From Alphaproteobacteria bacterium (GTDB lineage Bacteria > Pseudomonadota > Alphaproteobacteria > SP197), in contig OZ219917.1 in NCBI GenBank assembly GCA_964291415.2, forward strand, positions 352,001-416,000: 64,000 nucleotides of DNA. The letters run 5' to 3'. Both the position numbers and the translations under genes were made by a program. Shown piece after piece: positions 1 through 64,000 of this stretch; within the stretch, counting starts at the first letter, position 1; every line of letters begins with the position of its first letter. The notes below the pieces were generated by a model that searched no databases, was not told the origin of the DNA, and was given only the letters and a program-made list of their open reading frames with translations.

Positions 1-340
1 CGAGACGGGCATCGAGCAACCGGGCCAGCTGGTTGATGCCTGCGCCCCCGGCGGCGAAGTTGGCGACCATCTGCTCCGTGACGTCGGCGGGAAAGGCTGA
101 CACGCCCTGTGCCGCCACGCCGTGATTGCCGGCAAACACCATGCAGAAGACGTCGCTCGCCCGCGGCGGATGACGGCCCTGCCAGGACGCCATCCAGACA
201 GCCAGTTCCTCCAGCCTGCCGAGTGATCCGGGCGGCTTTGTCAGCCTGTCATTGCGTGCAGCCGTTGCGGCCGCAGCGTCTGCGTCAGGGAGCGGGAGAT
301 TCCGCATGAGGTTCCTGATATCGGCAAGGGAGGAGATCAT
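1..340 (-). CDS. cobT: Nicotinate-nucleotide--dimethylbenzimidazole phosphoribosyltransferase, 5' part (runs off window start)
   Basis: Not in ORF track. Manual minus-strand translation from ATG at 340 gives [11 protein letters not shown]...[17 protein letters not shown]...[38 protein letters not shown], the CobT N-terminal signature. Divergent from cobS. Confidence 0.93.
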
Positions 341-418
341 GGGGGATCCGGAAATCGTCGGCTGCTCGCATCCTTCTTACCCTTGACCTCACCCGCCAAC
401 AATCGGATAAGCACCGCC

Positions 419-1180
419 ATGCCGGACCATCAGGAAAGACCCGGGCTTGCCGCCAGCCTGGCGGCCGCCACGCAGTTTCTGACCCTGATTCCGGCGGGCG
501 ACGGGCATGATCACCCGCTCGCCCGGAGCGTGATGATGTTCCCCGTGGTCGGGGCGGCCATCGGCCTTGCTGGTGCACTCTTCTACATCGTCGCTGCCTG
601 GCTCGGCCTCGGCCCGGCCCTGGCGGCGATCGCCTGCGTTGTCGCCATGCTGGTTCTCACCCGGGGTCTCCACGAAGACGGACTGGCGGATCTTGCGGAC
701 GGCCTTGGTGCACACACGGACCGGGAAGGACGGCTCGCCGTCATGCGCGACAGTCGTATCGGGGCCTTCGGCGCCATGGCTCTCATCATCGTCATCGGCG
801 CCCGCGTTGCCGCCGTGGCGGATCTTCAGCACGCCATGGATGTCCTGGCGGCACTGGTCGTTGCCGCGGCCCTTTCCCGGGCCTTCATGGCGGTGGCGAT
901 GCGAACGATGCCGGATGCCAGGGGGGACGGCATGGCTGCCGCAGCGGGCGAACCGGAATTCGATCAGGTCCTGATCGCCCTTGGCGTCGGCGCCGTCCTG
1001 GCCCTGGTGCTCCTCTTTCCCTGGGCGTGGATCGCGGCGCTGGCCGGCGGCGGCATCGCCGCCTGCATCGTGGGCTGGTTGGCCATGACGGTCCTGGGGG
1101 GCAAGACCGGTGACGTCCTGGGCGCCATCCAGCAGGTCACGGAAATCGGCGTCCTTGCCGGCGTCGTGGCCGTGACATGA
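419..1180 (+). CDS. cobS: Adenosylcobinamide-GDP ribazoletransferase (cobalamin synthase)
   Basis: Motifs GLHEDGLADLADG, MRDSRIGAFG and GGKTGDVLGA in a hydrophobic membrane protein. Start could be 383 or 419. Confidence 0.95.
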   Translation: MPDHQERPGLAASLAAATQFLTLIPAGDGHDHPLARSVMMFPVVGAAIGLAGALFYIVAAWLGLGPALAAIACVVAMLVLTRGLHEDGLADLADGLGAHTDREGRLAVMRDSRIGAFGAMALIIVIGARVAAVADLQHAMDVLAALVVAAALSRAFMAVAMRTMPDARGDGMAAAAGEPEFDQVLIALGVGAVLALVLLFPWAWIAALAGGGIAACIVGWLAMTVLGGKTGDVLGAIQQVTEIGVLAGVVAVT

Positions 1181-1797
1181 CCTCGACGCGCTGGTGGTGG
1201 GTGCGTCATGCGCCGGTCACCGAGACCGATGGGCGAATCTACGGAGCCACCGATCCCAACGCGGACACCGGCGACCTCGAGAGCTTCCTTGCCCTCGCGG
1301 CCCTGCTCCCGGAGAAGGCCCGCTGGGTGACGAGCCACCTTCGACGAACCCGGCAGACGGCCCGGAGCATCGCCTTGGCCGGCAGGAGGACCATCAATCC
1401 CGAAGTCGAACCGGGATTTGGCGAACAGGACTTTGGCGACTGGCATGGCAGGACGTACAGCGAACTCGCGAACTCGGTGACTGCCCATCGCTTCTGGCTT
1501 GCCCCTGCCACCACGACGCCGCCCAATGGTGAGAGCTTTTCCGATCTCTGTGACCGCGTCACCCCGGTGATCCACCGTCTGACCGCGCAATGGGCGGGCA
1601 GGGACATCATTGCCGTCGCCCACGGCGGCACCATCCGCGCAGCGCTGGGTCTGGCCCTGGAACTTGATCCCGACACGTCACTGAAGTTCGCAACCGAGAA
1701 TCTCTCGGTGACCCGCATCGATCACTATACGGCAACGCGTCAGCACGAGGCCTCGTGGCGCGTCGTCTACATGAATCTCGTGCCCGGACTGGCGTGA
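1177..1797 (+). CDS. cobC: Histidine phosphatase family protein, probable alpha-ribazole phosphatase (CobC-like)
   Basis: RHA, EQDFGDW, GES and VAHGGTIR motifs. ATGA overlap with cobS. Confidence 0.8.
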   Translation: MTSTRWWWVRHAPVTETDGRIYGATDPNADTGDLESFLALAALLPEKARWVTSHLRRTRQTARSIALAGRRTINPEVEPGFGEQDFGDWHGRTYSELANSVTAHRFWLAPATTTPPNGESFSDLCDRVTPVIHRLTAQWAGRDIIAVAHGGTIRAALGLALELDPDTSLKFATENLSVTRIDHYTATRQHEASWRVVYMNLVPGLA

Positions 1798-1873
1798 CGC
1801 GGTCTTCACGACCGCCGTGCCGGTCTGGTAGCGCCATCGCGTCATCATGCGCTCGAGTCTCCACACGATCTTC
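1793..1873 (+). repeat. Imperfect direct repeat, copy 1 (degenerate copy of the 3' end of the PLD-helicase gene)
   Basis: CGTGACGCGGTCTTCA...TGCCGGTCTGGTAGCGCCATC...CATCATGCGCTCGAGT...ACGATCTTC matches 3404-3489 with substitutions and a 5-nt gap. Confidence 0.85.
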
Positions 1874-1972
1874 TTTGCGTAATGACCCGGCGCCCGGCCG
1901 GGGTCAGGGCGCGTGCGGCAAGCTGAAGGGATCGGGCTCTCCCACTGTCCGTCGGTCGATGGGCCGGGCACC

Positions 1973-3208
1973 GTGATCGCCCGGGCCATAGCACGCAGGC
2001 CGGTGTTGCTGGTCTGCGTGGTGTGCCTGGCGCTGGTGTCCGCGATGACCGGGTTTGCCGCCTATTGGTCGCTGCAGCCGGTGCTTCAGTCCGCGTGGCA
2101 CATGAACAATGCCGCGGCGGGCTGGCTCTCCGGTGCCTTCTTCGGTGGCTACGTGCTGGCGGTTCCGTTCCTCACCGCGATGACCGATCGGATCGATGCT
2201 CGGTACATCTTCATTCCGGGCGCGGCTCTCTCTGCAGTGGCTCTCGTCGGTTTGTCGTTTCTGGCAACGGAATTCTGGTCCGCCCTGCCCTGGCGTGTCG
2301 TGGCGGGTATCGGTCTCGCCGGGTGCTACATGCCGGGTCTCAAGGTGCTCACCGACCGCATTTCGAAGGCACGACGGGCGCGCGCGGTGGCCTTCTACAC
2401 GTCCAGCTTCAGCGCCGGAACAGCCCTCTCCTATGCGCTTGCGGGCAGTGCGCTCGAGTGGTTGGACTGGCGCGGTGTGCTCCTGTTCACGGCCGCCGGA
2501 CCGATGCTCGCCCTGGTCGCTGTCGCCATGCTGGTTGCGCCGCGCAAGCCGGAGGCGGCCAAGGAGGTCCGCAGCCAGCTGCTGGATTTCCGCCCGGTTC
2601 TGCGCTCGCGCAAGACGATGAGCTTCATCGTCGGCTACGCCGGCCACGGGGCAGAGCTCTTCGCCATGCGCTCCTGGATCGTGCCGTTCCTGGTGTTCTG
2701 CCTTGGCTCCGGCGCCGACTTCGAACCCGGCGCCACGCTGCTCGCCACCCTGATCGCCGCCATCGCAGTCGTGTCGAGTATTGGCGGTGCGGAGCTGGCC
2801 TTGCTGATCGGCCGCGTACGTCTGATAACCGGGGTGATGCTGTCCACGTTCGCGATCAGCGTTGTGGTCGGATTCTCGTCGATGCTGCCCTTCGCCGCGG
2901 TTGCCGTGCTGTGTCTGCTGTACTCCGCGGCAATCCAGGCCGATTCGGCAGCGCTGACCGCAGGTGCCGTCAATACGGCTCCGGTGGGCCATCGCGGGGC
3001 AGCGCTGGCAGTTCATTCAACGCTGGGATTCAGTGGATCGCTTTTCGCGCCGGCGCTCGTGGGCATGGTTCTCGATTGGGCCACACCCCTTGGAGGAACG
3101 ATCGCCTGGGGGTTGGCCTTCGTCACGATGGGATCGATGGGGTTGCTCGGCTATCTCGGTTTCGTGGCGTTGCGCCGGCGTCTGGCTCGAACCCGGGTTG
3201 CGCCATAG
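1973..3208 (+). CDS. MFS transporter
   Basis: About 12 hydrophobic segments and an MFS motif-A-like LTAMTDRIDAR. Start could be 1913 or 1973. Confidence 0.88.
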   Translation: MIARAIARRPVLLVCVVCLALVSAMTGFAAYWSLQPVLQSAWHMNNAAAGWLSGAFFGGYVLAVPFLTAMTDRIDARYIFIPGAALSAVALVGLSFLATEFWSALPWRVVAGIGLAGCYMPGLKVLTDRISKARRARAVAFYTSSFSAGTALSYALAGSALEWLDWRGVLLFTAAGPMLALVAVAMLVAPRKPEAAKEVRSQLLDFRPVLRSRKTMSFIVGYAGHGAELFAMRSWIVPFLVFCLGSGADFEPGATLLATLIAAIAVVSSIGGAELALLIGRVRLITGVMLSTFAISVVVGFSSMLPFAAVAVLCLLYSAAIQADSAALTAGAVNTAPVGHRGAALAVHSTLGFSGSLFAPALVGMVLDWATPLGGTIAWGLAFVTMGSMGLLGYLGFVALRRRLARTRVAP

Positions 3209-3403
3209 GAGCGCGACCGCGGGTGCTCTCTACAGTCTGTTGGCCGGCGCGCGGGTCGCGTGCCCACCGCTCGATCCTTCCCGGATGTCCTTGCACCTGC
3301 GGGTGAGATGCGCCACGTACGGGCCGGCTGGATGATGGCGGAACCTGCGTTCGGCACCCGGGAGGCGGGGCGTCACGGTGTTGCGGGTGATGGTGGCGAG
3401 ATC

Positions 3404-3489
3404 CGTGACGCGGTCTTCAGCCGGCGACCACCTTGCCGGCCTGGTAGAGCCATCCCGGCATCATGCGCTCGAGTTTCCAGACGATCTTC
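3404..3489 (+). repeat. Imperfect direct repeat, copy 2 (overlaps the true 3' end of the PLD-helicase gene)
   Basis: Matches 1793-1873. Confidence 0.85.
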
Positions 3490-6400
3490 ATCGGCCGCGA
3501 TGACTCGTGGCGCCGGCAGCTGGCGTATCCGAGACAGTGATAGGCCTGTGTCTCGGTCCGGTCATCGCGCTTGCGCTCACGCACGAAGAGAAGGACCTTC
3601 CCTGTCCCGCTGATGTACCGCTGCCCGGTGCCGGAGTCGGGCGACGTCGTGTTCTGGGTCTCCCAGTGGAAGAGCTGCGGCGAGACCGGGTAGTCGGCAT
3701 AGCGGACCGAGGGCGCATAGTCCTTCTCCGACTTCTCGAGAGTGATGAACAGCAGGTCCGTCCCTGACGTTTTCTCCCGGAGAACGCCTTCGCGCGGCCG
3801 CTTGAGAACGCCCCTGGCATCGGTCAGGCCATAGGCGGCGGTGATCTCCACAAGGGAATAGGTGGCATGACTGGCAAGCGGGTTCACGTCCCCGCCTTCG
3901 AGCGGCTGGGCAAGGGTGCGCGTGCGGTCGTCGAGAATGTCGAGGAGATCGATCAGTTCGTCACGCATGTCGGGCCAGGCGCGAACGGTCGCAAAGACCT
4001 CATCGGCGGTGTCGAGCGGTCTGTCGGCGGCCAGCAGACCAAAGAGCATCCATGCGAGGCGGCGCCGTCGGGGAGGAAGATCGTCCACCGTGACGTCGCT
4101 CGTCAGGATGGAGCGCCAGGTTTCCAGTCGTTCGCGGTCGTCCACGTGAAGCATGCGACCAACAGCTTTCATGAGTGATCGCTCTGTGGTCCGGGAGGTG
4201 AAGCCCGCCCGCTCAAGAAGGTCGGTGTAACAGTGGCCGGAGGATGGCCTGCGGTAGATGTCGTGGAGTTCGGCGCCCGAAGCCTTGACAAAGGCGCCAA
4301 GCCGGGTCGAGGGGCCAAGGGCACGAAGGTCCTCCACGAGATGGTTGCGTGCTGTCCGCAGGGCATGGCTCAGGTTGTCGAGCACGGTCCTTCTGGCGAT
4401 GCGGTCCAGCCTGAGCGCGCACCCGGGCGGCAGATAGGGGAAGTTCTCCTCGACGGCCTTCCTGACCTGTTGCCTGGTACCGCCGATGAGGGCCTGGTAG
4501 CGCATGTCGAAGCGGTACTCGCGCCGGGCCTGGCCGACGAAATCGAGGACGGTCAGCACCTGCTTGCCCTCCGCCCATCGTAGTCCCCGGCCGAGCTGCT
4601 GCAGAAAGACCGTGGCACTCTCGGTCGGGCGCAGCATGAGAATGGTATCGACTTCAGGGAGATCGACGCCCTCGTTGAAGAGATCGACGGTGAAGATGAC
4701 GTGGAGGTCGCCCGTGCGCAGGCCGGTGAGGGCCCTGTCACGTTCCGGGTGAGGTGTCGCCGCATCGAGCGCCGCTGCTTTCAGTCCCTTGCGGGAAAAC
4801 TGCTCAGCCATGAAATGCGCATGGCCAACCCCGGCGCAAAATCCCAGGGCGCGCATCCGCTCCGGATCGGGAACATGGTCGACAACCGCCTGCACAATCC
4901 GGCGGGCCCGCGCATGATCGCCGGTAAAGAGCGTGTCGAGCTCGCCCGCCACATAGCGTCCCTGCTGGAACCGGACGCCCGAGAGGTCGGTGCCGTCGTT
5001 GATCCCGAAGTAGTGGAAGGGACACAAGAGTCCCTGATCGAGGGCGTCCCAGAGCCTTGATTCGGAGGCGATGCGGCCATCAAACCAGTCGAGAACCGAC
5101 TTGCCGTCGGTTCGTTCCGGGGTGGCCGTGAGACCAAGGAGAAACCGGGGGCGCAGACGTTCGAGCAGGCGCTCGTAACTGCTGGCTGCAGCGTGATGGA
5201 ACTCATCGATGATGACGACATCGAATCCTGACGGATCGATATCGTCAATGCGGTTCTGCAGGGACTGCACGGAAGCAAAGACGTGCCGTCCCTCCTGCGG
5301 ACGCTTGCCCGCGACCAGCTGTTCGCCAAAGGAGGGATCACGCAGAACAATCTGGAAAACCTGCTGACTCTGGGCGAGAATCTCCCTTCTATGGGCAATG
5401 AACAACAGGGACTGAACCTGGTGATCCCGGCGGATCCGGCGGAAGTCGAAGGCCGCGATCCATGTTTTTCCCGTTCCCGTGGCGGCGACCACGAGGTTGC
5501 GATGATGACCCCGCCTTCTTTCGGTTTCGAGGGCCTCGAGAACGGCTTCCTGGTGGGGTTTGGCAACCGCATCGATGTAGAGCGTGACACCCGGCTTGTC
5601 GCCACGCTCTCTTTCTGCCCGCATCATCAACACGCGGGCCGTCGCGTTCCGGTTCGTAGACCTCGAACTCGGGCTCCTGCCAGTACTGCTCGAAGGTTGC
5701 CTGGAACTGGTCGATCACCTCCGGATTCCGGGTGGTGCTGACCCGCACGTTCCACTCGAGGCCGTCCACCTGGGCCGTGTGCGTGAGGTTCGAGGACCCG
5801 ATATAGGCGGTATGGTGACCGCTCTCCCTGCGGAAGAGCCACGCCTTGGCATGGAGGCGGGTGCGGTTGACATCAAAGGAGACCTTGACGTCAGCCCCGA
5901 GTTTGCGGAGTGCGTCGAGAGCCCGGCGCTCCGTCGTCCCCGTGTAGACCGTGGTGATGACGCGCACCGGAACACCGGCTGCAATTCTCTCTGCGAGCTC
6001 CCGTTGGAACAGTCGCAGTCCCGAATAGCGGACAAAGGCGCACAGGAGGTCGATGCCGTCGGCACTCGGTATCTCGCGAACGATCTCGCTGGAGATCTGC
6101 ACATCGCGTCGGCCATTGACGAGAAGACCCGTATCGCGCAGTGATCGTATCGGCCGTTGCGGTGCTTCCGGCTGACCTCCAAGTCCCTGGTTCCTGAAGA
6201 CGGCAAGCAGCAACTCCGCCGTCCCGGCCACATGTTCGTCGCCCGGCACCCCGTAGTTGCCAAGCATCCCGAGCAGCCGGTTTGCCAGTTCGATCTGGCG
6301 GTCTGCCGACATGCCGTCGAGAACACGGCGCAAGAGGTCCGCGACATGGAGGGTCAGAACATCCGCACGCCGGATCCCGTCGGTCGTGCCGGTCTCGACC

Positions 6401-6492
6401 GACCAGTTGTCCTCGAGCAGGATCTCGATCTTCTGCTTCAGGGACGAGGTCACGAGATCCTCGTAGAGCCCGGGACGCAGGTGTCGCTTCAT
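3417..6492 (-). CDS. PLD nuclease-SF2 helicase-DUF3427 protein (SauUSI-like modification-dependent restriction enzyme), split by a frameshift near 5620
   Basis: The 5' ORF (5389-6675 frame) has the PLD motif HAKAWLF...YIGSSNLT. The 3' ORF (3417-5633) has ATGTGKT, DEFHH, TATPER, QQLGRGLR and the DUF3427-type YADYPVSPQLFHWETQN. The frames join at ...DDA|AERERG. Confidence 0.88.
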
Positions 6493-6644
6493 TGCGTTCG
6501 TCTTCACCGCCTTGGCCCGGTCTATCACACGCCCTGGAACGCCTGCCAGGCCCCGGGCCGGAAGAGGGCGCCTGCGTTGACGACCGGGAAATGCTGTGAC
6601 AGCGTCCTCTGCCACGACATCATCTTTGGGGAGACCATGAGAAA

Positions 6645-7697
6645 ATGCGCACATCAGGAATGATTGCCTCCGCATTGCTGGCCGCCGCGGTGGCGGCCCA
6701 ACCGCTTGCCGCCGCCGAGGTCAGGGTGCTGAACTGGCAGGGATACGGGACCGACGAAGCCTGGGGCGTCGAGGCCTTCGAGGCGGCGACAGGCCACACG
6801 GTGGTGCACGACTACTTCAATTCCGAACAGGAAATGCTGACCAAGCTGCGCACCAGTCCCGGTGCCTACGACGTCGTGCTGATCAACTCTGCCTTCACCA
6901 TCCAGGCCGCCGAGGAAGGCCTCATCCAGCCCATCGACAGTGCGGCCATCTCCAACTTCGGCGACCTTTCGGCGGGCTTGAGGGATGCCGCGGAGTTCAG
7001 GCTCGACGGAGACCTCTACGGTGTCGCCTGGACCTGGGGTCTGACCTCGATCGCCTATGACACCGAGGAAGTCGATCCCGGCAACTCCATCGAGATCCTG
7101 TGGGATCCGGCCCATGCCGGCAACGTGGCCGTGCGGGACGATTCCGTCGAGAACGTCTACCTCGCCGCGCTCGCCACCGGTCAGAACATGAACGCGCCGG
7201 ACGATCTTGACGCGATCCGCCAGAAACTGCGCGATCTCAAGCCGCAGATCCGCACGTTCTGGTCATCGGAGGACGAGTGGAACAAGGAGTTCGCTGCCGA
7301 CGCCTTCGACGTTGCCGTCTACTGGTCGGGTTCGGCCTCGCGCAGCGCCAAGGCCTTCGGGCTGCCGGTCGGCTATCTCATTCCCGAGGAAGGCGCCATC
7401 GCCTGGCTCGACGGTCTCTCCCTTGCCGCCGGTTCGGCCAATCCGGAGGGGGCGCTCCAGTTCATCGACTACATGGTCAGTCCGGAGCACTTCGTGCGCT
7501 GGGACACCGAGGTCGGCGCACCCGCCTCGGCCAATGGCGTGGCCATGAACCAGCTGCCCGAAGACGCCTTCAACCGGCAGGTGCTGGGCGATCCCGCCGC
7601 CACGGCGAATCTCCAGTTCATGGCTCCGTTGTCAGACGAGACGCGGGAGACCTTCCTGGAGATCTGGGAGGAAACGAAGGCCTGGTACGCCGAATAG
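6645..7697 (+). CDS. ABC transporter substrate-binding protein, PotD/PotF family
   Basis: Signal peptide followed by VLNWQGY, FNSEQEMLTKL and PEEGAIAWLDG. Confidence 0.9.
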   Translation: MRTSGMIASALLAAAVAAQPLAAAEVRVLNWQGYGTDEAWGVEAFEAATGHTVVHDYFNSEQEMLTKLRTSPGAYDVVLINSAFTIQAAEEGLIQPIDSAAISNFGDLSAGLRDAAEFRLDGDLYGVAWTWGLTSIAYDTEEVDPGNSIEILWDPAHAGNVAVRDDSVENVYLAALATGQNMNAPDDLDAIRQKLRDLKPQIRTFWSSEDEWNKEFAADAFDVAVYWSGSASRSAKAFGLPVGYLIPEEGAIAWLDGLSLAAGSANPEGALQFIDYMVSPEHFVRWDTEVGAPASANGVAMNQLPEDAFNRQVLGDPAATANLQFMAPLSDETRETFLEIWEETKAWYAE

Positions 7698-7713
7698 CTG
7701 ACCTCTTGGTTTC

Positions 7714-7749
7714 GCCGGACAGTCCCGTTCTCTCGCGGGACTGTCCGGC
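7714..7749 (+). other. Intercistronic stem-loop after the substrate-binding protein gene
   Basis: Perfect 14-bp stem GCCGGACAGTCCCG-N8-CGGGACTGTCCGGC with no U-tract. Position is typical of mRNA-stabilising hairpins in ABC operons. Confidence 0.7.
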
Positions 7750-7771
7750 ACTCCGGCGCCGCCGCTGACCC

Positions 7772-8635
7772 ATGCGTATCGGGTCCCGGCGGCGCTGGGC
7801 GATCGCATGGCTGACGGGGCCTGCCTATCTCTGGCTGGCTGTGACGATCTTCCTGCCGCTGTCGGCGATGCTCTACTTCAGTTTCCAGAAGAAGGGCCCC
7901 TTCGGCAGGCACGCCAGCGAGTTCTCGCTGAAGCACTACGAGGCCTTCTTCACCAAGGGCTATCTCCAGGACCTCATGTGGCGGTCGCTGGAAATGGGGT
8001 TCCACGTCACCGGCTTGTGCATCCTCATCGGCTTCCCCGCCGCCTACTGGCTGGCCCGGCGCATCCGCGGACGCTGGCGCGAAGCCCTGTTCCTGCTGAT
8101 CGTCCTGCCCTTCTGGTCAAACGCCCTTGTCCGCGTCTTTTCCTGGACGATCGTGCTTCGTCCCGACGGAGTCCTTGACCGCGCCGTGCAACTGGTCATC
8201 CCCGGGCTGCCCTCCATCGATCTGACGGACTCCTATCCCGCCATCATCATCGGACTCGTTCATTCCTACCTTCCCTACATGATTCTCACGTGCTTCCTCT
8301 CCCTGCAGGCGATCGACGAGTCGCTGCTCGAGGCGGCCCGCAGCCTCGGCGCGCGATCATGGACCATCCTGCTGAGAATCATCCTGCCGCTTGCCGTTCC
8401 CGGCCTCGCTGCGGGGTCCATCCTGATCTTCGTTCCGGTGATCGGCTCATTCTTCGAACCACGCCTGCTGGGCGGGCCCAAGGGGACGGTGATCGGTACG
8501 GTCATCGAGGAGCAGTTCACCGTCGTCTCCAACTGGCCACTGGGCGGCGCCCTCTCGTTCATCCTGCTGGCCATCGTCCTGCTCATCCTCGCCGTGGCGG
8601 CGCCGGTTCTGAAGAACCACATGAGAACGACATGA
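7772..8635 (+). CDS. ABC transporter permease, PotB-like
   Basis: EAA loop SLLEAARSLGA and LIVLPFW motif. Confidence 0.92.
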   Translation: MRIGSRRRWAIAWLTGPAYLWLAVTIFLPLSAMLYFSFQKKGPFGRHASEFSLKHYEAFFTKGYLQDLMWRSLEMGFHVTGLCILIGFPAAYWLARRIRGRWREALFLLIVLPFWSNALVRVFSWTIVLRPDGVLDRAVQLVIPGLPSIDLTDSYPAIIIGLVHSYLPYMILTCFLSLQAIDESLLEAARSLGARSWTILLRIILPLAVPGLAAGSILIFVPVIGSFFEPRLLGGPKGTVIGTVIEEQFTVVSNWPLGGALSFILLAIVLLILAVAAPVLKNHMRTT

Positions 8636-9432
8636 ACCAGGCGCGCTGGATGGTGCTGGTCGGCGAGGGTGCGGGGCGACTGTGGCTCTTTCTGGTGCTG
8701 GTCTTTCTTTACCTTCCCATACTTGTGCTGGCCGTCATGGGACTGAACGACTCGGTGCACTACACCCTGCCGTTCACGTTCACGACGCGCTGGTACGAGG
8801 ACCTGGCGAGCAACGAGCGGCTTCTGCAAGCCAGCTTCAACAGCGTTGCGGTGGCGCTGGCCAACACGGTCATCGCCACCATACTGGGAACCATGGCGGC
8901 CCTCGCCTTTGCCCGATATCGCTTTCGCGGACGCACGGTGCTGCAGCTGCTGCTGTTTCCCCCCATCACCATTCCCTGGCTCATCATAGGCACCTCGATG
9001 CTGGTGCTGTTCTTCTGGACGGGTATCGGCCGGGGACTTCATGCCATGCTCCTGGGGCACGTGGCTCTCTCCCTGCCCTATGTCATCATCGTCGTCGGTG
9101 CCCGCCTGGCGAGCATCGGACCGGACCTCGAGGAGGCTGCTGCCAGCCTTGGCGCGACACCATTCCAGTCCCTGGTGCGGGTGCAGATTCCCGTCATGGC
9201 GCCCGGCATTGTCGCTGCCGCCCTCTTTGCCTTTGCCGTGTCGTTCGACCAGTTCGTCATCTCCTACTTCCTGGCGCCGCCAGGCGTCTCGGTCCTTCCC
9301 GTCGAGATCTTTTCCGCCATCCGCAAGGGTTTCACGCCCGAGGTCAACGCCATCTCCACCATCATGATCGTGATCTCCATGACGGCTCTTCTGCTTTTTG
9401 CCCGCCTCTCGAAGTTCGGTGGCGAGCGATGA
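8632..9432 (+). CDS. ABC transporter permease, PotC-like
   Basis: FLYLPI, LEEAAASLGA and AFAVSFD motifs. ATGA-coupled start at 8632. Confidence 0.92.
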   Translation: MNQARWMVLVGEGAGRLWLFLVLVFLYLPILVLAVMGLNDSVHYTLPFTFTTRWYEDLASNERLLQASFNSVAVALANTVIATILGTMAALAFARYRFRGRTVLQLLLFPPITIPWLIIGTSMLVLFFWTGIGRGLHAMLLGHVALSLPYVIIVVGARLASIGPDLEEAAASLGATPFQSLVRVQIPVMAPGIVAAALFAFAVSFDQFVISYFLAPPGVSVLPVEIFSAIRKGFTPEVNAISTIMIVISMTALLLFARLSKFGGER

Positions 9433-10475
9433 GCGCCGTCGACGTGCGCAACGTGTCGAAGCGCTACGGCGCCGTGACGGCCCTCGACCGGGTCTCGCTC
9501 GCCTTTCCGAACGGATCCTTCTTCGCCCTTCTGGGTCCCTCAGGCAGCGGCAAGACAACCCTGCTGCGGGCCCTTGCCGGATTCGTGGAACCCGATGACG
9601 GCATGATTCTCATCGATGATCGGGATGTGGCGCACATTCCCTCGTTCCGCCGCAACATCGGCATGGTCTTCCAGAACTATGCGCTGTTTCCGCACATGTC
9701 GGTGTTCGACAATGTCGCATTCGGATTGACCGTGCGCCGCCTGCCGCGTGCCGAGGTGCGCCAGCGGGTTGGCAAGATTCTCGAACTGGTACGCCTCGAC
9801 GGACTCGATGACCGCAAGCCGCGCGAGCTTTCAGGCGGACAGCAGCAGCGCGTCGCCCTGGCGCGCGCGCTTGTCACCGAACCCCGGGTGCTGCTTCTCG
9901 ACGAACCCCTGGGCGCGCTCGACAAGAAACTGAGACAGGACATGCAGGGCGAACTGAAACGCATCCAGCGCACAGTGGGAATCACGACGATCTTCGTCAC
10001 CCATGACCAGGAAGAGGCCCTGACGCTGTCTGATCACATCGCCATCATAGACGAGGGCCGGCTCATCCAGGTGGGTGAGCCGGGCGACGTCTACGACCGG
10101 CCACAAACCAGGTTCGCGGCAAACTTCCTGGGCGATGCGAACTTTCTTTCGGGACCGGTACAGGACTCCGGTATCGTGGTCGATCGCTTGGGCTACATCG
10201 CCACGACATCCCCGCTGCCGGCCGGCGAGGCGACCATTGCCGTCAGGCCCGAGCGGATCCGCCTCGCGGCTCCCGACGCGCCCACACAGGACAACCGCAT
10301 CGAGGGCCAGGTTGCCGAGCGTGTCTTTTCCGGCGCCAGTCTCACCTACACCGTCGATACCGATGCCGGACCATTGCGCGTCCTGCGGCAGAACACCGAC
10401 GGCGACGTCATAAACATCGGTGAGCGGGTCGCCCTCGTCTGGTCGGCCGATCATTCGGTCGTGGTCGAAGACTGA
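9429..10475 (+). CDS. ABC transporter ATP-binding protein, PotA-like
   Basis: GPSGSGKT, LSGGQQQR and LLLDEP motifs with a C-terminal TOBE-like region. Start at 9429 is coupled to the permease stop. Confidence 0.95.
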   Translation: MSAVDVRNVSKRYGAVTALDRVSLAFPNGSFFALLGPSGSGKTTLLRALAGFVEPDDGMILIDDRDVAHIPSFRRNIGMVFQNYALFPHMSVFDNVAFGLTVRRLPRAEVRQRVGKILELVRLDGLDDRKPRELSGGQQQRVALARALVTEPRVLLLDEPLGALDKKLRQDMQGELKRIQRTVGITTIFVTHDQEEALTLSDHIAIIDEGRLIQVGEPGDVYDRPQTRFAANFLGDANFLSGPVQDSGIVVDRLGYIATTSPLPAGEATIAVRPERIRLAAPDAPTQDNRIEGQVAERVFSGASLTYTVDTDAGPLRVLRQNTDGDVINIGERVALVWSADHSVVVED

Positions 10476-11074
10476 TGCAGGACGTCCGCCCGATTGGCCA
10501 GGATGCGGTCCATGTCGTCGTCGACATGCAGGATCTCTTTGCGGCTCAGACCGTGTGGCACACGCCGTCCATGCCCGCTATCACCCCCGCCATCCAAAGT
10601 CTCGTGGCCCACCGGATCGACCGCACCGTTTTCACACGGTTCATGACGCCCCATACGGCGGATGAGACGAGCGGCGCGTGGCGTACCTATTACCGGCGCT
10701 GGACGCGCGTCACCACGTCATGCATGGACCCCGCCCTGCTCGATGTCATGAGCGACTTCCGGTCCTTCATTCCGCCAGCCCATGTCATCGACAAGACCAC
10801 CTATTCGGCCTTCGAAAGCGATGCCTTCGTCAACCTTCTGGACGCCATGGCCTGCCAGACCCTCATTGTCACCGGTGTCGAGACGGACGTTTGCGTCCTC
10901 GCCACCGTGATGACGGGCGTGGACCGCGGATACCGCGTGATCATTGCCGAAGACGCCGTCACAAGCTCCGATGAAGAGGCCCACAGGGCGATGCTCGATC
11001 TCGTCTACCGGCGATTCGAGGACCAGATCGAGATCGGCACGACCGCGGAGATCATCGCCTCCTGGCAGGTTTGA
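10475..11074 (+). CDS. Cysteine hydrolase, isochorismatase family
   Basis: Catalytic D-K-C in VVDMQ, DKTTYSAF and GVETDVCV. Confidence 0.9.
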   Translation: MQDVRPIGQDAVHVVVDMQDLFAAQTVWHTPSMPAITPAIQSLVAHRIDRTVFTRFMTPHTADETSGAWRTYYRRWTRVTTSCMDPALLDVMSDFRSFIPPAHVIDKTTYSAFESDAFVNLLDAMACQTLIVTGVETDVCVLATVMTGVDRGYRVIIAEDAVTSSDEEAHRAMLDLVYRRFEDQIEIGTTAEIIASWQV

Positions 11075-11151
11075 TCCGCAGACGCCGGGTATCGTTCCAG
11101 CAAAGATCGCGTGCTATGATTCCGGAGTGCTGACAAGGGAGGCCGAATGAC

Positions 11152-12306
11152 ATGACCGAGGTTCTTCAGGTCGACTTTGCCCGTCCACTCGGCGCCGATC
11201 CCCGCCGTTCCTACACGTTGCCTTCGCGCTACTACACCGATCCCGAGATATTCGAGCTGGAACGGGAAAGGATCTTCTACCGTTCGTGGATGTACCTGTG
11301 CCATGCCAGCGAGGTGGCCCGTCCTGGCGACTACCTTGCCGGCAGCATTCTCGATCAGGATGTCTTCGTGGTCCGCGACCGTTCTGGTGAGTTGCGCGGC
11401 TACTACAACGTCTGCCAGCACCGGGCGCATCGCCTCGTCGAGGGCTCGGGCACACTGAAGGCGACCATCACCTGCCCCTACCACGCCTGGGCCTACGGTC
11501 TCGATGGCCAGCTCCGCACCGCCCGCAACAGCGATGGCGTGGAGGGCTTCGACAAGTCCCAGTTTGCCCTCAAGCCTGTCCGCGTCGAGGTCCTGTGCAA
11601 CCTTGTCTTCGTCAATCTCGACAACGATGCGATTCCCCTTGCCAGCCAGGCGCCCAACCTCGAGGCCGACATCTGCCGGGAACTTCCCTACTGGGAGGAT
11701 CTCACCCTCACCGAGACCTATGACTTTGGCGGCCGGGCCATGGATGCAGGGTGGAAGGTGGTCATCGACAACTATGTCGAATGCTACCACTGCGAAGTAG
11801 CGCATCCGCAGTTCTGCGACATCATCTCCATGCCGACCTACGAGAACACCATCGATGGCATCACGGCGCGTCAGAAGGGCTGGGACGTCTTCCATGACAA
11901 CAGCGCCTATCGCCTCAGCCGGGATGCCCGCATGCCTCATTCGCTCTTCTGGTACGTATGGCCGACCACGACCATCAACGTCATGCCGGGAGACGGGGAC
12001 CTCCTGATCACCACCGCGGTACCGGTCAACCACCTCGCCACGCGGTTCATCAACTACCGATTCTCCCCCGACGGCACGCCTGACACCGAGGACCGGCGCA
12101 ACTACCTGGAGAACGTGCTCGGAATGGAAGACTTGCTGCTGTGCGAATCGGTTCAAAGGGGACTGTTCTCGCGCGGTTACGACCAGGGTCGATTCATCGT
12201 CCACAGCGAGGATAGCGGTGTGGGCGAACATGTCGTCCACCACTTCCACAGGATGGTGCGCGATGCCCTGGACGGTCAGGGAAGCGAGCCGAACCGCTCC
12301 CTGTAG
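11152..12306 (+). CDS. Rieske oxygenase alpha subunit, carnitine monooxygenase CntA/YeaW-like
   Basis: CQHR...CPYHAW Rieske ligands, mononuclear Fe site DNYVECYHCEVAH and EDLLLCESVQRGL. Confidence 0.88.
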   Translation: MTEVLQVDFARPLGADPRRSYTLPSRYYTDPEIFELERERIFYRSWMYLCHASEVARPGDYLAGSILDQDVFVVRDRSGELRGYYNVCQHRAHRLVEGSGTLKATITCPYHAWAYGLDGQLRTARNSDGVEGFDKSQFALKPVRVEVLCNLVFVNLDNDAIPLASQAPNLEADICRELPYWEDLTLTETYDFGGRAMDAGWKVVIDNYVECYHCEVAHPQFCDIISMPTYENTIDGITARQKGWDVFHDNSAYRLSRDARMPHSLFWYVWPTTTINVMPGDGDLLITTAVPVNHLATRFINYRFSPDGTPDTEDRRNYLENVLGMEDLLLCESVQRGLFSRGYDQGRFIVHSEDSGVGEHVVHHFHRMVRDALDGQGSEPNRSL

Positions 12307-13094
12307 AACTGAAGTATGGCCGCCGCGGTTTCCTCGATGGAACGCCGTGTGACGTCGATCACCGGCCAGCCCCGTTCCTCGTAGAGTCTGCGGGCTTCCG
12401 CCATCTCGCGGCGCACGGCATCGGGCTCGATGTAATCGCTTTCCTCGTCCTGGTGGAGAAGCTTCATGCGGTTGCGCCGGACCTGGACCAGGCGTTCCAT
12501 GTTCTGGCTGAGGGCGACGATGAGCGGCCTGGTCGCCTCGAGAAGTTCCGCCGGCGGCGCCACACCCGGAACAATGGGCACGTTGGCCGCCTTGACGCCC
12601 CGGTTGGCGAGATAGAAACAGGTCGGCGTCTTGGAGGTGCGTGACACACCGACGACGATGACATCGGCATCGTCGAGATCATGTGGCGACTGGCCGTCGT
12701 CATGGCGGACGACGAACTGGATGGCCTCAACCCTGTCGAAGTAGTCTGCATTGAGGGCGTGCTGCCCTCCGGGCTGCCCCTTGACCGGCTGGTCGAGAAC
12801 ACCGGACAGGGCGGCAAGGACAGGATCGAGAAGCGGTACCGAAACGATCCCGAGATTCTGGCATCCCCTGACCAGCTGGTCGCGGCGTTCCGGATTGACG
12901 AGCGTGAAGATGACGATTCCAGGACTCGATTCGAGAGTCTTGAGGATCCTGTCGATCTGCCGCGACGTCCGGACCAGCGTCCACACATGCTCGACCACAT
13001 CAACGTTCTCGAACTGGGCAACCGCAGCACGTCCCACCGCAAGCACTGTCTCGCCTGTTGCGTCGGAGATGAGATGCACATGAAACCTGGTCAT
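12276..13094 (-). CDS. ppsR: Pyruvate,phosphate dikinase / PEP synthase regulatory kinase-pyrophosphorylase
   Basis: HLISDATGET, HDDG, GVSRTSKTPT and DVTRRSIEETAA motifs. Confidence 0.95.
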   Translation of the reverse strand: MTRFHVHLISDATGETVLAVGRAAVAQFENVDVVEHVWTLVRTSRQIDRILKTLESSPGIVIFTLVNPERRDQLVRGCQNLGIVSVPLLDPVLAALSGVLDQPVKGQPGGQHALNADYFDRVEAIQFVVRHDDGQSPHDLDDADVIVVGVSRTSKTPTCFYLANRGVKAANVPIVPGVAPPAELLEATRPLIVALSQNMERLVQVRRNRMKLLHQDEESDYIEPDAVRREMAEARRLYEERGWPVIDVTRRSIEETAAAILQFYRERFGSLP

Positions 13095-13482
13095 GGATAT
13101 GGGGAAGAAAGGCTGATCACCCTGTGGAGGGCCAGCTCCCGAGACAACCGGCGCAGAGTATCACACTCCTGGACGCCATGTGTGCGACCGTTCTTGCCCG
13201 GGGACAAACGCAATCGGGGCATCGTGGAAATCGTGCACACAAGACGGCAATCCACAATCGGCGGGGCACCACTCCACATCGTTTGTTGCCGAGGTACCGG
13301 CCCTGCTCTGCGATTCGCTTCCAACCGTACACAGGCACACCGACAGGTGTCTCCCAGAAAGGCCCGACTGTTGACAGACGCCATGACAGTCTTGCATCCA
13401 CATGATGCACATGGCTCATCATTACCACTTATTTTTATGAATGATTCTTTGATGTGGTAATGCGGTGCCAATTCGTCGGATC
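13095..13482. other. Chromosomal replication origin (oriC)
   Basis: Lies in the ppsR/hemE intergenic region, the conserved alphaproteobacterial origin position. Degenerate DnaA boxes are TCGTGCACA 13231, CAATCCACA 13248, CACTCCACA 13270, and tandem GCATCCACA 13394 / TGATGCACA 13403. These are followed by TGGCT, trio-like CATCATTACCAC and an AT-rich run (about 13429-13453). Confidence 0.82.
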
Positions 13483-14526
13483 ATGCCAGTCATGTTCCCT
13501 TCCCCTCCTGAAAAATCCCTGCTCGCCGTCCTTCGAGGATCTGCACACAACCCGCCTCCGGTGTGGTTTCTGCGTCAGGCCGGGCGCTATCTTCCGGAAT
13601 ACAGGAAGCTGCGCCGGGAAAGTCCTGACTTCCTTTCCCTGTGCAACACCCCGGAACTCGCCGCGAGAATCACCCTGCAGCCGGTCGACCGCTTTGCCGT
13701 TGATGCGGCCATCGTCTTTTCGGACATCCTCATCGTTCCTCATGGCATGGGTCGTGCGGTCCGATTTCTTGAAGGCGAGGGTCCCTTCCTGACGCCTCTT
13801 CGTTGTCAGGCGGACATCGATGCCCTCGATGCGGACGGCGCTGTCGAGAAGAATCGTTCCCTTCTGGAGACCCTGCGCCTGGTGCGCGGCGAACTCGACG
13901 GCAGGACCGCCCTCATCGGATTTGCCGGCGGTCCGATCACGATCGCCGCCTACATGATTGACGGATCGGGCGGTGAGTTTCATGCGACGAAGCGGCTGAT
14001 CAAGGATGAGCCTGGTCTGATTGACCGTCTCATCGCTCGCCTCGCCGATGCTGTCACCGGTCTGTTGCTGGCCCAGATCGAGGCCGGCGCCGATGCTGTC
14101 CAGATCTTCGACAGTTGGGCCGGTCTTCTTGATGACAACGTCAGCTTTGCCCGGTGGTGCGTCGATCCGACACGGCGCATCGTCGCACGCGTGAGGGACG
14201 TTCATCCCCGGATTCCCGTGATCGGCTTTCCACGCGGAGCGGGCGGGCGCTACGCGGAGTTTGCCCGCGGGACCGGTATCCATGCCCTGCAGGTCGATCA
14301 GGATGTGCCCCTTGACATGATGCGGGATCTGCAGTCGATCTGCCCGGTTCAGGGCAATCTCGATCCCGGGATTCTCCTGGCCGGCGGCGAGGCGATGAGA
14401 CGCCAGGCGCGATCGATCGTGACGGGCCTTTCAGGGGGGAGTCACGTCTTCAATCTCGGGCACGGCATCATCAAGAACACACCGCCGTCGCATGTCGCGG
14501 ACCTGGTGAATACCGTGCGTTCCTGA
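13483..14526 (+). CDS. hemE: Uroporphyrinogen decarboxylase
   Basis: PVWFLRQAGRYLPEY, FSDIL, QIFDSWA and FNLGHG motifs. Confidence 0.97.
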   Translation: MPVMFPSPPEKSLLAVLRGSAHNPPPVWFLRQAGRYLPEYRKLRRESPDFLSLCNTPELAARITLQPVDRFAVDAAIVFSDILIVPHGMGRAVRFLEGEGPFLTPLRCQADIDALDADGAVEKNRSLLETLRLVRGELDGRTALIGFAGGPITIAAYMIDGSGGEFHATKRLIKDEPGLIDRLIARLADAVTGLLLAQIEAGADAVQIFDSWAGLLDDNVSFARWCVDPTRRIVARVRDVHPRIPVIGFPRGAGGRYAEFARGTGIHALQVDQDVPLDMMRDLQSICPVQGNLDPGILLAGGEAMRRQARSIVTGLSGGSHVFNLGHGIIKNTPPSHVADLVNTVRS

Positions 14527-14540
14527 GGGACGTTGAGGTC

Positions 14541-15572
14541 ATGGAAAGAACGGCGGTCGTGCTCTTCAACCTGGGCGGTCCCGATTCTCCGGCGGCCGTG
14601 CAGCCCTTTCTCAACAATCTCTTCAATGATCCGGCGATCATCTCCATTCCCTGGCCATTGCGTCCCGTTCTTGCCTCGGTGATATCGCATCGCCGACAGA
14701 GTGAGGCGAAGAAGATCTATGGAGCGATCGGTGGGCATTCGCCCCTTCTCGAGAACACGCGCCAGCAGGCCCGGGCGCTCGAGGCGGCCCTCGACAATGA
14801 TGCGATCAGGGTCTTCGTCTGCATGCGCTACTGGCATCCGATGAGCGAGGATGCAGCGCTCGAGGTGGCCGGGTTCGAGCCGCAAAGGGTCGTGTTGCTG
14901 CCGCTCTATCCCCAGTTCTCGACGACGACGACGGCGTCGTCGATGAAGGAGTGGGTGCGGTCGTGGAAACGTCATGGATACAAGGTGATGACCAGGGCCG
15001 TGTGTTGCTGGCCACGGGCCGGCGGACTTGTCGGCAGCTACGCGGCGGCCGTCAGGCGCGCCCTCAACGACATCGCGGGACAGCCGGCAAGGGTTCTGTT
15101 TTCCGCTCACGGATTGCCGGAGACGATCATTCGAGGCGGCGACCCCTACCAGTGGCAGGTCGAGCAGACGGCCCAGGCAATCGTCGATGACATCGGTCTC
15201 AGCGACCTCGACTGGACGGTGTGCTATCAGTCGCGTGTCGGACCACTGGACTGGATCGGTCCGTCGACGGACGGGGAAATCGACAGGGCCGGCAGGGAAG
15301 GAACCGGGGTCATTGTTGTACCCGTCGCCTTTGTCAGCGAGCACAGCGAGACCCTTGTCGAGCTCGATATCGAGTATCGTCAGCGGGCCCGGGACGCCGG
15401 ATGCCCCTTCTTCAGTCGCATACCGGCGGTTTCGTGCGACGACACCTTCATCGACGGTCTGGCGGCGCTCGTCCGGTCCGTTCTGAACGAGGATCGGCCG
15501 GATCTTGCGTCCGAACATGGCGGCAGGATCTGTCCGGCGTCGTTCACACGGTGCCCCTTGAGGACAGTGTGA
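14541..15572 (+). CDS. hemH: Ferrochelatase
   Basis: NLGGP, LYPQFS, FSAHGLP, YQSRVGP and SEHSETLVELD motifs. Confidence 0.97.
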   Translation: MERTAVVLFNLGGPDSPAAVQPFLNNLFNDPAIISIPWPLRPVLASVISHRRQSEAKKIYGAIGGHSPLLENTRQQARALEAALDNDAIRVFVCMRYWHPMSEDAALEVAGFEPQRVVLLPLYPQFSTTTTASSMKEWVRSWKRHGYKVMTRAVCCWPRAGGLVGSYAAAVRRALNDIAGQPARVLFSAHGLPETIIRGGDPYQWQVEQTAQAIVDDIGLSDLDWTVCYQSRVGPLDWIGPSTDGEIDRAGREGTGVIVVPVAFVSEHSETLVELDIEYRQRARDAGCPFFSRIPAVSCDDTFIDGLAALVRSVLNEDRPDLASEHGGRICPASFTRCPLRTV

Positions 15573-15573
15573 C

Positions 15574-16023
15574 ATGGACGGTTTTCTCGGTGCCTGGCAT
15601 GACGTCATCAAGGCGTTTCACATCCTGGCGGTCATCGCCTGGATGGCCGGCATGCTCTATCTCCCCAGGCTCTTCGTCTATCATGTCGACTGCGAGCCCG
15701 CATCGCGGCAGTCCGAGACCTTCAAGGTCATGGAACGCCGTCTCCTCAAGGGAATCATCAATCCGGCGATGATTGCCACCTTCGTCTTCGGCATCCTCCT
15801 GATGCTCGATGCCGGTTGGGCGCTGTGGAGCGAGGGCTGGTGGCTCGTGAAGGGTGTGGCGTTCCTGGCGATGTCCGCCGTTCACGGGTGGTTCGTGGCG
15901 TTGTGGCGGGCCTTTGCCGAGGACCGCAACCACCACACCCGCCGCTTCTTTAGGCTGATCAACGAGGTGCCGACCGTGCTGCTGGTCATCATTGTCGTCA
16001 TGGTCGTCGTCAGACCGTTCTAG
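15574..16023 (+). CDS. hemJ: Protoporphyrinogen IX oxidase
   Basis: KAFHI, WMAGMLYLPRLFVYH, MERRL and NEVPT motifs. Confidence 0.96.
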   Translation: MDGFLGAWHDVIKAFHILAVIAWMAGMLYLPRLFVYHVDCEPASRQSETFKVMERRLLKGIINPAMIATFVFGILLMLDAGWALWSEGWWLVKGVAFLAMSAVHGWFVALWRAFAEDRNHHTRRFFRLINEVPTVLLVIIVVMVVVRPF

Positions 16024-16054
16024 CCGGCAATCGCGCGACGCTTCAGAATCGGAT

Positions 16055-16084
16055 TTGACAGGCCCGGATGACCTGCTCTAGGTT
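16055..16084 (+). promoter_or_regulatory. Candidate sigma70 promoter of rho
   Basis: TTGACA-N18-TAGGTT upstream of a C-rich leader. Confidence 0.45.
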
Positions 16085-16215
16085 TGCCCCCTTTCCCGTC
16101 CGTTCACCGTTTCTGTCGAATCACCCGCCTTTCCGGGACGCTGTTCGGCACCTTTCCAGACGTGACACCATGAGCGTCGTTTCGTGACCTCCCATCGCTA
16201 TTCAGCAGGTTCATC

Positions 16216-17531
16216 ATGACCTTAACGGGCAATGAAAATGTGCAGACCGGGTTTGCAGCCATGAGTCATGGGGCGCTCAATCTGCAGGAGTTGAAAAATC
16301 GCAAACCCGAGGAGCTTCTTGCCTACGGCGAGGAACTCGGTATCGAGGGAGCGAGTGTCCTCAGAAAACAGGATCTCATGTTCGCCATACTCAAGGAGAT
16401 GGCGGAACAGGATGTGCCGATCAGCGGCCAGGGCGTGCTCGAGGTGTTGCCGGACGGATTCGGCTTCCTGCGCAGTCCGGAGGCCAACTACCTGCCCGGT
16501 CCCGACGACATCTATGTCAGTCCCGGACAGATCAGGCGGTTCTCCCTCAAGACCGGCGATACGGTGGAAGGAACGATCCGCAGCCCCCGCGAGAACGAAC
16601 GATACTTCGCCCTCGTCAAGCTCAGCCACATCAATTTCCAGGAACCCGAGACGACGCGCCACAGGGTGCCGTTCGACAATCTCACACCGCTCTATCCTGA
16701 GGAAAAACTGTGCCTTGAGGTCCAGGATCCCACCAGGAAGGATCTGTCGACCAGGGTCATCGAGCTGATTTCCCCCCTTGGCAAGGGACAGCGGGCCCTG
16801 CTGACGTCACCGCCGCGCGCCGGCAAGACCGTTCTCATGCAGAACATCGCCCATGCGATCGAGAGCAATCATCCGGAAGTCTACCTTCTCGTCCTGCTCA
16901 TCGACGAGCGTCCCGAAGAGGTCACCGACATGCAGCGCCAGGTCAGGGGCGAGGTCATCGCCTCGACCTTCGATGAACCGGCCAGCCGCCATGTTGCCGT
17001 CTCCGAGATGGTGATCGAGAAGGCCAAGCGTCTCGTCGAACAAAACGCGACGTGGTGATCCTGCTGGATTCGATTACCCGCCTGGCGCGGGCCTTCAACA
17101 CCGTCGTGCCGTCCTCGGGCAAGGTGCTCACCGGTGGTGTCGACGCCAATGCCCTGCAGCGTCCGAAGCGGTTCTTCGGGGCGGCGCGCAACATCGAGGG
17201 TGGCGGCAGCCTGACCATCATTGCCACGGCACTCATCGAGACCGGCAGCAGGATGGATGAGGTCATCTTCGAGGAGTTCAAGGGTACCGGCAATTCGGAA
17301 ATCGTCATGGATCGCAAGATTGCCGACAAGCGCATCTTCCCGGCCATCGATATCGGCAAGTCCGGCACCCGCAAGGAGGAACTCCTGGTCGGCCGGGCGG
17401 AACTCGCCAAGATGTGGGTCCTGCGCCGTATTCTCATGCCCATGGGGTCCGTGGACGCCATGGAATTCCTCATCGACAAGCTCAAGAGCACGAAGAACAA
17501 CAGCGATTTCTTCGACTCCATGAACACCTGA
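16216..17531 (+). CDS. rho: Transcription termination factor Rho, apparent frameshift at about 17045
   Basis: [14 protein letters not shown] and PPRAGKT, then in the second frame [10 protein letters not shown]...EEFKGTGN. One added A in GAACAAAACGCGAC restores [12 protein letters not shown]. Confidence 0.96.
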
Positions 17532-17555
17532 TCCAGGTTTCTCCGAGACCCCTGA

Positions 17556-19112
17556 ATGACCATCAGGCGGGCGCTTCTCTCCGTCACCGACAAGACCGGT
17601 CTGGTCGACCTTGCCCGGTTTCTCGATTCCCGGGGTGTCGAGCTGATATCAACGGGCGGCACCGCCGCGGCTCTCGCCGCCGAGGGTCTGCCTGTGACTC
17701 CCGTCAGCCAGGTCACGGGCTTCCCCGAGATCCTGGATGGCCGGGTCAAGACACTCCACCCGGCCATTCACGGCGGAATCCTGGGTTGTCGGGATGCCGT
17801 GGATCACGTCCGCGAGATGTCCGAACACGGCATCAGGGGTATCGATCTCGTGGTGGTCAATCTCTACGCCTTCGAGGACGTTGTCGCCAGGGGCGCCGAC
17901 TGGAGCGGAACGATCGAGGCCATCGACATCGGCGGCGTGGCGCTTCTTCGGGCGGCGGCCAAGAACCATGCCTTCGTGACCGTGATGACCGATCCCGAAG
18001 ACTATCCCGCCCTTGTTGACGAGATGGAACAAGGGGAAGGCGCCACCTCCGGAGACTTTCGCTTGCGAATGGCCGGCATCGCCTACCAGATGACGGCGGC
18101 CTACGATACCGCCGTGGCGACACGGTTTCTGGGAGAGTCGAACGAGACCTTTCCGCGACGACTCACCGTCTCGGGCCGCCTCGACCGCCGCTTGCGCTAC
18201 GGAGAAAATCCTCATCAGGCCGCCGCGTTCTATCATGTCGGGAGCGGGCCGCCGCGCGTGACACGTCAACGCCAGGATGGTGGCAAGGATCTCTCCTACA
18301 ACAACCTCAGCGACGCCGATGCCGCCCTGGAGGCCGTCACGGAATTCGATCCCGACCATGACGGGCCCGCTGTCATCATCGTCAAGCACACCAATCCCTG
18401 CGGCGTGGCACTCGGCCACTCTCTGGTCGATGCCTACCGCAAGGCGCTCGCCTGTGATCCGTTGAGCGCATTCGGCGGTGTGGTTGCCACCAACCAGCCC
18501 CTTGATGGCGAGACGGCGGAGGCCATCACCGGCATCTTCACGGAAGTGGTCATCGCGCCCGGTGCCAGCCGTGCGGCGCGCGACATCCTGGGAAAGAGGA
18601 AAAGTCCGAGACTGCTCCTGGCCGATGGTCCACCACCGGCAGAGGGCTCCCTGGTGATCCGGTCCGCAGGCTCAGGGCTGCTGGCGCAAGCCGCCGACCG
18701 GTACCGCCTGAAGGCCGGCGACATGAAGGTCGTGACCAGGCGCCGGCCGGACGCCGGTGAACTCGACGACATGCTGTTTGCCTTCCGTGTGGTCAAGCAC
18801 GTGCGCTCCAATGCCATTGTCTATGCCCGCAACGGACAGACCCTCGGCATCGGGGCGGGACAGATGAGCCGTGTCGACAGCGCCATGATCGCCCGGCAGA
18901 AGGCCGGCCGGTCCGGTCTTGCGCTCACCGGATCGGTGGTCGCGTCGGATGCCTTCTTTCCCTTTGCCGATGGCCTGCTCGAGGCCGCCGAAGGCGGGGC
19001 GACCGCCGTCATTCAGCCAGGCGGCAGCGTGCGGGACGAGGAGGTGATCGCCGCCGCGGATGCACGCGACATGGCCATGGTGATGACGGGCGTCCGTCAC
19101 TTCCGCCACTGA
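17556..19112 (+). CDS. purH: Bifunctional AICAR transformylase/IMP cyclohydrolase
   Basis: [33 protein letters not shown] and SDAFFPF motifs. Confidence 0.97.
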
Positions 19113-19817
19113 TCACGCCTGCCAGCGACGGGCCGTTGCGGCGGTCTGGTTGAAGAGAATGTCGCGCTCCTCCTCCGACGGCGCGGCGGAACGCCGGAAC
19201 TCCTTGCCGAGATCCACGGCGCGCTGCACCGCCGGACGCTCCTTGATCCGTTGCCGCCAGTCCCGCACGTTGGGAACGTCGTCAAGGCTTGCCGTGAGCG
19301 GTCTTGCGATCAGAACCCAGGGCCAGCAGATCATGTCGGCGATCGAATAGGACTCCCCGACCAGCCACGCGCGCTTGGCGAGGCGGCGTTCCAGAACCCC
19401 CAGACAGCGGTCGTACTCCCGCGCGTAGCGTTCACGGGCATAAGGCTGATCGTCCGGCGCGTAGTTGACGAAGTGGGAGAGCTGACCTGCCATGGGTCCC
19501 TGGTTGCCCACCTGCCAGAACAGCCATTCGAGGGTTTCCTTTTCGCCAATCGCATCTCGGCTGAGGAAACGCCCGTGCTTGCGGGCCAGATGGAACATGA
19601 TGGCGCCCGATTCAAAGACAGGAAGCGGTGCTCCTGGATGATCGTGATCGACGATGGCGGGAATGCGGTTGTTCGGGCTTGTCTCGAGAAAGTCGGGCGC
19701 GAACTGTTCGCCCCGTGAAATGTCGACAGGGATCAGCCTGTAGTCCACCCCCAGCTCCTCGAGGAGGATGGCAACCTTCCAGCCGTTGGGTGTCGGCCAA
19801 TAGTAGAAGTCGATCAT
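19113..19817 (-). CDS. Glutathione S-transferase, YfcG/Nu-class disulfide oxidoreductase-like
   Basis: YYWPTPNGWK, PNNRIPAI and FESGAI motifs. Confidence 0.9.
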   Translation of the reverse strand: MIDFYYWPTPNGWKVAILLEELGVDYRLIPVDISRGEQFAPDFLETSPNNRIPAIVDHDHPGAPLPVFESGAIMFHLARKHGRFLSRDAIGEKETLEWLFWQVGNQGPMAGQLSHFVNYAPDDQPYARERYAREYDRCLGVLERRLAKRAWLVGESYSIADMICWPWVLIARPLTASLDDVPNVRDWRQRIKERPAVQRAVDLGKEFRRSAAPSEEERDILFNQTAATARRWQA

Positions 19818-19820
19818 CGT

Positions 19821-21011
19821 TCAGCTCCCGAAGACCCCGGCGCGGCGCAGCGTGGCGATGGTGCCTGAGTCGTAGCCAGCCTCCTTCAGGATCTCGTCCG
19901 TGTTCTCGCCGAGCTGCGCCCCCGGTTCGCGCAATTCGAAGTCGGACTTCGAGAACCGCGCGGCAGGCCGCGCCTGACGGACCCTGCCGACGAGGGGATG
20001 ATCGTGTTCGGTTACGATGCCGTTGGCGGCGATCTGCGGGTGACGAATCATCTCGCTGCGGTTGAGGACAGGAGCACAGGGGACATCCTCGGCCTCGAGT
20101 CGTTCCAGCCATTCGGCGCTGGTGGCCGTTTTCAGGACCTCCTGGGTCAATTCGAGCCTGGCGTCGATGTGACGCTGGCGCCCCGCCGGTGTACGAAAGC
20201 GCTCGTCGTCGAGCCACTCGGGCCTGTTGAGTGCGCGCGTGAGCGCTTCCCACTCCTTGTCCTGCTGAACCGCCACTGAAATGTAGCCGTCAAGCGTCTC
20301 GTAGATGAGATCGATGAAACTCTGGGCATGCTGCTGGCGGATACCGTGATCGACCATGGTCTGGGATTCCATGTCCGATCCCCACAGGAAGGCGATGACC
20401 GAATCGAGCATGGAGACGTGGATCGCCTGGCCCTCTCCGGTCTTCTCCCGGTTGAAGAGTGCCGCCGCGATCGCCTGGGCGGCGACGATGCCGGTGAGCT
20501 TGTCGGGGATAATGGTCCGTACCAGGCGCGGCCGCGCCTCGTCCGATCCGGCCTGAACGGTCGTCAGCCCGGAAAGCGCCTGCACAAGGGGATCATAGAC
20601 CGGCTTTGATGCATAGGGTCCGGTGGCGCCGAATCCCGAGATCGACACGTGAATGATGTCAGGCACGTGTTTCCTCACATCGTCCTCGCCGATCCCGATG
20701 CGTTCCGCCACTCCGGGCCGGAAGTTGTGGACCAGAACGTCGCTCCTCGCGACAAGGCGCATCAGCACCTCGGTGCCGCGCGGGTGCTTGAGGTCGATGG
20801 CGATGGATCGCTTGTTGCGGTTGTTGTTGAGATAGGACGATGCGAGACCGTGTTCATTTGCCGACACGCCGCGCGTGGTATCTCCGCCGCGGGCGGGGTT
20901 CTCGACCTTGACGACATCGGCGCCCTGATCGGCGAGCAGCATGGTGGCGGTCGGTCCCGACACCATGCCGGTGAGATCGATGATGCGCACCCCGTGCAAT
21001 GCACCCGGCAT
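19821..21011 (-). CDS. Family III CoA transferase (CaiB/BaiF)
   Basis: LADQGADVVKVE, NRNKRSIAIDLK, HNFRPG and YDPLVQA motifs. Confidence 0.92.
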   Translation of the reverse strand: MPGALHGVRIIDLTGMVSGPTATMLLADQGADVVKVENPARGGDTTRGVSANEHGLASSYLNNNRNKRSIAIDLKHPRGTEVLMRLVARSDVLVHNFRPGVAERIGIGEDDVRKHVPDIIHVSISGFGATGPYASKPVYDPLVQALSGLTTVQAGSDEARPRLVRTIIPDKLTGIVAAQAIAAALFNREKTGEGQAIHVSMLDSVIAFLWGSDMESQTMVDHGIRQQHAQSFIDLIYETLDGYISVAVQQDKEWEALTRALNRPEWLDDERFRTPAGRQRHIDARLELTQEVLKTATSAEWLERLEAEDVPCAPVLNRSEMIRHPQIAANGIVTEHDHPLVGRVRQARPAARFSKSDFELREPGAQLGENTDEILKEAGYDSGTIATLRRAGVFGS

Positions 21012-21154
21012 CGTTTCCAGAGCCTCCATCTGACAAGGGGACATGCCATGGAGTGCCTCGACAGGACAAGCCCGGGATTCGGTCTCTGGCACCTTGCAAT
21101 TGTTCCTGAGGACCACGACGCTGGCGGCGGACAGTTGAGCGAGGATGATTTCCC

Positions 21155-22228
21155 ATGAGCAGCACAGGCTATCCGGACTGGGAGACCTTCATGGCGACAA
21201 GTTTCGCCGGCAGGAGAGAGTTCCCGCTTGTCGCGCCGGAGACGCCCTCGTTCATGTCGCGCCCCGTGGCCAGGGCGCCGGATGATCTTGAAGGTGCGGA
21301 CGTGGTCATCATCGGTGCCCCCTATGTCGCTGCCGAGGATGGCAAGTATGCCGGTGTCGCCATGGAGGAATGGATCGAGGCGCCCAAGCGGGTCCGCCAG
21401 CAGTCGGCACGCTACCCTGGCGGCTACATCCAGGATTTCGACCTGGAACTCTTCGATCACATCACCATGGTCGACTACGGCGATGCGGACATTCCGCCGG
21501 ACGTCATGGAGAACCAGACGCCCGAACGCATCCTTGCCGCGCAGGAGGCCGTGGAGGTGAAATGCCGGGACGCCTTGCGAGCCGGAGCGGTTCCGGTGGT
21601 GATCGGGCAGAACAGCCCCTGCGGCAGCTATGCCATTGCCAAGGCCTGCGCCGAACACACCGAGGGCGCGGTGGGCTGTGTCAGTCTCGATACGCACTGG
21701 GACGCCCAGCCTGTCGACTACCTGACCGGCGATCCGCGGATAGCGGGCGCGGCGTCCTGGAAACACAAGATGTACGAGTTTCTCGACAACATGCATCCCC
21801 GCAATCTTGTCGAGATCGGCGAACGCGGCATGCTGGAGACAAGCGACATCGTTCGCCGCTATCTCGATGACGGCGCCCGCTTCATCTCGTCGTGGGAACT
21901 GCGCACAAGCCTGGGGATCGAGGGATGTGTTCGGGATCTTGATCGCGCCTGGGATGGCACCCGGGGCGTCTACGCCCACTTCGACATGGATGTCATGGGT
22001 GGCGCCGGACCGGCGCCCGGAGACATCCTCGGCGAACTGGTGGAACCCATCGCCATGACCGACTACGAAGTCATACGCATTGCCCACGAGATCGGCCGGC
22101 GTGGCGTGACAGGTTTCAGCTTCATCTGCATTCCGCCAGGCTCGGCCGCCGTCTACCGGGTCATCGTCTACATCATCGTCTACCTGGCTGCAGGTCTTGC
22201 CCTGCGCAAGCTGGGACGGGGCGCCTGA
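21155..22228 (+). CDS. Ureohydrolase (arginase/agmatinase family) with an atypical active site
   Basis: DYGD, DTHWD, EIGER and HFDMDV are present. The canonical GGDHS is replaced by GQNS. Confidence 0.85.
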   Translation: MSSTGYPDWETFMATSFAGRREFPLVAPETPSFMSRPVARAPDDLEGADVVIIGAPYVAAEDGKYAGVAMEEWIEAPKRVRQQSARYPGGYIQDFDLELFDHITMVDYGDADIPPDVMENQTPERILAAQEAVEVKCRDALRAGAVPVVIGQNSPCGSYAIAKACAEHTEGAVGCVSLDTHWDAQPVDYLTGDPRIAGAASWKHKMYEFLDNMHPRNLVEIGERGMLETSDIVRRYLDDGARFISSWELRTSLGIEGCVRDLDRAWDGTRGVYAHFDMDVMGGAGPAPGDILGELVEPIAMTDYEVIRIAHEIGRRGVTGFSFICIPPGSAAVYRVIVYIIVYLAAGLALRKLGRGA

Positions 22229-22229
22229 C

Positions 22230-23990
22230 ATGAGCGAAACCCGCGTCACCGGAGTCCGTTTCGAACCCGAAGACAGGCCCCCGCTTCTTCTGACGATCGG
22301 CCTTGGAGCCCAGTTCGCGATCATCGTGGTGACCGGCATCGTCCTGACGCCGGCAATCGTCGTCAGGGCTGCCGGAGGCAGCGAAGCCTTCCTTGTCTGG
22401 GCCGCGTTCGCCGCCCTTGTCGTGAGTGGCCTGACAACCATTCTCCAGGCCCGCAGGATCGGTCCGTTCGGCGCCGGCTACATTCTCGTCATGGGAACCT
22501 CCGGCGCCTTCATTGCCGTGTGCGTCACGGCTCTTGCCGAAGGCGGCCCTGGCATGCTGGCGACACTCGTCTTCCTGTCATCCCTGGTCCAGTTCACGCT
22601 GGCCAGGCGTCTGTCGATCCTGCGCCGGATCCTGACGCCGGCGGTGACAGGGACCGTCATCATGATGATTCCAGTGACCGTCATGCCCATCGTGTTCGAC
22701 ATGCTGGCGAATGTTCCCGAGCAAGTGGAGCCGCTGGCCCCTCCGCTGGTGGCAGGCGTGACGCTCGCCGTCATTCTCGCCATCGCCTTTGGCTCACGTT
22801 CCAGCCTGCGCCTGTGGGCGCCCATCATCGGTATTGTTGTTGGTTGCGGCATCGCCGCATGGTTTGGTCTCTACGACACGGCCCGGGTTGCCGCCGCCGG
22901 CTGGATCGGCATTCCGGATGGCGGCTGGCCGGGGTTCAATCTTGATTTCGGACCGACGTTCTGGATTCTGCTGCCGGCCTTCATCTTTGTCACCTATGTC
23001 GGCGCCATCGAGACCATAGGCGATTCCGTCGCCATCCAGTCGGTCTCGTGGAAGCGCCGGCGGGCCATCGACTACAAGGTGGTTCAGGGCGCCGTTTCGG
23101 CCGACGGGGTGGGCAATTTCCTTTCAGGACTCGCCGGGACGATTCCCAACACGACCTATTCTACGAGCATCGCGGTCGTCGAACTGACCGGCATCGCGTC
23201 GCGCAGGGTCGGGGTCTGTGTCGGCCTGGTTCTCCTGATCGTCGCCTTCGTGCCGAAGTTTGCGGCCCTCGTGCTGGCGATTCCGGCGGCAGTAGCGGCG
23301 GCCTACGTGATTGTTCTTCTCGGTCTTCTCTTTGTCGCGGGCATGCGCCTCGTGATCAGCGACGGCATGGATTATCGCAAGAGTCTGATGGTCGGCACGG
23401 CATTCTGGATCGGCACCGGCTTTCAGCACGGTGTCGTCTTTCCGGATCTTCTGGGCCCCTGGGTGGGCAGTCTCGTCGGCAACGGCATGACCGCCGGAGG
23501 TATCACGGCTGTCGTGCTGACGGTGTGTCTCAACCTGATGTCGCCCAAGAGTGTGGTGCTCAAGACAACAGCGGGCGCCGGAGCAGCAGAGGAGATATCC
23601 AGTTTCCTCGGGAAGGTGGGCTCGAGATACGGATGGACCGGGATACAGACAGACCGCCTCATCCTGGTTGGCGACGAGATGGCTGCGACCCTGATGGTTG
23701 CCGATGACGACGGTGAAGCACGACGGATCGTGGTCAAGGCGCGCAGCGAGGGCTCGTCCATCGAGCTTGAGTTCGTGACGTCAGGCAGCGACGGCAACAT
23801 CGAGGACGAGATCATGTTGCTGGGCGAGCAGCCCGTCAGCACCATCGTCGAGAGAGAACTTTCGCTGCGCCTCTTGCGGCACTACGCGTCGTCGGTCCAC
23901 CACCAGAGCTTCACCGATGCTGATATCCTGACGGCACGCGTCGAGCGTCCCGAGCAGGGGACATCCAAATCGCGGCCGTCCATCGAGTGA
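22230..23990 (+). CDS. NCS2 (xanthine/uracil-type) permease with a C-terminal degenerate HATPase_c (RsbW-like) domain
   Basis: NCS2 motifs MGTSGAF, ETIGD, ADG and PNTTYS, followed by a ~140-aa soluble tail ending ERELSLRLLRHYASSVHH. Confidence 0.85.
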   Translation: MSETRVTGVRFEPEDRPPLLLTIGLGAQFAIIVVTGIVLTPAIVVRAAGGSEAFLVWAAFAALVVSGLTTILQARRIGPFGAGYILVMGTSGAFIAVCVTALAEGGPGMLATLVFLSSLVQFTLARRLSILRRILTPAVTGTVIMMIPVTVMPIVFDMLANVPEQVEPLAPPLVAGVTLAVILAIAFGSRSSLRLWAPIIGIVVGCGIAAWFGLYDTARVAAAGWIGIPDGGWPGFNLDFGPTFWILLPAFIFVTYVGAIETIGDSVAIQSVSWKRRRAIDYKVVQGAVSADGVGNFLSGLAGTIPNTTYSTSIAVVELTGIASRRVGVCVGLVLLIVAFVPKFAALVLAIPAAVAAAYVIVLLGLLFVAGMRLVISDGMDYRKSLMVGTAFWIGTGFQHGVVFPDLLGPWVGSLVGNGMTAGGITAVVLTVCLNLMSPKSVVLKTTAGAGAAEEISSFLGKVGSRYGWTGIQTDRLILVGDEMAATLMVADDDGEARRIVVKARSEGSSIELEFVTSGSDGNIEDEIMLLGEQPVSTIVERELSLRLLRHYASSVHHQSFTDADILTARVERPEQGTSKSRPSIE

Positions 23991-25231
23991 AAACGATCGT
24001 GCATGACCTTGCACCGGAGGCAACGGCAACGAGGGAGATCCAAGGAATGACCGTTCCCCTGAAACCGAACGAAGCCCGGCAACTGTTGCCGAAGCAGTGC
24101 TACTACTCCGGCGACTGGTTCGAACGGGAACACCAGGAGCTGTTCAGCCGCTCCTGGACCTTTGCCTGCACGGTCCAGGACGTGCCGCATGCCGGTGACT
24201 ACAAGGCGGTCCAGATCAACCGCTATCCCATGATTGTCGTGCGCACGAAGGATGGTTCCCTGCGCACCTATCACAACACGTGCCGACACCGGGGAACGCA
24301 GATTTTCGAGGAAGGGAAGGGCAACTGCCGCCACGGCATCGTCTGCCCCTACCATGCCTGGACCTACAACATCGACGACGGCAGTCTGCGCGGACTGCCG
24401 AAGAAGGACCTCTGCTTTGCCGGCATGAACCTGGCGGACTGGCCGCTGCACGCCGGGAGTGTCGGCACCATCGGTGATCTCGTGTTCGTCAATCCGATGG
24501 CTCAACCCGACGAAGACTTCGACACCTGGATCGGTTCCATGCCGACGACCCACATGTGGCCGCATTCACTGGAAGGGTTGTCCGAGAAACGCCCGGTACG
24601 CTACGACATCCACTGCAACTGGAAGGTGTTCTGCGAAAACGCGATGGATGGCTATCACCTGAGCTATCTCCACGACAGGACGCTCATGGGTCCCGACGTG
24701 GAGGATCAGGACTGGGACGCGGTTCACCGTCACTGGATCTCCATAGGCTTTGGAGAGAATCCGTCCCGGGAGAACTCGCACCATGCCACCATACCCGGAA
24801 CGGCGATGTCGGGACGGCGCCCCGTCGTCTGGCAGTTCTTTCCCAACTCAGGGGTCCTGGCGACGTCGATCTTCTTTTCGGCCTACGTGATCGTTCCGGT
24901 AGGCCCGGAGCGCTGCTACCTTGAACTGCGTACCTGGATGGCGCCGTGGGAGAAGGACGCCAAGGTGAAGAAGGAGGGACACAGAAGCGGAACCAGCGGA
25001 CATGGCCACATCATGAAGGATGGCCGGCGCTACATTTCCCTTGAAGAGCTCAGCTGTCACGCCATGGAGGCCCTCGACTTTCAGATCGAGGACATGTGGG
25101 TCGTCGAGCAGCAGCAAAAGGCCCTGCGTTCCCCGATGATGAAGACCGGTGAACTGGCCGACCACGGTGAAACCTCCCTGACCTTCTTCCAGGCCAACAT
25201 CCTCGACCTGGTGCCACTCGACCCGTCCTGA
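23987..25231 (+). CDS. Rieske oxygenase alpha subunit (choline monooxygenase / N-demethylase-like group)
   Basis: CRHRG...CPYHAW, NWKVFCENAMDGYHLSYLH and EDMWVVEQQQ motifs. Confidence 0.88.
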   Translation: MKTIVHDLAPEATATREIQGMTVPLKPNEARQLLPKQCYYSGDWFEREHQELFSRSWTFACTVQDVPHAGDYKAVQINRYPMIVVRTKDGSLRTYHNTCRHRGTQIFEEGKGNCRHGIVCPYHAWTYNIDDGSLRGLPKKDLCFAGMNLADWPLHAGSVGTIGDLVFVNPMAQPDEDFDTWIGSMPTTHMWPHSLEGLSEKRPVRYDIHCNWKVFCENAMDGYHLSYLHDRTLMGPDVEDQDWDAVHRHWISIGFGENPSRENSHHATIPGTAMSGRRPVVWQFFPNSGVLATSIFFSAYVIVPVGPERCYLELRTWMAPWEKDAKVKKEGHRSGTSGHGHIMKDGRRYISLEELSCHAMEALDFQIEDMWVVEQQQKALRSPMMKTGELADHGETSLTFFQANILDLVPLDPS

Positions 25232-25235
25232 GGCG

Positions 25236-26085
25236 TCACGGGTCGTCGGTCTTTCGGCGCAGCGGCCGGGCAAGCAGGCGCGGCCGCCCTTCCGGCACCA
25301 TCCATCTCGATGCCGGTCGTCCGCGCCTTTGCTGTCTCGTCTCCTGACGTGGCCCCGTGAGGTCCATGGACGGCTCCGAATCGGGTGAAGGCGCGCTCTC
25401 TGCGTCGTCGACCGCTCTCCGCATCACCTCTGTTGGACGGCACCGGATCGAAATCTACCGGGGACGATGCCGCGAGGGCGCCCGCACCGCCGGACGGTGC
25501 GGGTCTGAATGCGCCGCTGTCGCGCACGAACCTCTGGAAGTTCCCCGGATCGAGGGGGGTGTTCCAGATCGTCTCATAGACCTTGCGCAACTCGGCCACC
25601 GTGAAGGCCGGCGGACAGAACTGGGCGGCGATGGTCGTCGTTTCGAGTCGTGAACGGACCCGTTTCACCGCGTCGGCGACAATCTGGTCGTGGTCGAAGG
25701 CAAGGCGGAGAGCACCGCTTTCGATCCCGTCCACGGGCTCAAGACGGGCAGACGCCGCGTCGCCACCACCTCGGGGACGGGGCAGACCGGCGGTGATGGC
25801 CCAGAAGGCGACGGTCACCGTCCGCATGCGTGGATCCCGTGCCGGATCGCCATAGGCGGCGAGCTGTTCCAGGTGCCACGCGCCTTCGGCGAGACCGGTT
25901 TCTTCCTCGAGTTCGCGGGCGGCCGCCGCGTCGAGATCCTCGTCGGGACGCACGAAGCCACCCGGCAGGGCGAGTTTCCCGAGATAGGGGTTCCCGCCAC
26001 GCTCGATCAGCAGAATCTTGAAGGTGTCGTCCTCGATGGTGAAGAGCGCGATATCGACGGTGACGGCAAATGGCGGATAGTTCAC
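25236..26085 (-). CDS. nrtR: NrtR-family Nudix/wHTH transcriptional regulator, apparent frameshift near 25430
   Basis: VTVDI, ALPGGF, RELEEETG, RDPR, LAFDH and FTVAELRKVYE...DPGNF are present. The wing motif RGRPASRW lies in the 25236-25427 frame, which ends 5 bp from the convergent Rieske gene. Confidence 0.88.
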
Positions 26086-26118
26086 GGTATTTCCTCACTG
26101 GCCTGTCCACGTGATATT

Positions 26119-26137
26119 TATTGTTGCAATGACAATA
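26119..26137. promoter_or_regulatory. NrtR operator 1
   Basis: TATTGT-TGCAATG-ACAATA palindrome (GT-N7-AC core) in the divergent intergenic region. Confidence 0.8.
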
Positions 26138-26149
26138 TTATCTGCCATA

Positions 26150-26170
26150 TTATTGTCAGTGTCACAATAA
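26150..26170. promoter_or_regulatory. NrtR operator 2
   Basis: TTATTGT-CAGTGTC-ACAATAA palindrome just upstream of the AAGGAGG RBS. Confidence 0.82.
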
Positions 26171-26186
26171 ACCGAAGGAGGCCAGC

Positions 26187-27107
26187 ATGACCATACCCAG
26201 CCTTGAAATCGCCGCCGTGGGATCCCCGATCACGCGCCTCGGTGTCTCGTTCTTCCCCGTCTACCTGCAGGACAATCCCCTTCCGGCCATCGACACCGGT
26301 GATTCATCGGGACTGATCGTCAGCGAGTTCGACGTCGCGACAGTCGGAGCGCTCAAGGTCACCAATCCAACCGACAAGCCGATCCTGATCGTCGAGGGAG
26401 AGCATTTCACCGGGGGCAAGCAGAATCGCACCATCAACGCCACCGTTCTCGTTGCGGCCGGATCCAGGCTCGACATTCCCGTATCGTGTCTGGAACAGGG
26501 CCGATGGGGCCGCCACCGGGCATGGCGCCGCGCGGAGGCCTTCGCGCCCGAGAGCATCCGCAAGAGGAAACGCGCAAGCGTCAACAGGTCCTTCAGTGTC
26601 AACCGGAACCGGATGAGCGACCAGCACGGCATCTGGGACGACATCTCGGCCATGATGCTTCGCGAAGGTGTTGCGTCACCAACGGGCGCCGCCGAGGACC
26701 TGGAAGACTCCTACCGGCGGCATCACTCCCGCCGGAAGACCGTCGAGGCCCTCGTCGAACGCGGTCCGCTTCCGGGACAGTGCGGCGTGGTCGTGGCGCA
26801 CGGCAGGGATGTCACAGCCATGGATCTCTTCGGTGCGCCGCACCTTCTCCGCAAACACTGGGGAGCGCTGGTCCGGTCGCACTTCATCGAAAACAGACCG
26901 TCCACGGGACGCCCGTCAGCCACACGTGCCCTCAGGAACATCAGGCGCCTTGGAACATCACCGGCCAAGACCGCGCCTGGCGTCGGGCTCGGCTGCGAAC
27001 ATCGGGTGACCGGGCACCGTCTGACGGGCCAGGCACTGGTCCTGAATGATGCGCTGATCCATGCCTCGTTCTCGTACGACACCACCGGGAGCGCACACCA
27101 TGGCTGA
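26187..27107 (+). CDS. ARPP-1 (DUF6569) domain protein
   Basis: V..LKVTN.TDKPILIVEGEHFTGGKQNRTIN...IPVSCLEQGRW and DQHGIWD motifs, characteristic of this family. Confidence 0.82.
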   Translation: MTIPSLEIAAVGSPITRLGVSFFPVYLQDNPLPAIDTGDSSGLIVSEFDVATVGALKVTNPTDKPILIVEGEHFTGGKQNRTINATVLVAAGSRLDIPVSCLEQGRWGRHRAWRRAEAFAPESIRKRKRASVNRSFSVNRNRMSDQHGIWDDISAMMLREGVASPTGAAEDLEDSYRRHHSRRKTVEALVERGPLPGQCGVVVAHGRDVTAMDLFGAPHLLRKHWGALVRSHFIENRPSTGRPSATRALRNIRRLGTSPAKTAPGVGLGCEHRVTGHRLTGQALVLNDALIHASFSYDTTGSAHHG

Positions 27108-28130
27108 TGATCGCGCGCAAGGGCTGATGGTCGGACTGGCAGTCGGCAATCTTCTCGGCATCTCGACAGAGGGATGGTCAAGATCCTCGATCGCCAGGGC
27201 CTTTCCCGGAGGCATGCAGGATATTGTCGCGCGGCCCGGATTTCCCGACGACGACGATCTGGCGCAGGCCATCATCATTGCCGAGGCGGCAACGGGTGGA
27301 GACGGTCTCGACATCGACGACCTTGGCCGGCGGTTCTGGCACTGGGCGGAAGTGAATGGTGCGGGAATGGGCAGGCTGACCGGCGCTGTCTGTCGCTCTA
27401 CGGCGGCGACTATCCGCAACGGCTCGGCCGTGAACGCGAGACCGGCAAACCCCGCAAGCCGGACGGCCTGCCGATCATCGAGGCGTCGCGGAAGGGATGG
27501 AGAGGTGACCGCGCCGGGAATGGAGCACTGATGCGCACGGCACCCCTGTCGATCCTCTGGCGCGATTCAAGGGACCCGTTGGTGTGCCAGAGCGTGATCT
27601 CGGCCGTGCCGACACACTGGGACGTGCGATGCGGCTGGTCGTGCGCGATCGCCAATCTCGTCACGGCCGCGGCTCTCACCGGCGCGATCCTCGATTCGGA
27701 CATGCTGATGAGGGAAGCCGAGGCAGGCATGGCGGCATCCCTGCCGCGGCTTGAGGCCTATGGCTACGACACGCGAGCGCCGAAGAGTGTGGTGGACGCG
27801 GTTGACGAGGCGTCCGTCTCGACGCTGGATGACCTGAGATTCGACGGTCACGACATGGGATACACGCTGCTCTCTCTCCAGGCGGCGCTGATTTCCTGCT
27901 GGCGGGCGGAGAGTTTCGAACAGGGTCTGCGCCAGGTGATCGAGGCGGGCGGGGATACCGATACCAACGGCGCCATTGCCGGCGCCGTGCTTGGCGCCCG
28001 CTTCGGCCTCGCGGGCATTCCCGAACGCTGGCGTCGGCGGGAGGCCGAACTCAGAACCGGGCGCATCCGGATGGAGGACTGCGCCGACCGGTTGGTGGCC
28101 GCCCGGGAAGGGGCATCGTTGACATCCTGA
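27100..28130 (+). CDS. ADP-ribosylglycohydrolase (DraG/ARH family), apparent frameshift at about 27390
   Basis: GLMVGLAVGNLLG and PDDDDLA in frame 1, then GNGALMR, PTH and GGDTDTNGAIAGAVLGA in frame 2. Adding one C (GTC CTG TCG) joins them. Confidence 0.9.
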
Positions 28131-28212
28131 CGGAACCGGGTGGGTCAAGGGGATCGGTTGCACGAGCCTGATCCAATGGTCTGGCTGTGCGCCGATCCCG
28201 AACCGGGCGTGT

Positions 28213-28713
28213 CTAGCGCTGCCAGGTACACTCCGCCCAGGTGACGTAGACCGTCTCCGTCAGGTAGTCGGTGTCGTAGGAGCATGAGCCGGTGATGCCT
28301 TCAAAACTGCCGGCGCCGCCCAGCAGCTTCAGGTCTCCCTCACCGCCTTCTTCAGCGGCGCCAGCCACACGCCGCTTGGCAACCGAGAACAGCATGTCGC
28401 CCGAGGGACTCGCGCTGGTGCAGGCCCCATCGAGTTCAGTTCCGGCGGCCGAAGTCTTTCCGGACACGATGCACGACGTCTGCATGGACCGTCCCTCGAC
28501 GAAGGGTCCGCCACTGCTCCGGACAATGGTGCTCGTGCCTTGAGAGGCTCCGCTGAAGAGCGTTCCGTCCATGTGCGTGATCCTGGCGTACTGGCTGGTC
28601 AGGCTCGTGGCAAGGGCGAAAGTGCCGGTTTCTGCAGCGGCCGGGCCCTGGCCAGCCTGCAGAAGCCCGACGGCGACGACCAGCCCCAATGCCCGTCTCT
28701 TATCGAATGTCAT
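28213..28713 (-). CDS. Secreted hypothetical protein, probable beta-barrel
   Basis: Signal peptide, beta-strand pattern, GG.G.FEGITGSC and four Cys. Confidence 0.65.
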   Translation of the reverse strand: MTFDKRRALGLVVAVGLLQAGQGPAAAETGTFALATSLTSQYARITHMDGTLFSGASQGTSTIVRSSGGPFVEGRSMQTSCIVSGKTSAAGTELDGACTSASPSGDMLFSVAKRRVAGAAEEGGEGDLKLLGGAGSFEGITGSCSYDTDYLTETVYVTWAECTWQR

Positions 28714-28971
28714 GGCGTTCTTCCCCGTCTTTTCGAGATGGCAAATGCAGTCCCCAAAGTGTCAACAAAGAACGGGCTCAACAACAGGAATCTAGTCATC
28801 TCCACCCACCAGACTGGCCAGGCGGCACGTCGGCAAACTCGCAACGCATCACGGCCCTCACCCGCGCCGGACGCGACGACGTTGCCAGGGTTGTGATCCG
28901 GGCGTCCGCCGGTCATGCTCCATGGGGGTCCTGCCGGGTCCGCATGGCATGCCAGGGGAAGGAGGTGCGAG

Positions 28972-29805
28972 TTGGCGTCGTACACGAAGCCTGCGCAGTG
29001 GGATGATCCGCGCAACAAGCTCTTTCCTCATCAGGTCGTCTTCACCTGTCCGCCCAGGGACTTCTGCGGTGGGCCGACGGACTTCGTGCGCATGGCGCCG
29101 GATACGGTTGGAGTCCATGGCCGCATGCTCCACATACCCGACTACGAACGCCGTCTTGAACAGCGCCTGCAGAACTTCGCGCTGCTCGAGGAGGTGGTGG
29201 AGTGCGCGGCGAACGCCGGCGCGGACGTCTGCGCCCAGGTTGGCTCGAACTGGGTCCATGCCTCGAACCTGGGGGTCGAGGGCATCCGCCGCTACATTGA
29301 ACGGCTGAGCGAGACTTATGCGACCGCGTTTCACATGGCGGGTTACGCCATGGTCGAAGCCCTGCGCGCGGCCAACGTCGAGAAAGTGGCGCTCAATGCC
29401 GTCTATCACTGGCCCGACTGGTGGGGCGGCACCGTGGGCTTTCTGCGCGAGGCCGGCTTCGACGTCGTGTGGGCCGGCAACTTCGTCGACCAGGGCTGGT
29501 TCGCCAGCCAGGAGGAGGTCAACGCCCAGATGTTCTGTTTCGACGAGGAGCTGGCGCAAAAGTCCATGGCCTGGGTTGCCGACAAGGCACCCCACGTCGA
29601 TGCCTACCTCGCCAACGGCACCGCCCATTTCCGGCGCGCATCTGACGGCGTGACCCGGAGATTCTGTGGTCTGGCGCCCGAACTCGAGGCCATGCTCGGA
29701 AAGCCTGTGATCACGCACGACATCGCACTCCACTGGCGCGTCTTCAAGACGCTCGGCGTGGCCCCGGTGACAAGGCAGGGCAGTCTGCTCGCCTCCCTGC
29801 AGTAG
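28972..29805 (+). CDS. Asp/Glu racemase superfamily protein (maleate isomerase / arylmalonate decarboxylase-like)
   Basis: AGGAGG RBS with TTG start. A..EALRA.NV.KVAL..VY and LEAMLGKPVITHDIALHW motifs. Confidence 0.78.
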   Translation: MASYTKPAQWDDPRNKLFPHQVVFTCPPRDFCGGPTDFVRMAPDTVGVHGRMLHIPDYERRLEQRLQNFALLEEVVECAANAGADVCAQVGSNWVHASNLGVEGIRRYIERLSETYATAFHMAGYAMVEALRAANVEKVALNAVYHWPDWWGGTVGFLREAGFDVVWAGNFVDQGWFASQEEVNAQMFCFDEELAQKSMAWVADKAPHVDAYLANGTAHFRRASDGVTRRFCGLAPELEAMLGKPVITHDIALHWRVFKTLGVAPVTRQGSLLASLQ

Positions 29806-30101
29806 TCGATAGCGGCAGCTCGCGCCAGCGATGATCGGGCTGCCCCTTCACGGGTCGTCGTTGCGCACACATCCGCCGACAGAACTGTCACGCCTGACGA
29901 CAACCGGTGATGGCGCGGCTTGGCGCGTGATTTCCCTGAGTTTTCACAACACGGCTGTCGTACAACGATGTTGTTGTACGTTCTTTCGCTGACTGTGACG
30001 CCGGTCTGAAGCGCTTCCCTTCAAGAGTTGCCGGTATCGTGATCGGGACTCTCGGCGGCCAGGCGGGCAAGCCGCCTCGGGCGTCCTTCCTTCGGTGGGC
30101 G

Positions 30102-32093
30102 TCACAGGGACATGGCGAGAGTGCGGGCCTCGAAGATGGCCATGGAGGCGGTGCGTGCGGCGACGGCATCGCCGAGGTTGTGAATTCGCAGATCGTCGTC
30201 GGCGAGTTCGCGGCGCAGGCTGTCTTCCACCGTGTTCGTGGTGGCGAGAACGAGGCTGTCGAAGTCGCGTTCCTCGGTATCTCCTGTGTAGAGGTTCATG
30301 AGCGTGGCGGTGTTGCCTTTCCATGCGCTCAGGGCATGACCGCAGATGACCTCGACACCGAGTTTCCAGAAGCGCTCGCGGGTGGTATCGCCGGTCCGCG
30401 AGAAATCGAGCTGTTCGGCGGCTTTCTCGGACGCCGTCACCACGGTCACCATGTGACGCTCCAGGGCGAGGTGCAGAGCCGTTCCGGAAGCGGGCCACCA
30501 GCCGTTGATGTCGTCGAGGAGGAGAACATTGGTGCCCGGAACCGCCCTGCCTTCAAGAATGTCGTGGACTGTCATGACGTTGTCCTGCTCGACCCCGTCC
30601 AGGCGTTCGACATGCGGAAAGGCACGCTGGAACCCTGTCCGCGTAGGCACCGAGCCTGTCGCAAGGATCACGTCATCCGCCCCGAAGCCGCGGATGTCGT
30701 CGGCCGACATGTCGGTGTTGAGCATGACGCGCACCTGGAGTTTCTCCAACTGGCGGCTGCACCACGTCAGGAACTCGCCGACCTCGCCCCTTTCCGGCTG
30801 ACCCGCCGCAAGGCGGAACTGGCCGCCGAGTTCGGCATCCTTCTCGACCAGCGTGACGCGATGGCCGCGCATGGCCGCCACTCTCGCCGTCTCGAGACCG
30901 GCCGGACCGCCCCCGACGACGAGGACGTGGCGGGGACTGTCGGCCGGTGGTGCGCCGTCGCCATCCCACAGCGTCTCCCGCCCGACCGACGGGTTGACGA
31001 GACAGGAAATCCAGTAGTCGCGCAGGCGCCGGCCGAGGCACAGCTGGTTGCACGAGATGCACGGGCGGATGTCGTCAGCCCGTCCGCTGGCCGCCTTGTT
31101 GGCGAGGTGGGGATCGGCAATCTGGCCGCGAACGATCGAGACCAGGTCGCACTTGCCGGCGGCGAGCGCCTCCTCGGCGCGCTGTGGCGTCTTCACCCGC
31201 GCCTCGGCGGTGACCAGGGCGTGCGTGACCACGTCCTTGATCTCGCCCGCCTCGTCCGGACCAAGGGGCGCGGGGAAATGAAAACTCGGAACGATCTTCG
31301 AGAAATGGTTGAGATAACTGCCTGCCCCGCAGGACAGGTAGTCGCACAGACCGCGCTCGTCGAGCCATGCGAAGATCTCCTGCTTGTCGGCCATGGTCAG
31401 GCCGCCCGGATAGGGCTCGCCACCCGAGACGGTCATGCCGACGATGAAATCCTCTCCGCAAGCCCGTCGGATGCCCTCGACGATGCGCGTCACGAAACGC
31501 AGACGATTCTCCAGGCTGCCGCCCCAGCGGTCGTCGCGGCGGTTGGTGAGAGGCGACCAGAACTGATCGATCAGGCAGGAATAGCCGGCGAAGAGGTCGA
31601 CACCGTCGAAACCGCAGGCCTGGTCGCGTTCCGCCTGCCGGATGAAGGCGTCGACGAGTTCCTCGATCTCCCGGTCCGTCATCACATGGCTGCCCCAGGG
31701 GTCGTGGTGGCTCACCTGGCCCGAGGGAGACCAGTAGGCAGTCCAGGAATTGTCCTGATCGCCGTGGGCGCCGGTGTGGTAGATCTGGTGGCACATGAGA
31801 GTGCCGTGTTCGTGGCAGGCGTCGGTCACCTTGCGGAAATGCGGAATGACCACGTCATCGGCGAGAAAGTTGCCCCGGGTGAGGATGGCCGTCGGGTGCG
31901 GTGGCGACGGCTCGACGACGATCATCGCCGCCCCGCCCCGGGCGCGTTCCCGGTAGTATCCGAAGTGCCTGTCGAGCGGCAGGCCGCCTTCGGACATGTT
32001 GGCGGTATGGGCTCCGAAAACGATGCGGTTCTTCAGCTCGTGCCCGCGCAGCGTCACCGGGCGGAAGACATGGGGAAACGGTGTCTGTGTCAT
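30102..32093 (-). CDS. Old-yellow-enzyme-type flavin oxidoreductase with 4Fe-4S and FAD domains (DCR/TMADH/DgcA-like)
   Basis: LKNRI, ERARGG, DQFWSPLTNRRDD, CISCNQLC and GGGPAGLE motifs. Confidence 0.9.
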   Translation of the reverse strand: MTQTPFPHVFRPVTLRGHELKNRIVFGAHTANMSEGGLPLDRHFGYYRERARGGAAMIVVEPSPPHPTAILTRGNFLADDVVIPHFRKVTDACHEHGTLMCHQIYHTGAHGDQDNSWTAYWSPSGQVSHHDPWGSHVMTDREIEELVDAFIRQAERDQACGFDGVDLFAGYSCLIDQFWSPLTNRRDDRWGGSLENRLRFVTRIVEGIRRACGEDFIVGMTVSGGEPYPGGLTMADKQEIFAWLDERGLCDYLSCGAGSYLNHFSKIVPSFHFPAPLGPDEAGEIKDVVTHALVTAEARVKTPQRAEEALAAGKCDLVSIVRGQIADPHLANKAASGRADDIRPCISCNQLCLGRRLRDYWISCLVNPSVGRETLWDGDGAPPADSPRHVLVVGGGPAGLETARVAAMRGHRVTLVEKDAELGGQFRLAAGQPERGEVGEFLTWCSRQLEKLQVRVMLNTDMSADDIRGFGADDVILATGSVPTRTGFQRAFPHVERLDGVEQDNVMTVHDILEGRAVPGTNVLLLDDINGWWPASGTALHLALERHMVTVVTASEKAAEQLDFSRTGDTTRERFWKLGVEVICGHALSAWKGNTATLMNLYTGDTEERDFDSLVLATTNTVEDSLRRELADDDLRIHNLGDAVAARTASMAIFEARTLAMSL

Positions 32094-32121
32094 GAAAAAT
32101 CCCTGATTACAAGGTGTTGTG

Positions 32122-34161
<2,040 letters not shown>

Positions 34162-34228
34162 GTTGCGTTCACCGGTTCGGGAACCCTACCCTGACGGCTG
34201 CATTCCACATTCTCAACCGGTATTCGCC

Positions 34229-34468
34229 ATGAAAGTGACAATCAAGATCGACTGTAAGCCAGAGGAAGCCCGTGCATTTCTGGGCATGCCGGACATCCGT
34301 CCCCTGCAGGACGAGTTCATGGCCGGACTGAAGGAGCGCATGAACGAAGCACTGTCCCGGTTCGATCCCGAAGCCATGCTGAAGGAATGGACCGGGGCGT
34401 CCGGTGACGGCATGAACCAGATGATGGACATGTGGCGCCACATGCTGAACCCGGCGAAGCGCGACTGA
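34229..34468 (+). CDS. DUF6489-family small protein
   Basis: MKVTIKIDCKPEEARAFLGMPD..PLQ. Confidence 0.8.
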   Translation: MKVTIKIDCKPEEARAFLGMPDIRPLQDEFMAGLKERMNEALSRFDPEAMLKEWTGASGDGMNQMMDMWRHMLNPAKRD

Positions 34469-34475
34469 CACCCGG

Positions 34476-34491
34476 TGTTTCACGTGAAACA
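34476..34491. promoter_or_regulatory. parS centromere site 1
   Basis: Perfect 16-bp TGTTTCACGTGAAACA immediately before mnmE. Confidence 0.95.
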
Positions 34492-35799
34492 GTGACCATC
34501 TTCGCGTTGGCCACGGCCCCTGGCCGGGCCGCCATCGCCGTGATCCGGGTGTCGGGCCCGGCTGCCGGAGAGGCCGTGAGGCACCTCACCGGCAGGGATT
34601 TGCCTGCCGCCCGGCAGGCCGTCCTGCGCCGCCTTCAGGACAGTCGACCGGGAGAGGCGATCGATCAGTCCCTGGTTCTGTGGTTTCCGGCGCCCGAGAC
34701 GGTCACAGGCGAGGATGTGGCGGAATTCCACGTCCATGGCGGACGCGCGGTGGTGTACGGCGTTCTCGATGCCCTTGCATCCGTGCCCGGCCTGCGGCCC
34801 GCCGAACCGGGAGAATTTACCAGGCGGGCCGTGCTGAACGGCAAGATGGACCTCGTGGAGGCGGAGGCGGTAGCGGATCTCGTCGCCGCGGACACGTCAC
34901 GCCAGCGCCATCAGGCTCTCGATCAGCTCCAGGGGTTGCATTCGGCTCTTTATGACGGGTGGCATCAGCGCCTCGTCGACGCCATGGCGCGCCTCGAGGC
35001 CGTGATCGACTTTCCCGACGAGGAATTGCCGGCGGGACTCCTCGATGACAACCGGGCGGCGGTGACCGCCCTCGAAGGGGAAGTTCGTGCCCACCTCGAT
35101 GACGGACGCCGCGGCGAACGGCTGCGCGAAGGTCTCAGTGTCGTCATTCTCGGGGCACCCAATGTCGGCAAGTCGAGTCTTCTCAACGCTCTCGCCGGAC
35201 ATGACGCGGCCATTGTCTCTGCGGAGGAGGGGACGACACGGGACACGGTCGAGGTGACCATGGACATTGCCGGCTTTGCCGTATCCCTCGTCGACACCGC
35301 AGGGTTGCGAGAGGTTCCGCAAGGCGTCGAGGGAGAAGGGATCCGGCGGGCGCTGAAGAGAGCGGAGACGGCCGACCTGACGCTGCTCGTTGCCGATGCC
35401 AGCCGTTGGGACGAGACCTGGCCCCGCATCGAGTCCCACAGCGACGGGAATGCGCTTGTCGTGGCCGGAAAGGCCGACCTCGCCCGTCCTCCCCCGGGTA
35501 TTCCGGGCCTGTCGGCGAAGACCGGAGAGGGGATCGATCATCTCATCGAGACCATGGCGCAACACTTCCGGCTCGCCTGGCAGGGCGCGGCGCTGGCGCC
35601 GTCGCGGACCCGGCACAGGGCTGCTCTTCTCCAGGTCGCAGACGCCCTGGCGCGCTATCGGAACCTGGATGCAGGCGACGTCACGCTGGCAGCCGAGGAC
35701 CTGCGTCTGGCGGCAACGGCACTGGGACGGCTCACCGGCAGGGTGGACGTGGAGGACCTTCTCGACGTGATCTTCTCGGAGTTCTGCATCGGCAAATGA
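34492..35799 (+). CDS. mnmE: tRNA modification GTPase MnmE
   Basis: TIFALAT, TGEDVAEF, GAPNVGKS, GTTRD, DTAG and C-terminal FCIGK. Start is approximate. Confidence 0.97.
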   Translation: MTIFALATAPGRAAIAVIRVSGPAAGEAVRHLTGRDLPAARQAVLRRLQDSRPGEAIDQSLVLWFPAPETVTGEDVAEFHVHGGRAVVYGVLDALASVPGLRPAEPGEFTRRAVLNGKMDLVEAEAVADLVAADTSRQRHQALDQLQGLHSALYDGWHQRLVDAMARLEAVIDFPDEELPAGLLDDNRAAVTALEGEVRAHLDDGRRGERLREGLSVVILGAPNVGKSSLLNALAGHDAAIVSAEEGTTRDTVEVTMDIAGFAVSLVDTAGLREVPQGVEGEGIRRALKRAETADLTLLVADASRWDETWPRIESHSDGNALVVAGKADLARPPPGIPGLSAKTGEGIDHLIETMAQHFRLAWQGAALAPSRTRHRAALLQVADALARYRNLDAGDVTLAAEDLRLAATALGRLTGRVDVEDLLDVIFSEFCIGK

Positions 35800-35805
35800 G
35801 TGTTT

Positions 35806-35950
35806 GGGACTTATATGCTTGACTATGCAGTCAAGCATCGTTTTGACGGTCCATGGCCTTCGGCCACTTTGCCCCGTCCAGACACCCCAATCCCGGAGGC
35901 CAGAATGTTGCGGGCCGCGTTCAGGTCCGCGTTGTCCATGTAGCCGCAAG
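35806..35950 (-). ncRNA. Candidate omegaRNA/reRNA scaffold overlapping the tnpB 3' end
   Basis: Nested stems GACGG/CCGTC (35845-49 / 35874-78) enclose TGGCC-N3-GGCCA (35854-66). A perfect 10-bp hairpin ATGCTTGACT-N4-AGTCAAGCAT lies at 35815-35838. The position is expected for TnpB guide scaffolds; the 5' boundary is a guess. Confidence 0.5.
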
Positions 35951-37034
35951 TTACACAGAGATAGTTCGATTGGGACAATCTGGACCTGCTGTCCACAGTT
36001 CCACACGATGAACACCGTTGGGACGTGTACCGGGAAGGCACCTTGACGACGCTGGTCTTGTACTCAAGGCATTGTCGCAGGATGCCCCAGCCCGTATCCA
36101 GAATCTTCCTGTTGAGACCGCTCTTCTGCCTGACGTTCCTGCCGGGCTTCTCGACGGTCCCCCCGGCCGACTTCGTCATGTTGTCGATCTTCAGATCCTC
36201 GACACAGACGGTGGAATAGTTGTCGGCAATCCTGCGGCTGATCCTGTGGGACCAGTTTTTGCGGACATTGGCTCTCTTGCGTTCGAGCCTCCGGATCCTC
36301 TGCCGGGTCTTCAGTCTGCGCTTCGCTCCCTTGCGCTGTCCGCTTTCCTTGTTCCTGAGACGGTTGATCCTTCTGTCGATGTCTGCGGTGTCGGACTTGT
36401 GGAGGATGTCTTCGTTGCCTTCCAGATCGACACATGCCACTTGACCGACGTTCATGTCGATGCCGATGGCCGTCCCGTCGTCTTGGCGTTCCGGGACATC
36501 GACCTTGTACGTGACGGTGGCATACCACTTGCCGCAGATTTCCTTGAGAACGGCCTTGCACGGAGCATCTCCAGAATACGGGTTTCCGCCCTTTCTGCGA
36601 AGAACCACAGCGCCGATCCTCGGAACGTGAAGCCTGTTCCCCCTGATCCCGATGTTCTCCGGAATCGTGAAGGAAGGCATCGAACCGTATTTCGACTTGA
36701 AATCCGGCCTCTCGCCATGTCCCCTGAAATAGGCGGCCCATGCGTCCGACTGATACTTGAGAACGTACCGGGTCACATTGAACGCATACTGAGAGAGCCA
36801 GTCGACGTCAGCCCGAAGTTTGGTGAATTCCTTTCCAAGAGAGAAGAAAGACGTCGACGGACTGTCGCCACCGTTCTCGACTGCATTCCTGTAGGCAGCA
36901 TTGTGCCTCGCCAGAATCTCGTTCCACACGAAACGGCAGGCACCCGCCTGGGCGGCGAGCCTTCTTGCAGTCGTCCTGTTGCCGGGGAGGACCCGGTAGA
37001 CGATGTTTCGGTGTGCCAAAACCATGTGGTGCAT
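35823..37034 (-). CDS. tnpB: RNA-guided endonuclease TnpB
   Basis: AGACRFVWN, RuvC-I IGIDMNV, RuvC-II VEDL, zinc finger TSQRCSSCG...CVTCG and Ruv[14 protein letters not shown]. All three acidic catalytic residues are present. Confidence 0.96.
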
Positions 37035-37089
37035 CTACTCCAAAGCGCTCCCGATGTCGATCTGCGTGGTCAAGTACATGGGTCCCAAG

Positions 37090-37105
37090 TGTTTCACGTG
37101 AAACA
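37090..37105. promoter_or_regulatory. parS centromere site 2
   Basis: Perfect TGTTTCACGTGAAACA upstream of mnmG. Its first 5 nt belong to the target-site duplication. Confidence 0.95.
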
Positions 37106-37145
37106 GCGCTTTGACGCACCGAAGCGCCATCACTACATTCCAGGC

Positions 37146-39008
37146 ATGACGCAGACCTTCGTTCACGATGTCATTGTCATTGGCGGCGGGCATGCCGGTA
37201 CCGAGGCGGCCGCGGCCGCGGCGCGATGTGGCGCTGCGACGCTTCTCGTGACCCTGCGCCGTTCGACCATTGGCGCGATGTCGTGCAATCCCGCCATCGG
37301 TGGTCTCGGCAAGGGGCACCTGGTGCGCGAGATCGATGCCCTGGACGGTGTCATGGGCCTGGCCATCGATCGCTCGGGCATCCAGTTCCGTCTGCTCAAC
37401 GCCAGCAAGGGGCCGGCCGTTCGCGGCCCCAGGGCGCAGGCGGACCGGTCTCTCTATGCGCAGGCGGTCAGGGAACTCCTTGAAAACCAACAGGAACTTG
37501 ACATCCTCGAAGGCGAAGCCTCCGACTTGGTTGTGAACCATGCCGGAGAGATTGCCGGTATCAGGCTTGCCGACGGAAGGCTCTGTCGCGCTCGCGCGGT
37601 GATCCTCACCACCGGAACCTTCCTGCGCGGGATGATTCACATCGGCGACGAGCGCTGGCCGGCGGGGCGGATCGATGATGACGCCGCCGTGGCCCTCGCC
37701 GCGACGCTCGAAAGGCACCGCTTTTCCCTTGGAAGGCTGAAGACGGGCACGCCGCCGCGAATCGATGGGCGGACCATCGACCATGCCGCCCTGGAGGTTC
37801 AGCCCGGAGATGATCCGCCGCAGCCGTTCTCGTGGCTGACCGGCGCCATCACCGTGCCGCAGGTGCCCTGTCATGTGACGGCCACCACCAAGGCCACGCA
37901 CGACGTCATTCGCGCCAACCTGGACCGGGCGCCTGTCTATTCCGGCCGCATCGACGGCGCCGGCCCCCGGTATTGCCCGTCCATCGAGGACAAGGTGGTG
38001 CGGTTTGGCGACCGGGAGAGCCACCGGGTCTTTCTGGAGCCCGAGGGGCTCCGGACCGCGACGGTCTACCCGAACGGCATCTCCACGTCGTTGCCGCGCG
38101 ATGTTCAGGAGGCCTTTATCGCCACGATTCCAGGACTTGCCAGGGCGCGCATCCTGCGTCACGGCTATGCCATCGAGTATGACTACGTCGATCCGCGTCA
38201 GCTCGATCACACGCTGCAGACAAGACGGATTCCAGGCTTGTTCCTGGCCGGCCAGATCAACGGCACCACGGGATACGAGGAGGCGGCGGGTCAGGGGCTG
38301 GTCGCCGGAATCAACGCGGCGCGCTGTGCGGGAGGCCTTCCAGGCGTGCGGTTTGACCGGGCAGAAGCCTACCTGGGCGTCATGATCGACGATCTCGTCA
38401 CAAGGGGGACCGCCGAACCCTACCGCATGTTCACGAGCCGGGCGGAGTATCGTCTCGTTCTGAGGGCCGACAATGCCGATTTGCGTCTTACCGCAAGGGG
38501 CCGCGAGGCCGGGTGTGTCGGAGAGACCCGATGGCGCGTCTTCTTGCGACGCCGACAGGAGGTCGGGGCGGCCATGACGCGGGCTTGCGCGCTGCAGGTC
38601 AGTCCAGACGAAGCGCGCGCCGCAGGGTTCGATGTCAATCGGGATGGCCGTCGGCGAAACCTGTTCGACCTCGCGGCTTCGGCGTCCGGGGACGATCGAC
38701 GACTGCTGGCCCTGTGGCCGGAGATTGCGACGTGGCCCGAGCACGCCATGGACCAGGTGAGAATTGCCGGTCGCTACCGGGGTTACCTGGGTCGCATGGA
38801 GGCGGACATTGCCGCCTTCCGCCGAGACGAGGCCCTCGATCTTCCTCCCGGTCTCGACTACGCCCGCATTGGCGGACTGTCTGCCGAGATGCGCGAGACG
38901 ATGTCAGCCGCCCGCCCGGCCACGCTTGGACAGGCAGCACGGCTTCCCGGGGTGACGCCTGCCGCCCTGCAGGCCCTGCTCCGCCACGTCAGGCGGGATG
39001 CGGCGTGA
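37146..39008 (+). CDS. mnmG: tRNA uridine 5-carboxymethylaminomethyl modification enzyme MnmG (GidA)
   Basis: [30 protein letters not shown] and [13 protein letters not shown] motifs. Confidence 0.98.
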
Positions 39009-39619
39009 CCCCGGGCGAGGTGTGCCGGCTGCTTGGCGCGTCGCCGGAAACATCCGAGCGCCTTGCCGCCTACGTTGCCGTTCTCGGCGAATGGCAACCG
39101 CGCCTCAAGCTCATCGGCCCCGGCACCGTTGACGAGATATGGTCGCGGCACGTTCTCGATTGCGGGCAGATTGCCCGTTACGTTCCGCCGACGTGCCGAC
39201 GGCTTGTCGATCTCGGGTCCGGCGCTGGCCTCCCCGGCCTGATTCTCGCCATCATGGGGGTTGCCGGAGTCGAGATGGTGGAGCGGGATGAGAGCAAGGC
39301 GGCTTTTCTTCATGCCGCAGCCAACGTCTGTGATGTCGATGTCGGCATTCACCGCATGCGCATCGAGGATTTCCCTCGCGGACCGGCCGATGTCGTGACG
39401 GCCCGTGCCCTGGCTCCCCTCGATGTTCTCCTGCCCGTCACGGCTCCCTTTCTGGGTGAGGGCTCCGTTGCCGTTTTCCCCAAGGGAAGGTCCGTGGACG
39501 AGGAACTGAAATCCGCCGCCCGTCACTGGCACATGTGGTTCTCGCGCCACCGCAGTCTTTCGGATGAGCAATCCAGCATTCTGGTCATCAACAGGATACA
39601 CCATGACTCTCGACCGTGA
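39005..39619 (+). CDS. rsmG: 16S rRNA m7G527 methyltransferase RsmG (GidB)
   Basis: [20 protein letters not shown] and PKG motifs. GTGA-coupled start. Confidence 0.94.
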
Positions 39620-40406
39620 CCGCGTGGCGCGGCCCCTGGTAGTGGCCGTGGCCAACCAGAAGGGCGGGGTGGGCAAGACGACCACCGTCATCAACCTTGC
39701 AACCGCCTTTGCCGCCACCGGACACAAGGTTCTCGTCGTCGATGCGGATGCCCAGGGAAATGCCAGCACGGGTCTGGGTTTCGAGCTGTCGGCCAGAACC
39801 GCGACAACGTACGACCTGCTGAACGGGGAGAGCGTGACACCGGCGCCCACCATGATCCCGGGGCTGACCCTCATTCCGGCGACCGCCGATCTTTCCGGCG
39901 CGGATGTCGAGCTGGTTGACGTTCCCGAACGCCAGAGCGTTCTCGCAACGGCGCTTTCCGAGGTGTCGGCCGGACATGAGTTCGTGCTTGTCGATTGTCC
40001 GCCGTCGCTCAGCCTGTTGACGCTCAACGCCCTGGTGGCTGCCGATGAGGTCCTGGTGCCCATGCAGTGCGAGTTCTTTGCCCTGGAAGGTCTGTCGCTC
40101 CTGCTCGACACCATCGAGAGGATTGCCGGCACCCACAATCCGGGACTTCATATCGGCGGGATCGTGCTCACGATGTTCGATCGCCGGAACCGCCTGTCCC
40201 GCGAGGTGGAACGGGATGTACGCCGCGTCATGGGCGATCTCGTCTATCGTACGCTCATTCCGCGCAATGTCAGGGTGAGTGAGGCGCCGTCTCACGGTAA
40301 GCCGGTGATTCTATATGATACTGACTGCGCGGGAACGCGGGCCTACGTGCGCCTGGCAGGTGAATTCCTGCGCCGTCACGCCACGCAATCGAAGAGCGCC
40401 GCATGA
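39603..40406 (+). CDS. parA: Chromosome partitioning ATPase ParA/Soj
   Basis: NQKGGVGKTTT, DCPPSL, PMQCEFFALEG and RNVRVSEAPSHG motifs. Confidence 0.97.
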   Translation: MTLDRDRVARPLVVAVANQKGGVGKTTTVINLATAFAATGHKVLVVDADAQGNASTGLGFELSARTATTYDLLNGESVTPAPTMIPGLTLIPATADLSGADVELVDVPERQSVLATALSEVSAGHEFVLVDCPPSLSLLTLNALVAADEVLVPMQCEFFALEGLSLLLDTIERIAGTHNPGLHIGGIVLTMFDRRNRLSREVERDVRRVMGDLVYRTLIPRNVRVSEAPSHGKPVILYDTDCAGTRAYVRLAGEFLRRHATQSKSAA

Positions 40407-41281
40407 CGAGGCCGAGAAGTCTTGGGCGCGGCCTCGACGCGCTCATCGGAACGCCGGCGAAGGCATCCGCCTCCGGCATGCGCACTGTCTCCATCTTGGA
40501 GCTGAAGCCCGGTCGCTTTCAGCCCCGCACCCGGTTCAACGATCAGGACATCGAAGGCCTCGCCCGGTCCCTGGCGGACAGCGGCATGATGCAGCCCATC
40601 ATCGTCAGGCCCGCTGCCGACGGCATGATGGAGATCGTAGCCGGTGAGAGGCGCTGGCGGGCAGCGCAGCGGGCGCGGCTCCACGATGTGCCGGTTATCG
40701 TCAAGGACATGAGTGACCGCGAGGCTCTGGAGCACGGACTGGTCGAGAACCTGCAACGCGAGGATCTCGGACCGGTCGAGGAGGCGGCCGGCTACCGCCG
40801 TCTCAACGAGGAGTTCGCCCTGACCCAGGAAGACATCGCGGCCCTGGTCGGCAAGAGCAGGGTCCATGTCGCCAACACGCTGCGCCTCCTCCAGCTTCCC
40901 GAGCCCGTGCGCAAGCTGATCAACGAGGGAGAACTCAGCGCAGGCCATGGTCGAGCCTTGCTGGGGGCCCTTCAGCCGGAGGCACTTGCCGCACGCATCC
41001 TGAAGGAAGGACTGTCGGTGCGCGAAACCGAGGCGCTTGTGCGCAATCACCGTCATCGACGGGGTGGTTCAGGACGAACGAAGTCCTTCGATCCCGACAT
41101 CCGGGCACTCGAAAGGCGGCTTGGCGAGGCAACCGGCCTGAAGGTTGCGATCAGTCCGAAGGGTGAAGCAGGGAGGCTGACACTGACCTACCGGACACTT
41201 CAGCAGCTCGACGACATCATTGCCCGTCTCGAACGAGGCGTCATACTGGCAGACAACCGAAAAACAGAGGAGGCATCATGA
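40403..41281 (+). CDS. parB: Chromosome partitioning protein ParB/Spo0J
   Basis: LGRGLDAL, QPR, AGERRWRA, ENLQREDL and HTH GKSRVHVANTLRLL. Confidence 0.97.
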   Translation: MTRPRSLGRGLDALIGTPAKASASGMRTVSILELKPGRFQPRTRFNDQDIEGLARSLADSGMMQPIIVRPAADGMMEIVAGERRWRAAQRARLHDVPVIVKDMSDREALEHGLVENLQREDLGPVEEAAGYRRLNEEFALTQEDIAALVGKSRVHVANTLRLLQLPEPVRKLINEGELSAGHGRALLGALQPEALAARILKEGLSVRETEALVRNHRHRRGGSGRTKSFDPDIRALERRLGEATGLKVAISPKGEAGRLTLTYRTLQQLDDIIARLERGVILADNRKTEEAS

Positions 41282-42438
41282 CGCTCAGGAACATTTCACG
41301 TCTCGTGGGGTCGATCCTGCTGGCGGTCCTTGTCGCCGGCATTCAAGGCGTCGCGCCGCAACCGGCCCGGGCGGCCGAACAGGTGGATATCGCGATCATT
41401 TCGTTCTCGCCCTATGCACCGTGGTACATCGTCCAGGAACGGGGTCTTGCGCGCGATATCGATCTCAACATACGGATTATCGAGGACATCACCGCAAAGA
41501 ATGCGGCGCTGACGACCGGAACGGTCCAGTGCATGCTCAATACCCTTGATTCGGTTGTCGTGGCCCGCGCTTCGGGCGTTCCCGTCAAGGTCATCGCCAT
41601 ACCGGCGATGTCGTACGGGCTCGACGAGATGATTGTCGATGAGTCCATCGAGTCCGTCGACGACTTTCCGGGGAAGAGCTACGGCGCCGACTTCGCCTTC
41701 CTCAATCACATGTGGATGCTGCTGACGCTGAAGAAGGCGGGCATTGCGTTCGATGCCCTCGATCACAAGATCATGCTTCCCCAGGACAGCGCAGCCGCGT
41801 TCACGAGCGGTCAGCTCGACATCGATGTCAACTACAAGCCATTTTCGTCCCAGTCGGCCGATCGCGCCGGTTCCCGTGTTCTCAAGACCAGCCTGACGGA
41901 CCGGACCTGGGAACGCGGTCTCATCTCCGAGTCCATTGCCTGCAATGAGAACTGGCTGGCGGACAAGCCCGATGTCGCCACGGAACTCCTGCGGGCGTGG
42001 TTTGAAGCTGTGGACTGGTGGAAGGCCAATCCCGAAGAAGGGAACGATATGGTGGCCCAGGGCCTCGACTGGCCTGTCGCGGATGTACGCGAAACGCAGT
42101 ACGGCGCGATCATGCTGAATCTTGACCAGAATCTCGGCGCGTTCGGTGTAGGTGACGGCAAGCCTGTCTGCCAGAGTCTGCCGGAAGGAGCGCCGGAGCC
42201 GCCCGCGGAGCCAAGCGGCTGGGGCGACATGCTGTTCGGCGGCGAGCCCGACTGTGCGGCCGGCTACCTCGCGGCCACCTGGGATCTCTTTGGCGAGGTC
42301 TACATGGAGGCCGGCGTCATCGACTCGTTCGCCTCTTCCGAGGACGGCGTCGACCTGTCGATCCTTGAGGCGCTCGACAGCGCAGGCGCCTCGCAGACCT
42401 GGTCTTCAAATGCATGGATCGGAAGAGTGGGTCTGTAG
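41278..42438 (+). CDS. ABC transporter substrate-binding protein, SsuA/TauA/NitT type
   Basis: Signal peptide, Y.PWYI..E.G, SYGLD and RAWFEAVDWWKANPEE motifs. Confidence 0.8.
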   Translation: MTLRNISRLVGSILLAVLVAGIQGVAPQPARAAEQVDIAIISFSPYAPWYIVQERGLARDIDLNIRIIEDITAKNAALTTGTVQCMLNTLDSVVVARASGVPVKVIAIPAMSYGLDEMIVDESIESVDDFPGKSYGADFAFLNHMWMLLTLKKAGIAFDALDHKIMLPQDSAAAFTSGQLDIDVNYKPFSSQSADRAGSRVLKTSLTDRTWERGLISESIACNENWLADKPDVATELLRAWFEAVDWWKANPEEGNDMVAQGLDWPVADVRETQYGAIMLNLDQNLGAFGVGDGKPVCQSLPEGAPEPPAEPSGWGDMLFGGEPDCAAGYLAATWDLFGEVYMEAGVIDSFASSEDGVDLSILEALDSAGASQTWSSNAWIGRVGL

Positions 42439-42449
42439 CATGGCCTCAA

Positions 42450-42487
42450 CGTCATCCCTTGCGGGAACGATCCTGCAAGGGATGACG
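42450..42487. terminator. Hairpin between convergent genes
   Basis: CGTCATCCCTTGCGGGA-ACGA-TCCTGCAAGGGATGACG, a 17-bp stem with one G-U pair. No clear U-tract. Confidence 0.65.
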
Positions 42488-42488
42488 G

Positions 42489-43376
42489 TCAGGCCTGGCC
42501 TGCGTCAATGATGCCGCGGCGGATATCCCGGCTTCTGCGGAAAAGATCCTCGAGTTCCTCGCCCTCGCCCCAGCGAATGGCGCGCTGGAGCCTGGAGAGA
42601 TCCTCGCTGAACCGCTGGAGCATTTCGAGGACGGCTTCGCGGTTGTGGAGGTAGACGTCGCGCCACATCACGGGATCCTGGGCGGCGATCCTTGTGAAGT
42701 CCCTGAATCCGCTTGCCGAATACTTGATGACCTCTTGCCTGGTGTGGTTTTCCATGTCGGCGACGGTGCCGACGATGTTGAAGGCGATCAGTGTCGGGAG
42801 ATGGGAGGTCAGCGCCATCACCCAGTCGTGGTGTTCGGCATCGATGATATCGATCATGGAACCGGCACGGCGCCACAGTTCGGAGACCCTTTCGATGGCT
42901 TCGGGAGCGGTGCCGTCGAGGGGCGTCAGCACGCACCAGCGGCCCTCGAACAGGGTGTCGAAACCGCTTTCCGGACCCGACTCTTCCGTTCCGGCCAGAG
43001 GATGGCCGGGAACAAAGTGGACGCCCTCCGGAATGGCAGGCGCCACGTCGCGGATGACAGCCTGTTTCACGGACCCCACGTCTGTCACGATCTGACCCGG
43101 TTCCAGGACAGGCGCGATGGTTCGGGCGATCATGCCGTTGGTGCCGATTGGAGTGGAAATGACCACCAGGTCGGCGCCGCGGGCAGCCGCGGCATGGTCC
43201 TTCGTGACCATGTCGGCCAGACCCAGTCTGGTGACCGTGTCCAGGGTCGAATCACGTTGCGCACAGGCGACGATTCGCCGGGCAAGGCCCTTGCGGCGAA
43301 TGACCCGTGCGAGCGAGGAGCCGATCAGGCCGATGCCGATCAGGCAGACCGTATCGAACAGCGGTTCGCGGGTCAT
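42489..43376 (-). CDS. tyrC: Cyclohexadienyl (prephenate/arogenate) dehydrogenase
   Basis: GIGLIGSS, DVGSVK, GHPLAGTE, SHLP and FRDFTRIA motifs. Confidence 0.93.
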   Translation of the reverse strand: MTREPLFDTVCLIGIGLIGSSLARVIRRKGLARRIVACAQRDSTLDTVTRLGLADMVTKDHAAAARGADLVVISTPIGTNGMIARTIAPVLEPGQIVTDVGSVKQAVIRDVAPAIPEGVHFVPGHPLAGTEESGPESGFDTLFEGRWCVLTPLDGTAPEAIERVSELWRRAGSMIDIIDAEHHDWVMALTSHLPTLIAFNIVGTVADMENHTRQEVIKYSASGFRDFTRIAAQDPVMWRDVYLHNREAVLEMLQRFSEDLSRLQRAIRWGEGEELEDLFRRSRDIRRGIIDAGQA

Positions 43377-44470
43377 GTCCTGCCCATGAAGCGGCCGAGG
43401 CTGTCAATGAGCGCTTCCATTTCGTCGTCGAGACCGATGTTGATCCGCAGGCCGTCGGGGATTCCGTAGGCGCCGAGGTCTCGGACGAGAATGGCCTGCG
43501 ACGCCAGAAACCGCTCCGCGGCCGCGGCCTGGGAAGGACCGCCCGGGAACCGCGCCAGGACGAAATTGACGACGCTCTCGGGAACATCGAGCCCGATGGC
43601 CTGCAGGCGTCGGGTGAGCTCGGGCAGCCAGCGTCCGTTGTGCTCGATGGCGCGCTGCAGGTGGTCGGGATCGTCCAGTGCCGCGGTCGCCGCAGCCTGG
43701 CCTACGGCATTGACGTTGAAGGGACCGCGGACCCTGTGAAGCGCGTCGACGACATCCGGCGGACCGTACATCCAGCCGACCCTGAGGCCGGCCAGGGAGT
43801 AGACCTTGGAGAATGTGCGCGTCATGACCGTGTTGGCGCTGTCGTGCACGAGTTCGGCTCCGGCACTGTAGTCGTCGCGGGTGACGAACTCGGCGTAGGC
43901 GGAATCGATCACGAGAAGAACGTGATCGGGCAGGCCGGCCCGCAGCCTGGCAACGTCGCTGGCCGGGATGACGCTGCCGGTCGGATTGTTGGGATTGGCA
44001 AGGAAGACAAGTTTCGTCCTTTCGGTGACCGCCGCCAGCATGGCCTCGACATCCACCCGGAAGGCCCGTTCCGGAGCAGTGACGGGCGTTGCCCCGGCCG
44101 CCAGGGCCGCGATCGGATAGATGGCAAAGCCGTACTGGCTGTAAAGGACCTCGTCGCCCGGACCGGCATAGATGCGCGGCAACAGCTGGAGAAGCTCATC
44201 TGATCCGTTGCTGCATACGATTCGGTCCGGGTCGAGATCCCAGTGCCGGGCAATGGCCTCGCGAAGGTCATGGGCACTGCCGTCTGGATAGCGTACCACC
44301 CCGGCCGCTGCCGATTGCGCTGCCTCGATGGCGCGCGGACTGGGTCCGAGAGCCGACTCGTTCGAAGACAGCTTGATCACGCGGCGGCCCTGAGAGTCGA
44401 TGACGGAACTTCTCCCGGGCACGTAGGCCTTGATGTCGAGAATGCCGGCCCGTGGTGCGGGTTCGTTCAT
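43373..44470 (-). CDS. hisC: Histidinol-phosphate aminotransferase
   Basis: KLSSNE, RYPD, NGSDE, NPNNPTG and RTFSKVYSLAGLRVG motifs. Confidence 0.96.
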   Translation of the reverse strand: MNEPAPRAGILDIKAYVPGRSSVIDSQGRRVIKLSSNESALGPSPRAIEAAQSAAAGVVRYPDGSAHDLREAIARHWDLDPDRIVCSNGSDELLQLLPRIYAGPGDEVLYSQYGFAIYPIAALAAGATPVTAPERAFRVDVEAMLAAVTERTKLVFLANPNNPTGSVIPASDVARLRAGLPDHVLLVIDSAYAEFVTRDDYSAGAELVHDSANTVMTRTFSKVYSLAGLRVGWMYGPPDVVDALHRVRGPFNVNAVGQAAATAALDDPDHLQRAIEHNGRWLPELTRRLQAIGLDVPESVVNFVLARFPGGPSQAAAAERFLASQAILVRDLGAYGIPDGLRINIGLDDEMEALIDSLGRFMGRT

Positions 44471-44483
44471 GGTTTTCCCGGAA

Positions 44484-45280
44484 TCACTGCTGAAACGGTG
44501 CGGGATAGGACCCCAGGACCATGCCAGTCAAGGAATCCGTGAGAATGCGGCGCTCTTCATCTCCCTGGTGCCAGCCGTCGAGAGTGGTGATCCGGGCTTG
44601 CGACACGGCATCAGCCGAATCATCGAAGACGGCGATCACGGTCCGGTCGTCTCCCGAAGGTTCAGGAGCGTCCGCCGACAGCACGAACGCCTCGCAGCGC
44701 GACCCGGATTCAGGTGCCGGAGGGACAAACGGAAGCAGGGCCACGATATGGAGTGCGGCGCGTCCCTGGCCGGCAAGCAGGTGAAGGGCGTCCTGGTCCC
44801 CGGCCGGAATCACGGCCAGCCGGTCACGGCCTTCCGCGACCCGTTGCATGGCCGCGATGGCGTCTTCGGTTTCAGGCATCAGGGTGCTCGAACCGTAGAA
44901 ATCGCGTGCGGTGTCGCGCAGGCCGGCTTGCGATCCACCCACCACAACCGAGAAGGCGCCCTGGAGCGGCAACAGGGCGCACAGCATTTCACGCCACATG
45001 CGCACCAGTGCGGTCGGCGGAAAGACGCCGCGGTTGCGGGCAAGGAGGCGGCGCAGGATGATCGCTTCGCGGCCCGGCCTGAGGAAGCGATGCAGCGTGC
45101 CCGCTTCCGACTTGGCCGCCGTGATCTCGTCGACGAGTTCGACGCGGCGCAAGATGAGATCGAGAATACCGTCATCGACAGTATCGATCTCCCGGCGCAG
45201 GCGGGCGAGGGTGTGTTCGGGCGTTGTCAGCGTGATGCCCCGGATGATGTGTTGGGTCGGGAATGTTGTTTAGGTGACAT
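44484..45280 (-). CDS. Chorismate mutase with a degenerate prephenate-dehydratase-like C-terminal region
   Basis: The frame extends upstream of the listed start as LARLRREIDTVDDGILDLILRR...RPGRE. The ATG at 45280 joins only if one G is added near 45240. Confidence 0.8.
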
Positions 45281-45307
45281 CGTCACCAAAGGCAAAGCCG
45301 GACGGGG

Positions 45308-46309
45308 TCAGCGGGATCTGCCGCGACCGGTTCGAGACCCGCCGAAGCGAGAGAAGGTGCGTCGGTAGGCCGTCGGCGTGGTTCCCACCAGACGCCGAAA
45401 GTGATGCCGCAGTGTTTCGGCCGCGCCAAGACCTGAGCGCGTCGCGATCTCGTCGATGGTCAACGCGGTGGTTTCCGCCAGGTGCCGTGCCCGGTCGACG
45501 CGCTGCCGGGTCAGCCAGTCGCCGGGCGTCGAACCCGTTGTTTCCCGAAAGTGCCGCTGGAAGCTGCGCATGCTCATGCCGGCCTGCCGGGCGAGGTCGG
45601 CGACGCGGAGATCCTCGTCGAGGTGGGCGGGCAGCCACTCGAGCAACCTGCCCAATCCCTCGGCCTTCGCGTCCGTGACGACCGGCGTCTCGACGAACTG
45701 CATCTGGCCCCCGTCACGATGCGGCGCCAGGACGAGTCGCCGGGCGACGTTGTTGGCGACTGCCGCGCCGTGATCGCAACGCACCATGTGGAGACAGAGG
45801 TCGAGCCCCGCCGCGCTGCCGGCCGAGGTCAGAACCGGTCCTTCGTCGACGTAGAGCACGTCGGGGTCGACATCGATGTGTGGAAAGCGGCGCGCCAACG
45901 CATCCGTGTAGCGCCAGTGGGTGGTGGCGCGCCGGCCGTCCAGTACGCCGGCGGCGGCAAGGAGAAATGCGCCCGAACAGATCGAGGCCAGTCGACCGCC
46001 GCGCTCGACGACCCTTCTCAGCGCGGCCAGCAGCGATGGCGAGGCTGAAGCGTCAGGAGTCTTCCAGCCAGGTACGATGACCGTATCCGCCTCATCGATC
46101 AGTTGCAGGTCGCAGGGGGCCTGCAAGGTGAGTCCGCCTGCCGCTTCCAGGGGTCCGGGCTCGACCGCACAGACCTCGAACCGGTACCAGGGCCGGTCCA
46201 GTTCCGGCCGAGGCAGGCCGAAGATCTCGTAGGCGCAGCCGAACTCGAATGTACACAGGCCGTCGTAGACCAGCGCGACGACGGTGGAATGCGGGTGCGT
46301 GTCGACCAT
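45308..46309 (-). CDS. ftrA: AraC/DJ-1 (GlxA-family) transcriptional regulator, FtrA-like
   Basis: YDGLCTFEFGCAYEIFGLPRPE, SICSGAF, TSAGSAAGLD and a C-terminal AraC HTH. Confidence 0.85.
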   Translation of the reverse strand: MVDTHPHSTVVALVYDGLCTFEFGCAYEIFGLPRPELDRPWYRFEVCAVEPGPLEAAGGLTLQAPCDLQLIDEADTVIVPGWKTPDASASPSLLAALRRVVERGGRLASICSGAFLLAAAGVLDGRRATTHWRYTDALARRFPHIDVDPDVLYVDEGPVLTSAGSAAGLDLCLHMVRCDHGAAVANNVARRLVLAPHRDGGQMQFVETPVVTDAKAEGLGRLLEWLPAHLDEDLRVADLARQAGMSMRSFQRHFRETTGSTPGDWLTRQRVDRARHLAETTALTIDEIATRSGLGAAETLRHHFRRLVGTTPTAYRRTFSRFGGSRTGRGRSR

Positions 46310-46408
46310 TCTGGCAGGATCTTACCGATATCGGGCATTTGCGCCACTCGTCAATCGTGGGCGGCATCCGGAGACTGCTCGTTCCAGTTTCCTCATCGGG
46401 GATCGCCA

Positions 46409-47005
46409 ATGCTTCGACTCTACGACAACCATCTGTCCGGCAATGGCTACAAGCCGAGGCTGCTGCTCGCCCACCTGGGAAGGGCGTACGAGCCGGTCGA
46501 GATCGACATCCTGAAGGGCGAGAGCCGGACCGCGGCATTCCTCGCCCGCAATCCCAATGGACGGATTCCCGTCCTTGAGCTCGATGACGGCATCTGCATC
46601 GCCGAATCCAATGCCATTCTTCATTTTCTTGCGGAGGGTTCGCGGTTTCTGCCGCCGGACCCGCTGGCCCATGCGCTCACCCTGCAGTGGATGTTCTTCG
46701 AGCAGTACAGCCACGAGCCGTTCATTGCGGTTGCACGCCACTGGATCCGGCACACGGGAATGTCCGAAGCGCAGCGTGGCCAGCTTCCCGACAAGCTCGA
46801 GGGAGGACACGCCGCACTCGCGGTCATGGAGGGGCGCCTTTCCCGGTCCGACTGGTTCGTCGGCACCGCAATGACCATCGCCGACATCGCTCTCTATGCC
46901 TACACCCACGTCGCGGACGAAGGCGGATTCGATCTCACCGGGTACCCGGCCGTGCGCGACTGGCTCGTCCGGGTCCGTGAGCAGCCGGGTCACGTTCCCA
47001 TGTGA
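46409..47005 (+). CDS. Glutathione S-transferase family protein
   Basis: SGNGYK, NPNGRIPVL, ESNAIL and WMFFEQYSHEP motifs. Confidence 0.92.
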   Translation: MLRLYDNHLSGNGYKPRLLLAHLGRAYEPVEIDILKGESRTAAFLARNPNGRIPVLELDDGICIAESNAILHFLAEGSRFLPPDPLAHALTLQWMFFEQYSHEPFIAVARHWIRHTGMSEAQRGQLPDKLEGGHAALAVMEGRLSRSDWFVGTAMTIADIALYAYTHVADEGGFDLTGYPAVRDWLVRVREQPGHVPM

Positions 47006-47284
47006 TGTGTCCGGCAACCGGCACCTGGCGCGCGGCATCGCGAGTGCCGGTCCGTGCCCGGCGGCGCAAGGCCGCCTGTTTCTCGACCTCGGCGGTCCAT
47101 GGAGGCTGGCACGATCATCGAAGCGGCGCTCTGGTGTTCGGTCGTGGCATGCCGGCGACGGCCGACGAAGTGCGCCGGACGAAGGCTTGACAGGCCGGTG
47201 TCCGGTCTCCATACAGCCCTCCACGCTCCGCTGACTACAATCTCAGGTTCATGGCGCCTGACCACACGGCGGAATGAGTTCGAC

Positions 47285-48448
47285 ATGGCAGAGGCTCCCA
47301 AGGCCGTTCACGAAATCCAGGATGATCTTCCCGGGCCACGCGCCGAACTGGCCGGAGGCGCGGCTGTCAGGCTTGAGTCCGGTGAGAGGCTGGGACCGGT
47401 GCGTGTCGCCTACCAGACCTGGGGAACCCTGAACGACGCCAGGAACAACACGGTACTGATCTGTCATGCCTTGACGGGCGATCAGTATGCCTTCGGCACC
47501 CACCCCGTCACCGGAAAGAACGGATGGTGGGAATCGATGGTGGGACCAGGCAAGCCGATCGACACGGACCGTTTCCATGTCGTGTGTCCGAACTGTCTTG
47601 GCGGTTGCATGGGAACGACGGGACCGGCGGCCGTCGATCCTGCAACGGGTGAACTCTACGGCACGTCGTTTCCGATCATCACCATCGGCGACATGGTCAA
47701 TGTGCAGGCGATGCTTCTCGATCACCTCGGCATCGAAAAGGTCATGTGCGTGATCGGTGGTTCGATGGGCGCCATGCAGGTTCTCGACTGGGCGGCCCGC
47801 TACCCCGACCGGGTTGTCAGCGCCGTGCCGATTGCCGGTGCCGCCCGTCATTCGGCGCAGAACATTGCATTCCACGAAGTCGGCCGTCAGGCCATCATGG
47901 CTGATCCCAACTGGTGCGGCGGATTCTACTATCGCGAGGGAAAGCGTCCGGAGAAGGGCCTCTCCGTTGCCAGGATGGCGGCTCACATCACCTATCTTTC
48001 GGAGCCGGCGCTGTGGCGCAAGTTCGGTCGCGAACTGCAGAACCGCTACATGAAGTCCTATGAGGGATTCGGCGCCGATTTCCAGGTCGAGAGCTATCTG
48101 CGCCACCAGGGCGCCAGCTTTGTCGAGCGTTTCGATGCCAACGCCTATCTCTACATCACCCGTGCCATGGACTACTTCGATCTCGAGGCCGACCACGGCG
48201 GGGATCTCGCGAAAGCCTGGCAGGGGACGAAGGCGCGTTTCCTGCTGACGAGTTTCACCAGTGACTGGCTGTTTCCGACCTCCGAGAGCAAGGAGGTCCT
48301 GCATTCCCTCATCCGTGCCGGAGTCAACGTCAGTTTCGTGGAGATCGAGAGCGACAAGGGCCACGATGCCTTCCTGCTCGACGAACCGGACCTGTTCGAG
48401 ACCACGGCGGGCTTTCTCGACAGTGTCGCGCGCGACCTCGGCTTCTAG
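47285..48448 (+). CDS. metX: Homoserine O-acyltransferase
   Basis: [25 protein letters not shown] and GHDAFLL motifs. Confidence 0.96.
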
Positions 48449-48618
48449 TCTCCTGACCGGAAAGGGTGGCAAAGCATGACCATTGACCTTGCTGGAGGAG
48501 AAAGCGGCGGCAGCGGAATCGTGACGCCCCCGCAACCGATTGCTTCCGCCTGCGCGCTCCCGATGCCGCAGAACGCGGGATGCCCGTCACGGGAGCGTCA
48601 CGACCGGGCCATTGGACC

Positions 48619-49305
48619 ATGAGTCTCCTGGCCGGCGCGAGGGACCGCTTCATCCTCGGAGAGAACCGCTTCGGCCTGAGGCCGGATCTCGGGCTGGTGG
48701 CCAGCATGATCGAGCCGGGATCGCGCATTCTCGATGTCGGATGCGGCGACGGCGCCCTGCTCGACTATCTCGTCAGGGAACTCGACTGCGACGGTCGCGG
48801 CATGGAGATCTCCCAGGCCGGAGTCAATGCCTGCGTGGCCCGCGGACTGCCCGCCGTCCAGGGGGATGCGGACCGCCACCTTGTCGACTATCCCGATGAC
48901 AGTTTCGACTGTGTCATCCTGAGCCACACGCTGCAGGCTGTGCACCGGCCAAGCGAGGTCCTGCGCCAGATGATGCGCATTGCCGACGTCGCCATCGTTT
49001 CCATTCTCAACTTCGGGCACTGGAGAGCGAGACTCTCGCTGGTGACCCGCGGGCGCATGCCCCACACCCGCTTTCTCCCGGAGCCCTGGTTCATGACCAG
49101 CACCATTCGTCCATGCACGGTGCGTGACTTCATGGACCTCGTGCGTCTCGAGGGTCTGTCGACGGGCGACTGCTACGGCATCGCGAAGGAGCGGGAGGTC
49201 ACGGTGATCCGCAGCGGTTTCGAGGGACAGGCGAACCTCTTTGCCGAGCAGGCGGTCTTCGAAGTGCTGCCGGCCAAGAAGCGGAAGGCGGGCCGCCGAT
49301 CCTGA
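48619..49305 (+). CDS. metW: Methionine biosynthesis protein MetW
   Basis: LDVGCGDG.LL, VILSHTLQA and NFGHW motifs, downstream of metX. Confidence 0.92.
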   Translation: MSLLAGARDRFILGENRFGLRPDLGLVASMIEPGSRILDVGCGDGALLDYLVRELDCDGRGMEISQAGVNACVARGLPAVQGDADRHLVDYPDDSFDCVILSHTLQAVHRPSEVLRQMMRIADVAIVSILNFGHWRARLSLVTRGRMPHTRFLPEPWFMTSTIRPCTVRDFMDLVRLEGLSTGDCYGIAKEREVTVIRSGFEGQANLFAEQAVFEVLPAKKRKAGRRS

Positions 49306-49338
49306 CCGGGCTCCCTGCGGCATGGACGGGACACCCTG

Positions 49339-50103
49339 TCAGGACGTGATCGACAGGGTCCCGTTGCCGTGACCCGAGCGGGCCGGCTGGATCCGGTCCG
49401 GTCGGGCGACAAGCCGTTGGAGCCGGAACCGCCTGGCGACGGGGATGGCGCCATGGACCTCCTTGATGGCTTCCACGAGGAGGACACCGGGCCACGGCAG
49501 CCCCCACTTTCGTCCGACGCGCTCCCATGCCGGCGCCGACCAGAGCGAAAGACCCCTGTGACTGGGGGGAACGTAGATGGCGCGCTCGGCCGCCCGCGGA
49601 GTGAACATGGATTCCTTCAGGAGACGGTTGATCTGACGCTCGGTGAAGGGATAGCCATGGCCGAATGGCGTGTGGTCGGCCCTGGCCCAGATACCGCCAC
49701 GATAGGCAACGATGACGACGAGGCGCCCCGACGGTGTCAGGACGCGCCAGAGTTCGCGCATCGCGGCAGTGCGCGGCTCGCAGTGTTCCAGGGCATGGAC
49801 CAGAAGAACGCGATCCACGGACTGGTCGGGAAGGGGAAGCGCATCCTCGGCGATGAGACAGGTCTTGCTCAGCCCCTCCGCCGGCCAGCGGATCGCGCCC
49901 TGCATGGCTGGCGACAGGGCGAGAACCCGTTCAGCCTCGTTGCGGAAAACGGCGAGGAAGGGCGAGGTGTATCCCAGGCCTGCGATCCGCAAGCCGGTGA
50001 CGTCGGGCCAGAAGGCGCGAATGCGGGCCAGCACCAGCCTGCGGGTGATTCCTCCAAGGCGACTGGAATAGAAGGAGTCGAGTTCGGAAGCGTCCTGATA
50101 CAT
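49339..50103 (-). CDS. Class I SAM-dependent methyltransferase (YafS-like)
   Basis: FYSSRLG, GLGYTSP, SVDRVLLVHALE and TPFGHGYPF motifs. Confidence 0.85.
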   Translation of the reverse strand: MYQDASELDSFYSSRLGGITRRLVLARIRAFWPDVTGLRIAGLGYTSPFLAVFRNEAERVLALSPAMQGAIRWPAEGLSKTCLIAEDALPLPDQSVDRVLLVHALEHCEPRTAAMRELWRVLTPSGRLVVIVAYRGGIWARADHTPFGHGYPFTERQINRLLKESMFTPRAAERAIYVPPSHRGLSLWSAPAWERVGRKWGLPWPGVLLVEAIKEVHGAIPVARRFRLQRLVARPDRIQPARSGHGNGTLSITS

Positions 50104-50246
50104 TCCCTCACCGGGTGCAACCCGCCGATCGAGCATAACCGAATTCGACAGAGAGAACCGTTGTCGCTCCGGCAGGCGGTTGTGGCGTCCAACGGTTTGT
50201 CCTCCTATCCTCGATGGATGATTGAAACCCGCCATGCGGAGGATCC

Positions 50247-50848
50247 ATGAAGCTCTATTTCAGCGCGACGTCGCCGTTTGTGAGGAAGGTGATGGTGGCC
50301 GCTCACGAAAGGGGGTGGCTCATCGCTTCGAACTGACAGGTCCACAGGTGGCAGCGCCCGGCAGCCTTCGCTCGGACAACCCCCTGGAAAAGGTTCCCAC
50401 GCTGGTTCTGGACGATGGCCGCAGACTCTTCGACAGCTTCGTCATCGTCGAATGGCTCAACTCCTGCGGCAGTGGACCGAACCTGATACCGGCCGACGCC
50501 CGCGAACGATCGGACGTCCTGCGCCGGCATGCGCTCGCCGATGGAATCATGGAGGCAGCCGTTTCGAGCGTCATGGAGCGCCGCCGCCCCGAGGAGAGGC
50601 AGTGGGACGGCTTCCTTGCTCACCAGCGTGGCAAGATCGAGCGGGCCATCGCGAGTCTCGATCGCGAGGCGGACGCCTTCGCCGGAACGGTCGATCTCTC
50701 GACGATCACCGTCGGCGCGGCGCTCGGCTATGTGAGCTTCCGCCTTGCGGACCTCGACTGGAGAACCGGCCACGGGTCTCTTGAGCGATGGTTCGCGGAG
50801 TTTTCGCAGAGACCGTCCATGACCTCGACCGAGCCCCACGATCCGTGA
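50247..50848 (+). CDS. Glutathione S-transferase family protein, apparent frameshift at about 50315
   Basis: ATG 50247 gives MKLYFSATSPFVRKVMVAAHERG. One more G in AGGGGGTG joins it to NPLEKVPTL...FDSFVI. Confidence 0.88.
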
Positions 50849-51510
50849 CCTACGATGCCATCTGCCGGGCGCTCGAGCCGTACGGGCTTATCGCCAGGGG
50901 TGGATTCGCACCGGACGCCAACGACGGCCTTGGCAGCGATGCGGCCTGTGTCGTGATGGTCGGCAATGCCGGTCCGGCCATGTGGCGGAGCTTCGCGGCA
51001 CTCCCGCAAACCGGCAAGGACCCGATGAACCTCTGGACCCGCAAGGTTCTCGGCGCCATCGCCCGCACCTTCGGATGCGAGGTCGTCTTCCCCTTCGAGG
51101 GTCCGCCGTGGCGGCCTTTCCAGCGCTGGGCGATGCGCGCCGAAGCCGTGTCCGTTTCTCCCGTCGGCATCCTGATCCATCCCGAATTCGGACTCTGGCA
51201 TGCCTATCGCGGCGCGTTTGTCTTCCGCGAACCGATCGCGGATCTTCCGCCGCGGGACGACACCGCAAGCCCCTGCGAGACCTGTGACGAACGGCCCTGT
51301 CTTTCGACCTGTCCGGTCCATGCCTTCGACGCCGGTTCCTACGACGTTCCGGCCTGTCGGCGTCATCTGCAGTCATCCGAAGGTTCGGACTGCATGAATC
51401 TTGGATGCCGGGCCCGGCGCGCCTGTCCCGTCGGCCGTTCCTATCACTACCACGCCGGACAGGCACGGTTTCACATGGAGGCATTCCTCTCCTCCGCTCC
51501 ACGGCCATGA
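50845..51510 (+). CDS. 4Fe-4S ferredoxin-like protein
   Basis: PFQRWA, IHPEFGLWHAYRGA, CETCDERPCLSTCPV and GCRARRACPVG motifs. Confidence 0.82.
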   Translation: MTYDAICRALEPYGLIARGGFAPDANDGLGSDAACVVMVGNAGPAMWRSFAALPQTGKDPMNLWTRKVLGAIARTFGCEVVFPFEGPPWRPFQRWAMRAEAVSVSPVGILIHPEFGLWHAYRGAFVFREPIADLPPRDDTASPCETCDERPCLSTCPVHAFDAGSYDVPACRRHLQSSEGSDCMNLGCRARRACPVGRSYHYHAGQARFHMEAFLSSAPRP

Positions 51511-51593
51511 CCCTGTCCTGAAGCCCGCGAGGCCTGCTATGCTGCATCCGCCCGGGAGGACCGGCAATCTGCGGGAGGAGGGCGGAACGATTC

Positions 51594-52394
51594 ATGACAT
51601 CACCACTGTTCAGCATGCACCGCACCCATGGGACCGGTGTACGTTCTTTGGCACCTGCCAGCGTGGTCATGTTGGTCCTCTGCCTGATCACAGCCCCGGG
51701 CGCCGGGGCCCGGACCATCGAAGATGCGCAATTGGCCCTGGCTGAAGGAAGATTCGAGGAAGCAGTTCGAATAGCCGAAACGCTCGATACGTCCGAAGGG
51801 CAGGCGCTTGCAGCGAGGGCGCTTGCGATCCACGCCTACTACATCCTGGAGGAGGAAGACGATACCAGGGAACCACTCCTGCTGCGCGCGATCGAGCTTG
51901 CGAGGAAGGCAGTTGAGCTGGATCCGGGCAATGCCGATGCGTACGTGATGCTGGCCGCCACGCTCGGCCGTCATGCGCAGGTGATCAGTTCCCTGGAGGC
52001 CTCGAACAAGGGATACGCCGAGAAGATCCAGGAGGCTGCGGAAACAGCTCTGGACATCGATCCCGATCTGGTCGCGGCGCACCTCACGCTGGGCCGGTTG
52101 CATTCGGAGCTGATCGGCGTGATGGGCTCGTTCCTGGCACGCACACTTTACGGAGCCCGGGAGGAAGAGGCCCTGGCGCACCTCGAGAGGGCCTTCGAGT
52201 TGGCGCCGGGTGCCAAGGAGGTTGCCCTGGAGTATGCGCTGGGTCTTCTGATGCTGGATGATGACGAGTACCGGATGAGGGCGCACGAGCTCCTGGTTCT
52301 TGCCGTCGAGATCCCGACCGGAGACGCGTATCAGGCCATCGTCCACGGCGAGGCGGTCAAGCACCTCGAAAGCCTGGAAGGCGGTGGTGGCTGA
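51594..52394 (+). CDS. Secreted tetratricopeptide-repeat protein
   Basis: Signal peptide and repeated A.ELDP/AL.IDP/AFELAP helical units. Confidence 0.75.
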   Translation: MTSPLFSMHRTHGTGVRSLAPASVVMLVLCLITAPGAGARTIEDAQLALAEGRFEEAVRIAETLDTSEGQALAARALAIHAYYILEEEDDTREPLLLRAIELARKAVELDPGNADAYVMLAATLGRHAQVISSLEASNKGYAEKIQEAAETALDIDPDLVAAHLTLGRLHSELIGVMGSFLARTLYGAREEEALAHLERAFELAPGAKEVALEYALGLLMLDDDEYRMRAHELLVLAVEIPTGDAYQAIVHGEAVKHLESLEGGGG

Positions 52395-52939
52395 CGGTGC
52401 CGCTGCCTCGCGGACGTCACGACCGAGGCCACCGGTACGCCCTGGCTTCATGGCGGGAGGCAGCCGGAGCTCTCTCTTTCGAGCCTCTCCCTGATGGCGT
52501 CCCGCGAAGCAATGGCGAGGGACATTGCGAGACCGTGGTCCTCACCCAAGCGGTGCCCCTCTCTCGCGCCTGAACACCGAAGACAAGGCAGGTGGCTCAC
52601 CGGAGCGCGACAACATCCGACACAGGGTCTCGACGTGCTGCACGTCGCACGCGGGACCGCGAACACCCAACGCGCAGTCGACGTCTTCGCGGCCAGGCGC
52701 CGCCAGGACCTTCGACATCCTCGACGGGCCACTGCGTGGAGGGTCTCGACAGGGCCGGCTGGAACGGCACTCCATCAGCGTCCCGACCCGGCGAAGGGAC
52801 TCGCTTTGATGCCGTCCACGCCAACCCTGACAACGAGTGGCCATGTCGGCGGCGTAAGGGTCTCCGCATATGATCCGGAAACTGGCGGTCCGGGACAGTG
52901 GTAGGCTGCGAAGCAGCGGAATCGGCAGGGAAGACCGTG

Positions 52940-54298
52940 ATGCGGCAACGAATTGCCGTCGTGGGCGGCGGGGTTTCAGGTCTGGGCGCCGCGTGGGCGC
53001 TGCATCATCGTCCGGATCGATTTGACTTCCGGATCTACGAAGCCCAGGAACAGATCGGCGGGAACGCCGTTACGGTCGACATGCCTCAGGACGACGGAAG
53101 CTCTGTCCCCTTCGACATTTCGGTCACCGCCATGATCCCGTCGGTGTACAGGCATGTCCTGCTGCTGATGGAGCAGTTTGGCATCGAGCTGGTCGATACC
53201 AGGTTCAACTACAGCGTGGGGTACGGCGGCCAGGTCTACGCCCATGATTTCGACTCCGAGTTGAGGGAAGAGTTGCGATCCGAGATCGCCAAGTTCCGGC
53301 GACTCCTGCGGCGCCTGCACCGGATCGGCTGGCTCAGCCGTTGTCAGTCCAAGTTTCTGAACGCCCTCAACCCGTTCAACTACGTCAGCATGCGGACGGT
53401 CCTGGACCTGGGCGGGTTCTCCGAGGACTTCAGGTACAAGATCCTGAAGCCGATGTTCATCAACTTCGTGCTGGCGACGAATGTGTACGACCTGCCCGCA
53501 GCACTCTTCTCGAGGTACCTGGAATTCTTTGACATCCAGACAGCAACGCCGATGTGGACGTGGGACCAGGGAACGCGACGCATATACGAGAACCTGTCCG
53601 CCGGCTTTCAGGACAAGATCTATCGCAACCGGCGCGTCTCGAGGGTCTATCGGGAGGCGGCCGGCGTCGTGATCGAAGACGGACAGGGCGTGAAGGAGAC
53701 ATTCGACGAGGTGATCTTCGCGTGCGGCGCGGATCAAACCCTGAAAATCCTCGATCGCCCGACCCGGCTTGAACGCTACATCCTGTCGTCAATCCGCTAT
53801 GACAGCGCCATCCACGGGCACGCGGTCGTCCACTGGGACTCTTCGGTCCTTCCGGACGACGAGATGAAGGCCTTGACAACCCGGACAAATCACATCGAAC
53901 AGTACGGAACGGAGCCGGACAACTACGAAGTCACGTACATCATTCACAACCAGCAGCTCTGGGCCAGACGATCGGACAAGCCCTGCCTGGTGACCTACAA
54001 TCCGGTCCATCCCATCGACGACGACAAGATCATCAAGCAGTGCCGGTTTCGACACGTCGTCCACGACGTGCGCCAGGTCGCGCTGCTCGTCTACCTGTTT
54101 CGCTTCATCCAGGGCAGGCGACGCACGTGGCACTGCGGCGCGCACACGCTGGTCAACAGCCAGGAAACCTGCTTCATCACCGGTCTGGCCGCCGCCAGAC
54201 AGCTGGGCGCTGACTATCCCTTCAGCGACCCGGCAGCGAGACGCACGTTCAACTACTACGGAAGCATCCTGCACGGATCGCGCTTTCGGCGAGCGTAG
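52940..54298 (+). CDS. FAD-dependent oxidoreductase (amine oxidase/desaturase-like)
   Basis: IAVVGGGVSGLGAAW, YEA.EQIGG, FDEVIFAC and QG.RRTWHCGA motifs. Confidence 0.85.
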   Translation: MRQRIAVVGGGVSGLGAAWALHHRPDRFDFRIYEAQEQIGGNAVTVDMPQDDGSSVPFDISVTAMIPSVYRHVLLLMEQFGIELVDTRFNYSVGYGGQVYAHDFDSELREELRSEIAKFRRLLRRLHRIGWLSRCQSKFLNALNPFNYVSMRTVLDLGGFSEDFRYKILKPMFINFVLATNVYDLPAALFSRYLEFFDIQTATPMWTWDQGTRRIYENLSAGFQDKIYRNRRVSRVYREAAGVVIEDGQGVKETFDEVIFACGADQTLKILDRPTRLERYILSSIRYDSAIHGHAVVHWDSSVLPDDEMKALTTRTNHIEQYGTEPDNYEVTYIIHNQQLWARRSDKPCLVTYNPVHPIDDDKIIKQCRFRHVVHDVRQVALLVYLFRFIQGRRRTWHCGAHTLVNSQETCFITGLAAARQLGADYPFSDPAARRTFNYYGSILHGSRFRRA

Positions 54299-54397
54299 TC
54301 GCACCGACCGTGCGATCAGGGAGCGGTCCGCCCCACCCTGGCACCGCGCGCTGCCGCGCAGCGGAGGTGAATGACAGGATGGCGATCCTGTGCGCCG

Positions 54398-55480
54398 CTA
54401 GCCATCCCCGCCGACGCACTCATGCGGATAGAACTGCCTGCAATAGCGCCGGTACTCGCCGATGTTGCCGTCGGAGCGACTCAACCGGGGATGAGGCCGG
54501 TACTGACGTCGTTGCCAGATCACGACATCCTGTTGCACATCCTTCATCTGCGCGGAAATCATCAGCTTGTTCATGATTCTCGTGCGAAGCCCCGGCGGCA
54601 GGAATCCGAGACCGACGATCAGCCGCTTGGGCCTTCGTATCTCCCGGATCTGACTGGCCAGCGACAGATCAACCAACGTGCCGTCGACAGGTGTGGCCAA
54701 GACCCACAGGCGGAGATCCATGCCAATGGAATGCTCCCGGATGTCGACGTACGAGTATCCCAGTCCATGGACGTGGGTGGTGGCTGACACACGATAGGCG
54801 CTGTCGACAAACCCCGCGATGAGGCGGTGGCGGATGAAATCGAAACGGGCGAGCAGGTGCGCACCGTCAACCGTGGTCGATCCCACAGGCTGCACGTTGC
54901 CGTAGCCATGTACATACCGCAGGTGGGCGAGATCCACGGAATTCTCCGCGATTTCCTGCACATGGCCGACGAATCGGACGGTCCGGATTTCCAGACCGCA
55001 CCAGTCGCGTTCGACCGGTGGCGCTTCCGGCAGGTGCCATTGCGGCGGCCTGCCTGTGGCGCTCCACCAGGCAAAGACGAGGTCTTGAATGATCCGCGTG
55101 TCATAGGTGTTGAGCGCCAGGAATCTCGGCGGCGGTGCGTACGGGGTCGCGACACAGTTGCCGACGATATCGTAGGTGAAACCATGAAAGGGACAGACGA
55201 GACAGCCATCACGCACGCGGCCGCCGACGGTCGGACCCAATGCGGAACCCAGGTGCGGACACACCGACTGCGCCACGCAGACGGTCCCGTCGTCGTCGCT
55301 CCATGCGACGATGTCCTGTCCGAGCCACTGCCTTTCAAGCAGCTTCTCCCTGGTCAGGGAGTGCCGGCTTGCGACGAAGTACCAACCCTCGGGAAAGGGG
55401 AAGAGAGCGTCCGCCCGGTCAGCCACGCTGCCATCGCCGTTCTTGTCCTGACATGTTCGTGGCACGGTTGACGCCGCCAT
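54398..55480 (-). CDS. Rieske oxygenase, KshA / cholesterol 7-desaturase-like
   Basis: FPEGWY, CPHLG...CPFHG, EIAENSVDLAHLRYVH and QDVVIW motifs. Confidence 0.85.
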   Translation of the reverse strand: MAASTVPRTCQDKNGDGSVADRADALFPFPEGWYFVASRHSLTREKLLERQWLGQDIVAWSDDDGTVCVAQSVCPHLGSALGPTVGGRVRDGCLVCPFHGFTYDIVGNCVATPYAPPPRFLALNTYDTRIIQDLVFAWWSATGRPPQWHLPEAPPVERDWCGLEIRTVRFVGHVQEIAENSVDLAHLRYVHGYGNVQPVGSTTVDGAHLLARFDFIRHRLIAGFVDSAYRVSATTHVHGLGYSYVDIREHSIGMDLRLWVLATPVDGTLVDLSLASQIREIRRPKRLIVGLGFLPPGLRTRIMNKLMISAQMKDVQQDVVIWQRRQYRPHPRLSRSDGNIGEYRRYCRQFYPHECVGGDG

Positions 55481-56309
55481 CACAAGGGACTGGAAAGACC
55501 GAAGCACGTGGTCACCCCACGCCCGGCACGGGTTGACACTCCATCTCCGCCGTATCGAACGAGGTTCAAGGCAAACCGCCCCGACTGCGAGTCCGGCTTC
55601 CAGCCCACGATTCTAAGGGGCACCGACATGCCATGACAACAAGCTGCGACGTGGTCGCCAAGTGGCGTCCGGAGCCGGCGCCCGGCTGTTCGTTCAGCAG
55701 CTTGAGATGGCGCGTCTCGCGCCGTGTCTCCGTGGCCATGGGGTCGGTCAGGGCCTCGACGAGCCTTGAATGCCAGCGGGTCCGCTCCTCGTCCAGCCCC
55801 GCATCGAGGGTCTTGCCAGGGGCGTTCACCGCGGCGGTCTCGGCCAGTCGCCTCAGCCTGGTCAGCTTCGCGCCGGACGCGAGAATCCTGGCCAGCACCT
55901 GGTTGCGTTCTGGACACGGCCTGGTGCCGCGGCGCCTCCCTTGAGCAGGAAGCGGGTCGCCTCGACGCGAGCCGAGGGCCCCCTGGTGAGTTGGTGTGCC
56001 GAGTGACCAGTCTGTCATCGCGTCGCGGAGCAGGATCGCCGGCGGTGAGGAACGGATGGCGGCGGCCTCGATCTGCATGATGACTCAGAAGAGGAGTTGT
56101 TCCAGCCATGTCACTCAACAGTACTCCCATAGATGGGTACACTCCATCGACCGGAGACGTCCGGACGAACAAGGCCAAATCAACGAGTTGACGTGAATGC
56201 CAGTTGAAAGCAAGAGAAAAGACCGGGCTCAGGCAGCAGGGGATTGCCCATGGCAGGGGCGTGGGCAAGATGCTATACGTGAGTCTCGCGCCCGGGCCAG
56301 CACTTCGTC

Positions 56310-58637
56310 ATGACACTCGATTCCTGCATTGCGCTCGTCGTCGGTCGCCGGTGGCTGACCATCGTGCTCTCGCTGGTCGGGATGCTGGCCCTTGCTGCAG
56401 GCGCCCAGTACATCACGGTCGTTGATGTCGACGTGCGGAATCACTTTGGCGAGGATGACCCGCACATCGTCGCACTTGAAGAGCTGGAAGACTCCTACTC
56501 CCTCTCCGACACTGCGCTGGTGGTCGTGGCGCCGCAGAGCGGTACGGTTTTCACGCCGGAAGCCCTCGTCGCCATCGAAGAGCTGACCGATCAGCTATGG
56601 CGAACGCCGTACGTCACGCGCGTTGATTCGATCACAAACTATACGCACAGCGAGGGTCTCGAAGACGAGCTGATAGTCGCCCCCCTGATCGACGACAGCA
56701 GTTCCCTGAGCGACAGCGATATCGAACGAATTCGGACAATTGCGCTCGGTACCGAAGAGGTCGCAGGGCGTTTCGTTTCCAAGGATGGCCGCGTTGCCGG
56801 ACTGGTCGTCAGTGTTGTGCTCCCCGAGGACCGGCAGCAGGGACGGTTTGCGGTTACCGATTTCCTCCACGGTACGGCCGCCGAAGCGAGAGAGCGGTAC
56901 CCGACCATCGACTACCACCTGACCGGCGAACTCGTCCTCAACCGCGCCATGAAGCAGGCGATTGACGATGACATGGGCGTCCTCGCGCCCATCGCGCTCG
57001 GGACCATGCTGCTCGTCGCCCTCGTTCTGCTGCGCTCGCTTTGGGGAATGGCGGCGGTTCTCGTGATGCTGATCGCGGTCATGCTGTCCGCGTTGGGCTT
57101 CACCGGATGGGCCGGACTGAAGCTGTTCGGCGAGAGCGGCGCGGCGTTGTTCGTCCTGATGGCGGTCACCGTCGCGCATTCGGTGCACATTATCGAGGGA
57201 GTGCGAGGGGGGCTGCGCCGGGGCATGGACCGTCGACAGGCAGCGGTTCATTCACTGCAGGTCAACGTGTGGCCGGTTCTCCTGACATCGGTGACGACCG
57301 CAATCGGCTTTCTCAGCCTGAACTTTGCGGACATGCCGCCGTTTCGGGTGATGGGCAACATGGTGGCATTTGGCGCAATGGCTGCCTTCGTCTTTTCGGT
57401 CACGTTGCTGCCCGCATTCCTGACGGTTGTGCCGATCCGCAGCGGGCCTGCACACTCGAGAGAGGCAGCCCTCTTCGACCGCCTGGCGCGGTTCGTCATT
57501 TCCTACCGTACGGCCCTGCTGTGGTCTGTCGCCGCCGTGATGGTCGTGCTCATCGCCGGGATCTCGCGAATTGAGCTTCACGAGAACTGGCTTGAGCTGC
57601 TTGATGAGAGTTACGAGTTCCGGAGATCCACGGATTTCGTGAGCGAGAACTTCACTGGCGTCGAAACGTACGAGTATTCGCTCAACTCCGGCCGGGAGAG
57701 CGGGGTCACGGATGTCGATTTTCTGCGGCAGGTGGATGCCTTTGCGGAGTGGAGTCGGGCGCAGCCGGAAGTTGCCCACGTCTTCGCCATCTCCGACATC
57801 ATGAAGCGCCTGAACATGAACCTGCACGGCGACGATCCCGACTACTACGTGATCCCGGATGATTCCGACCTCGCTGCGCAGTACCTGCTGCTCTACGAGT
57901 TCTCCCTTCCGGTCGGCCGCGACCTGAACAACCTCATCAACGTGGAACGGTCTTCGACGCGCGCGACGGTCATGCTGAAGAGCCTCACGACCAGTGAGAA
58001 GGTGGACCTCGACAACCGCACGCAAGCCTGGTTCCGGGAGAACGCGCCGGATCTGGAAACCCAGGCGACGGGCGTTTCCGTTGTCGGGGCCCATTCCATT
58101 CAACGGAACATCGAGGGCATGCTGCAGGGCACGATCGTGGCCATGGCCATCGTGTCCCTGCTCCTGCTCTTCGTTTTCAGAAGCGTGCGCCTCGGCCTGA
58201 TCAGCCTGGTCCCGAATTTCGTGCCGGCCGCCATGGCGATGGGCATTTGGGGATATCTGGTAGGAGAGGTCGGCGTCGCGGCGTCGGTCGTCACCGCCAT
58301 TGCGTTCGGCATCATCGTGGACGACACGATCCACTTCATGACCAAGTATGTCGACGCCAGGAAACGCGGGCAGTTGCCGTCGGAATCCGTCCAGTCCGCC
58401 TTTGGTGCGGTCGGCAAGGCGCTGGCCGCGACCACAGTTGTGTTCGCGCTGGGATTCATGGTGTTCGGAGCGTCGGGAATGGTGACCAACCAGGCGCTCG
58501 GCCTGCTCGTCGGGATCACGGTCATCATTGCCCTGTTGGCGGATTTCCTGTTCCTTCCGCCGCTGCTGATGGCGCTTGACACGACGAAAGAAACAACCGC
58601 GCAAATCAGGGAACGCCTGAAGCGGTCGAACGACTAG
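56310..58637 (+). CDS. MMPL/RND-family transporter
   Basis: Two transmembrane blocks with periplasmic loops, plus TSVTTAIGF and GIIVDDTIHF. Confidence 0.92.
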   Translation: MTLDSCIALVVGRRWLTIVLSLVGMLALAAGAQYITVVDVDVRNHFGEDDPHIVALEELEDSYSLSDTALVVVAPQSGTVFTPEALVAIEELTDQLWRTPYVTRVDSITNYTHSEGLEDELIVAPLIDDSSSLSDSDIERIRTIALGTEEVAGRFVSKDGRVAGLVVSVVLPEDRQQGRFAVTDFLHGTAAEARERYPTIDYHLTGELVLNRAMKQAIDDDMGVLAPIALGTMLLVALVLLRSLWGMAAVLVMLIAVMLSALGFTGWAGLKLFGESGAALFVLMAVTVAHSVHIIEGVRGGLRRGMDRRQAAVHSLQVNVWPVLLTSVTTAIGFLSLNFADMPPFRVMGNMVAFGAMAAFVFSVTLLPAFLTVVPIRSGPAHSREAALFDRLARFVISYRTALLWSVAAVMVVLIAGISRIELHENWLELLDESYEFRRSTDFVSENFTGVETYEYSLNSGRESGVTDVDFLRQVDAFAEWSRAQPEVAHVFAISDIMKRLNMNLHGDDPDYYVIPDDSDLAAQYLLLYEFSLPVGRDLNNLINVERSSTRATVMLKSLTTSEKVDLDNRTQAWFRENAPDLETQATGVSVVGAHSIQRNIEGMLQGTIVAMAIVSLLLLFVFRSVRLGLISLVPNFVPAAMAMGIWGYLVGEVGVAASVVTAIAFGIIVDDTIHFMTKYVDARKRGQLPSESVQSAFGAVGKALAATTVVFALGFMVFGASGMVTNQALGLLVGITVIIALLADFLFLPPLLMALDTTKETTAQIRERLKRSND

Positions 58638-59266
58638 GCACGCAAGCTGCGTTGTCCCGGCTGAATTGCCGAGGGGACGCCACGTTCACACGCAAACTGC
58701 AGCCGTGGGCTGGTGTTTGGACTTGCCGCGCCCCGCCCCTTTCGGGTCGTGTGGCAGGCACGACCCTGATTGACGGGAATGCACGCCGCTCTTCGACAGC
58801 CCTGAACTTCAGGCCGCGCTTCGGTGTCGTCGAAGGAAGCGGGTTGAGCCGGACTTGTCGTTCGGAGGATACACGTCGAGCCGTGAAGCAACGCGCGATC
58901 AACAGCACGTTGACGGCCTGTTGCAGGTGCATCCGGCGCCTTGCGAGACAGGTATGCGTGCGCAGCCCACAGGGTGCGAGCTCGGGGCTTTGGCGTTCAC
59001 GGCGTGGCGGCAGATGGAGATCGATATCCGATGCGGGCTCTTCTTGCGGCACGGCGAGCGGGTCCGCCGCCCTTCCCATCGGACGGTCGACACCGCAACA
59101 GGCCGAGTCCGGCCGCCAGGCCCCTGACCGGCGGCACCTTGTCGCTGTCCGGCACAATACCTATAGTCGGGGTACGGCCTAGAGGGCGGACCGGAGACGA
59201 GTCGGCCATGCTTCTTCATGCTGCGGATACGTGCCTGCCGCCTGCGTACCTGGACATGAGACAGCG

Positions 59267-60079
59267 ATGACTTACACAGAATACTCCCGAATGCCGGCCA
59301 TGTTCCTGGCGGGCATGATGTGTCTGGCCACCGGCACGCCTGCTGTTGCCGAGGACGCGAGCGCCCAGGAGCGCGGTCTCCAGATTGCCCTCGAAGCGCG
59401 TGAACGCAGCGAGGGCTTCGGCAACTTCTCGGCCAGTCTGACGATGGTGCTGCGCACCAAACAGGGTCAGGAAACCGAGCGTCATCTCAGGATCAAGACC
59501 CTGGAGGTCATCGACGGAGGCGACAAGACGGTCTTCATCTTCGACGAGCCGCGCGACGTCAGGGGAACGGCGTTTCTCATTCACACCAACCGTGACAAGT
59601 CAGACGACATCTGGCTGTTCCTACCGGCCCTCGAACGGGTCAAGCGGATCAGTTCGTCCAACCGCTCGGGATCCTTCATGGGCAGCGAATTCGCCTACGA
59701 GGACATCACCGATCAGGTCGTCGAGAAGTTCACCTACCGCTACCTGAACGACGAGCCCTGCGGCGACCTCGTCTGCACGGTGATCGAACGCGTGCCCCTG
59801 GAAGAGGACTCGGGCTACAGCCGGCAACTGATCTGGCACGATACCGAGGAGTACAGGTCCTGGAAGGTCGAGTTCTACGATCGCAGAAACGAGCTGCTGA
59901 AGACGCTGACGGCGGCCGACTACGAACTCCACCTCGAACGATTCTGGTACGCCGGACAACAGACGATGGTCAACCATCGCACCGGCAAGAGCACGGTCAT
60001 GTCCTGGGTGGACCTGCAGCTGGGGGTCGAACTCGATGAGCGCGACTTCACGCGGACCGGTCTGAAGCGTCTTCGCTGA
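59267..60079 (+). CDS. Outer-membrane lipoprotein-sorting (LolA-like) periplasmic protein
   Basis: F.EPRDVRGTAFL, WLFLPAL.RVKRI and SFMGSEFAYED motifs. Confidence 0.88.
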   Translation: MTYTEYSRMPAMFLAGMMCLATGTPAVAEDASAQERGLQIALEARERSEGFGNFSASLTMVLRTKQGQETERHLRIKTLEVIDGGDKTVFIFDEPRDVRGTAFLIHTNRDKSDDIWLFLPALERVKRISSSNRSGSFMGSEFAYEDITDQVVEKFTYRYLNDEPCGDLVCTVIERVPLEEDSGYSRQLIWHDTEEYRSWKVEFYDRRNELLKTLTAADYELHLERFWYAGQQTMVNHRTGKSTVMSWVDLQLGVELDERDFTRTGLKRLR

Positions 60080-61355
60080 TGCCCCTCGGATCCTTTCTCC
60101 GCCGCAGCCTTTCCGGTCTCGTCGTTGTTGCGGTTGCGTGTCCGGCCATGGGCCGGGCCGACGATTCCATCATCGATTACCACGAGTTCTACGGCACCTT
60201 CAGCATGGAGAACCGATGGTTTCCGGAGTCCCCCGCCCATGCCGGCCAGAGCGATGCCGATACAACCTTCGTTGCCGAACCGTCGCTCTACCTGGAGACC
60301 GCCGACGGCACGAGCTTCACTCTCGAGACGTTCTTTCGCTACGACAGCGCGGACTCCGAACGCCACCTTGCGGACGTGCGCGAGGCCTATCTGCTGTTAC
60401 TGGGCCCGCTCGGAGACGACGAGTGGGAACTGCGGCTGGGCTTCGACCACGTCTTCTGGGGGGTCGCCGAGTCCCGCCATCTCGTCGACATCATCAATCA
60501 GACGGATCTCGTCGCCAATCCGAACGAGGAGGTCAAGCTCGGCCAGCCCATGGCCCACGTGACAGTGTCCGGCGATTGGGGGGTGGCGGAACTTTTCGCG
60601 CTTCCGTGGCACCGGCCTCGCACCTATCCGGGCCGTGATGGCCGCCTGCGCGGCGAGTTCGTCGTCGACAACGACCGGCTGCAGTACGAGAGCGCCGCCG
60701 GTGAACGGCACCTCGACCTCGCGGCACGCTACAGCCACAGCTTCGGGCCCTTCGATATCGGATTGAGCGTCTTCGACGGCACGAGCCGGGAGCCCTATCT
60801 CGATCCGGTGCTCGAGTGCGGTCCGGTGCCCGATCCTGCGCGGTGCCGCGTGACCCTGGTGCCCCTCTACGAGCAGATCCGGCAGTTCGGGCTGGATGCG
60901 CAGATGACGACCGGGGGCTGGCTGCTGAAGCTCGAGGCCATCGGCGCACCGGTGCGAGCGACCTGTTCGGCCGGAAGGAGGACTTCACGGCCTTCGTCGC
61001 CGGCGGCGAATACACCTTCTACTCCGTGCTCGAGTCCGATATCGACCTTGGGCTGCTGGCCGAATGGAATCGCGACAGCCGGCTCCGGCGGGCGAGCAAC
61101 GTGTTCCAGAACGACGTGTTCCTGGGCTCCAGGCTTGCGTTCAACGACGTCGAGGGCACCGACCTCTTCTTCGGCGTCCTGACCGATCTCGATACCGGCA
61201 CACGCTCGTTCAACGTCCAGATGAACAGGCGCCTCAACGACGATCTTTCGCTTAACATCGAGGGATCCCTCTTCGACAACGTCGGCGAGGACGACCCGAT
61301 ATACGCCTCTCGCCGGGACAGTTTCATCGCCGTGAATCTCACCTACGGTTTCTGA
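60079..61355 (+). CDS. Outer-membrane beta-barrel protein, apparent frameshift at about 60942
   Basis: Signal peptide, DVREAY and VFWGVAES.HLVDIINQ. The second frame ends in the beta-signal NLTYGF. Adding one C (ATC CGG CGC) joins the frames. Confidence 0.82.
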
Positions 61356-61579
61356 GCCTCCCGCGAGCCGTACATCGGGAATCGGCCAGCCGACGTCCAC
61401 ACCGACCGGCGCAGCGCACGCAGCACCGCGCTCTTCACTCCTCAACAGGGGCGCATCCGTGCGAACCCGGTTCGACAGCACAGGTTGCCACGCTCGGGCA
61501 GGTCCGAATGCCTCTCGACAGCAATGTGCGGGGTTTGAGTGCAGAGGAATGTTCGGTGAGATCACCGATGGTCTCGTTC

Positions 61580-62773
61580 TCAGGGTGGTCGGGCCTCATG
61601 GCCGGCATCTCGCGCGTGCGCGTGCGGTATCTTCTTTGACTGCCGGATCTCGCGGATGAGAATGGCGAGAAAGAGTGCGCTCAGGAAGGCGGCGAGCAGG
61701 GGCATGCCGTCCGGCCCCACCAGTTCCATGGCGCCGCCGCTCAGGGCTGGCGCGATGAAACTCCCGGAAGCCCACAGGAACATGAAGCACGTGGTGATGC
61801 CGACAAGTTCGCCGCCCTTGAATCGCTGGCCCATCATCGCGAGCGCGACCGTGTAGGTGCTGCCGACCGTGGCGCCCATGAGGCCCAGCACGACAACGCT
61901 CAGGACGGGATTGCCGGTCACGATGGGCAACACGAGGAGCATCGCGAGCGCGATGGCGATGCAGCCGGCAATGACCTTCGTGCGATCGATGCGATCGGCC
62001 AGCCAGCCGACGGGAAACTGGCCGAGCACGGCTCCGCCGATGAAACTCGCGAGCAGCAGTCCGGCAGCCGCTTCGTCGAGCCCTTTTCGCATGCCGTAGA
62101 CCACCAGCAGCGCCAGAACCGACTCGTCGATCAGGCCGAACATGAACGCGGCCACCATCAGGACCGGCGCGATGCGGATGAAGTGCACCAGGCGCGCCCT
62201 GTGTTCACCGGTGATGGCGAGCGTGGTGCCGCGCCCGAACACCAGGATCGAGAGACCGGCAGCGATCACCACGAGACCGACGTGGAGCGCAAGCCAGCTG
62301 TCGGTGCCCAGAAAGCCGATCGCGAGAGGTCCGACGGCGAAGCCGCCGTGCTGGAAAACGGCCGCAATGGCGAGCGTCCTGCCGCGGCGTTTCTCCTCGG
62401 CGATCTGATTGAGCCAGATATCTCCTGCCGTGAAGACCATCTCGGAAAAGAAACCCAGGAGGAAGCGCAGGGGAAACCAGATCCAGACGTTGGGAAAGAC
62501 AGGAAGCAGGGCGATGGTGATCAGCATCCCTGCTCCGCCGACCGCGATGACACGCAGCAGGCCGAAACGCTTGATGAGCCCTGGCGCCACGGGGACCAGG
62601 AACAGGATGGCCATCATCTGCACGGCGGCGTTCAGGCCGTTGAGCCAGACGGGAACGCCCTGGTTCTCGAGCCAGATGCCGAGAAACGGCATGGTGAGGC
62701 CCAATGTCGCGGTCACCGTGATGGTCGCGGCGATGCATGCGATCAAGCCACGTCGACGCTGTCTGGGTGTCAT
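61580..62773 (-). CDS. MFS transporter (YcaD-like)
   Basis: About 12 TM segments and a GQFPVGWLADRIDR motif A. Confidence 0.88.
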   Translation of the reverse strand: MTPRQRRRGLIACIAATITVTATLGLTMPFLGIWLENQGVPVWLNGLNAAVQMMAILFLVPVAPGLIKRFGLLRVIAVGGAGMLITIALLPVFPNVWIWFPLRFLLGFFSEMVFTAGDIWLNQIAEEKRRGRTLAIAAVFQHGGFAVGPLAIGFLGTDSWLALHVGLVVIAAGLSILVFGRGTTLAITGEHRARLVHFIRIAPVLMVAAFMFGLIDESVLALLVVYGMRKGLDEAAAGLLLASFIGGAVLGQFPVGWLADRIDRTKVIAGCIAIALAMLLVLPIVTGNPVLSVVVLGLMGATVGSTYTVALAMMGQRFKGGELVGITTCFMFLWASGSFIAPALSGGAMELVGPDGMPLLAAFLSALFLAILIREIRQSKKIPHAHARDAGHEARPP

Positions 62774-63032
62774 GCGCCCTCCCTGCGCTGTCCCTAGAGC
62801 GTGTCGTCTTGGAGGACAAGGAAAGTGTCCGGGCACAGGGTCGACAGCCGTGGTGACCCCGAAAGCGGTTCGCAGGCGACAGACGAAGGTCATGAATGCG
62901 GAAGGCGCGCAATGGTTCGTCGTTCCGCTCGAGACGGTTGAGAAGGCGATCTGCGCGCGGCAGACTTCGCCCTCTGCAAGCCGGGCGCTGGCCCGGTCGC
63001 CGGGTGGCGATGCGACACGGAGTGCCTCAACG

Positions 63033-63395
63033 ATGGGCGAGCACCGCATGCAATGGAACGATTCCGTGCTGATCGACCAGATCATCGCGGGCACAAAGAC
63101 GGCGACTGTACGACCGCTGGAATGGAGCGAGGGGCTCGACTCCTACAACACCTCCATCCATTGCGGTGCGGTCTATACGGTCTACGACGCCGAAAGGACC
63201 CCTCGCTGCCGGATCAGGATCACTGGTGTCGAACTCTGCACCTGGGGAGCGATCCCCGACAGTCTGTGGCAACGCGATCCGGCGGCAGACGGCAGGGTGA
63301 GCCTGGAAGCCTTCCGGGCCGATCACTACGACTACTTCGGTCGACCCTCGGATGACCACGAGTTTCTCGCGATCTACTTCCAGCCTGTGTCCTGA
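63033..63395 (+). CDS. ASCH domain protein
   Basis: LIDQIIAGTKTAT...PRCRIRITGV, the ASCH GxKxxT signature. Confidence 0.8.
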   Translation: MGEHRMQWNDSVLIDQIIAGTKTATVRPLEWSEGLDSYNTSIHCGAVYTVYDAERTPRCRIRITGVELCTWGAIPDSLWQRDPAADGRVSLEAFRADHYDYFGRPSDDHEFLAIYFQPVS

Positions 63396-63489
63396 TGATG
63401 TCGACCGTTCCCCCGCAGTGCAGCCTGCCGGCGCCGATCCACGTGACTCCCCCTGCCTCTGATCGTGTCGGGCGCGTAATGGCGACAAC

Positions 63490-64000
63490 ATGACCCTTGC
63501 TCTCGACTTCTATCTCGACTGGAGCGTCAACTGTCAGTTCGCTGGCCTCCTCTGGGCCCGGGAAGAGGGCCTCTTTGCCGCGGAAGGCCTCGATGTGCGC
63601 CTGGTGCCGCCGGAGGAGAACCCCGACACCATCACTCTCGATCTCGTGCTCGCCGGCGAGTGCAGCGTGGGATGCATGGAGGACAACCTCATCGTTCGTG
63701 CGGTGGCGGCCGGAAAGAGCGTCAAGGCCATCGGTGCGACGATGCAGGATTCACCAATCCACCTCGTCACGCTGCCGGAAAGCGGCATGGCGTGCCTTGC
63801 GGATGTCGCCGGGCGCCGGATTGCCATGCACCGCGATGGCATCCATCTCCTGGAAACGGTCCTGGAACTCCATGGCATCGATCCCGGCTCCATGGAGACA
63901 ACGGTGGCAGGCTGGACGCTCGAGCAGCTTCTCGACGGCACCTTCGACGCCGTGCAGGGCTATGCCACCACGGAGCCTCACCATCTCCGGCGTCTTGGCC
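63490..64000 (+). CDS. ABC substrate-binding protein, NMT1/THI5 family (runs off window end)
   Basis: Manual translation gives MTLALDFYLDWSVNCQFAGLLWAREEGLFAAEGLDVRL...LAGRRIA...FDAVQGYATTEP. Confidence 0.82.
   Translation, partial: MTLALDFYLDWSVNCQFAGLLWAREEGLFAAEGLDVRLVPPEENPDTITLDLVLAGECSVGCMEDNLIVRAVAAGKSVKAIGATMQDSPIHLVTLPESGMACLADVAGRRIAMHRDGIHLLETVLELHGIDPGSMETTVAGWTLEQLLDGTFDAVQGYATTEPHHLRRLG

Follow-up and report, generated by a model that had tools for sequence, protein, structure and literature searches.

Between the host genes mnmE and mnmG lies a 1281-bp element (35806-37086; all coordinates are positions in the window, the 64,000-nt stretch of DNA analysed here) that carries a single gene, an intact tnpB, on the minus strand. 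The ends of the element are inverted repeats: a repeat finder identifies arms of 27 nt at 35804-35830 and 37062-37088 that are 78% complementary, and the 25-nt terminal arms read from the sequence are identical at 19 of 25 positions, all six mismatches being transitions. The element is flanked by GAGTGTTT at 35798-35805 and AAGTGTTT at 37087-37094, and the single mismatch between these falls on the second base of the mnmE stop codon (TGA, 35797-35799), which overlaps the left copy. An earlier note on this DNA had described a tnpB with three RuvC acidic residues as the only gene of the segment, inverted ends of this kind and an 8-bp flanking repeat with one mismatch in the mnmE stop. All of these descriptions stand: there is a single long open reading frame with invariant catalytic residues, the ends were re-read in the sequence and with the repeat finder, and NCBIfam profiles confirm the identities of MnmE and MnmG. 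The alternative boundaries that it also offered, TG...CA ends with a 6-bp duplication, are not borne out by the other copies, which terminate in GGG/CCC and have 8-bp duplications. The features of the locus are listed in Table 1.

Table 1. Features of the tnpB element and its flanks (LE and RE, 5' and 3' ends of the element in the direction of tnpB).
Feature	Coordinates	Strand	Basis
mnmE, upstream host gene	34432-35799	+	NCBIfam MnmE equivalog, 532 bits
Presumed omegaRNA guide, flank read out of RE; starts with the RE-side duplication copy 35798-35805 (GAGTGTTT on +)	35790-35805	-	TnpB biology
Terminal inverted repeat, 3' (RE) end	35806-35830		Sequence and repeat finder; homology to the G019 copy ends exactly here
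Presumed scaffold of the omegaRNA, final 214 nt of the element; overlaps the 3' end of tnpB	35806-36019	-	RNA-library contig, fold, conservation
Hairpin, perfect 9-bp stem and 6-nt loop, containing the tnpB stop codon	35814-35837	-	Read from sequence; present in MFE fold
tnpB, 403 aa, RuvC D193/E279/D370 and C4 zinc finger intact	35823-37034	-	Open reading frames, profiles, alignment
Terminal inverted repeat, 5' (LE) end	37062-37086		Sequence, repeat finder, G019 copy
LE-side 8-bp target-site duplication, AAGTGTTT on +, AAACACTT on the tnpB strand	37087-37094		Flanks and empty sites
Candidate TAM, TG on the tnpB strand, directly 5' of the LE-side duplication	37095-37096	-	Flank counts in 18 cassettes
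mnmG, downstream host gene	37146-39008	+	NCBIfam MnmG equivalog, 788 bits

The tnpB product matches PF12323 (HTH_OrfB), PF01385 (OrfB_IS605) and PF07282 (Cas12f1-like TNB), all above their cut-offs, as well as the NCBIfam family guided_TnpB over residues 19-379 (225 bits, cut-off 100). It aligns with the ISDra2 TnpB chains 8h1j and 8exa at full length (E ~3e-21), and the HTH, RuvC and zinc-finger architecture of TnpB is present over the whole protein. The RuvC residues and the zinc-finger cysteines C341, C344, C360 and C363 are invariant in an alignment of 12 proteins. Database homologs number ~600 and include ones of 45-58% identity. In a TnpB tree, a quick one rather than the product of a careful search, all 27 TnpBs from elements with terminal inverted repeats are split from five hairpin-type TnpBs by a branch with an SH-aLRT value of 100.

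The mnmE-mnmG gap is free of any insert in all 21 relatives from the genus. At nine of the 12 junctions listed, the mnmE stop codon runs straight into a single 8-mer followed by CACGTGAAACA, and the 8-mer is single-copy in the closest relatives, so that the flanking repeat is a true target-site duplication. In contigs from three public runs, 35797/8 is fused to 37087/8, and the 1289 bases skipped account for the element together with a single 8-mer; the empty site that the earlier note had proposed to look for is thus recovered from both sources. This genome holds a single copy of the element. The only other assembled copy of its sub-family, in G019 (MAG locus L091), is 96.5% identical and has the same GGGAC/GTCCC ends within different flanks; the mnmE genes of the two genomes are only 90% identical. 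The G019 copy has no duplication, and we dropped it as evidence against target-site duplication because an adjacent deletion relative to G006, whose sequence there is longer by ~590 bp, leaves the site uninformative. More copies in other flanks are present in runs X2, X5/X13 and X22, the last of which covers the element copy and no other part of the window (this is not evidence of absence). A scan of genome contigs returned the L091 insertion again and one relative of 30% identity, and the metagenome contigs scanned contain only relatives of up to 35% identity. A class-level search of 401 genomes (E<=1e-60) added one further genome, G420, with inverted ends of the same type and no duplication in that copy, and a phylum-level search of 401 genomes found no genome besides this one.

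The genus contains four related TnpB sub-families with a common architecture of terminal inverted repeats and 8-bp duplications. All 26 full-length TnpB loci have GGG...CCC inverted ends, and the flanking duplication is perfect in 14, matches at 7/8 positions in four and at 6/8 in three, and is missing or unclear in five. Copies with like ends, different flanks and fresh duplications, which the earlier note had named as support, are thus present (14 perfect and four at 7/8 among the 26). Automated counts gave 8+2 of 26 in one run (0+5 of 650 in the mismatched-flank control) and 12+4 of 26 in another (control, 4+16 of 650), the duplications beyond these being read by eye; in finding the ends, strict regex pairing missed most copies and local alignment often chose spurious arms. 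No two of 18 sites share the same duplicated 8-mer, and the 8-mers are therefore not part of the element. They are AT-rich, as are those of the DDE elements described below. The two ends of the cassettes are systematically unlike, with GGGGATT... at LE and GGGACTT... at RE.

Candidate partners for these cassettes occur in the same genus. PF12762 (DDE_Tnp_IS1595) is found in 18 of 23 genus genomes, and the present genome has two transposases, each with PF12762 and the IS1595 zinc ribbon PF12760. The DDE elements of the genus are 2.5-3.9 kb long and carry passengers, and the seven complete ones have inverted ends and duplications matching at 6-8 of 8 positions. A search of 12 DDE regions found tnpB inside none of them. 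The LE of family B is identical to the end of IS#1 of the same genome at 23/24 positions, the RE of the element described here (family A) to DDE elements of G019 and G002 at 16/19, and the LE of family D to DDE elements of G019 and G002 at 23/26; the two IS1595 elements of this genome fit the ends of its own cassette less well (14/19, with a 5-nt difference in spacing). IS1595-family transposases with matching ends and 8-bp duplications, anticipated from the sequence, are therefore present. G013 has cassettes with perfect duplications and no PF12762 match, and the fragmented G016 has none either. The Y1 transposase profile PF01797, for which control genomes respond, matches in none of the six genus genomes searched (this one, G019, G004, G012, G013 and G014), and linkage to a Y1 TnpA, which would speak against a DDE cassette, is absent there. 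The proposed link between cassette and DDE enzyme is supported by end similarity, duplication length and co-occurrence. The ends of the element, GGGACTTAT and GGGGATTAT, would also fit ggnnatTAT, which we take to be the ISNwi1-group end motif of ISfinder.

The 3' part of the element is a candidate omegaRNA region. A 229-nt RNA-library contig from a related copy covers 36019-35801 and 10 nt more, corresponding to the last 214 nt of the element and 15 nt of its own flank; it has a depth of 4 in a metatranscriptome that possibly holds DNA, and contigs cannot prove RNA ends. The 3' region folds with a z-score of -2.85, and its conservation extends across TnpB families and includes one compensatory pair (GC:10/CG:6). 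RNAalifold of 16 3' ends gives a weak consensus (covariation term -1.31), and an Rfam scan of 35000-38000 at E<=1 finds no family. The hairpin near RE is presumed to be the last stem of the scaffold.

The insertion sites share a one-sided footprint. The base 5' of the LE-side duplication (position -1) is G in all 18 cassettes and is preceded by T at -2 in 11; at the mirror position, +1, C is found in only seven of the 18. Genome base frequencies of G and T are 0.325 and 0.178. In the DDE-only elements, a control of just seven with somewhat different ends, G stands at -1 in three, and in two when the other strand is read; one MITE-like copy was not orientable and was left out of the controls. 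The footprint is located exactly where a TAM must be if the guide is the RE flank. This one-sided G, new here, is TAM-like and fits guide-directed cutting of empty sites, as judged from flank counts.

We consider the element very probably to be a non-autonomous IS1595-family mobile cassette whose sole cargo is a TnpB/omegaRNA module. The earlier note had proposed a tnpB cassette with DDE-type ends mobilised in trans, and the ends, the duplications, the partner elements and the lack of a Y1 TnpA in the six genomes searched support it. An IS1595-family DDE transposase supplied in trans would bind the inverted ends and insert the cassette through 8-bp staggered cuts. Whether TnpB is in addition active, with an omegaRNA guide that starts with the duplicated 8-mer and a TAM consisting of the G (usually TG) before the LE-side duplication, we regard as evenly balanced. 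The omegaRNA would then be the last ~214 nt of the element, reading through RE into ~15 nt of flank, and TnpB would cut the empty allele, which consists of TG, the 8-mer and the downstream flank. The occupied allele would escape, since the duplication copy at RE is preceded by ...CCC and the match at LE is limited to 8 nt. Through recombination, such cutting would help the cassette to be copied or retained, as has been shown for IS605 TnpB. The full picture, in which the whole TnpB clade consists of transposase-less cassettes parasitising IS1595-family (Merlin-superfamily) DDE transposases in trans, each with an active nuclease, a guide taken from the duplication and a TAM outside it, is tentative and in our estimate falls a little short of even chances. 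If it is true, only insertions beside a correctly oriented TAM would drive themselves into empty alleles and persist.

Three other readings of the locus bear on different parts of this proposal. That the element is an ordinary IS200/IS605 (IS1341-group) TnpB-only element moved single-stranded by a Y1 TnpA, its repeats a by-product of subterminal hairpins and its 8-mer the TnpA target plus a look-alike end, is extremely improbable and already contradicted by the 18 different 8-mers. From one insertion, a target plus a look-alike end is indistinguishable from a duplication; there is a perfect hairpin at RE; and Acetobacteraceae plasmids carry distant relatives (~36% identity) of the classical type, one adjoining tnpA and one being hairpin-ended. 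Against these points, the ends are inverted rather than direct copies, LE has no matching hairpin, PF01797 is absent from the genomes searched, and no conserved target of 4-5 nt abuts LE, the only conserved base being the G (TG) 9-10 nt away. The possibility that this particular cassette is a dead relic, which arrived by transfer, has no mobilising enzyme in this genome and is decaying at LE, bears on present activity only and not on the nature of the element, and we think it unlikely. The cassette is single-copy, transitions set the first 12 nt of its LE apart from those of the G019 LE, the end spacing of the two resident IS1595 elements is different, and one base of the duplication has mutated. 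Its open reading frame is nevertheless intact and 96-97% identical to copies elsewhere, and these near-identical copies occupy other positions in runs in which the empty site is present as well, so the sub-family has moved recently.

A somewhat likelier reading, although one we still judge less likely than not, grants the DDE-mobilised cassette and makes TnpB a passive passenger or gives it some other role such as regulation, the G at -1 being an intrinsic asymmetric target preference of the cassette transposase. The systematic difference between LE and RE makes an asymmetric transpososome conceivable, the AT-richness of the duplicated 8-mers, common to cassettes and DDE elements, is a transposase trait, and TnpB cleavage is a prediction from sequence; restorative homing is moreover argued to be of less benefit to cut-and-paste DDE elements (PMC13565253, in the part available). 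On the other side, sub-families only ~40% identical agree in every catalytic and zinc-finger residue, which argues for selection on nuclease activity, the G is less regular in DDE-only elements, and the footprint coincides with the position required of a TAM if the RE flank is the guide.

The concept of DDE-associated, trans-mobilised TnpB is already in print. In the text available to us, Altae-Tran 2023 (PNAS, PMC10691335) describes six DDE-associated TnpB branches, DDE-1 to DDE-6, including solo TnpBs with matching ends that are read as trans mobilisation; as here, a prokaryotic TnpB lies within an element bounded by inverted repeats, with its 3' end near the transposon end. IS630 is the only DDE family named in that main text, a 2026 review (PMC13565253) gives ISL2, IS630 and IS1031 as families carrying TnpB, and in the available portions of both papers IS1595 is unnamed as a carrier. 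A full-text literature search for TnpB and IS1595 returned, judging from titles and the starts of abstracts, nothing on IS1595 as a TnpB carrier, which we have thus not found named. Unlike in the published account, the tnpB genes of this genus were never found inside the DDE elements searched, and a gene-neighbourhood survey would therefore not link the two. The earlier premise that the usual TnpB carriers lack terminal inverted repeats and target-site duplications holds for IS1341-type elements, which have neither according to the passages available of PMC3627910 and PMC13565253, and is otherwise dated, since TIR-bounded, DDE-associated TnpBs were described in 2023 (PMC10691335).

The cassettes resemble the IS1341 group in having tnpB alone, with a product of ~400 aa that combines HTH, RuvC and zinc finger, in the structured 3' region that extends to the element end and in the RE-proximal hairpin, and differ in having inverted ends, 8-bp duplications and no fixed target word at LE. 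With the IS1595 family, including its passenger-gene forms and mobile insertion cassettes, they share GG-starting ends, 8-bp duplications (given for the family in the part seen of PMC8101967) and AT-rich targets; unlike it, they have no transposase, and what they carry is an RNA-guided nuclease together with its guide RNA. Fanzor1, described in the accessible text of PMC3627910 as a TnpB-type nuclease of eukaryotic DDE transposons with target duplications, often in non-autonomous copies, offers a similar setting of a TnpB-type nuclease in a DNA transposon with terminal repeats and duplications, although the present system is bacterial and its TnpB of standard size. The available part of PMC13565253 describes the 5' duplication of Fanzor as contributing to the TAM. 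The candidate TAM of the present cassettes is situated outside the duplication, which would instead make up the initial 8 nt of the target. Merlin, which is the sister of IS1595 in eukaryotes, goes unmentioned in the two Fanzor papers searched.

Cas12 descends from TnpB, whose established function is to guard IS605 and IS607 elements against loss after scarless excision. The available text of PMC13565253 argues that the benefit of TnpB to a duplication-making DDE transposon should be small; if the proposal made here is true, RNA-guided homing would work with such a transposon in bacteria. The genus provides a compact and recently active system of short cassettes with defined ends and natural empty and filled alleles, together with candidate partner transposases in the same genomes and a one-sided footprint that predicts the TAM. 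Partnerships in trans, in which tnpB and transposase are never neighbours, can escape neighbourhood-based surveys. The insertion sites, as read from their sequences, hint that TnpB may still shape where the cassette persists. If the TAM reading is true, the elements would supply TnpB nucleases of small size whose TAM is very short, and flank asymmetry would be a natural read-out of TnpB activity in genomes.

The element between mnmE and mnmG (see table) carries one long open reading frame, whose product has a complete TnpB architecture by domain profiles and a structure-chain match; an alignment with 12 relatives shows no variation at D193, E279, D370 or any of the four zinc-finger cysteines. 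The inverted ends found by a repeat finder, LE and RE (at the 5' and 3' ends of tnpB respectively), can be read directly from the sequence over 25 nt as 19 matches and six mismatches, all transitions, and the element is flanked by GAGTGTTT and AAGTGTTT. The observation of a TnpB cassette with inverted ends and a flanking duplication, made in an earlier note, is thus confirmed.

Features of the mnmE-mnmG region (window coordinates)
Feature	Coordinates	Strand	Remarks
mnmE	34432-35799		NCBIfam equivalog match
Inverted repeats	35804-35830 and 37062-37088		27 nt, 78%
TnpB element	35806-37086		1281 bp
RE	35806-35830		tnpB 3' end
Perfect 9-bp hairpin	35814-35837		in RE, adjoining tnpB stop; stop codon inside hairpin; read from sequence
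tnpB	35823-37034	minus	403 aa; sole long ORF in element
LE	37062-37086		tnpB 5' end
Palindrome	37090-37105		16 bp, perfect
mnmG	37146-39008		NCBIfam equivalog match

In the 21 genus relatives from which the mnmE 3' end was taken, inserts of over ~300 bases before mnmG are absent, and in nine of 12 junctions examined the mnmE stop is directly followed by a single copy of the 8-mer and then by CACGTGAAACA. Contigs in three public runs connect 35797/8 with 37087/8; the 1289 bases that they omit correspond to the element and a single 8-mer copy. The 8-mer was therefore single before insertion; the empty site has been recovered, and the duplication is real. Further contigs from the same three runs carry the element between different flanks, showing that it is mobile. 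Most public runs containing part of the window are labelled as sponge or marine metagenomes, which hints that the genus may be sponge-associated.

A perfect 16-bp palindrome, TGTTTCACGTGAAACA, directly follows the mnmE stop and is conserved in the genus, being present at this place in 11 of 12 relatives too; a role as regulator site or as terminator stem for mnmE-mnmG is possible. The cassette inserted in the left arm of the palindrome, and on the mnmG side the palindrome is whole again owing to the duplication. Three relatives have TnpB-like DNA matches within ~1-1.5 kb of mnmE on its upstream side (loci L046, G001:C175; L045, G016:C68; and L048, G005:C2), so this origin-proximal neighbourhood seems to have been a target of TnpB cassettes more than once.

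The source genome contains one copy of the window element (family A). A second copy, in the relative G019, is 96.5% identical and ends at exactly the same GGGAC/GTCCC, with the flanking mnmE genes of the two genomes only 90% identical; a copy in a MAG locus represents the same insertion as that in G019. The G019 copy has no duplication, attributable to an adjacent deletion that took one flank, since the corresponding site in G006 is about 590 bp longer. Stronger evidence that the architecture is not a one-off comes from the paralogs: family B, at ~40% protein identity, has five copies in the source genome with the same type of ends. The genus yielded 26 unique full-length TnpB loci flanked by 310 nt or more (from loci L001-L038 and L110-L139, leaving out partial matches and those close to contig ends), of which 14 have perfect 8-bp duplications, all different, four including the window element have 7/8, three have 6/8, and five have none or an unclear one. 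Two automated counts gave 8+2 and 12+4 of the 26 (mismatched-flank controls 0+5 and 4+16 of 650), and the remainder were read by eye. The further copies with the same ends, different flanks and fresh duplications that had been proposed as support are thus present, and the same end type occurs beyond the genus in one genome of another family of the class.

One family-B cassette (G000:C2:84502-87624; L189:502-3624), with the perfect duplication ATCGACAA, is split by a ~1.8-kb IS110-family element (PF01548 and PF02371) inserted in the most conserved stretch of tnpB DNA, the RuvC-III motif region, where TnpB families share ~83% identity. Target choice by IS110 elements depends on sequence, and tnpB itself may therefore be the target. 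The source genome also has a 298-bp MITE-like element (G000:C4:1169275-1169572; L188:275-572) with inverted ends of the same type and flanks ACTTCATT/ATTTCATG (6/8), which lacks tnpB but retains ~65 nt similar to the non-coding 3' (putative omegaRNA) region of family-B cassettes.

A candidate transposase is provided by IS1595-family DDE elements. DDE_Tnp_IS1595 (PF12762) is present in 18 of 23 genus genomes, and both matching proteins in the source genome also have the IS1595 zinc ribbon. Seven DDE elements are complete; they are 2.5-3.9 kb long, contain passenger ORFs, end in inverted GGGG...CCCC repeats and lie in AT-rich sites between duplications that match at 6-8/8. The end of one from the source genome (IS#1) matches a family-B LE at 23/24 positions, and those of the G002/G019 DDE elements match a family-D LE at 23/26 and the RE of the window element at 16/19; G019 is also the genome with the other copy of the window element. 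IS1595-family transposases in elements with matching ends, which the earlier note proposed as support, therefore exist, and these elements likewise make 8-bp duplications. GGnnatTAT-like ends typify the ISNwi1 group of IS1595, a motif that the ends of the window element would fit. None of the 12 fetched DDE regions contains tnpB, and Y1 TnpA (PF01797) was found in none of six genomes in a search to which control genomes respond. The matching ends, the 8-bp duplications and the lack of Y1 TnpA in these six genomes support mobilisation of the cassettes in trans by a DDE transposase. G013 lacks a PF12762 match yet has three or more TnpB cassettes, two of which show a perfect 8-bp duplication, so its cassettes either outlived their presumed transposase or came without one. 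Two IS1595-family elements of the source genome lie head to head 9 bp apart in locus L187 (G000:C2:46358-49518 and C2:49528-51995), both with passenger ORFs, the larger encoding a predicted lipoprotein of 464 aa that has an HExxH motif but no match in Pfam.

The flanks carry a one-sided footprint. When the 18 cassettes with duplications of at least 7/8 are oriented by tnpB, all 18 have G directly 5' of the LE-side copy, preceded by T in 11 (genome background G 0.325, T 0.178); at the mirror position, following the RE-side copy, only seven have C. At -1 the three 6/8 loci likewise show G by eye, as do three (transposase orientation) or two (other strand) of the seven DDE-only elements. A one-sided G is not predicted by a symmetric DDE target preference; it is the mark expected of a TAM if the RE flank is the guide. 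The empty allele, with TG, the 8-mer and the downstream flank, would then be a full target, and in the filled allele ...CCC would precede the RE-side copy and the LE side would match over only 8 bases.

The 3' 230 nt of the element folds better than any of 200 shuffled versions (z = -2.85), and the 3' region is conserved across TnpB sub-families with one compensatory pair; it has no match in Rfam. A 229-nt contig (depth 4) from an RNA library comprises the final 214 nt of a copy with 98% identity, followed by 15 nt of the different flank in which that copy lies, a size that hints at omegaRNA plus guide, in a type of data where contigs cannot prove RNA ends and the library may contain DNA.

Acetobacteraceae plasmids carry relatives (~36% identity) of the classical type, one adjoining tnpA and another having hairpin ends. 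A quick tree, with long branches present, separates 27 TIR-type TnpBs and 10 database homologs from five hairpin-type TnpBs with SH-aLRT 100.

The premise that TnpB carriers lack TIRs and TSDs follows the textbook view of TnpB-only elements, as given in passages of PMC3627910 and PMC13565253, but DDE-associated, TIR-bounded TnpBs were described in 2023. Altae-Tran et al. reported six DDE-associated branches of TnpB, each with inverted terminal repeats, and solo TnpBs with ends near-identical to those of transposase-bearing elements, for which they inferred mobilisation in trans; the DDE family named is IS630 (PMC10691335). The window TnpB clade may already be among these branches. A 2026 review names ISL2, IS630 and IS1031 (PMC13565253). 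For the IS1595 family, PMC8101967 describes 8-bp duplications and a zinc ribbon with DDE domain, and GG ends in its sister Merlin. A full-text search returned nine papers, none of which, at the level of titles and abstract starts, concerns a link between TnpB and IS1595, and the two Fanzor papers searched mention neither Merlin nor IS1595. As the kind of element has been known since 2023, the novelty of a TnpB in a DDE-type element is moderate. What is new is IS1595 as a carrier family of TnpB, a probable, purely in-trans relationship between TnpB and transposase, and a TAM-like asymmetry of the flanks, through which the part that TnpB plays in a DDE transposon can be put to the test.

Follow-up and report, generated by a model that had tools for sequence, protein, structure and literature searches.

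A transposon end that doubles as a predicted guide-RNA tail in a tnpB element with IS1595-type ends

The window, the 64,000-nucleotide stretch of DNA analysed here, carries a short element, flanked by the mnmE stop codon on one side and by parS on the other, that holds tnpB and no transposase. Our main reading, to which we give a probability of roughly 60%, is that of a non-autonomous IS1595 element with ISNwi1-like ends, in which an inverted repeat doubles as the omegaRNA tail, the guide would be derived from the flank, and the TAM would be a minimal G/TG. A borrowed transposon end that doubles as a guide-RNA tail suggests how a TnpB copes with variable landing sites. The features are collected in Table 1.

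Table 1. Positions of the element, its parts and its neighbours, counted from the first letter of the window
Feature	Position	Strand	Basis or remark
mnmE (ORF as listed), stop codon TGA 35797-35799	34432..35799	+	Pfam TrmE_N, MnmE_helical, MMR_HSR1
Second exact parS, upstream of mnmE	34476-34491
Template of predicted guide 5'-AAACACUCAUUUGCCGAUGC	35786..35805	-	Antisense to the last mnmE codons and stop; inferred from the boundary
Target duplication (8 bp), right-end copy, sense AAACACTC	35798..35805	.	Would open the predicted guide, as its initial 8 nt
Whole non-autonomous element, 1281 bp, tnpB only gene	35806..37086	-	Boundary from a 97% identical copy and a scan for inverted repeat and duplication
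Right-end terminal inverted repeat	35806..35830	.	Holds tnpB stop codon, 3' strand of the terminal RNA stem, pseudoknot strand
Predicted omegaRNA scaffold, 5' limit tentative	35806..36019	-	Conserved structure; 5' limit from an RNA-library contig alone
Pseudoknot 3' strand AGUCCC, final 6 nt of the element	35806..35811	-	Pairs with 35889-35894
Terminal hairpin of predicted omegaRNA, 10 bp, 4-nt loop	35815..35838	-	3' strand within the inverted repeat
tnpB ORF (P0001), 403 aa	37034..35823 (35823..37034)	-	Pfam, NCBIfam and ISDra2 TnpB matches
Long-range helix H2 (35874-35878 with 35845-35849)	35845..35878	-	Around hairpin 35853-35867
Stem-loop H1, inside the tnpB ORF	35884..35900	-	7-nt loop; pseudoknot 5' strand GGGAUU 35889-35894
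Left-end terminal inverted repeat	37062..37086	.	19/25 identical to the right end
Target duplication, left-end copy, sense AAACACTT	37087..37094	.	7/8 identical to the right-end copy
parS 16-mer	37090..37105	.	Intact after the duplication
Predicted TAM position CACGTG, centre of parS	37095..37100	-
mnmG/gidA	37146..39008	+	Pfam GIDA, 2.2e-162

Results

The TnpB protein

The 403-aa product of the only long ORF in the element is, by its domains and family model, a TnpB, an RNA-guided endonuclease of an OMEGA system. It contains the Pfam domains HTH_OrfB_IS605, OrfB_IS605 and Cas12f1-like_TNB, and reaches 225.4 bits with the NCBIfam model guided_TnpB (cut-off 100). The ISDra2 TnpB chains (8h1j, 8bf8/8exa) align over residues 8-397, with an E-value of about 3e-21. 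The ORF is intact, and its product has both the acidic residues of RuvC and a CCCC zinc finger; E279, D280, D367, D370, C341, C344, C360 and C363 are invariant in 7/7 sequences. The Asp of GIDMN is also kept, and was lost among the sequences compared only in L017. Which of these residues are catalytic is assigned here as we presume it to be.

The ORF list of the element shows no transposase gene. A class-level protein search gave a match at E up to 1e-40 in 7 of 301 genomes, the element's own genome included. The relative L017 is degraded, having an N-terminal deletion besides the lost catalytic Asp. A 3123-bp copy on contig 2 of the own genome was considered as a candidate autonomous element and rejected, as it is a tnpB copy split by an IS110-family insertion.

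Element boundaries and target duplications

The element is present as a single copy in its genome. Its boundary was placed where homology to a 97% identical copy at another locus stops, namely at 35805/35806 and at about 37076-37086. A repeat search of the region returned, as the longest among 72 pairs, a 27-nt inverted repeat (35804-35830 / 37062-37088, 78% complementary), the arms of which were trimmed to about 25 bp with the later boundary. The earlier note had placed the tnpB stop codon inside the downstream repeat, and the stop, read as the reverse complement of 35823-35825, does lie within the right-end repeat. The perfect 10-bp hairpin that it had described for this repeat only was likewise recovered (35815-35824 / 35829-35838), and the left end has no partner strand.

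Among the related loci first examined, 17 of 21 showed a duplication of at least 6/8. In the final set of 27 independent TnpB-element insertions, at 27 distinct sites, the duplication was 8/8 in 18, 7/8 in 6 and 6/8 in 3. All 27 duplications differ in sequence and are A/T-rich, with W at position 2 in 27/27 and at position 7 in 25/27, and share no further motif. Filled and empty alleles coexist in one public run. An IS607 assignment was rejected: elements of that family have a serine-recombinase TnpA but neither inverted repeats nor target duplications, both of which occur here, and the IS607_TnpB score is 93.4 bits (cut-off 350).

The 97% identical copy, from a metagenome-assembled genome, has no duplication, which we tentatively attribute to chimeric assembly of the repeat, as in metagenome contigs. 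A metagenome scan yielded 80 loci, 4 of them with a clean duplication, and in several contigs the left and right flanks came from two different copies; a missing duplication in such contigs was therefore treated as an assembly mosaic. A search of genome contigs for related loci returned only the same metagenome-derived copy and one 30% relative. Scanning of six relatives from the class-level protein search (L143-L148, five outside the genus and the in-genus G007) gave no inverted repeat with an 8-bp duplication apart from one low-complexity chance match.

Relation to IS1595 elements of the genus

The element is most likely a passenger mobilised in trans by an IS1595-family DDE transposase, because its ends and A/T-rich 8-bp duplications match those of same-genus IS1595 elements that encode a DDE transposase. 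The ends are common with elements encoding DDE_Tnp_IS1595, and the A/T-rich 8-bp duplication recurs over the 27 insertions. One partner element lies on contig 2 of the own genome; it is 2468 bp long, its ends are inverted repeats matching at 24/25, its target duplication measures 8 bp, and its 321-aa protein matches DDE_Tnp_IS1595 (2.9e-36) and NCBIfam transpos_IS1595 (177 bits, cut-off 75).

In total, 13 transposase-bearing elements were found in the genus, their transposases being 50-67% identical to one another. The IS1595 elements of the genus measure 2.5-3.9 kb, carry additional ORFs beside the transposase, and have ends that start with GGnnATTAT. The consensus end of the 13 elements is GGGGATTATAta..., versus GGGgATTATATac... 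for the left end of the TnpB elements. Over the first 20 nt, the right end of the window element agrees at 15-16 positions with 8 of the 13 partners (L092, L093, L096, L122 and L127-L130), the own-genome partner being among these. The left-end repeat resembles the consensus of the transposase-bearing elements more than the right end does, and the right end departs from it exactly at positions 4-5, which are paired in the predicted pseudoknot.

No tnpB was found by tblastn in the IS1595 transposase loci searched (L092-L137), nor did any locus searched hold an element with both tnpB and a transposase. Together with the lack of a transposase in the element itself, this suggests a passenger-only derivative. 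The transposase occurs in 18 of 23 genus genomes, and its co-occurrence is uninformative (8/10 TnpB-positive versus 10/13 TnpB-negative genomes).

IS1595 insertion sequences with passenger genes, which we take to be the ISNwi1 group by the name and end consensus of the ISfinder family table, likewise have A/T-rich 8-bp duplications and ends of GGnnATTAT; unlike them, the window element has no transposase. A/T-rich 8-bp duplications are a trait of the IS1595 family. Among its members, ISApl4 makes A/T-rich 8-bp repeats, as stated in a passage of PMC12561309.

A predicted omegaRNA that enters the inverted repeat

Comparison with relatives shows a predicted omegaRNA encoded on the tnpB strand, over about the terminal 200 nt of the element. 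A structure of 29 pairs, including a pseudoknot, was 88.7% paired in 35 relatives versus 32-45% in slid controls, a comparison somewhat favourable to the structure, as this was drawn by hand from per-sequence folds and tested on the same sequences. The covariation score was 0.232 versus at most 0.075, and was reached by 0 of 500 shuffles; 13 of the 29 pairs change on both sides.

Stem-loop H1 is 100% paired, with a GC to CG change in 10/35 sequences; its loop strand reads GGGAUU/GGGACU. Helix H2 is 98.3% paired with compensatory changes in 3 pairs, and the hairpin that it encloses appears in the single-sequence fold. The terminal hairpin corresponds in the alignment to the relatives' outer terminal helix, in which AUCG/CGAU is replaced by AUGC/GCAU. 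In the right inverted repeat, positions 10-21 contribute to this stem, and compensatory changes occur inside the repeat itself, at columns 159/194 in 5 sequences and 160/193 in 8. The pseudoknot helix is 90.9% paired in the 35 sequences, with 3 of 6 pairs changing on both sides and pairs 5 and 6 each unpaired in 8/35; each of its strands also has another cause of conservation (Gly codons and the transposase end).

The evidence for this structure is comparative, since the 155-nt fold of the single sequence (-58.3 kcal/mol, z -1.92) is only marginally better than shuffles, 6 of 200 being equally good. RNAalifold on the raw MAFFT alignment gave 10 pairs only. DNA identity to distant copies peaks, at 81-85%, exactly over 35872-35950. 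An Rfam scan of 35000-37500 with E up to 10 gave two chance-level matches only, and no family for the scaffold. A 229-nt contig from an RNA library (metatranscriptome) covers 35801-36019 of a 98% identical copy and 15 nt past the right end; with a depth of 4, contigs that cannot show true ends and a library that may contain DNA, it is a weak hint to the 5' limit of the scaffold and to a guide taken from the flank.

An RNA scaffold that overlaps the tnpB 3' end and enters the terminal repeat, as proposed earlier, thus agrees with the paired fraction of the 29 pairs and with the compensatory changes within the repeat. The further idea that one short sequence may serve as transposase end, ORF tail and RNA scaffold also stands, with the stop codon, the terminal stem and the pseudoknot strand all lying in the right repeat.

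Predicted guide and empty allele

The predicted guide would start at the element boundary (35805/35806), so the earlier placement of its start, on the minus strand of 35786-35805, follows. Its length is probably 15-20 nt. The 12-, 16- and 20-mers of the predicted guide are each unique in the genome, and the 16-mer that we take, by its name and consensus, to be parS has exactly 2 exact copies there. The empty allele supposed in the earlier note was found: the mnmE stop is followed directly by parS in 9 same-genus genomes, and contigs in three public runs (X2, X3 and X6) join 35797/35800 to 37087/37090. In run X1, absence of cover over parts of the stretch carries no meaning. The empty allele puts ...CACGTG of parS at the predicted TAM position, in which only the last one or two bases (TG, sense strand) are conserved across the TnpB-element family, not the parS core. 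The supposed self-protection of the filled allele fits the sequences, as the element's right end invariably finishes with CC at the place taken by G in the empty site.

A G/TG signal at the left flank

The base 5' of the left duplication (-1) is G, mostly as TG, in 25 of the 27 independent TnpB-element insertions. Flanks of the transposase-bearing elements have G in 9 of 26 (Fisher p 1.1e-5), and the TnpB elements themselves have it on their right side in 10 of 27 (p 3.4e-5), at a background G frequency of 0.325. The exceptions are L139 (T) and L160 (C). Left flanks with no verifiable duplication, read by eye with one ambiguous case omitted, have G in 7/9, leaving 2/9 as further exceptions. 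The first target base is A in 19/27, and the mirror position is T in only 8/27. The 13 transposase-bearing elements that served as controls encode transposases only 50-67% identical to one another, each of which is at most a candidate mover of the TnpB elements.

This signal points to a minimal TAM, G or TG, enforced by retention or selection. A motif enriched only in TnpB-bearing copies is also a candidate answer to the question of how a TAM could be guaranteed with a transposase that forms target duplications. A TAM of one or two bases would be unusually short for a TnpB.

The same anatomy would hold if the left G/TG were a target preference of the trans-acting transposase on unequal-ended elements, with the TAM different or elsewhere. 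Miniature copies without tnpB in the own genome have G at -1 in 4/4 (read by eye; a clean duplication in 2), so the bias may belong to the transposase moving this subgroup, and the unequal ends of the TnpB elements (9-23/25 identical) could permit an oriented complex. The right end and some of the RNA region are, however, still present in the miniature copies, which TnpB could therefore serve in trans. Target preferences of DDE transposases are usually symmetric, which counts against such a bias, as do the unenriched right side of the same elements and the transposase-bearing elements, where G is not enriched and is absent from both sides in 6/13. We regard a transposase preference as unlikely, though it deserves weight. 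A Fanzor-like geometry, in which the left duplication would be the TAM or part of it, the right copy would belong to the scaffold and the guide would begin 8 nt further out (CAUUUGCCGAUGC...), has precedent in what passages of PMC10711439 and PMC13565253 describe for Fanzor1/2, whose transposons have inverted repeats and duplicate their target, and the A/T-rich duplications with their W positions suit it. But 27 different duplications argue against a fixed part of a scaffold and against a specific TAM, the G at -1 would be left unexplained, and the RNA-library contig, a weak point, ends only 7 nt past the duplication; we think this geometry improbable.

The right-end hairpin and repeat might serve transposase binding or transcription termination only, TnpB being in decay as a passenger that lacks a functional guide RNA. 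The marginal single-sequence fold, the lack of an Rfam match and the degraded relatives (L017 and the copy split by the IS110-family insertion) speak for this reading, yet compensatory changes affect four helices, among them the long-range H2 and the pseudoknot, the hairpin has no T run and is not terminator-like, the window ORF is intact with its conserved acidic and Cys columns, and identity to distant copies is highest precisely over 35872-35950. This makes decay very improbable. That a Y1 TnpA moves it as an ordinary IS200/IS605 (IS1341-type) element, the flanking repeat of which would be due to chance or to a repeated cleavage motif, is hardly credible: the Pfam names OrfB_IS605 and HTH_OrfB_IS605 speak for it, and against it stand inverted repeats with 8-bp duplications of 27 different sequences, ends common to IS1595 elements, an NCBIfam IS200_TnpB score of 169.6 bits (cut-off 425), and the description of that family, in passages of PMC13565253, as having neither inverted repeats nor target duplications. 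An IS200/IS605 identity was accordingly refuted by the duplications at 17/21 of the first loci and in the 27-insertion set.

Discussion

The reading that we prefer, a non-autonomous IS1595 element with a guide derived from the flank, would work as follows. The DDE transposase (DDE_Tnp_IS1595) of larger same-ended elements, one of them in this genome, would mobilise the element in trans and insert it into A/T-rich 8-mers, with duplication of 8 bp. Positions 10-21 of the right inverted repeat would form the terminal stem of the omegaRNA, and the last six bases, AGUCCC, would form the pseudoknot with the loop of the hairpin in the ORF. The transcript would extend 15-20 nt into the flank, so that the guide would open with the duplicated 8 bp and continue into the mnmE 3' end. 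In the empty allele, the target would be preceded by ...CACGTG of parS. In the filled site, the full target would be preceded by ...CCC of the element, and the copy on the TAM side would match the guide over 7-8 nt only, so that the element would not cut itself. TnpB would cut element-free alleles, recombination with the filled copy would restore or spread the element, and insertions with a left-side G/TG would persist as a result.

More tentatively, and at slightly less than even odds, we propose a bacterial TnpB lineage adapted to a DDE (IS1595-family) transposon with variable 8-mer landing sites, with a right inverted repeat remodelled to supply the omegaRNA's terminal stem and pseudoknot strand, a guide that opens with the duplication, a TAM shrunk to G (preferably TG) and a TAM fit that comes about by survivorship. 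About one third of random insertions would then be 'homing-competent' and these would persist, the TAM fit not being set by the transposase.

TnpBs associated with DDE transposases have already been described, as have Fanzor-like scaffolds in which inverted repeats are included. In the passages concerned, Altae-Tran et al. (2023, PNAS; PMC10691335) report TnpB elements that are associated with a DDE transposase, as well as solo TnpBs whose ends are the same. As in the window element, TnpB lies there between inverted terminal repeats with the tnpB 3' end at most 250 bp from the transposon end, and the solo TnpBs are presumed to be mobilised in trans. The main text names IS630, to which a passage of a review (PMC13565253) adds ISL2 and IS1031; IS1595 is not named in that main text, and the supplement may name it among the DDE branches. 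Passages of these two sources give no RNA structure, TAM or target-site analysis of bacterial DDE-associated TnpB elements, and a literature search found no paper linking TnpB to the IS1595 family.

In passages on Fanzor1 and Fanzor2* reRNAs, Yoon et al. (2023, NAR; PMC10711439) describe eukaryotic transposons that have inverted repeats and duplicate their target, with a transposase-binding inverted repeat within the guide-RNA scaffold and an RNA that passes the element end. In the 29-pair comparison, the inverted repeat likewise lies within the predicted scaffold. In Fanzors, a usually fixed target duplication is part of scaffold and TAM, and Fanzor1 has no pseudoknot (passages of PMC13565253), whereas in the window element, in a bacterial host, the variable duplication is most likely the start of the guide, and the predicted pseudoknot uses the very end of the repeat. 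With the TnpB of IS200/IS605 elements (ISDra2) the window element shares a full-length homologous protein, an omegaRNA over the 3' end of the ORF, and a guide from the flank, here predicted. The ISDra2 omegaRNA reportedly also has a pseudoknot adjoining the guide. Elements of the IS200/IS605 family insert 3' of a fixed motif of 4-5 nt. According to passages of PMC13565253, IS200/IS605 elements have no inverted repeats or duplication and their TAM is the 4-5-nt TnpA target (TTGAT for ISDra2), in contrast to the DDE-type ends and the TAM-like signal of 1-2 nt found here.

A passage of the same review, from 2026, calls prokaryotic TnpBs on DDE transposons rare and suggests that rigid TAM recognition limits the partnership. 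The TnpB-element family is a concrete bacterial case for how the conflict between a TAM and a variable-site transposon may be resolved, by a sequence common to transposase end and scaffold, a guide that would include the variable duplication, and a TAM-like signal of one or two bases. If the G/TG TAM is true, the 403-aa protein would be a miniature RNA-guided nuclease almost free of TAM constraint and hence of practical interest, and the survivorship signal would be population-level evidence for a TnpB promoting retention of a non-IS605 transposon.

In a GC-rich genome, insertions recur at parS half-sites (CACGTG then AAACA). Copies also sit in the second parS, upstream of mnmE, in the genomes G001, G016 and G005, their left ends being lost at contig ends or in a remnant copy.

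The inserted element and its empty site

The element between mnmE and mnmG is single-copy in its own genome, which contains only two exact copies, in 4.44 Mb, of the 16-mer that we take to be parS. A repeat search recovered the inverted repeat of the earlier note as the longest among 72 pairs (35804-35830/37062-37088, 27 nt, 78% complementary). As that note had also claimed, the tnpB stop codon (35823-35825) is seen inside the right-end arm, and the perfect 10-bp hairpin is present at the right end only.

Features of the mnmE-mnmG region and of the predicted guide RNA
Feature	Position	Strand	Remark
mnmE ORF	34432-35799	+	stop codon TGA at 35797-35799
Second exact parS	34476-34491		upstream of mnmE
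Inserted element	35806-37086		1281 bp
tnpB ORF	37034..35823	-	403 aa; single long ORF of the element
parS 16-mer	37090-37105		between element and mnmG
mnmG	from 37146	+	
H1	35884-35900	-	
Pseudoknot	35889-35894 with 35806-35811	-	
H2	35874-35878 with 35845-35849	-	
Terminal hairpin	35815-35838	-	

The empty mnmE-parS allele was seen in the nine closest genus genomes, which carry NNGTTTCACGTGAAACA immediately after the mnmE stop, and in contigs of three public sequencing runs, in which 35797 is joined to 37087 (X3, X6) or 35800 to 37090 (X2). No insert was found at this site in any of the 21 other genomes. The joints imply that insertion duplicated AAACACTC (sense strand) and kept parS intact. 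Run X2 also contains both filled junctions (depth 15-20, with 12.6 at the empty junction), which may reflect polymorphism in a run holding several strains, rather than excision.

A 97% identical copy occupies a different locus in a metagenome-assembled genome of the same genus (L009/L036), and homology to it breaks off at GGGAC.../...GTCCC. More distant tnpB-only relatives (40-52% amino acid identity) occur in multiple copies in 9 of the 22 other genomes of the genus, the best-conserved DNA in these copies being 35872-35950 (81-85%, versus ~66% elsewhere). Read on the tnpB strand, a common plan was found in 17 of 21 related loci: an 8-bp direct repeat, the left end GG(G/C)(G/A)ATT.TAT..., the right end ...GATA.AAGTCCC, and the same 8 bp again. 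In the final set of 27 insertions with different flanks, taken from coordinates, the two duplication copies were identical at 8/8 positions in 18, at 7/8 in 6, including the window, and at 6/8 in 3. The duplications are A/T-rich (W at position 2 in 27/27 and at position 7 in 25/27), in a genome with 35% A+T.

In the L011 copy (genome G004, contig 2), the left end has its first 13 nt repeated in tandem. Loci L141 (G012) and L020 (G004) have identical insertion sites and flanks in two species, one with the full 1334-bp element and the other with a 375-bp internally deleted remnant, which points to an old insertion, orthologous in the two species, that is decaying at its original site. Among metagenome contigs L156, L158, L161, L162, L165, L168 and L184, one contig's left flank recurs as the right flank of a different contig (L168 left and L162 right, for instance), so contigs across this repeat are mosaics; the absent duplication of L009/L036 may have the same cause. 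A related 3123-bp TnpB element on contig 2 of the own genome (84501-87624; L038:503-3625; duplication ATCGACAA) has its tnpB interrupted by a transposase gene (374-aa ORF), which we take to be IS110-family from the look of the protein.

TnpB and its transposon family

The window TnpB protein matched the Pfam families HTH_OrfB_IS605, OrfB_IS605 and Cas12f1-like_TNB, and scored 225 bits against NCBIfam guided_TnpB (cut-off 100). Residues 8-397 align with the solved ISDra2 TnpB, and the acidic columns E279, D280, D367 and D370 and the four Cys are invariant in an alignment with six relatives. For residues 220-378 the top-scoring solved-structure match was 9j09_A, a 540-aa chain named 'Transposase' (1.4e-28), with ISDra2 TnpB ranking behind. 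The protein did not reach the cut-offs of the curated IS200_TnpB and IS607_TnpB models. IS200/IS605 and IS607 elements are described in PMC13565253 as being without inverted repeats and target duplications; the inverted repeats and 8-bp duplications at related loci exclude an IS200/IS605-type identity.

When the whole genome was scanned for an inverted repeat with a duplication, contig 2 of the own genome yielded a 2468-bp element whose 24/25 inverted repeat begins GGGAATTATA and whose 8-bp duplication is A-rich. A 321-aa ORF in this element matched DDE_Tnp_IS1595 (2.9e-36) and Zn_ribbon_IS1595, and scored 177 bits against NCBIfam transpos_IS1595 (cut-off 75); two further ORFs (138 and 130 aa) had no Pfam match. 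Within 48470-51995 of contig 2 (L091, L092, L112), a pair of IS1595-family transposase genes with 56% identity is arranged back to back. IS1595-type transposases were found in 18 of the 23 genomes of the genus, and 13 complete transposase-bearing elements (2.5-3.9 kb) were delimited in the genus, all 13 with 8-bp A/T-rich duplications. Their consensus end is GGGGATTATAtaC.TgACT, that of the TnpB elements being GGGgATTATATactTgACT on the left and GGGACTTATATCGaTgACT on the right (reverse complement). We take 'ggnnatTAT' as the end consensus, and ISNwi1 as the group name, given in the ISfinder table. Every IS1595 transposase locus searched was devoid of tnpB; the TnpB elements are thus derivatives that carry only the passenger gene and are presumably mobilised in trans.

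For a different IS1595-family IS, PMC12561309 reports 8-bp repeats that are rich in A/T. PMC10691335 has already described TnpB flanked by inverted repeats in association with DDE transposases, along with solo copies presumed to be mobilised in trans; its main text does not name IS1595 among the DDE families. TnpB-IS1595 co-mentions in the searched literature, judged mostly from titles and abstracts, were incidental, and the IS1595 partnership of TnpB appears to be new in that literature.

A predicted guide-RNA scaffold within the inverted repeat

The single-sequence fold of the right-end region was hardly better than those of shuffles (z -1.92), and the RNA structure therefore rests on comparison. 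Per-sequence folds share a plan in the last 40-55 nt, with an outer helix AUCG...CGAU (AUGC/GCAU in the window), an inner hairpin, and a 9-nt tail ending AGUCCC. A 29-pair structure, comprising stem-loop H1 (in the ORF), long-range helix H2, the terminal stem and a pseudoknot, was written by hand and tested on 21 sequences, then on 35 including 10 metagenome members. In an alignment with many kin rows, and for a structure derived from the same sequences, 88.6% and 88.7% of cells were paired, respectively, compared with 28-43% and 32-45% when partners were slid. Both sides had changed in 13 pairs in either set (4-7 and 3-9 with partners slid), and the covariation score was 0.221 and 0.232 (at most 0.075 slid; matched by 0/500 shuffles in both sets).

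The pseudoknot joins the H1 loop GGGACU (GGGAUU in the window) to the six terminal right-end bases of the element; it was 90.9% paired, with 4 sequences having G-C in place of A-U and 2 having A-U in place of U-A, both strands being conserved for other reasons too. The right end differs from the transposase-type consensus exactly at positions 4-5, which are pseudoknot-pairing positions. The outer terminal helix falls within inverted-repeat positions 10-13, and two of its pairs show both-side changes, one in 5 sequences and the other in 8. The conserved stem and pseudoknot within the inverted repeat lend support to the proposal that one sequence may serve as transposase-binding end, ORF tail and RNA scaffold. 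A guide RNA containing an inverted repeat is already known from Fanzors, which the predicted omegaRNA resembles in this respect; a covariation-backed pseudoknot within the repeat appears to be new in the searched literature.

A 229-nt contig from a metatranscriptome library corresponds to 35801-36019 in a nearly identical copy (5 differences) and ends 15 nt past its right end. Its size and limits fit an omegaRNA; as one contig at depth 4, it proves neither ends nor transcription.

A candidate TAM and parS as landing site

The base 5' of the left duplication is G in 25/27 TnpB elements (exceptions T in L139 and C in L160), and the next base out is T in 15, G in 6, C in 5 and A in 1. G occupies the mirror position on the right side of 10/27 of the same elements (Fisher p 3.4e-5 for the left-side count against this one) and 9/26 flanks of the 13 transposase-bearing elements (Fisher p 1.1e-5, likewise), and its genome background is 0.325 (binomial 1e-10 for the left-side count). 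A stands at the first target base in 19/27, and T at its mirror in only 8/27. Left flanks without a verifiable duplication, read by eye with one ambiguous case left out, have G in 7/9. We read G, preferably TG, as a putative minimal TAM, apparently imposed through TnpB's ability to defend or spread some insertions and not others, rather than by the transposase. The right end terminates in CC in 35/35 cases, and this constant CC would spare the filled site.

The left-side G/TG might instead have an origin other than TnpB: the transposases of the control elements are diverse, and G also precedes the presumed left duplication in 4/4 tnpB-less miniature copies of the own genome. These miniatures (contig 2, 344480-344778; contig 4, near 560976, 883416 and 1169275) are ~176-300 bp long with the same ends, and retain the right end together with a segment similar to the RuvC-III/omegaRNA 5' region. 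Possibly they supply guide RNA alone and rely on TnpB acting in trans. A Fanzor arrangement, in which the duplication acts as TAM and scaffold, fits poorly, because the duplications vary in sequence. Read as TnpB-specific, a one-sided G/TG signal beside a variable duplication appears to be new in the searched literature.

At the window site, the guide predicted from the minus strand of 35786-35805 has no second copy in the genome, and in the empty allele CACGTG of parS precedes it. The observation behind the earlier note is confirmed, and its interpretation of a scaffold with an mnmE-derived guide is supported as far as sequence allows. On both strands, parS gives TG and then an A-rich 8-mer, a combination that is rare in a genome this rich in GC. 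In three genomes of the genus, members of another subfamily adjoin the other parS, the one upstream of mnmE, at the same position after CACGTG; beyond their right end come AAACA(G/T/-)... and the start of mnmE. The three may represent one ancestral event.
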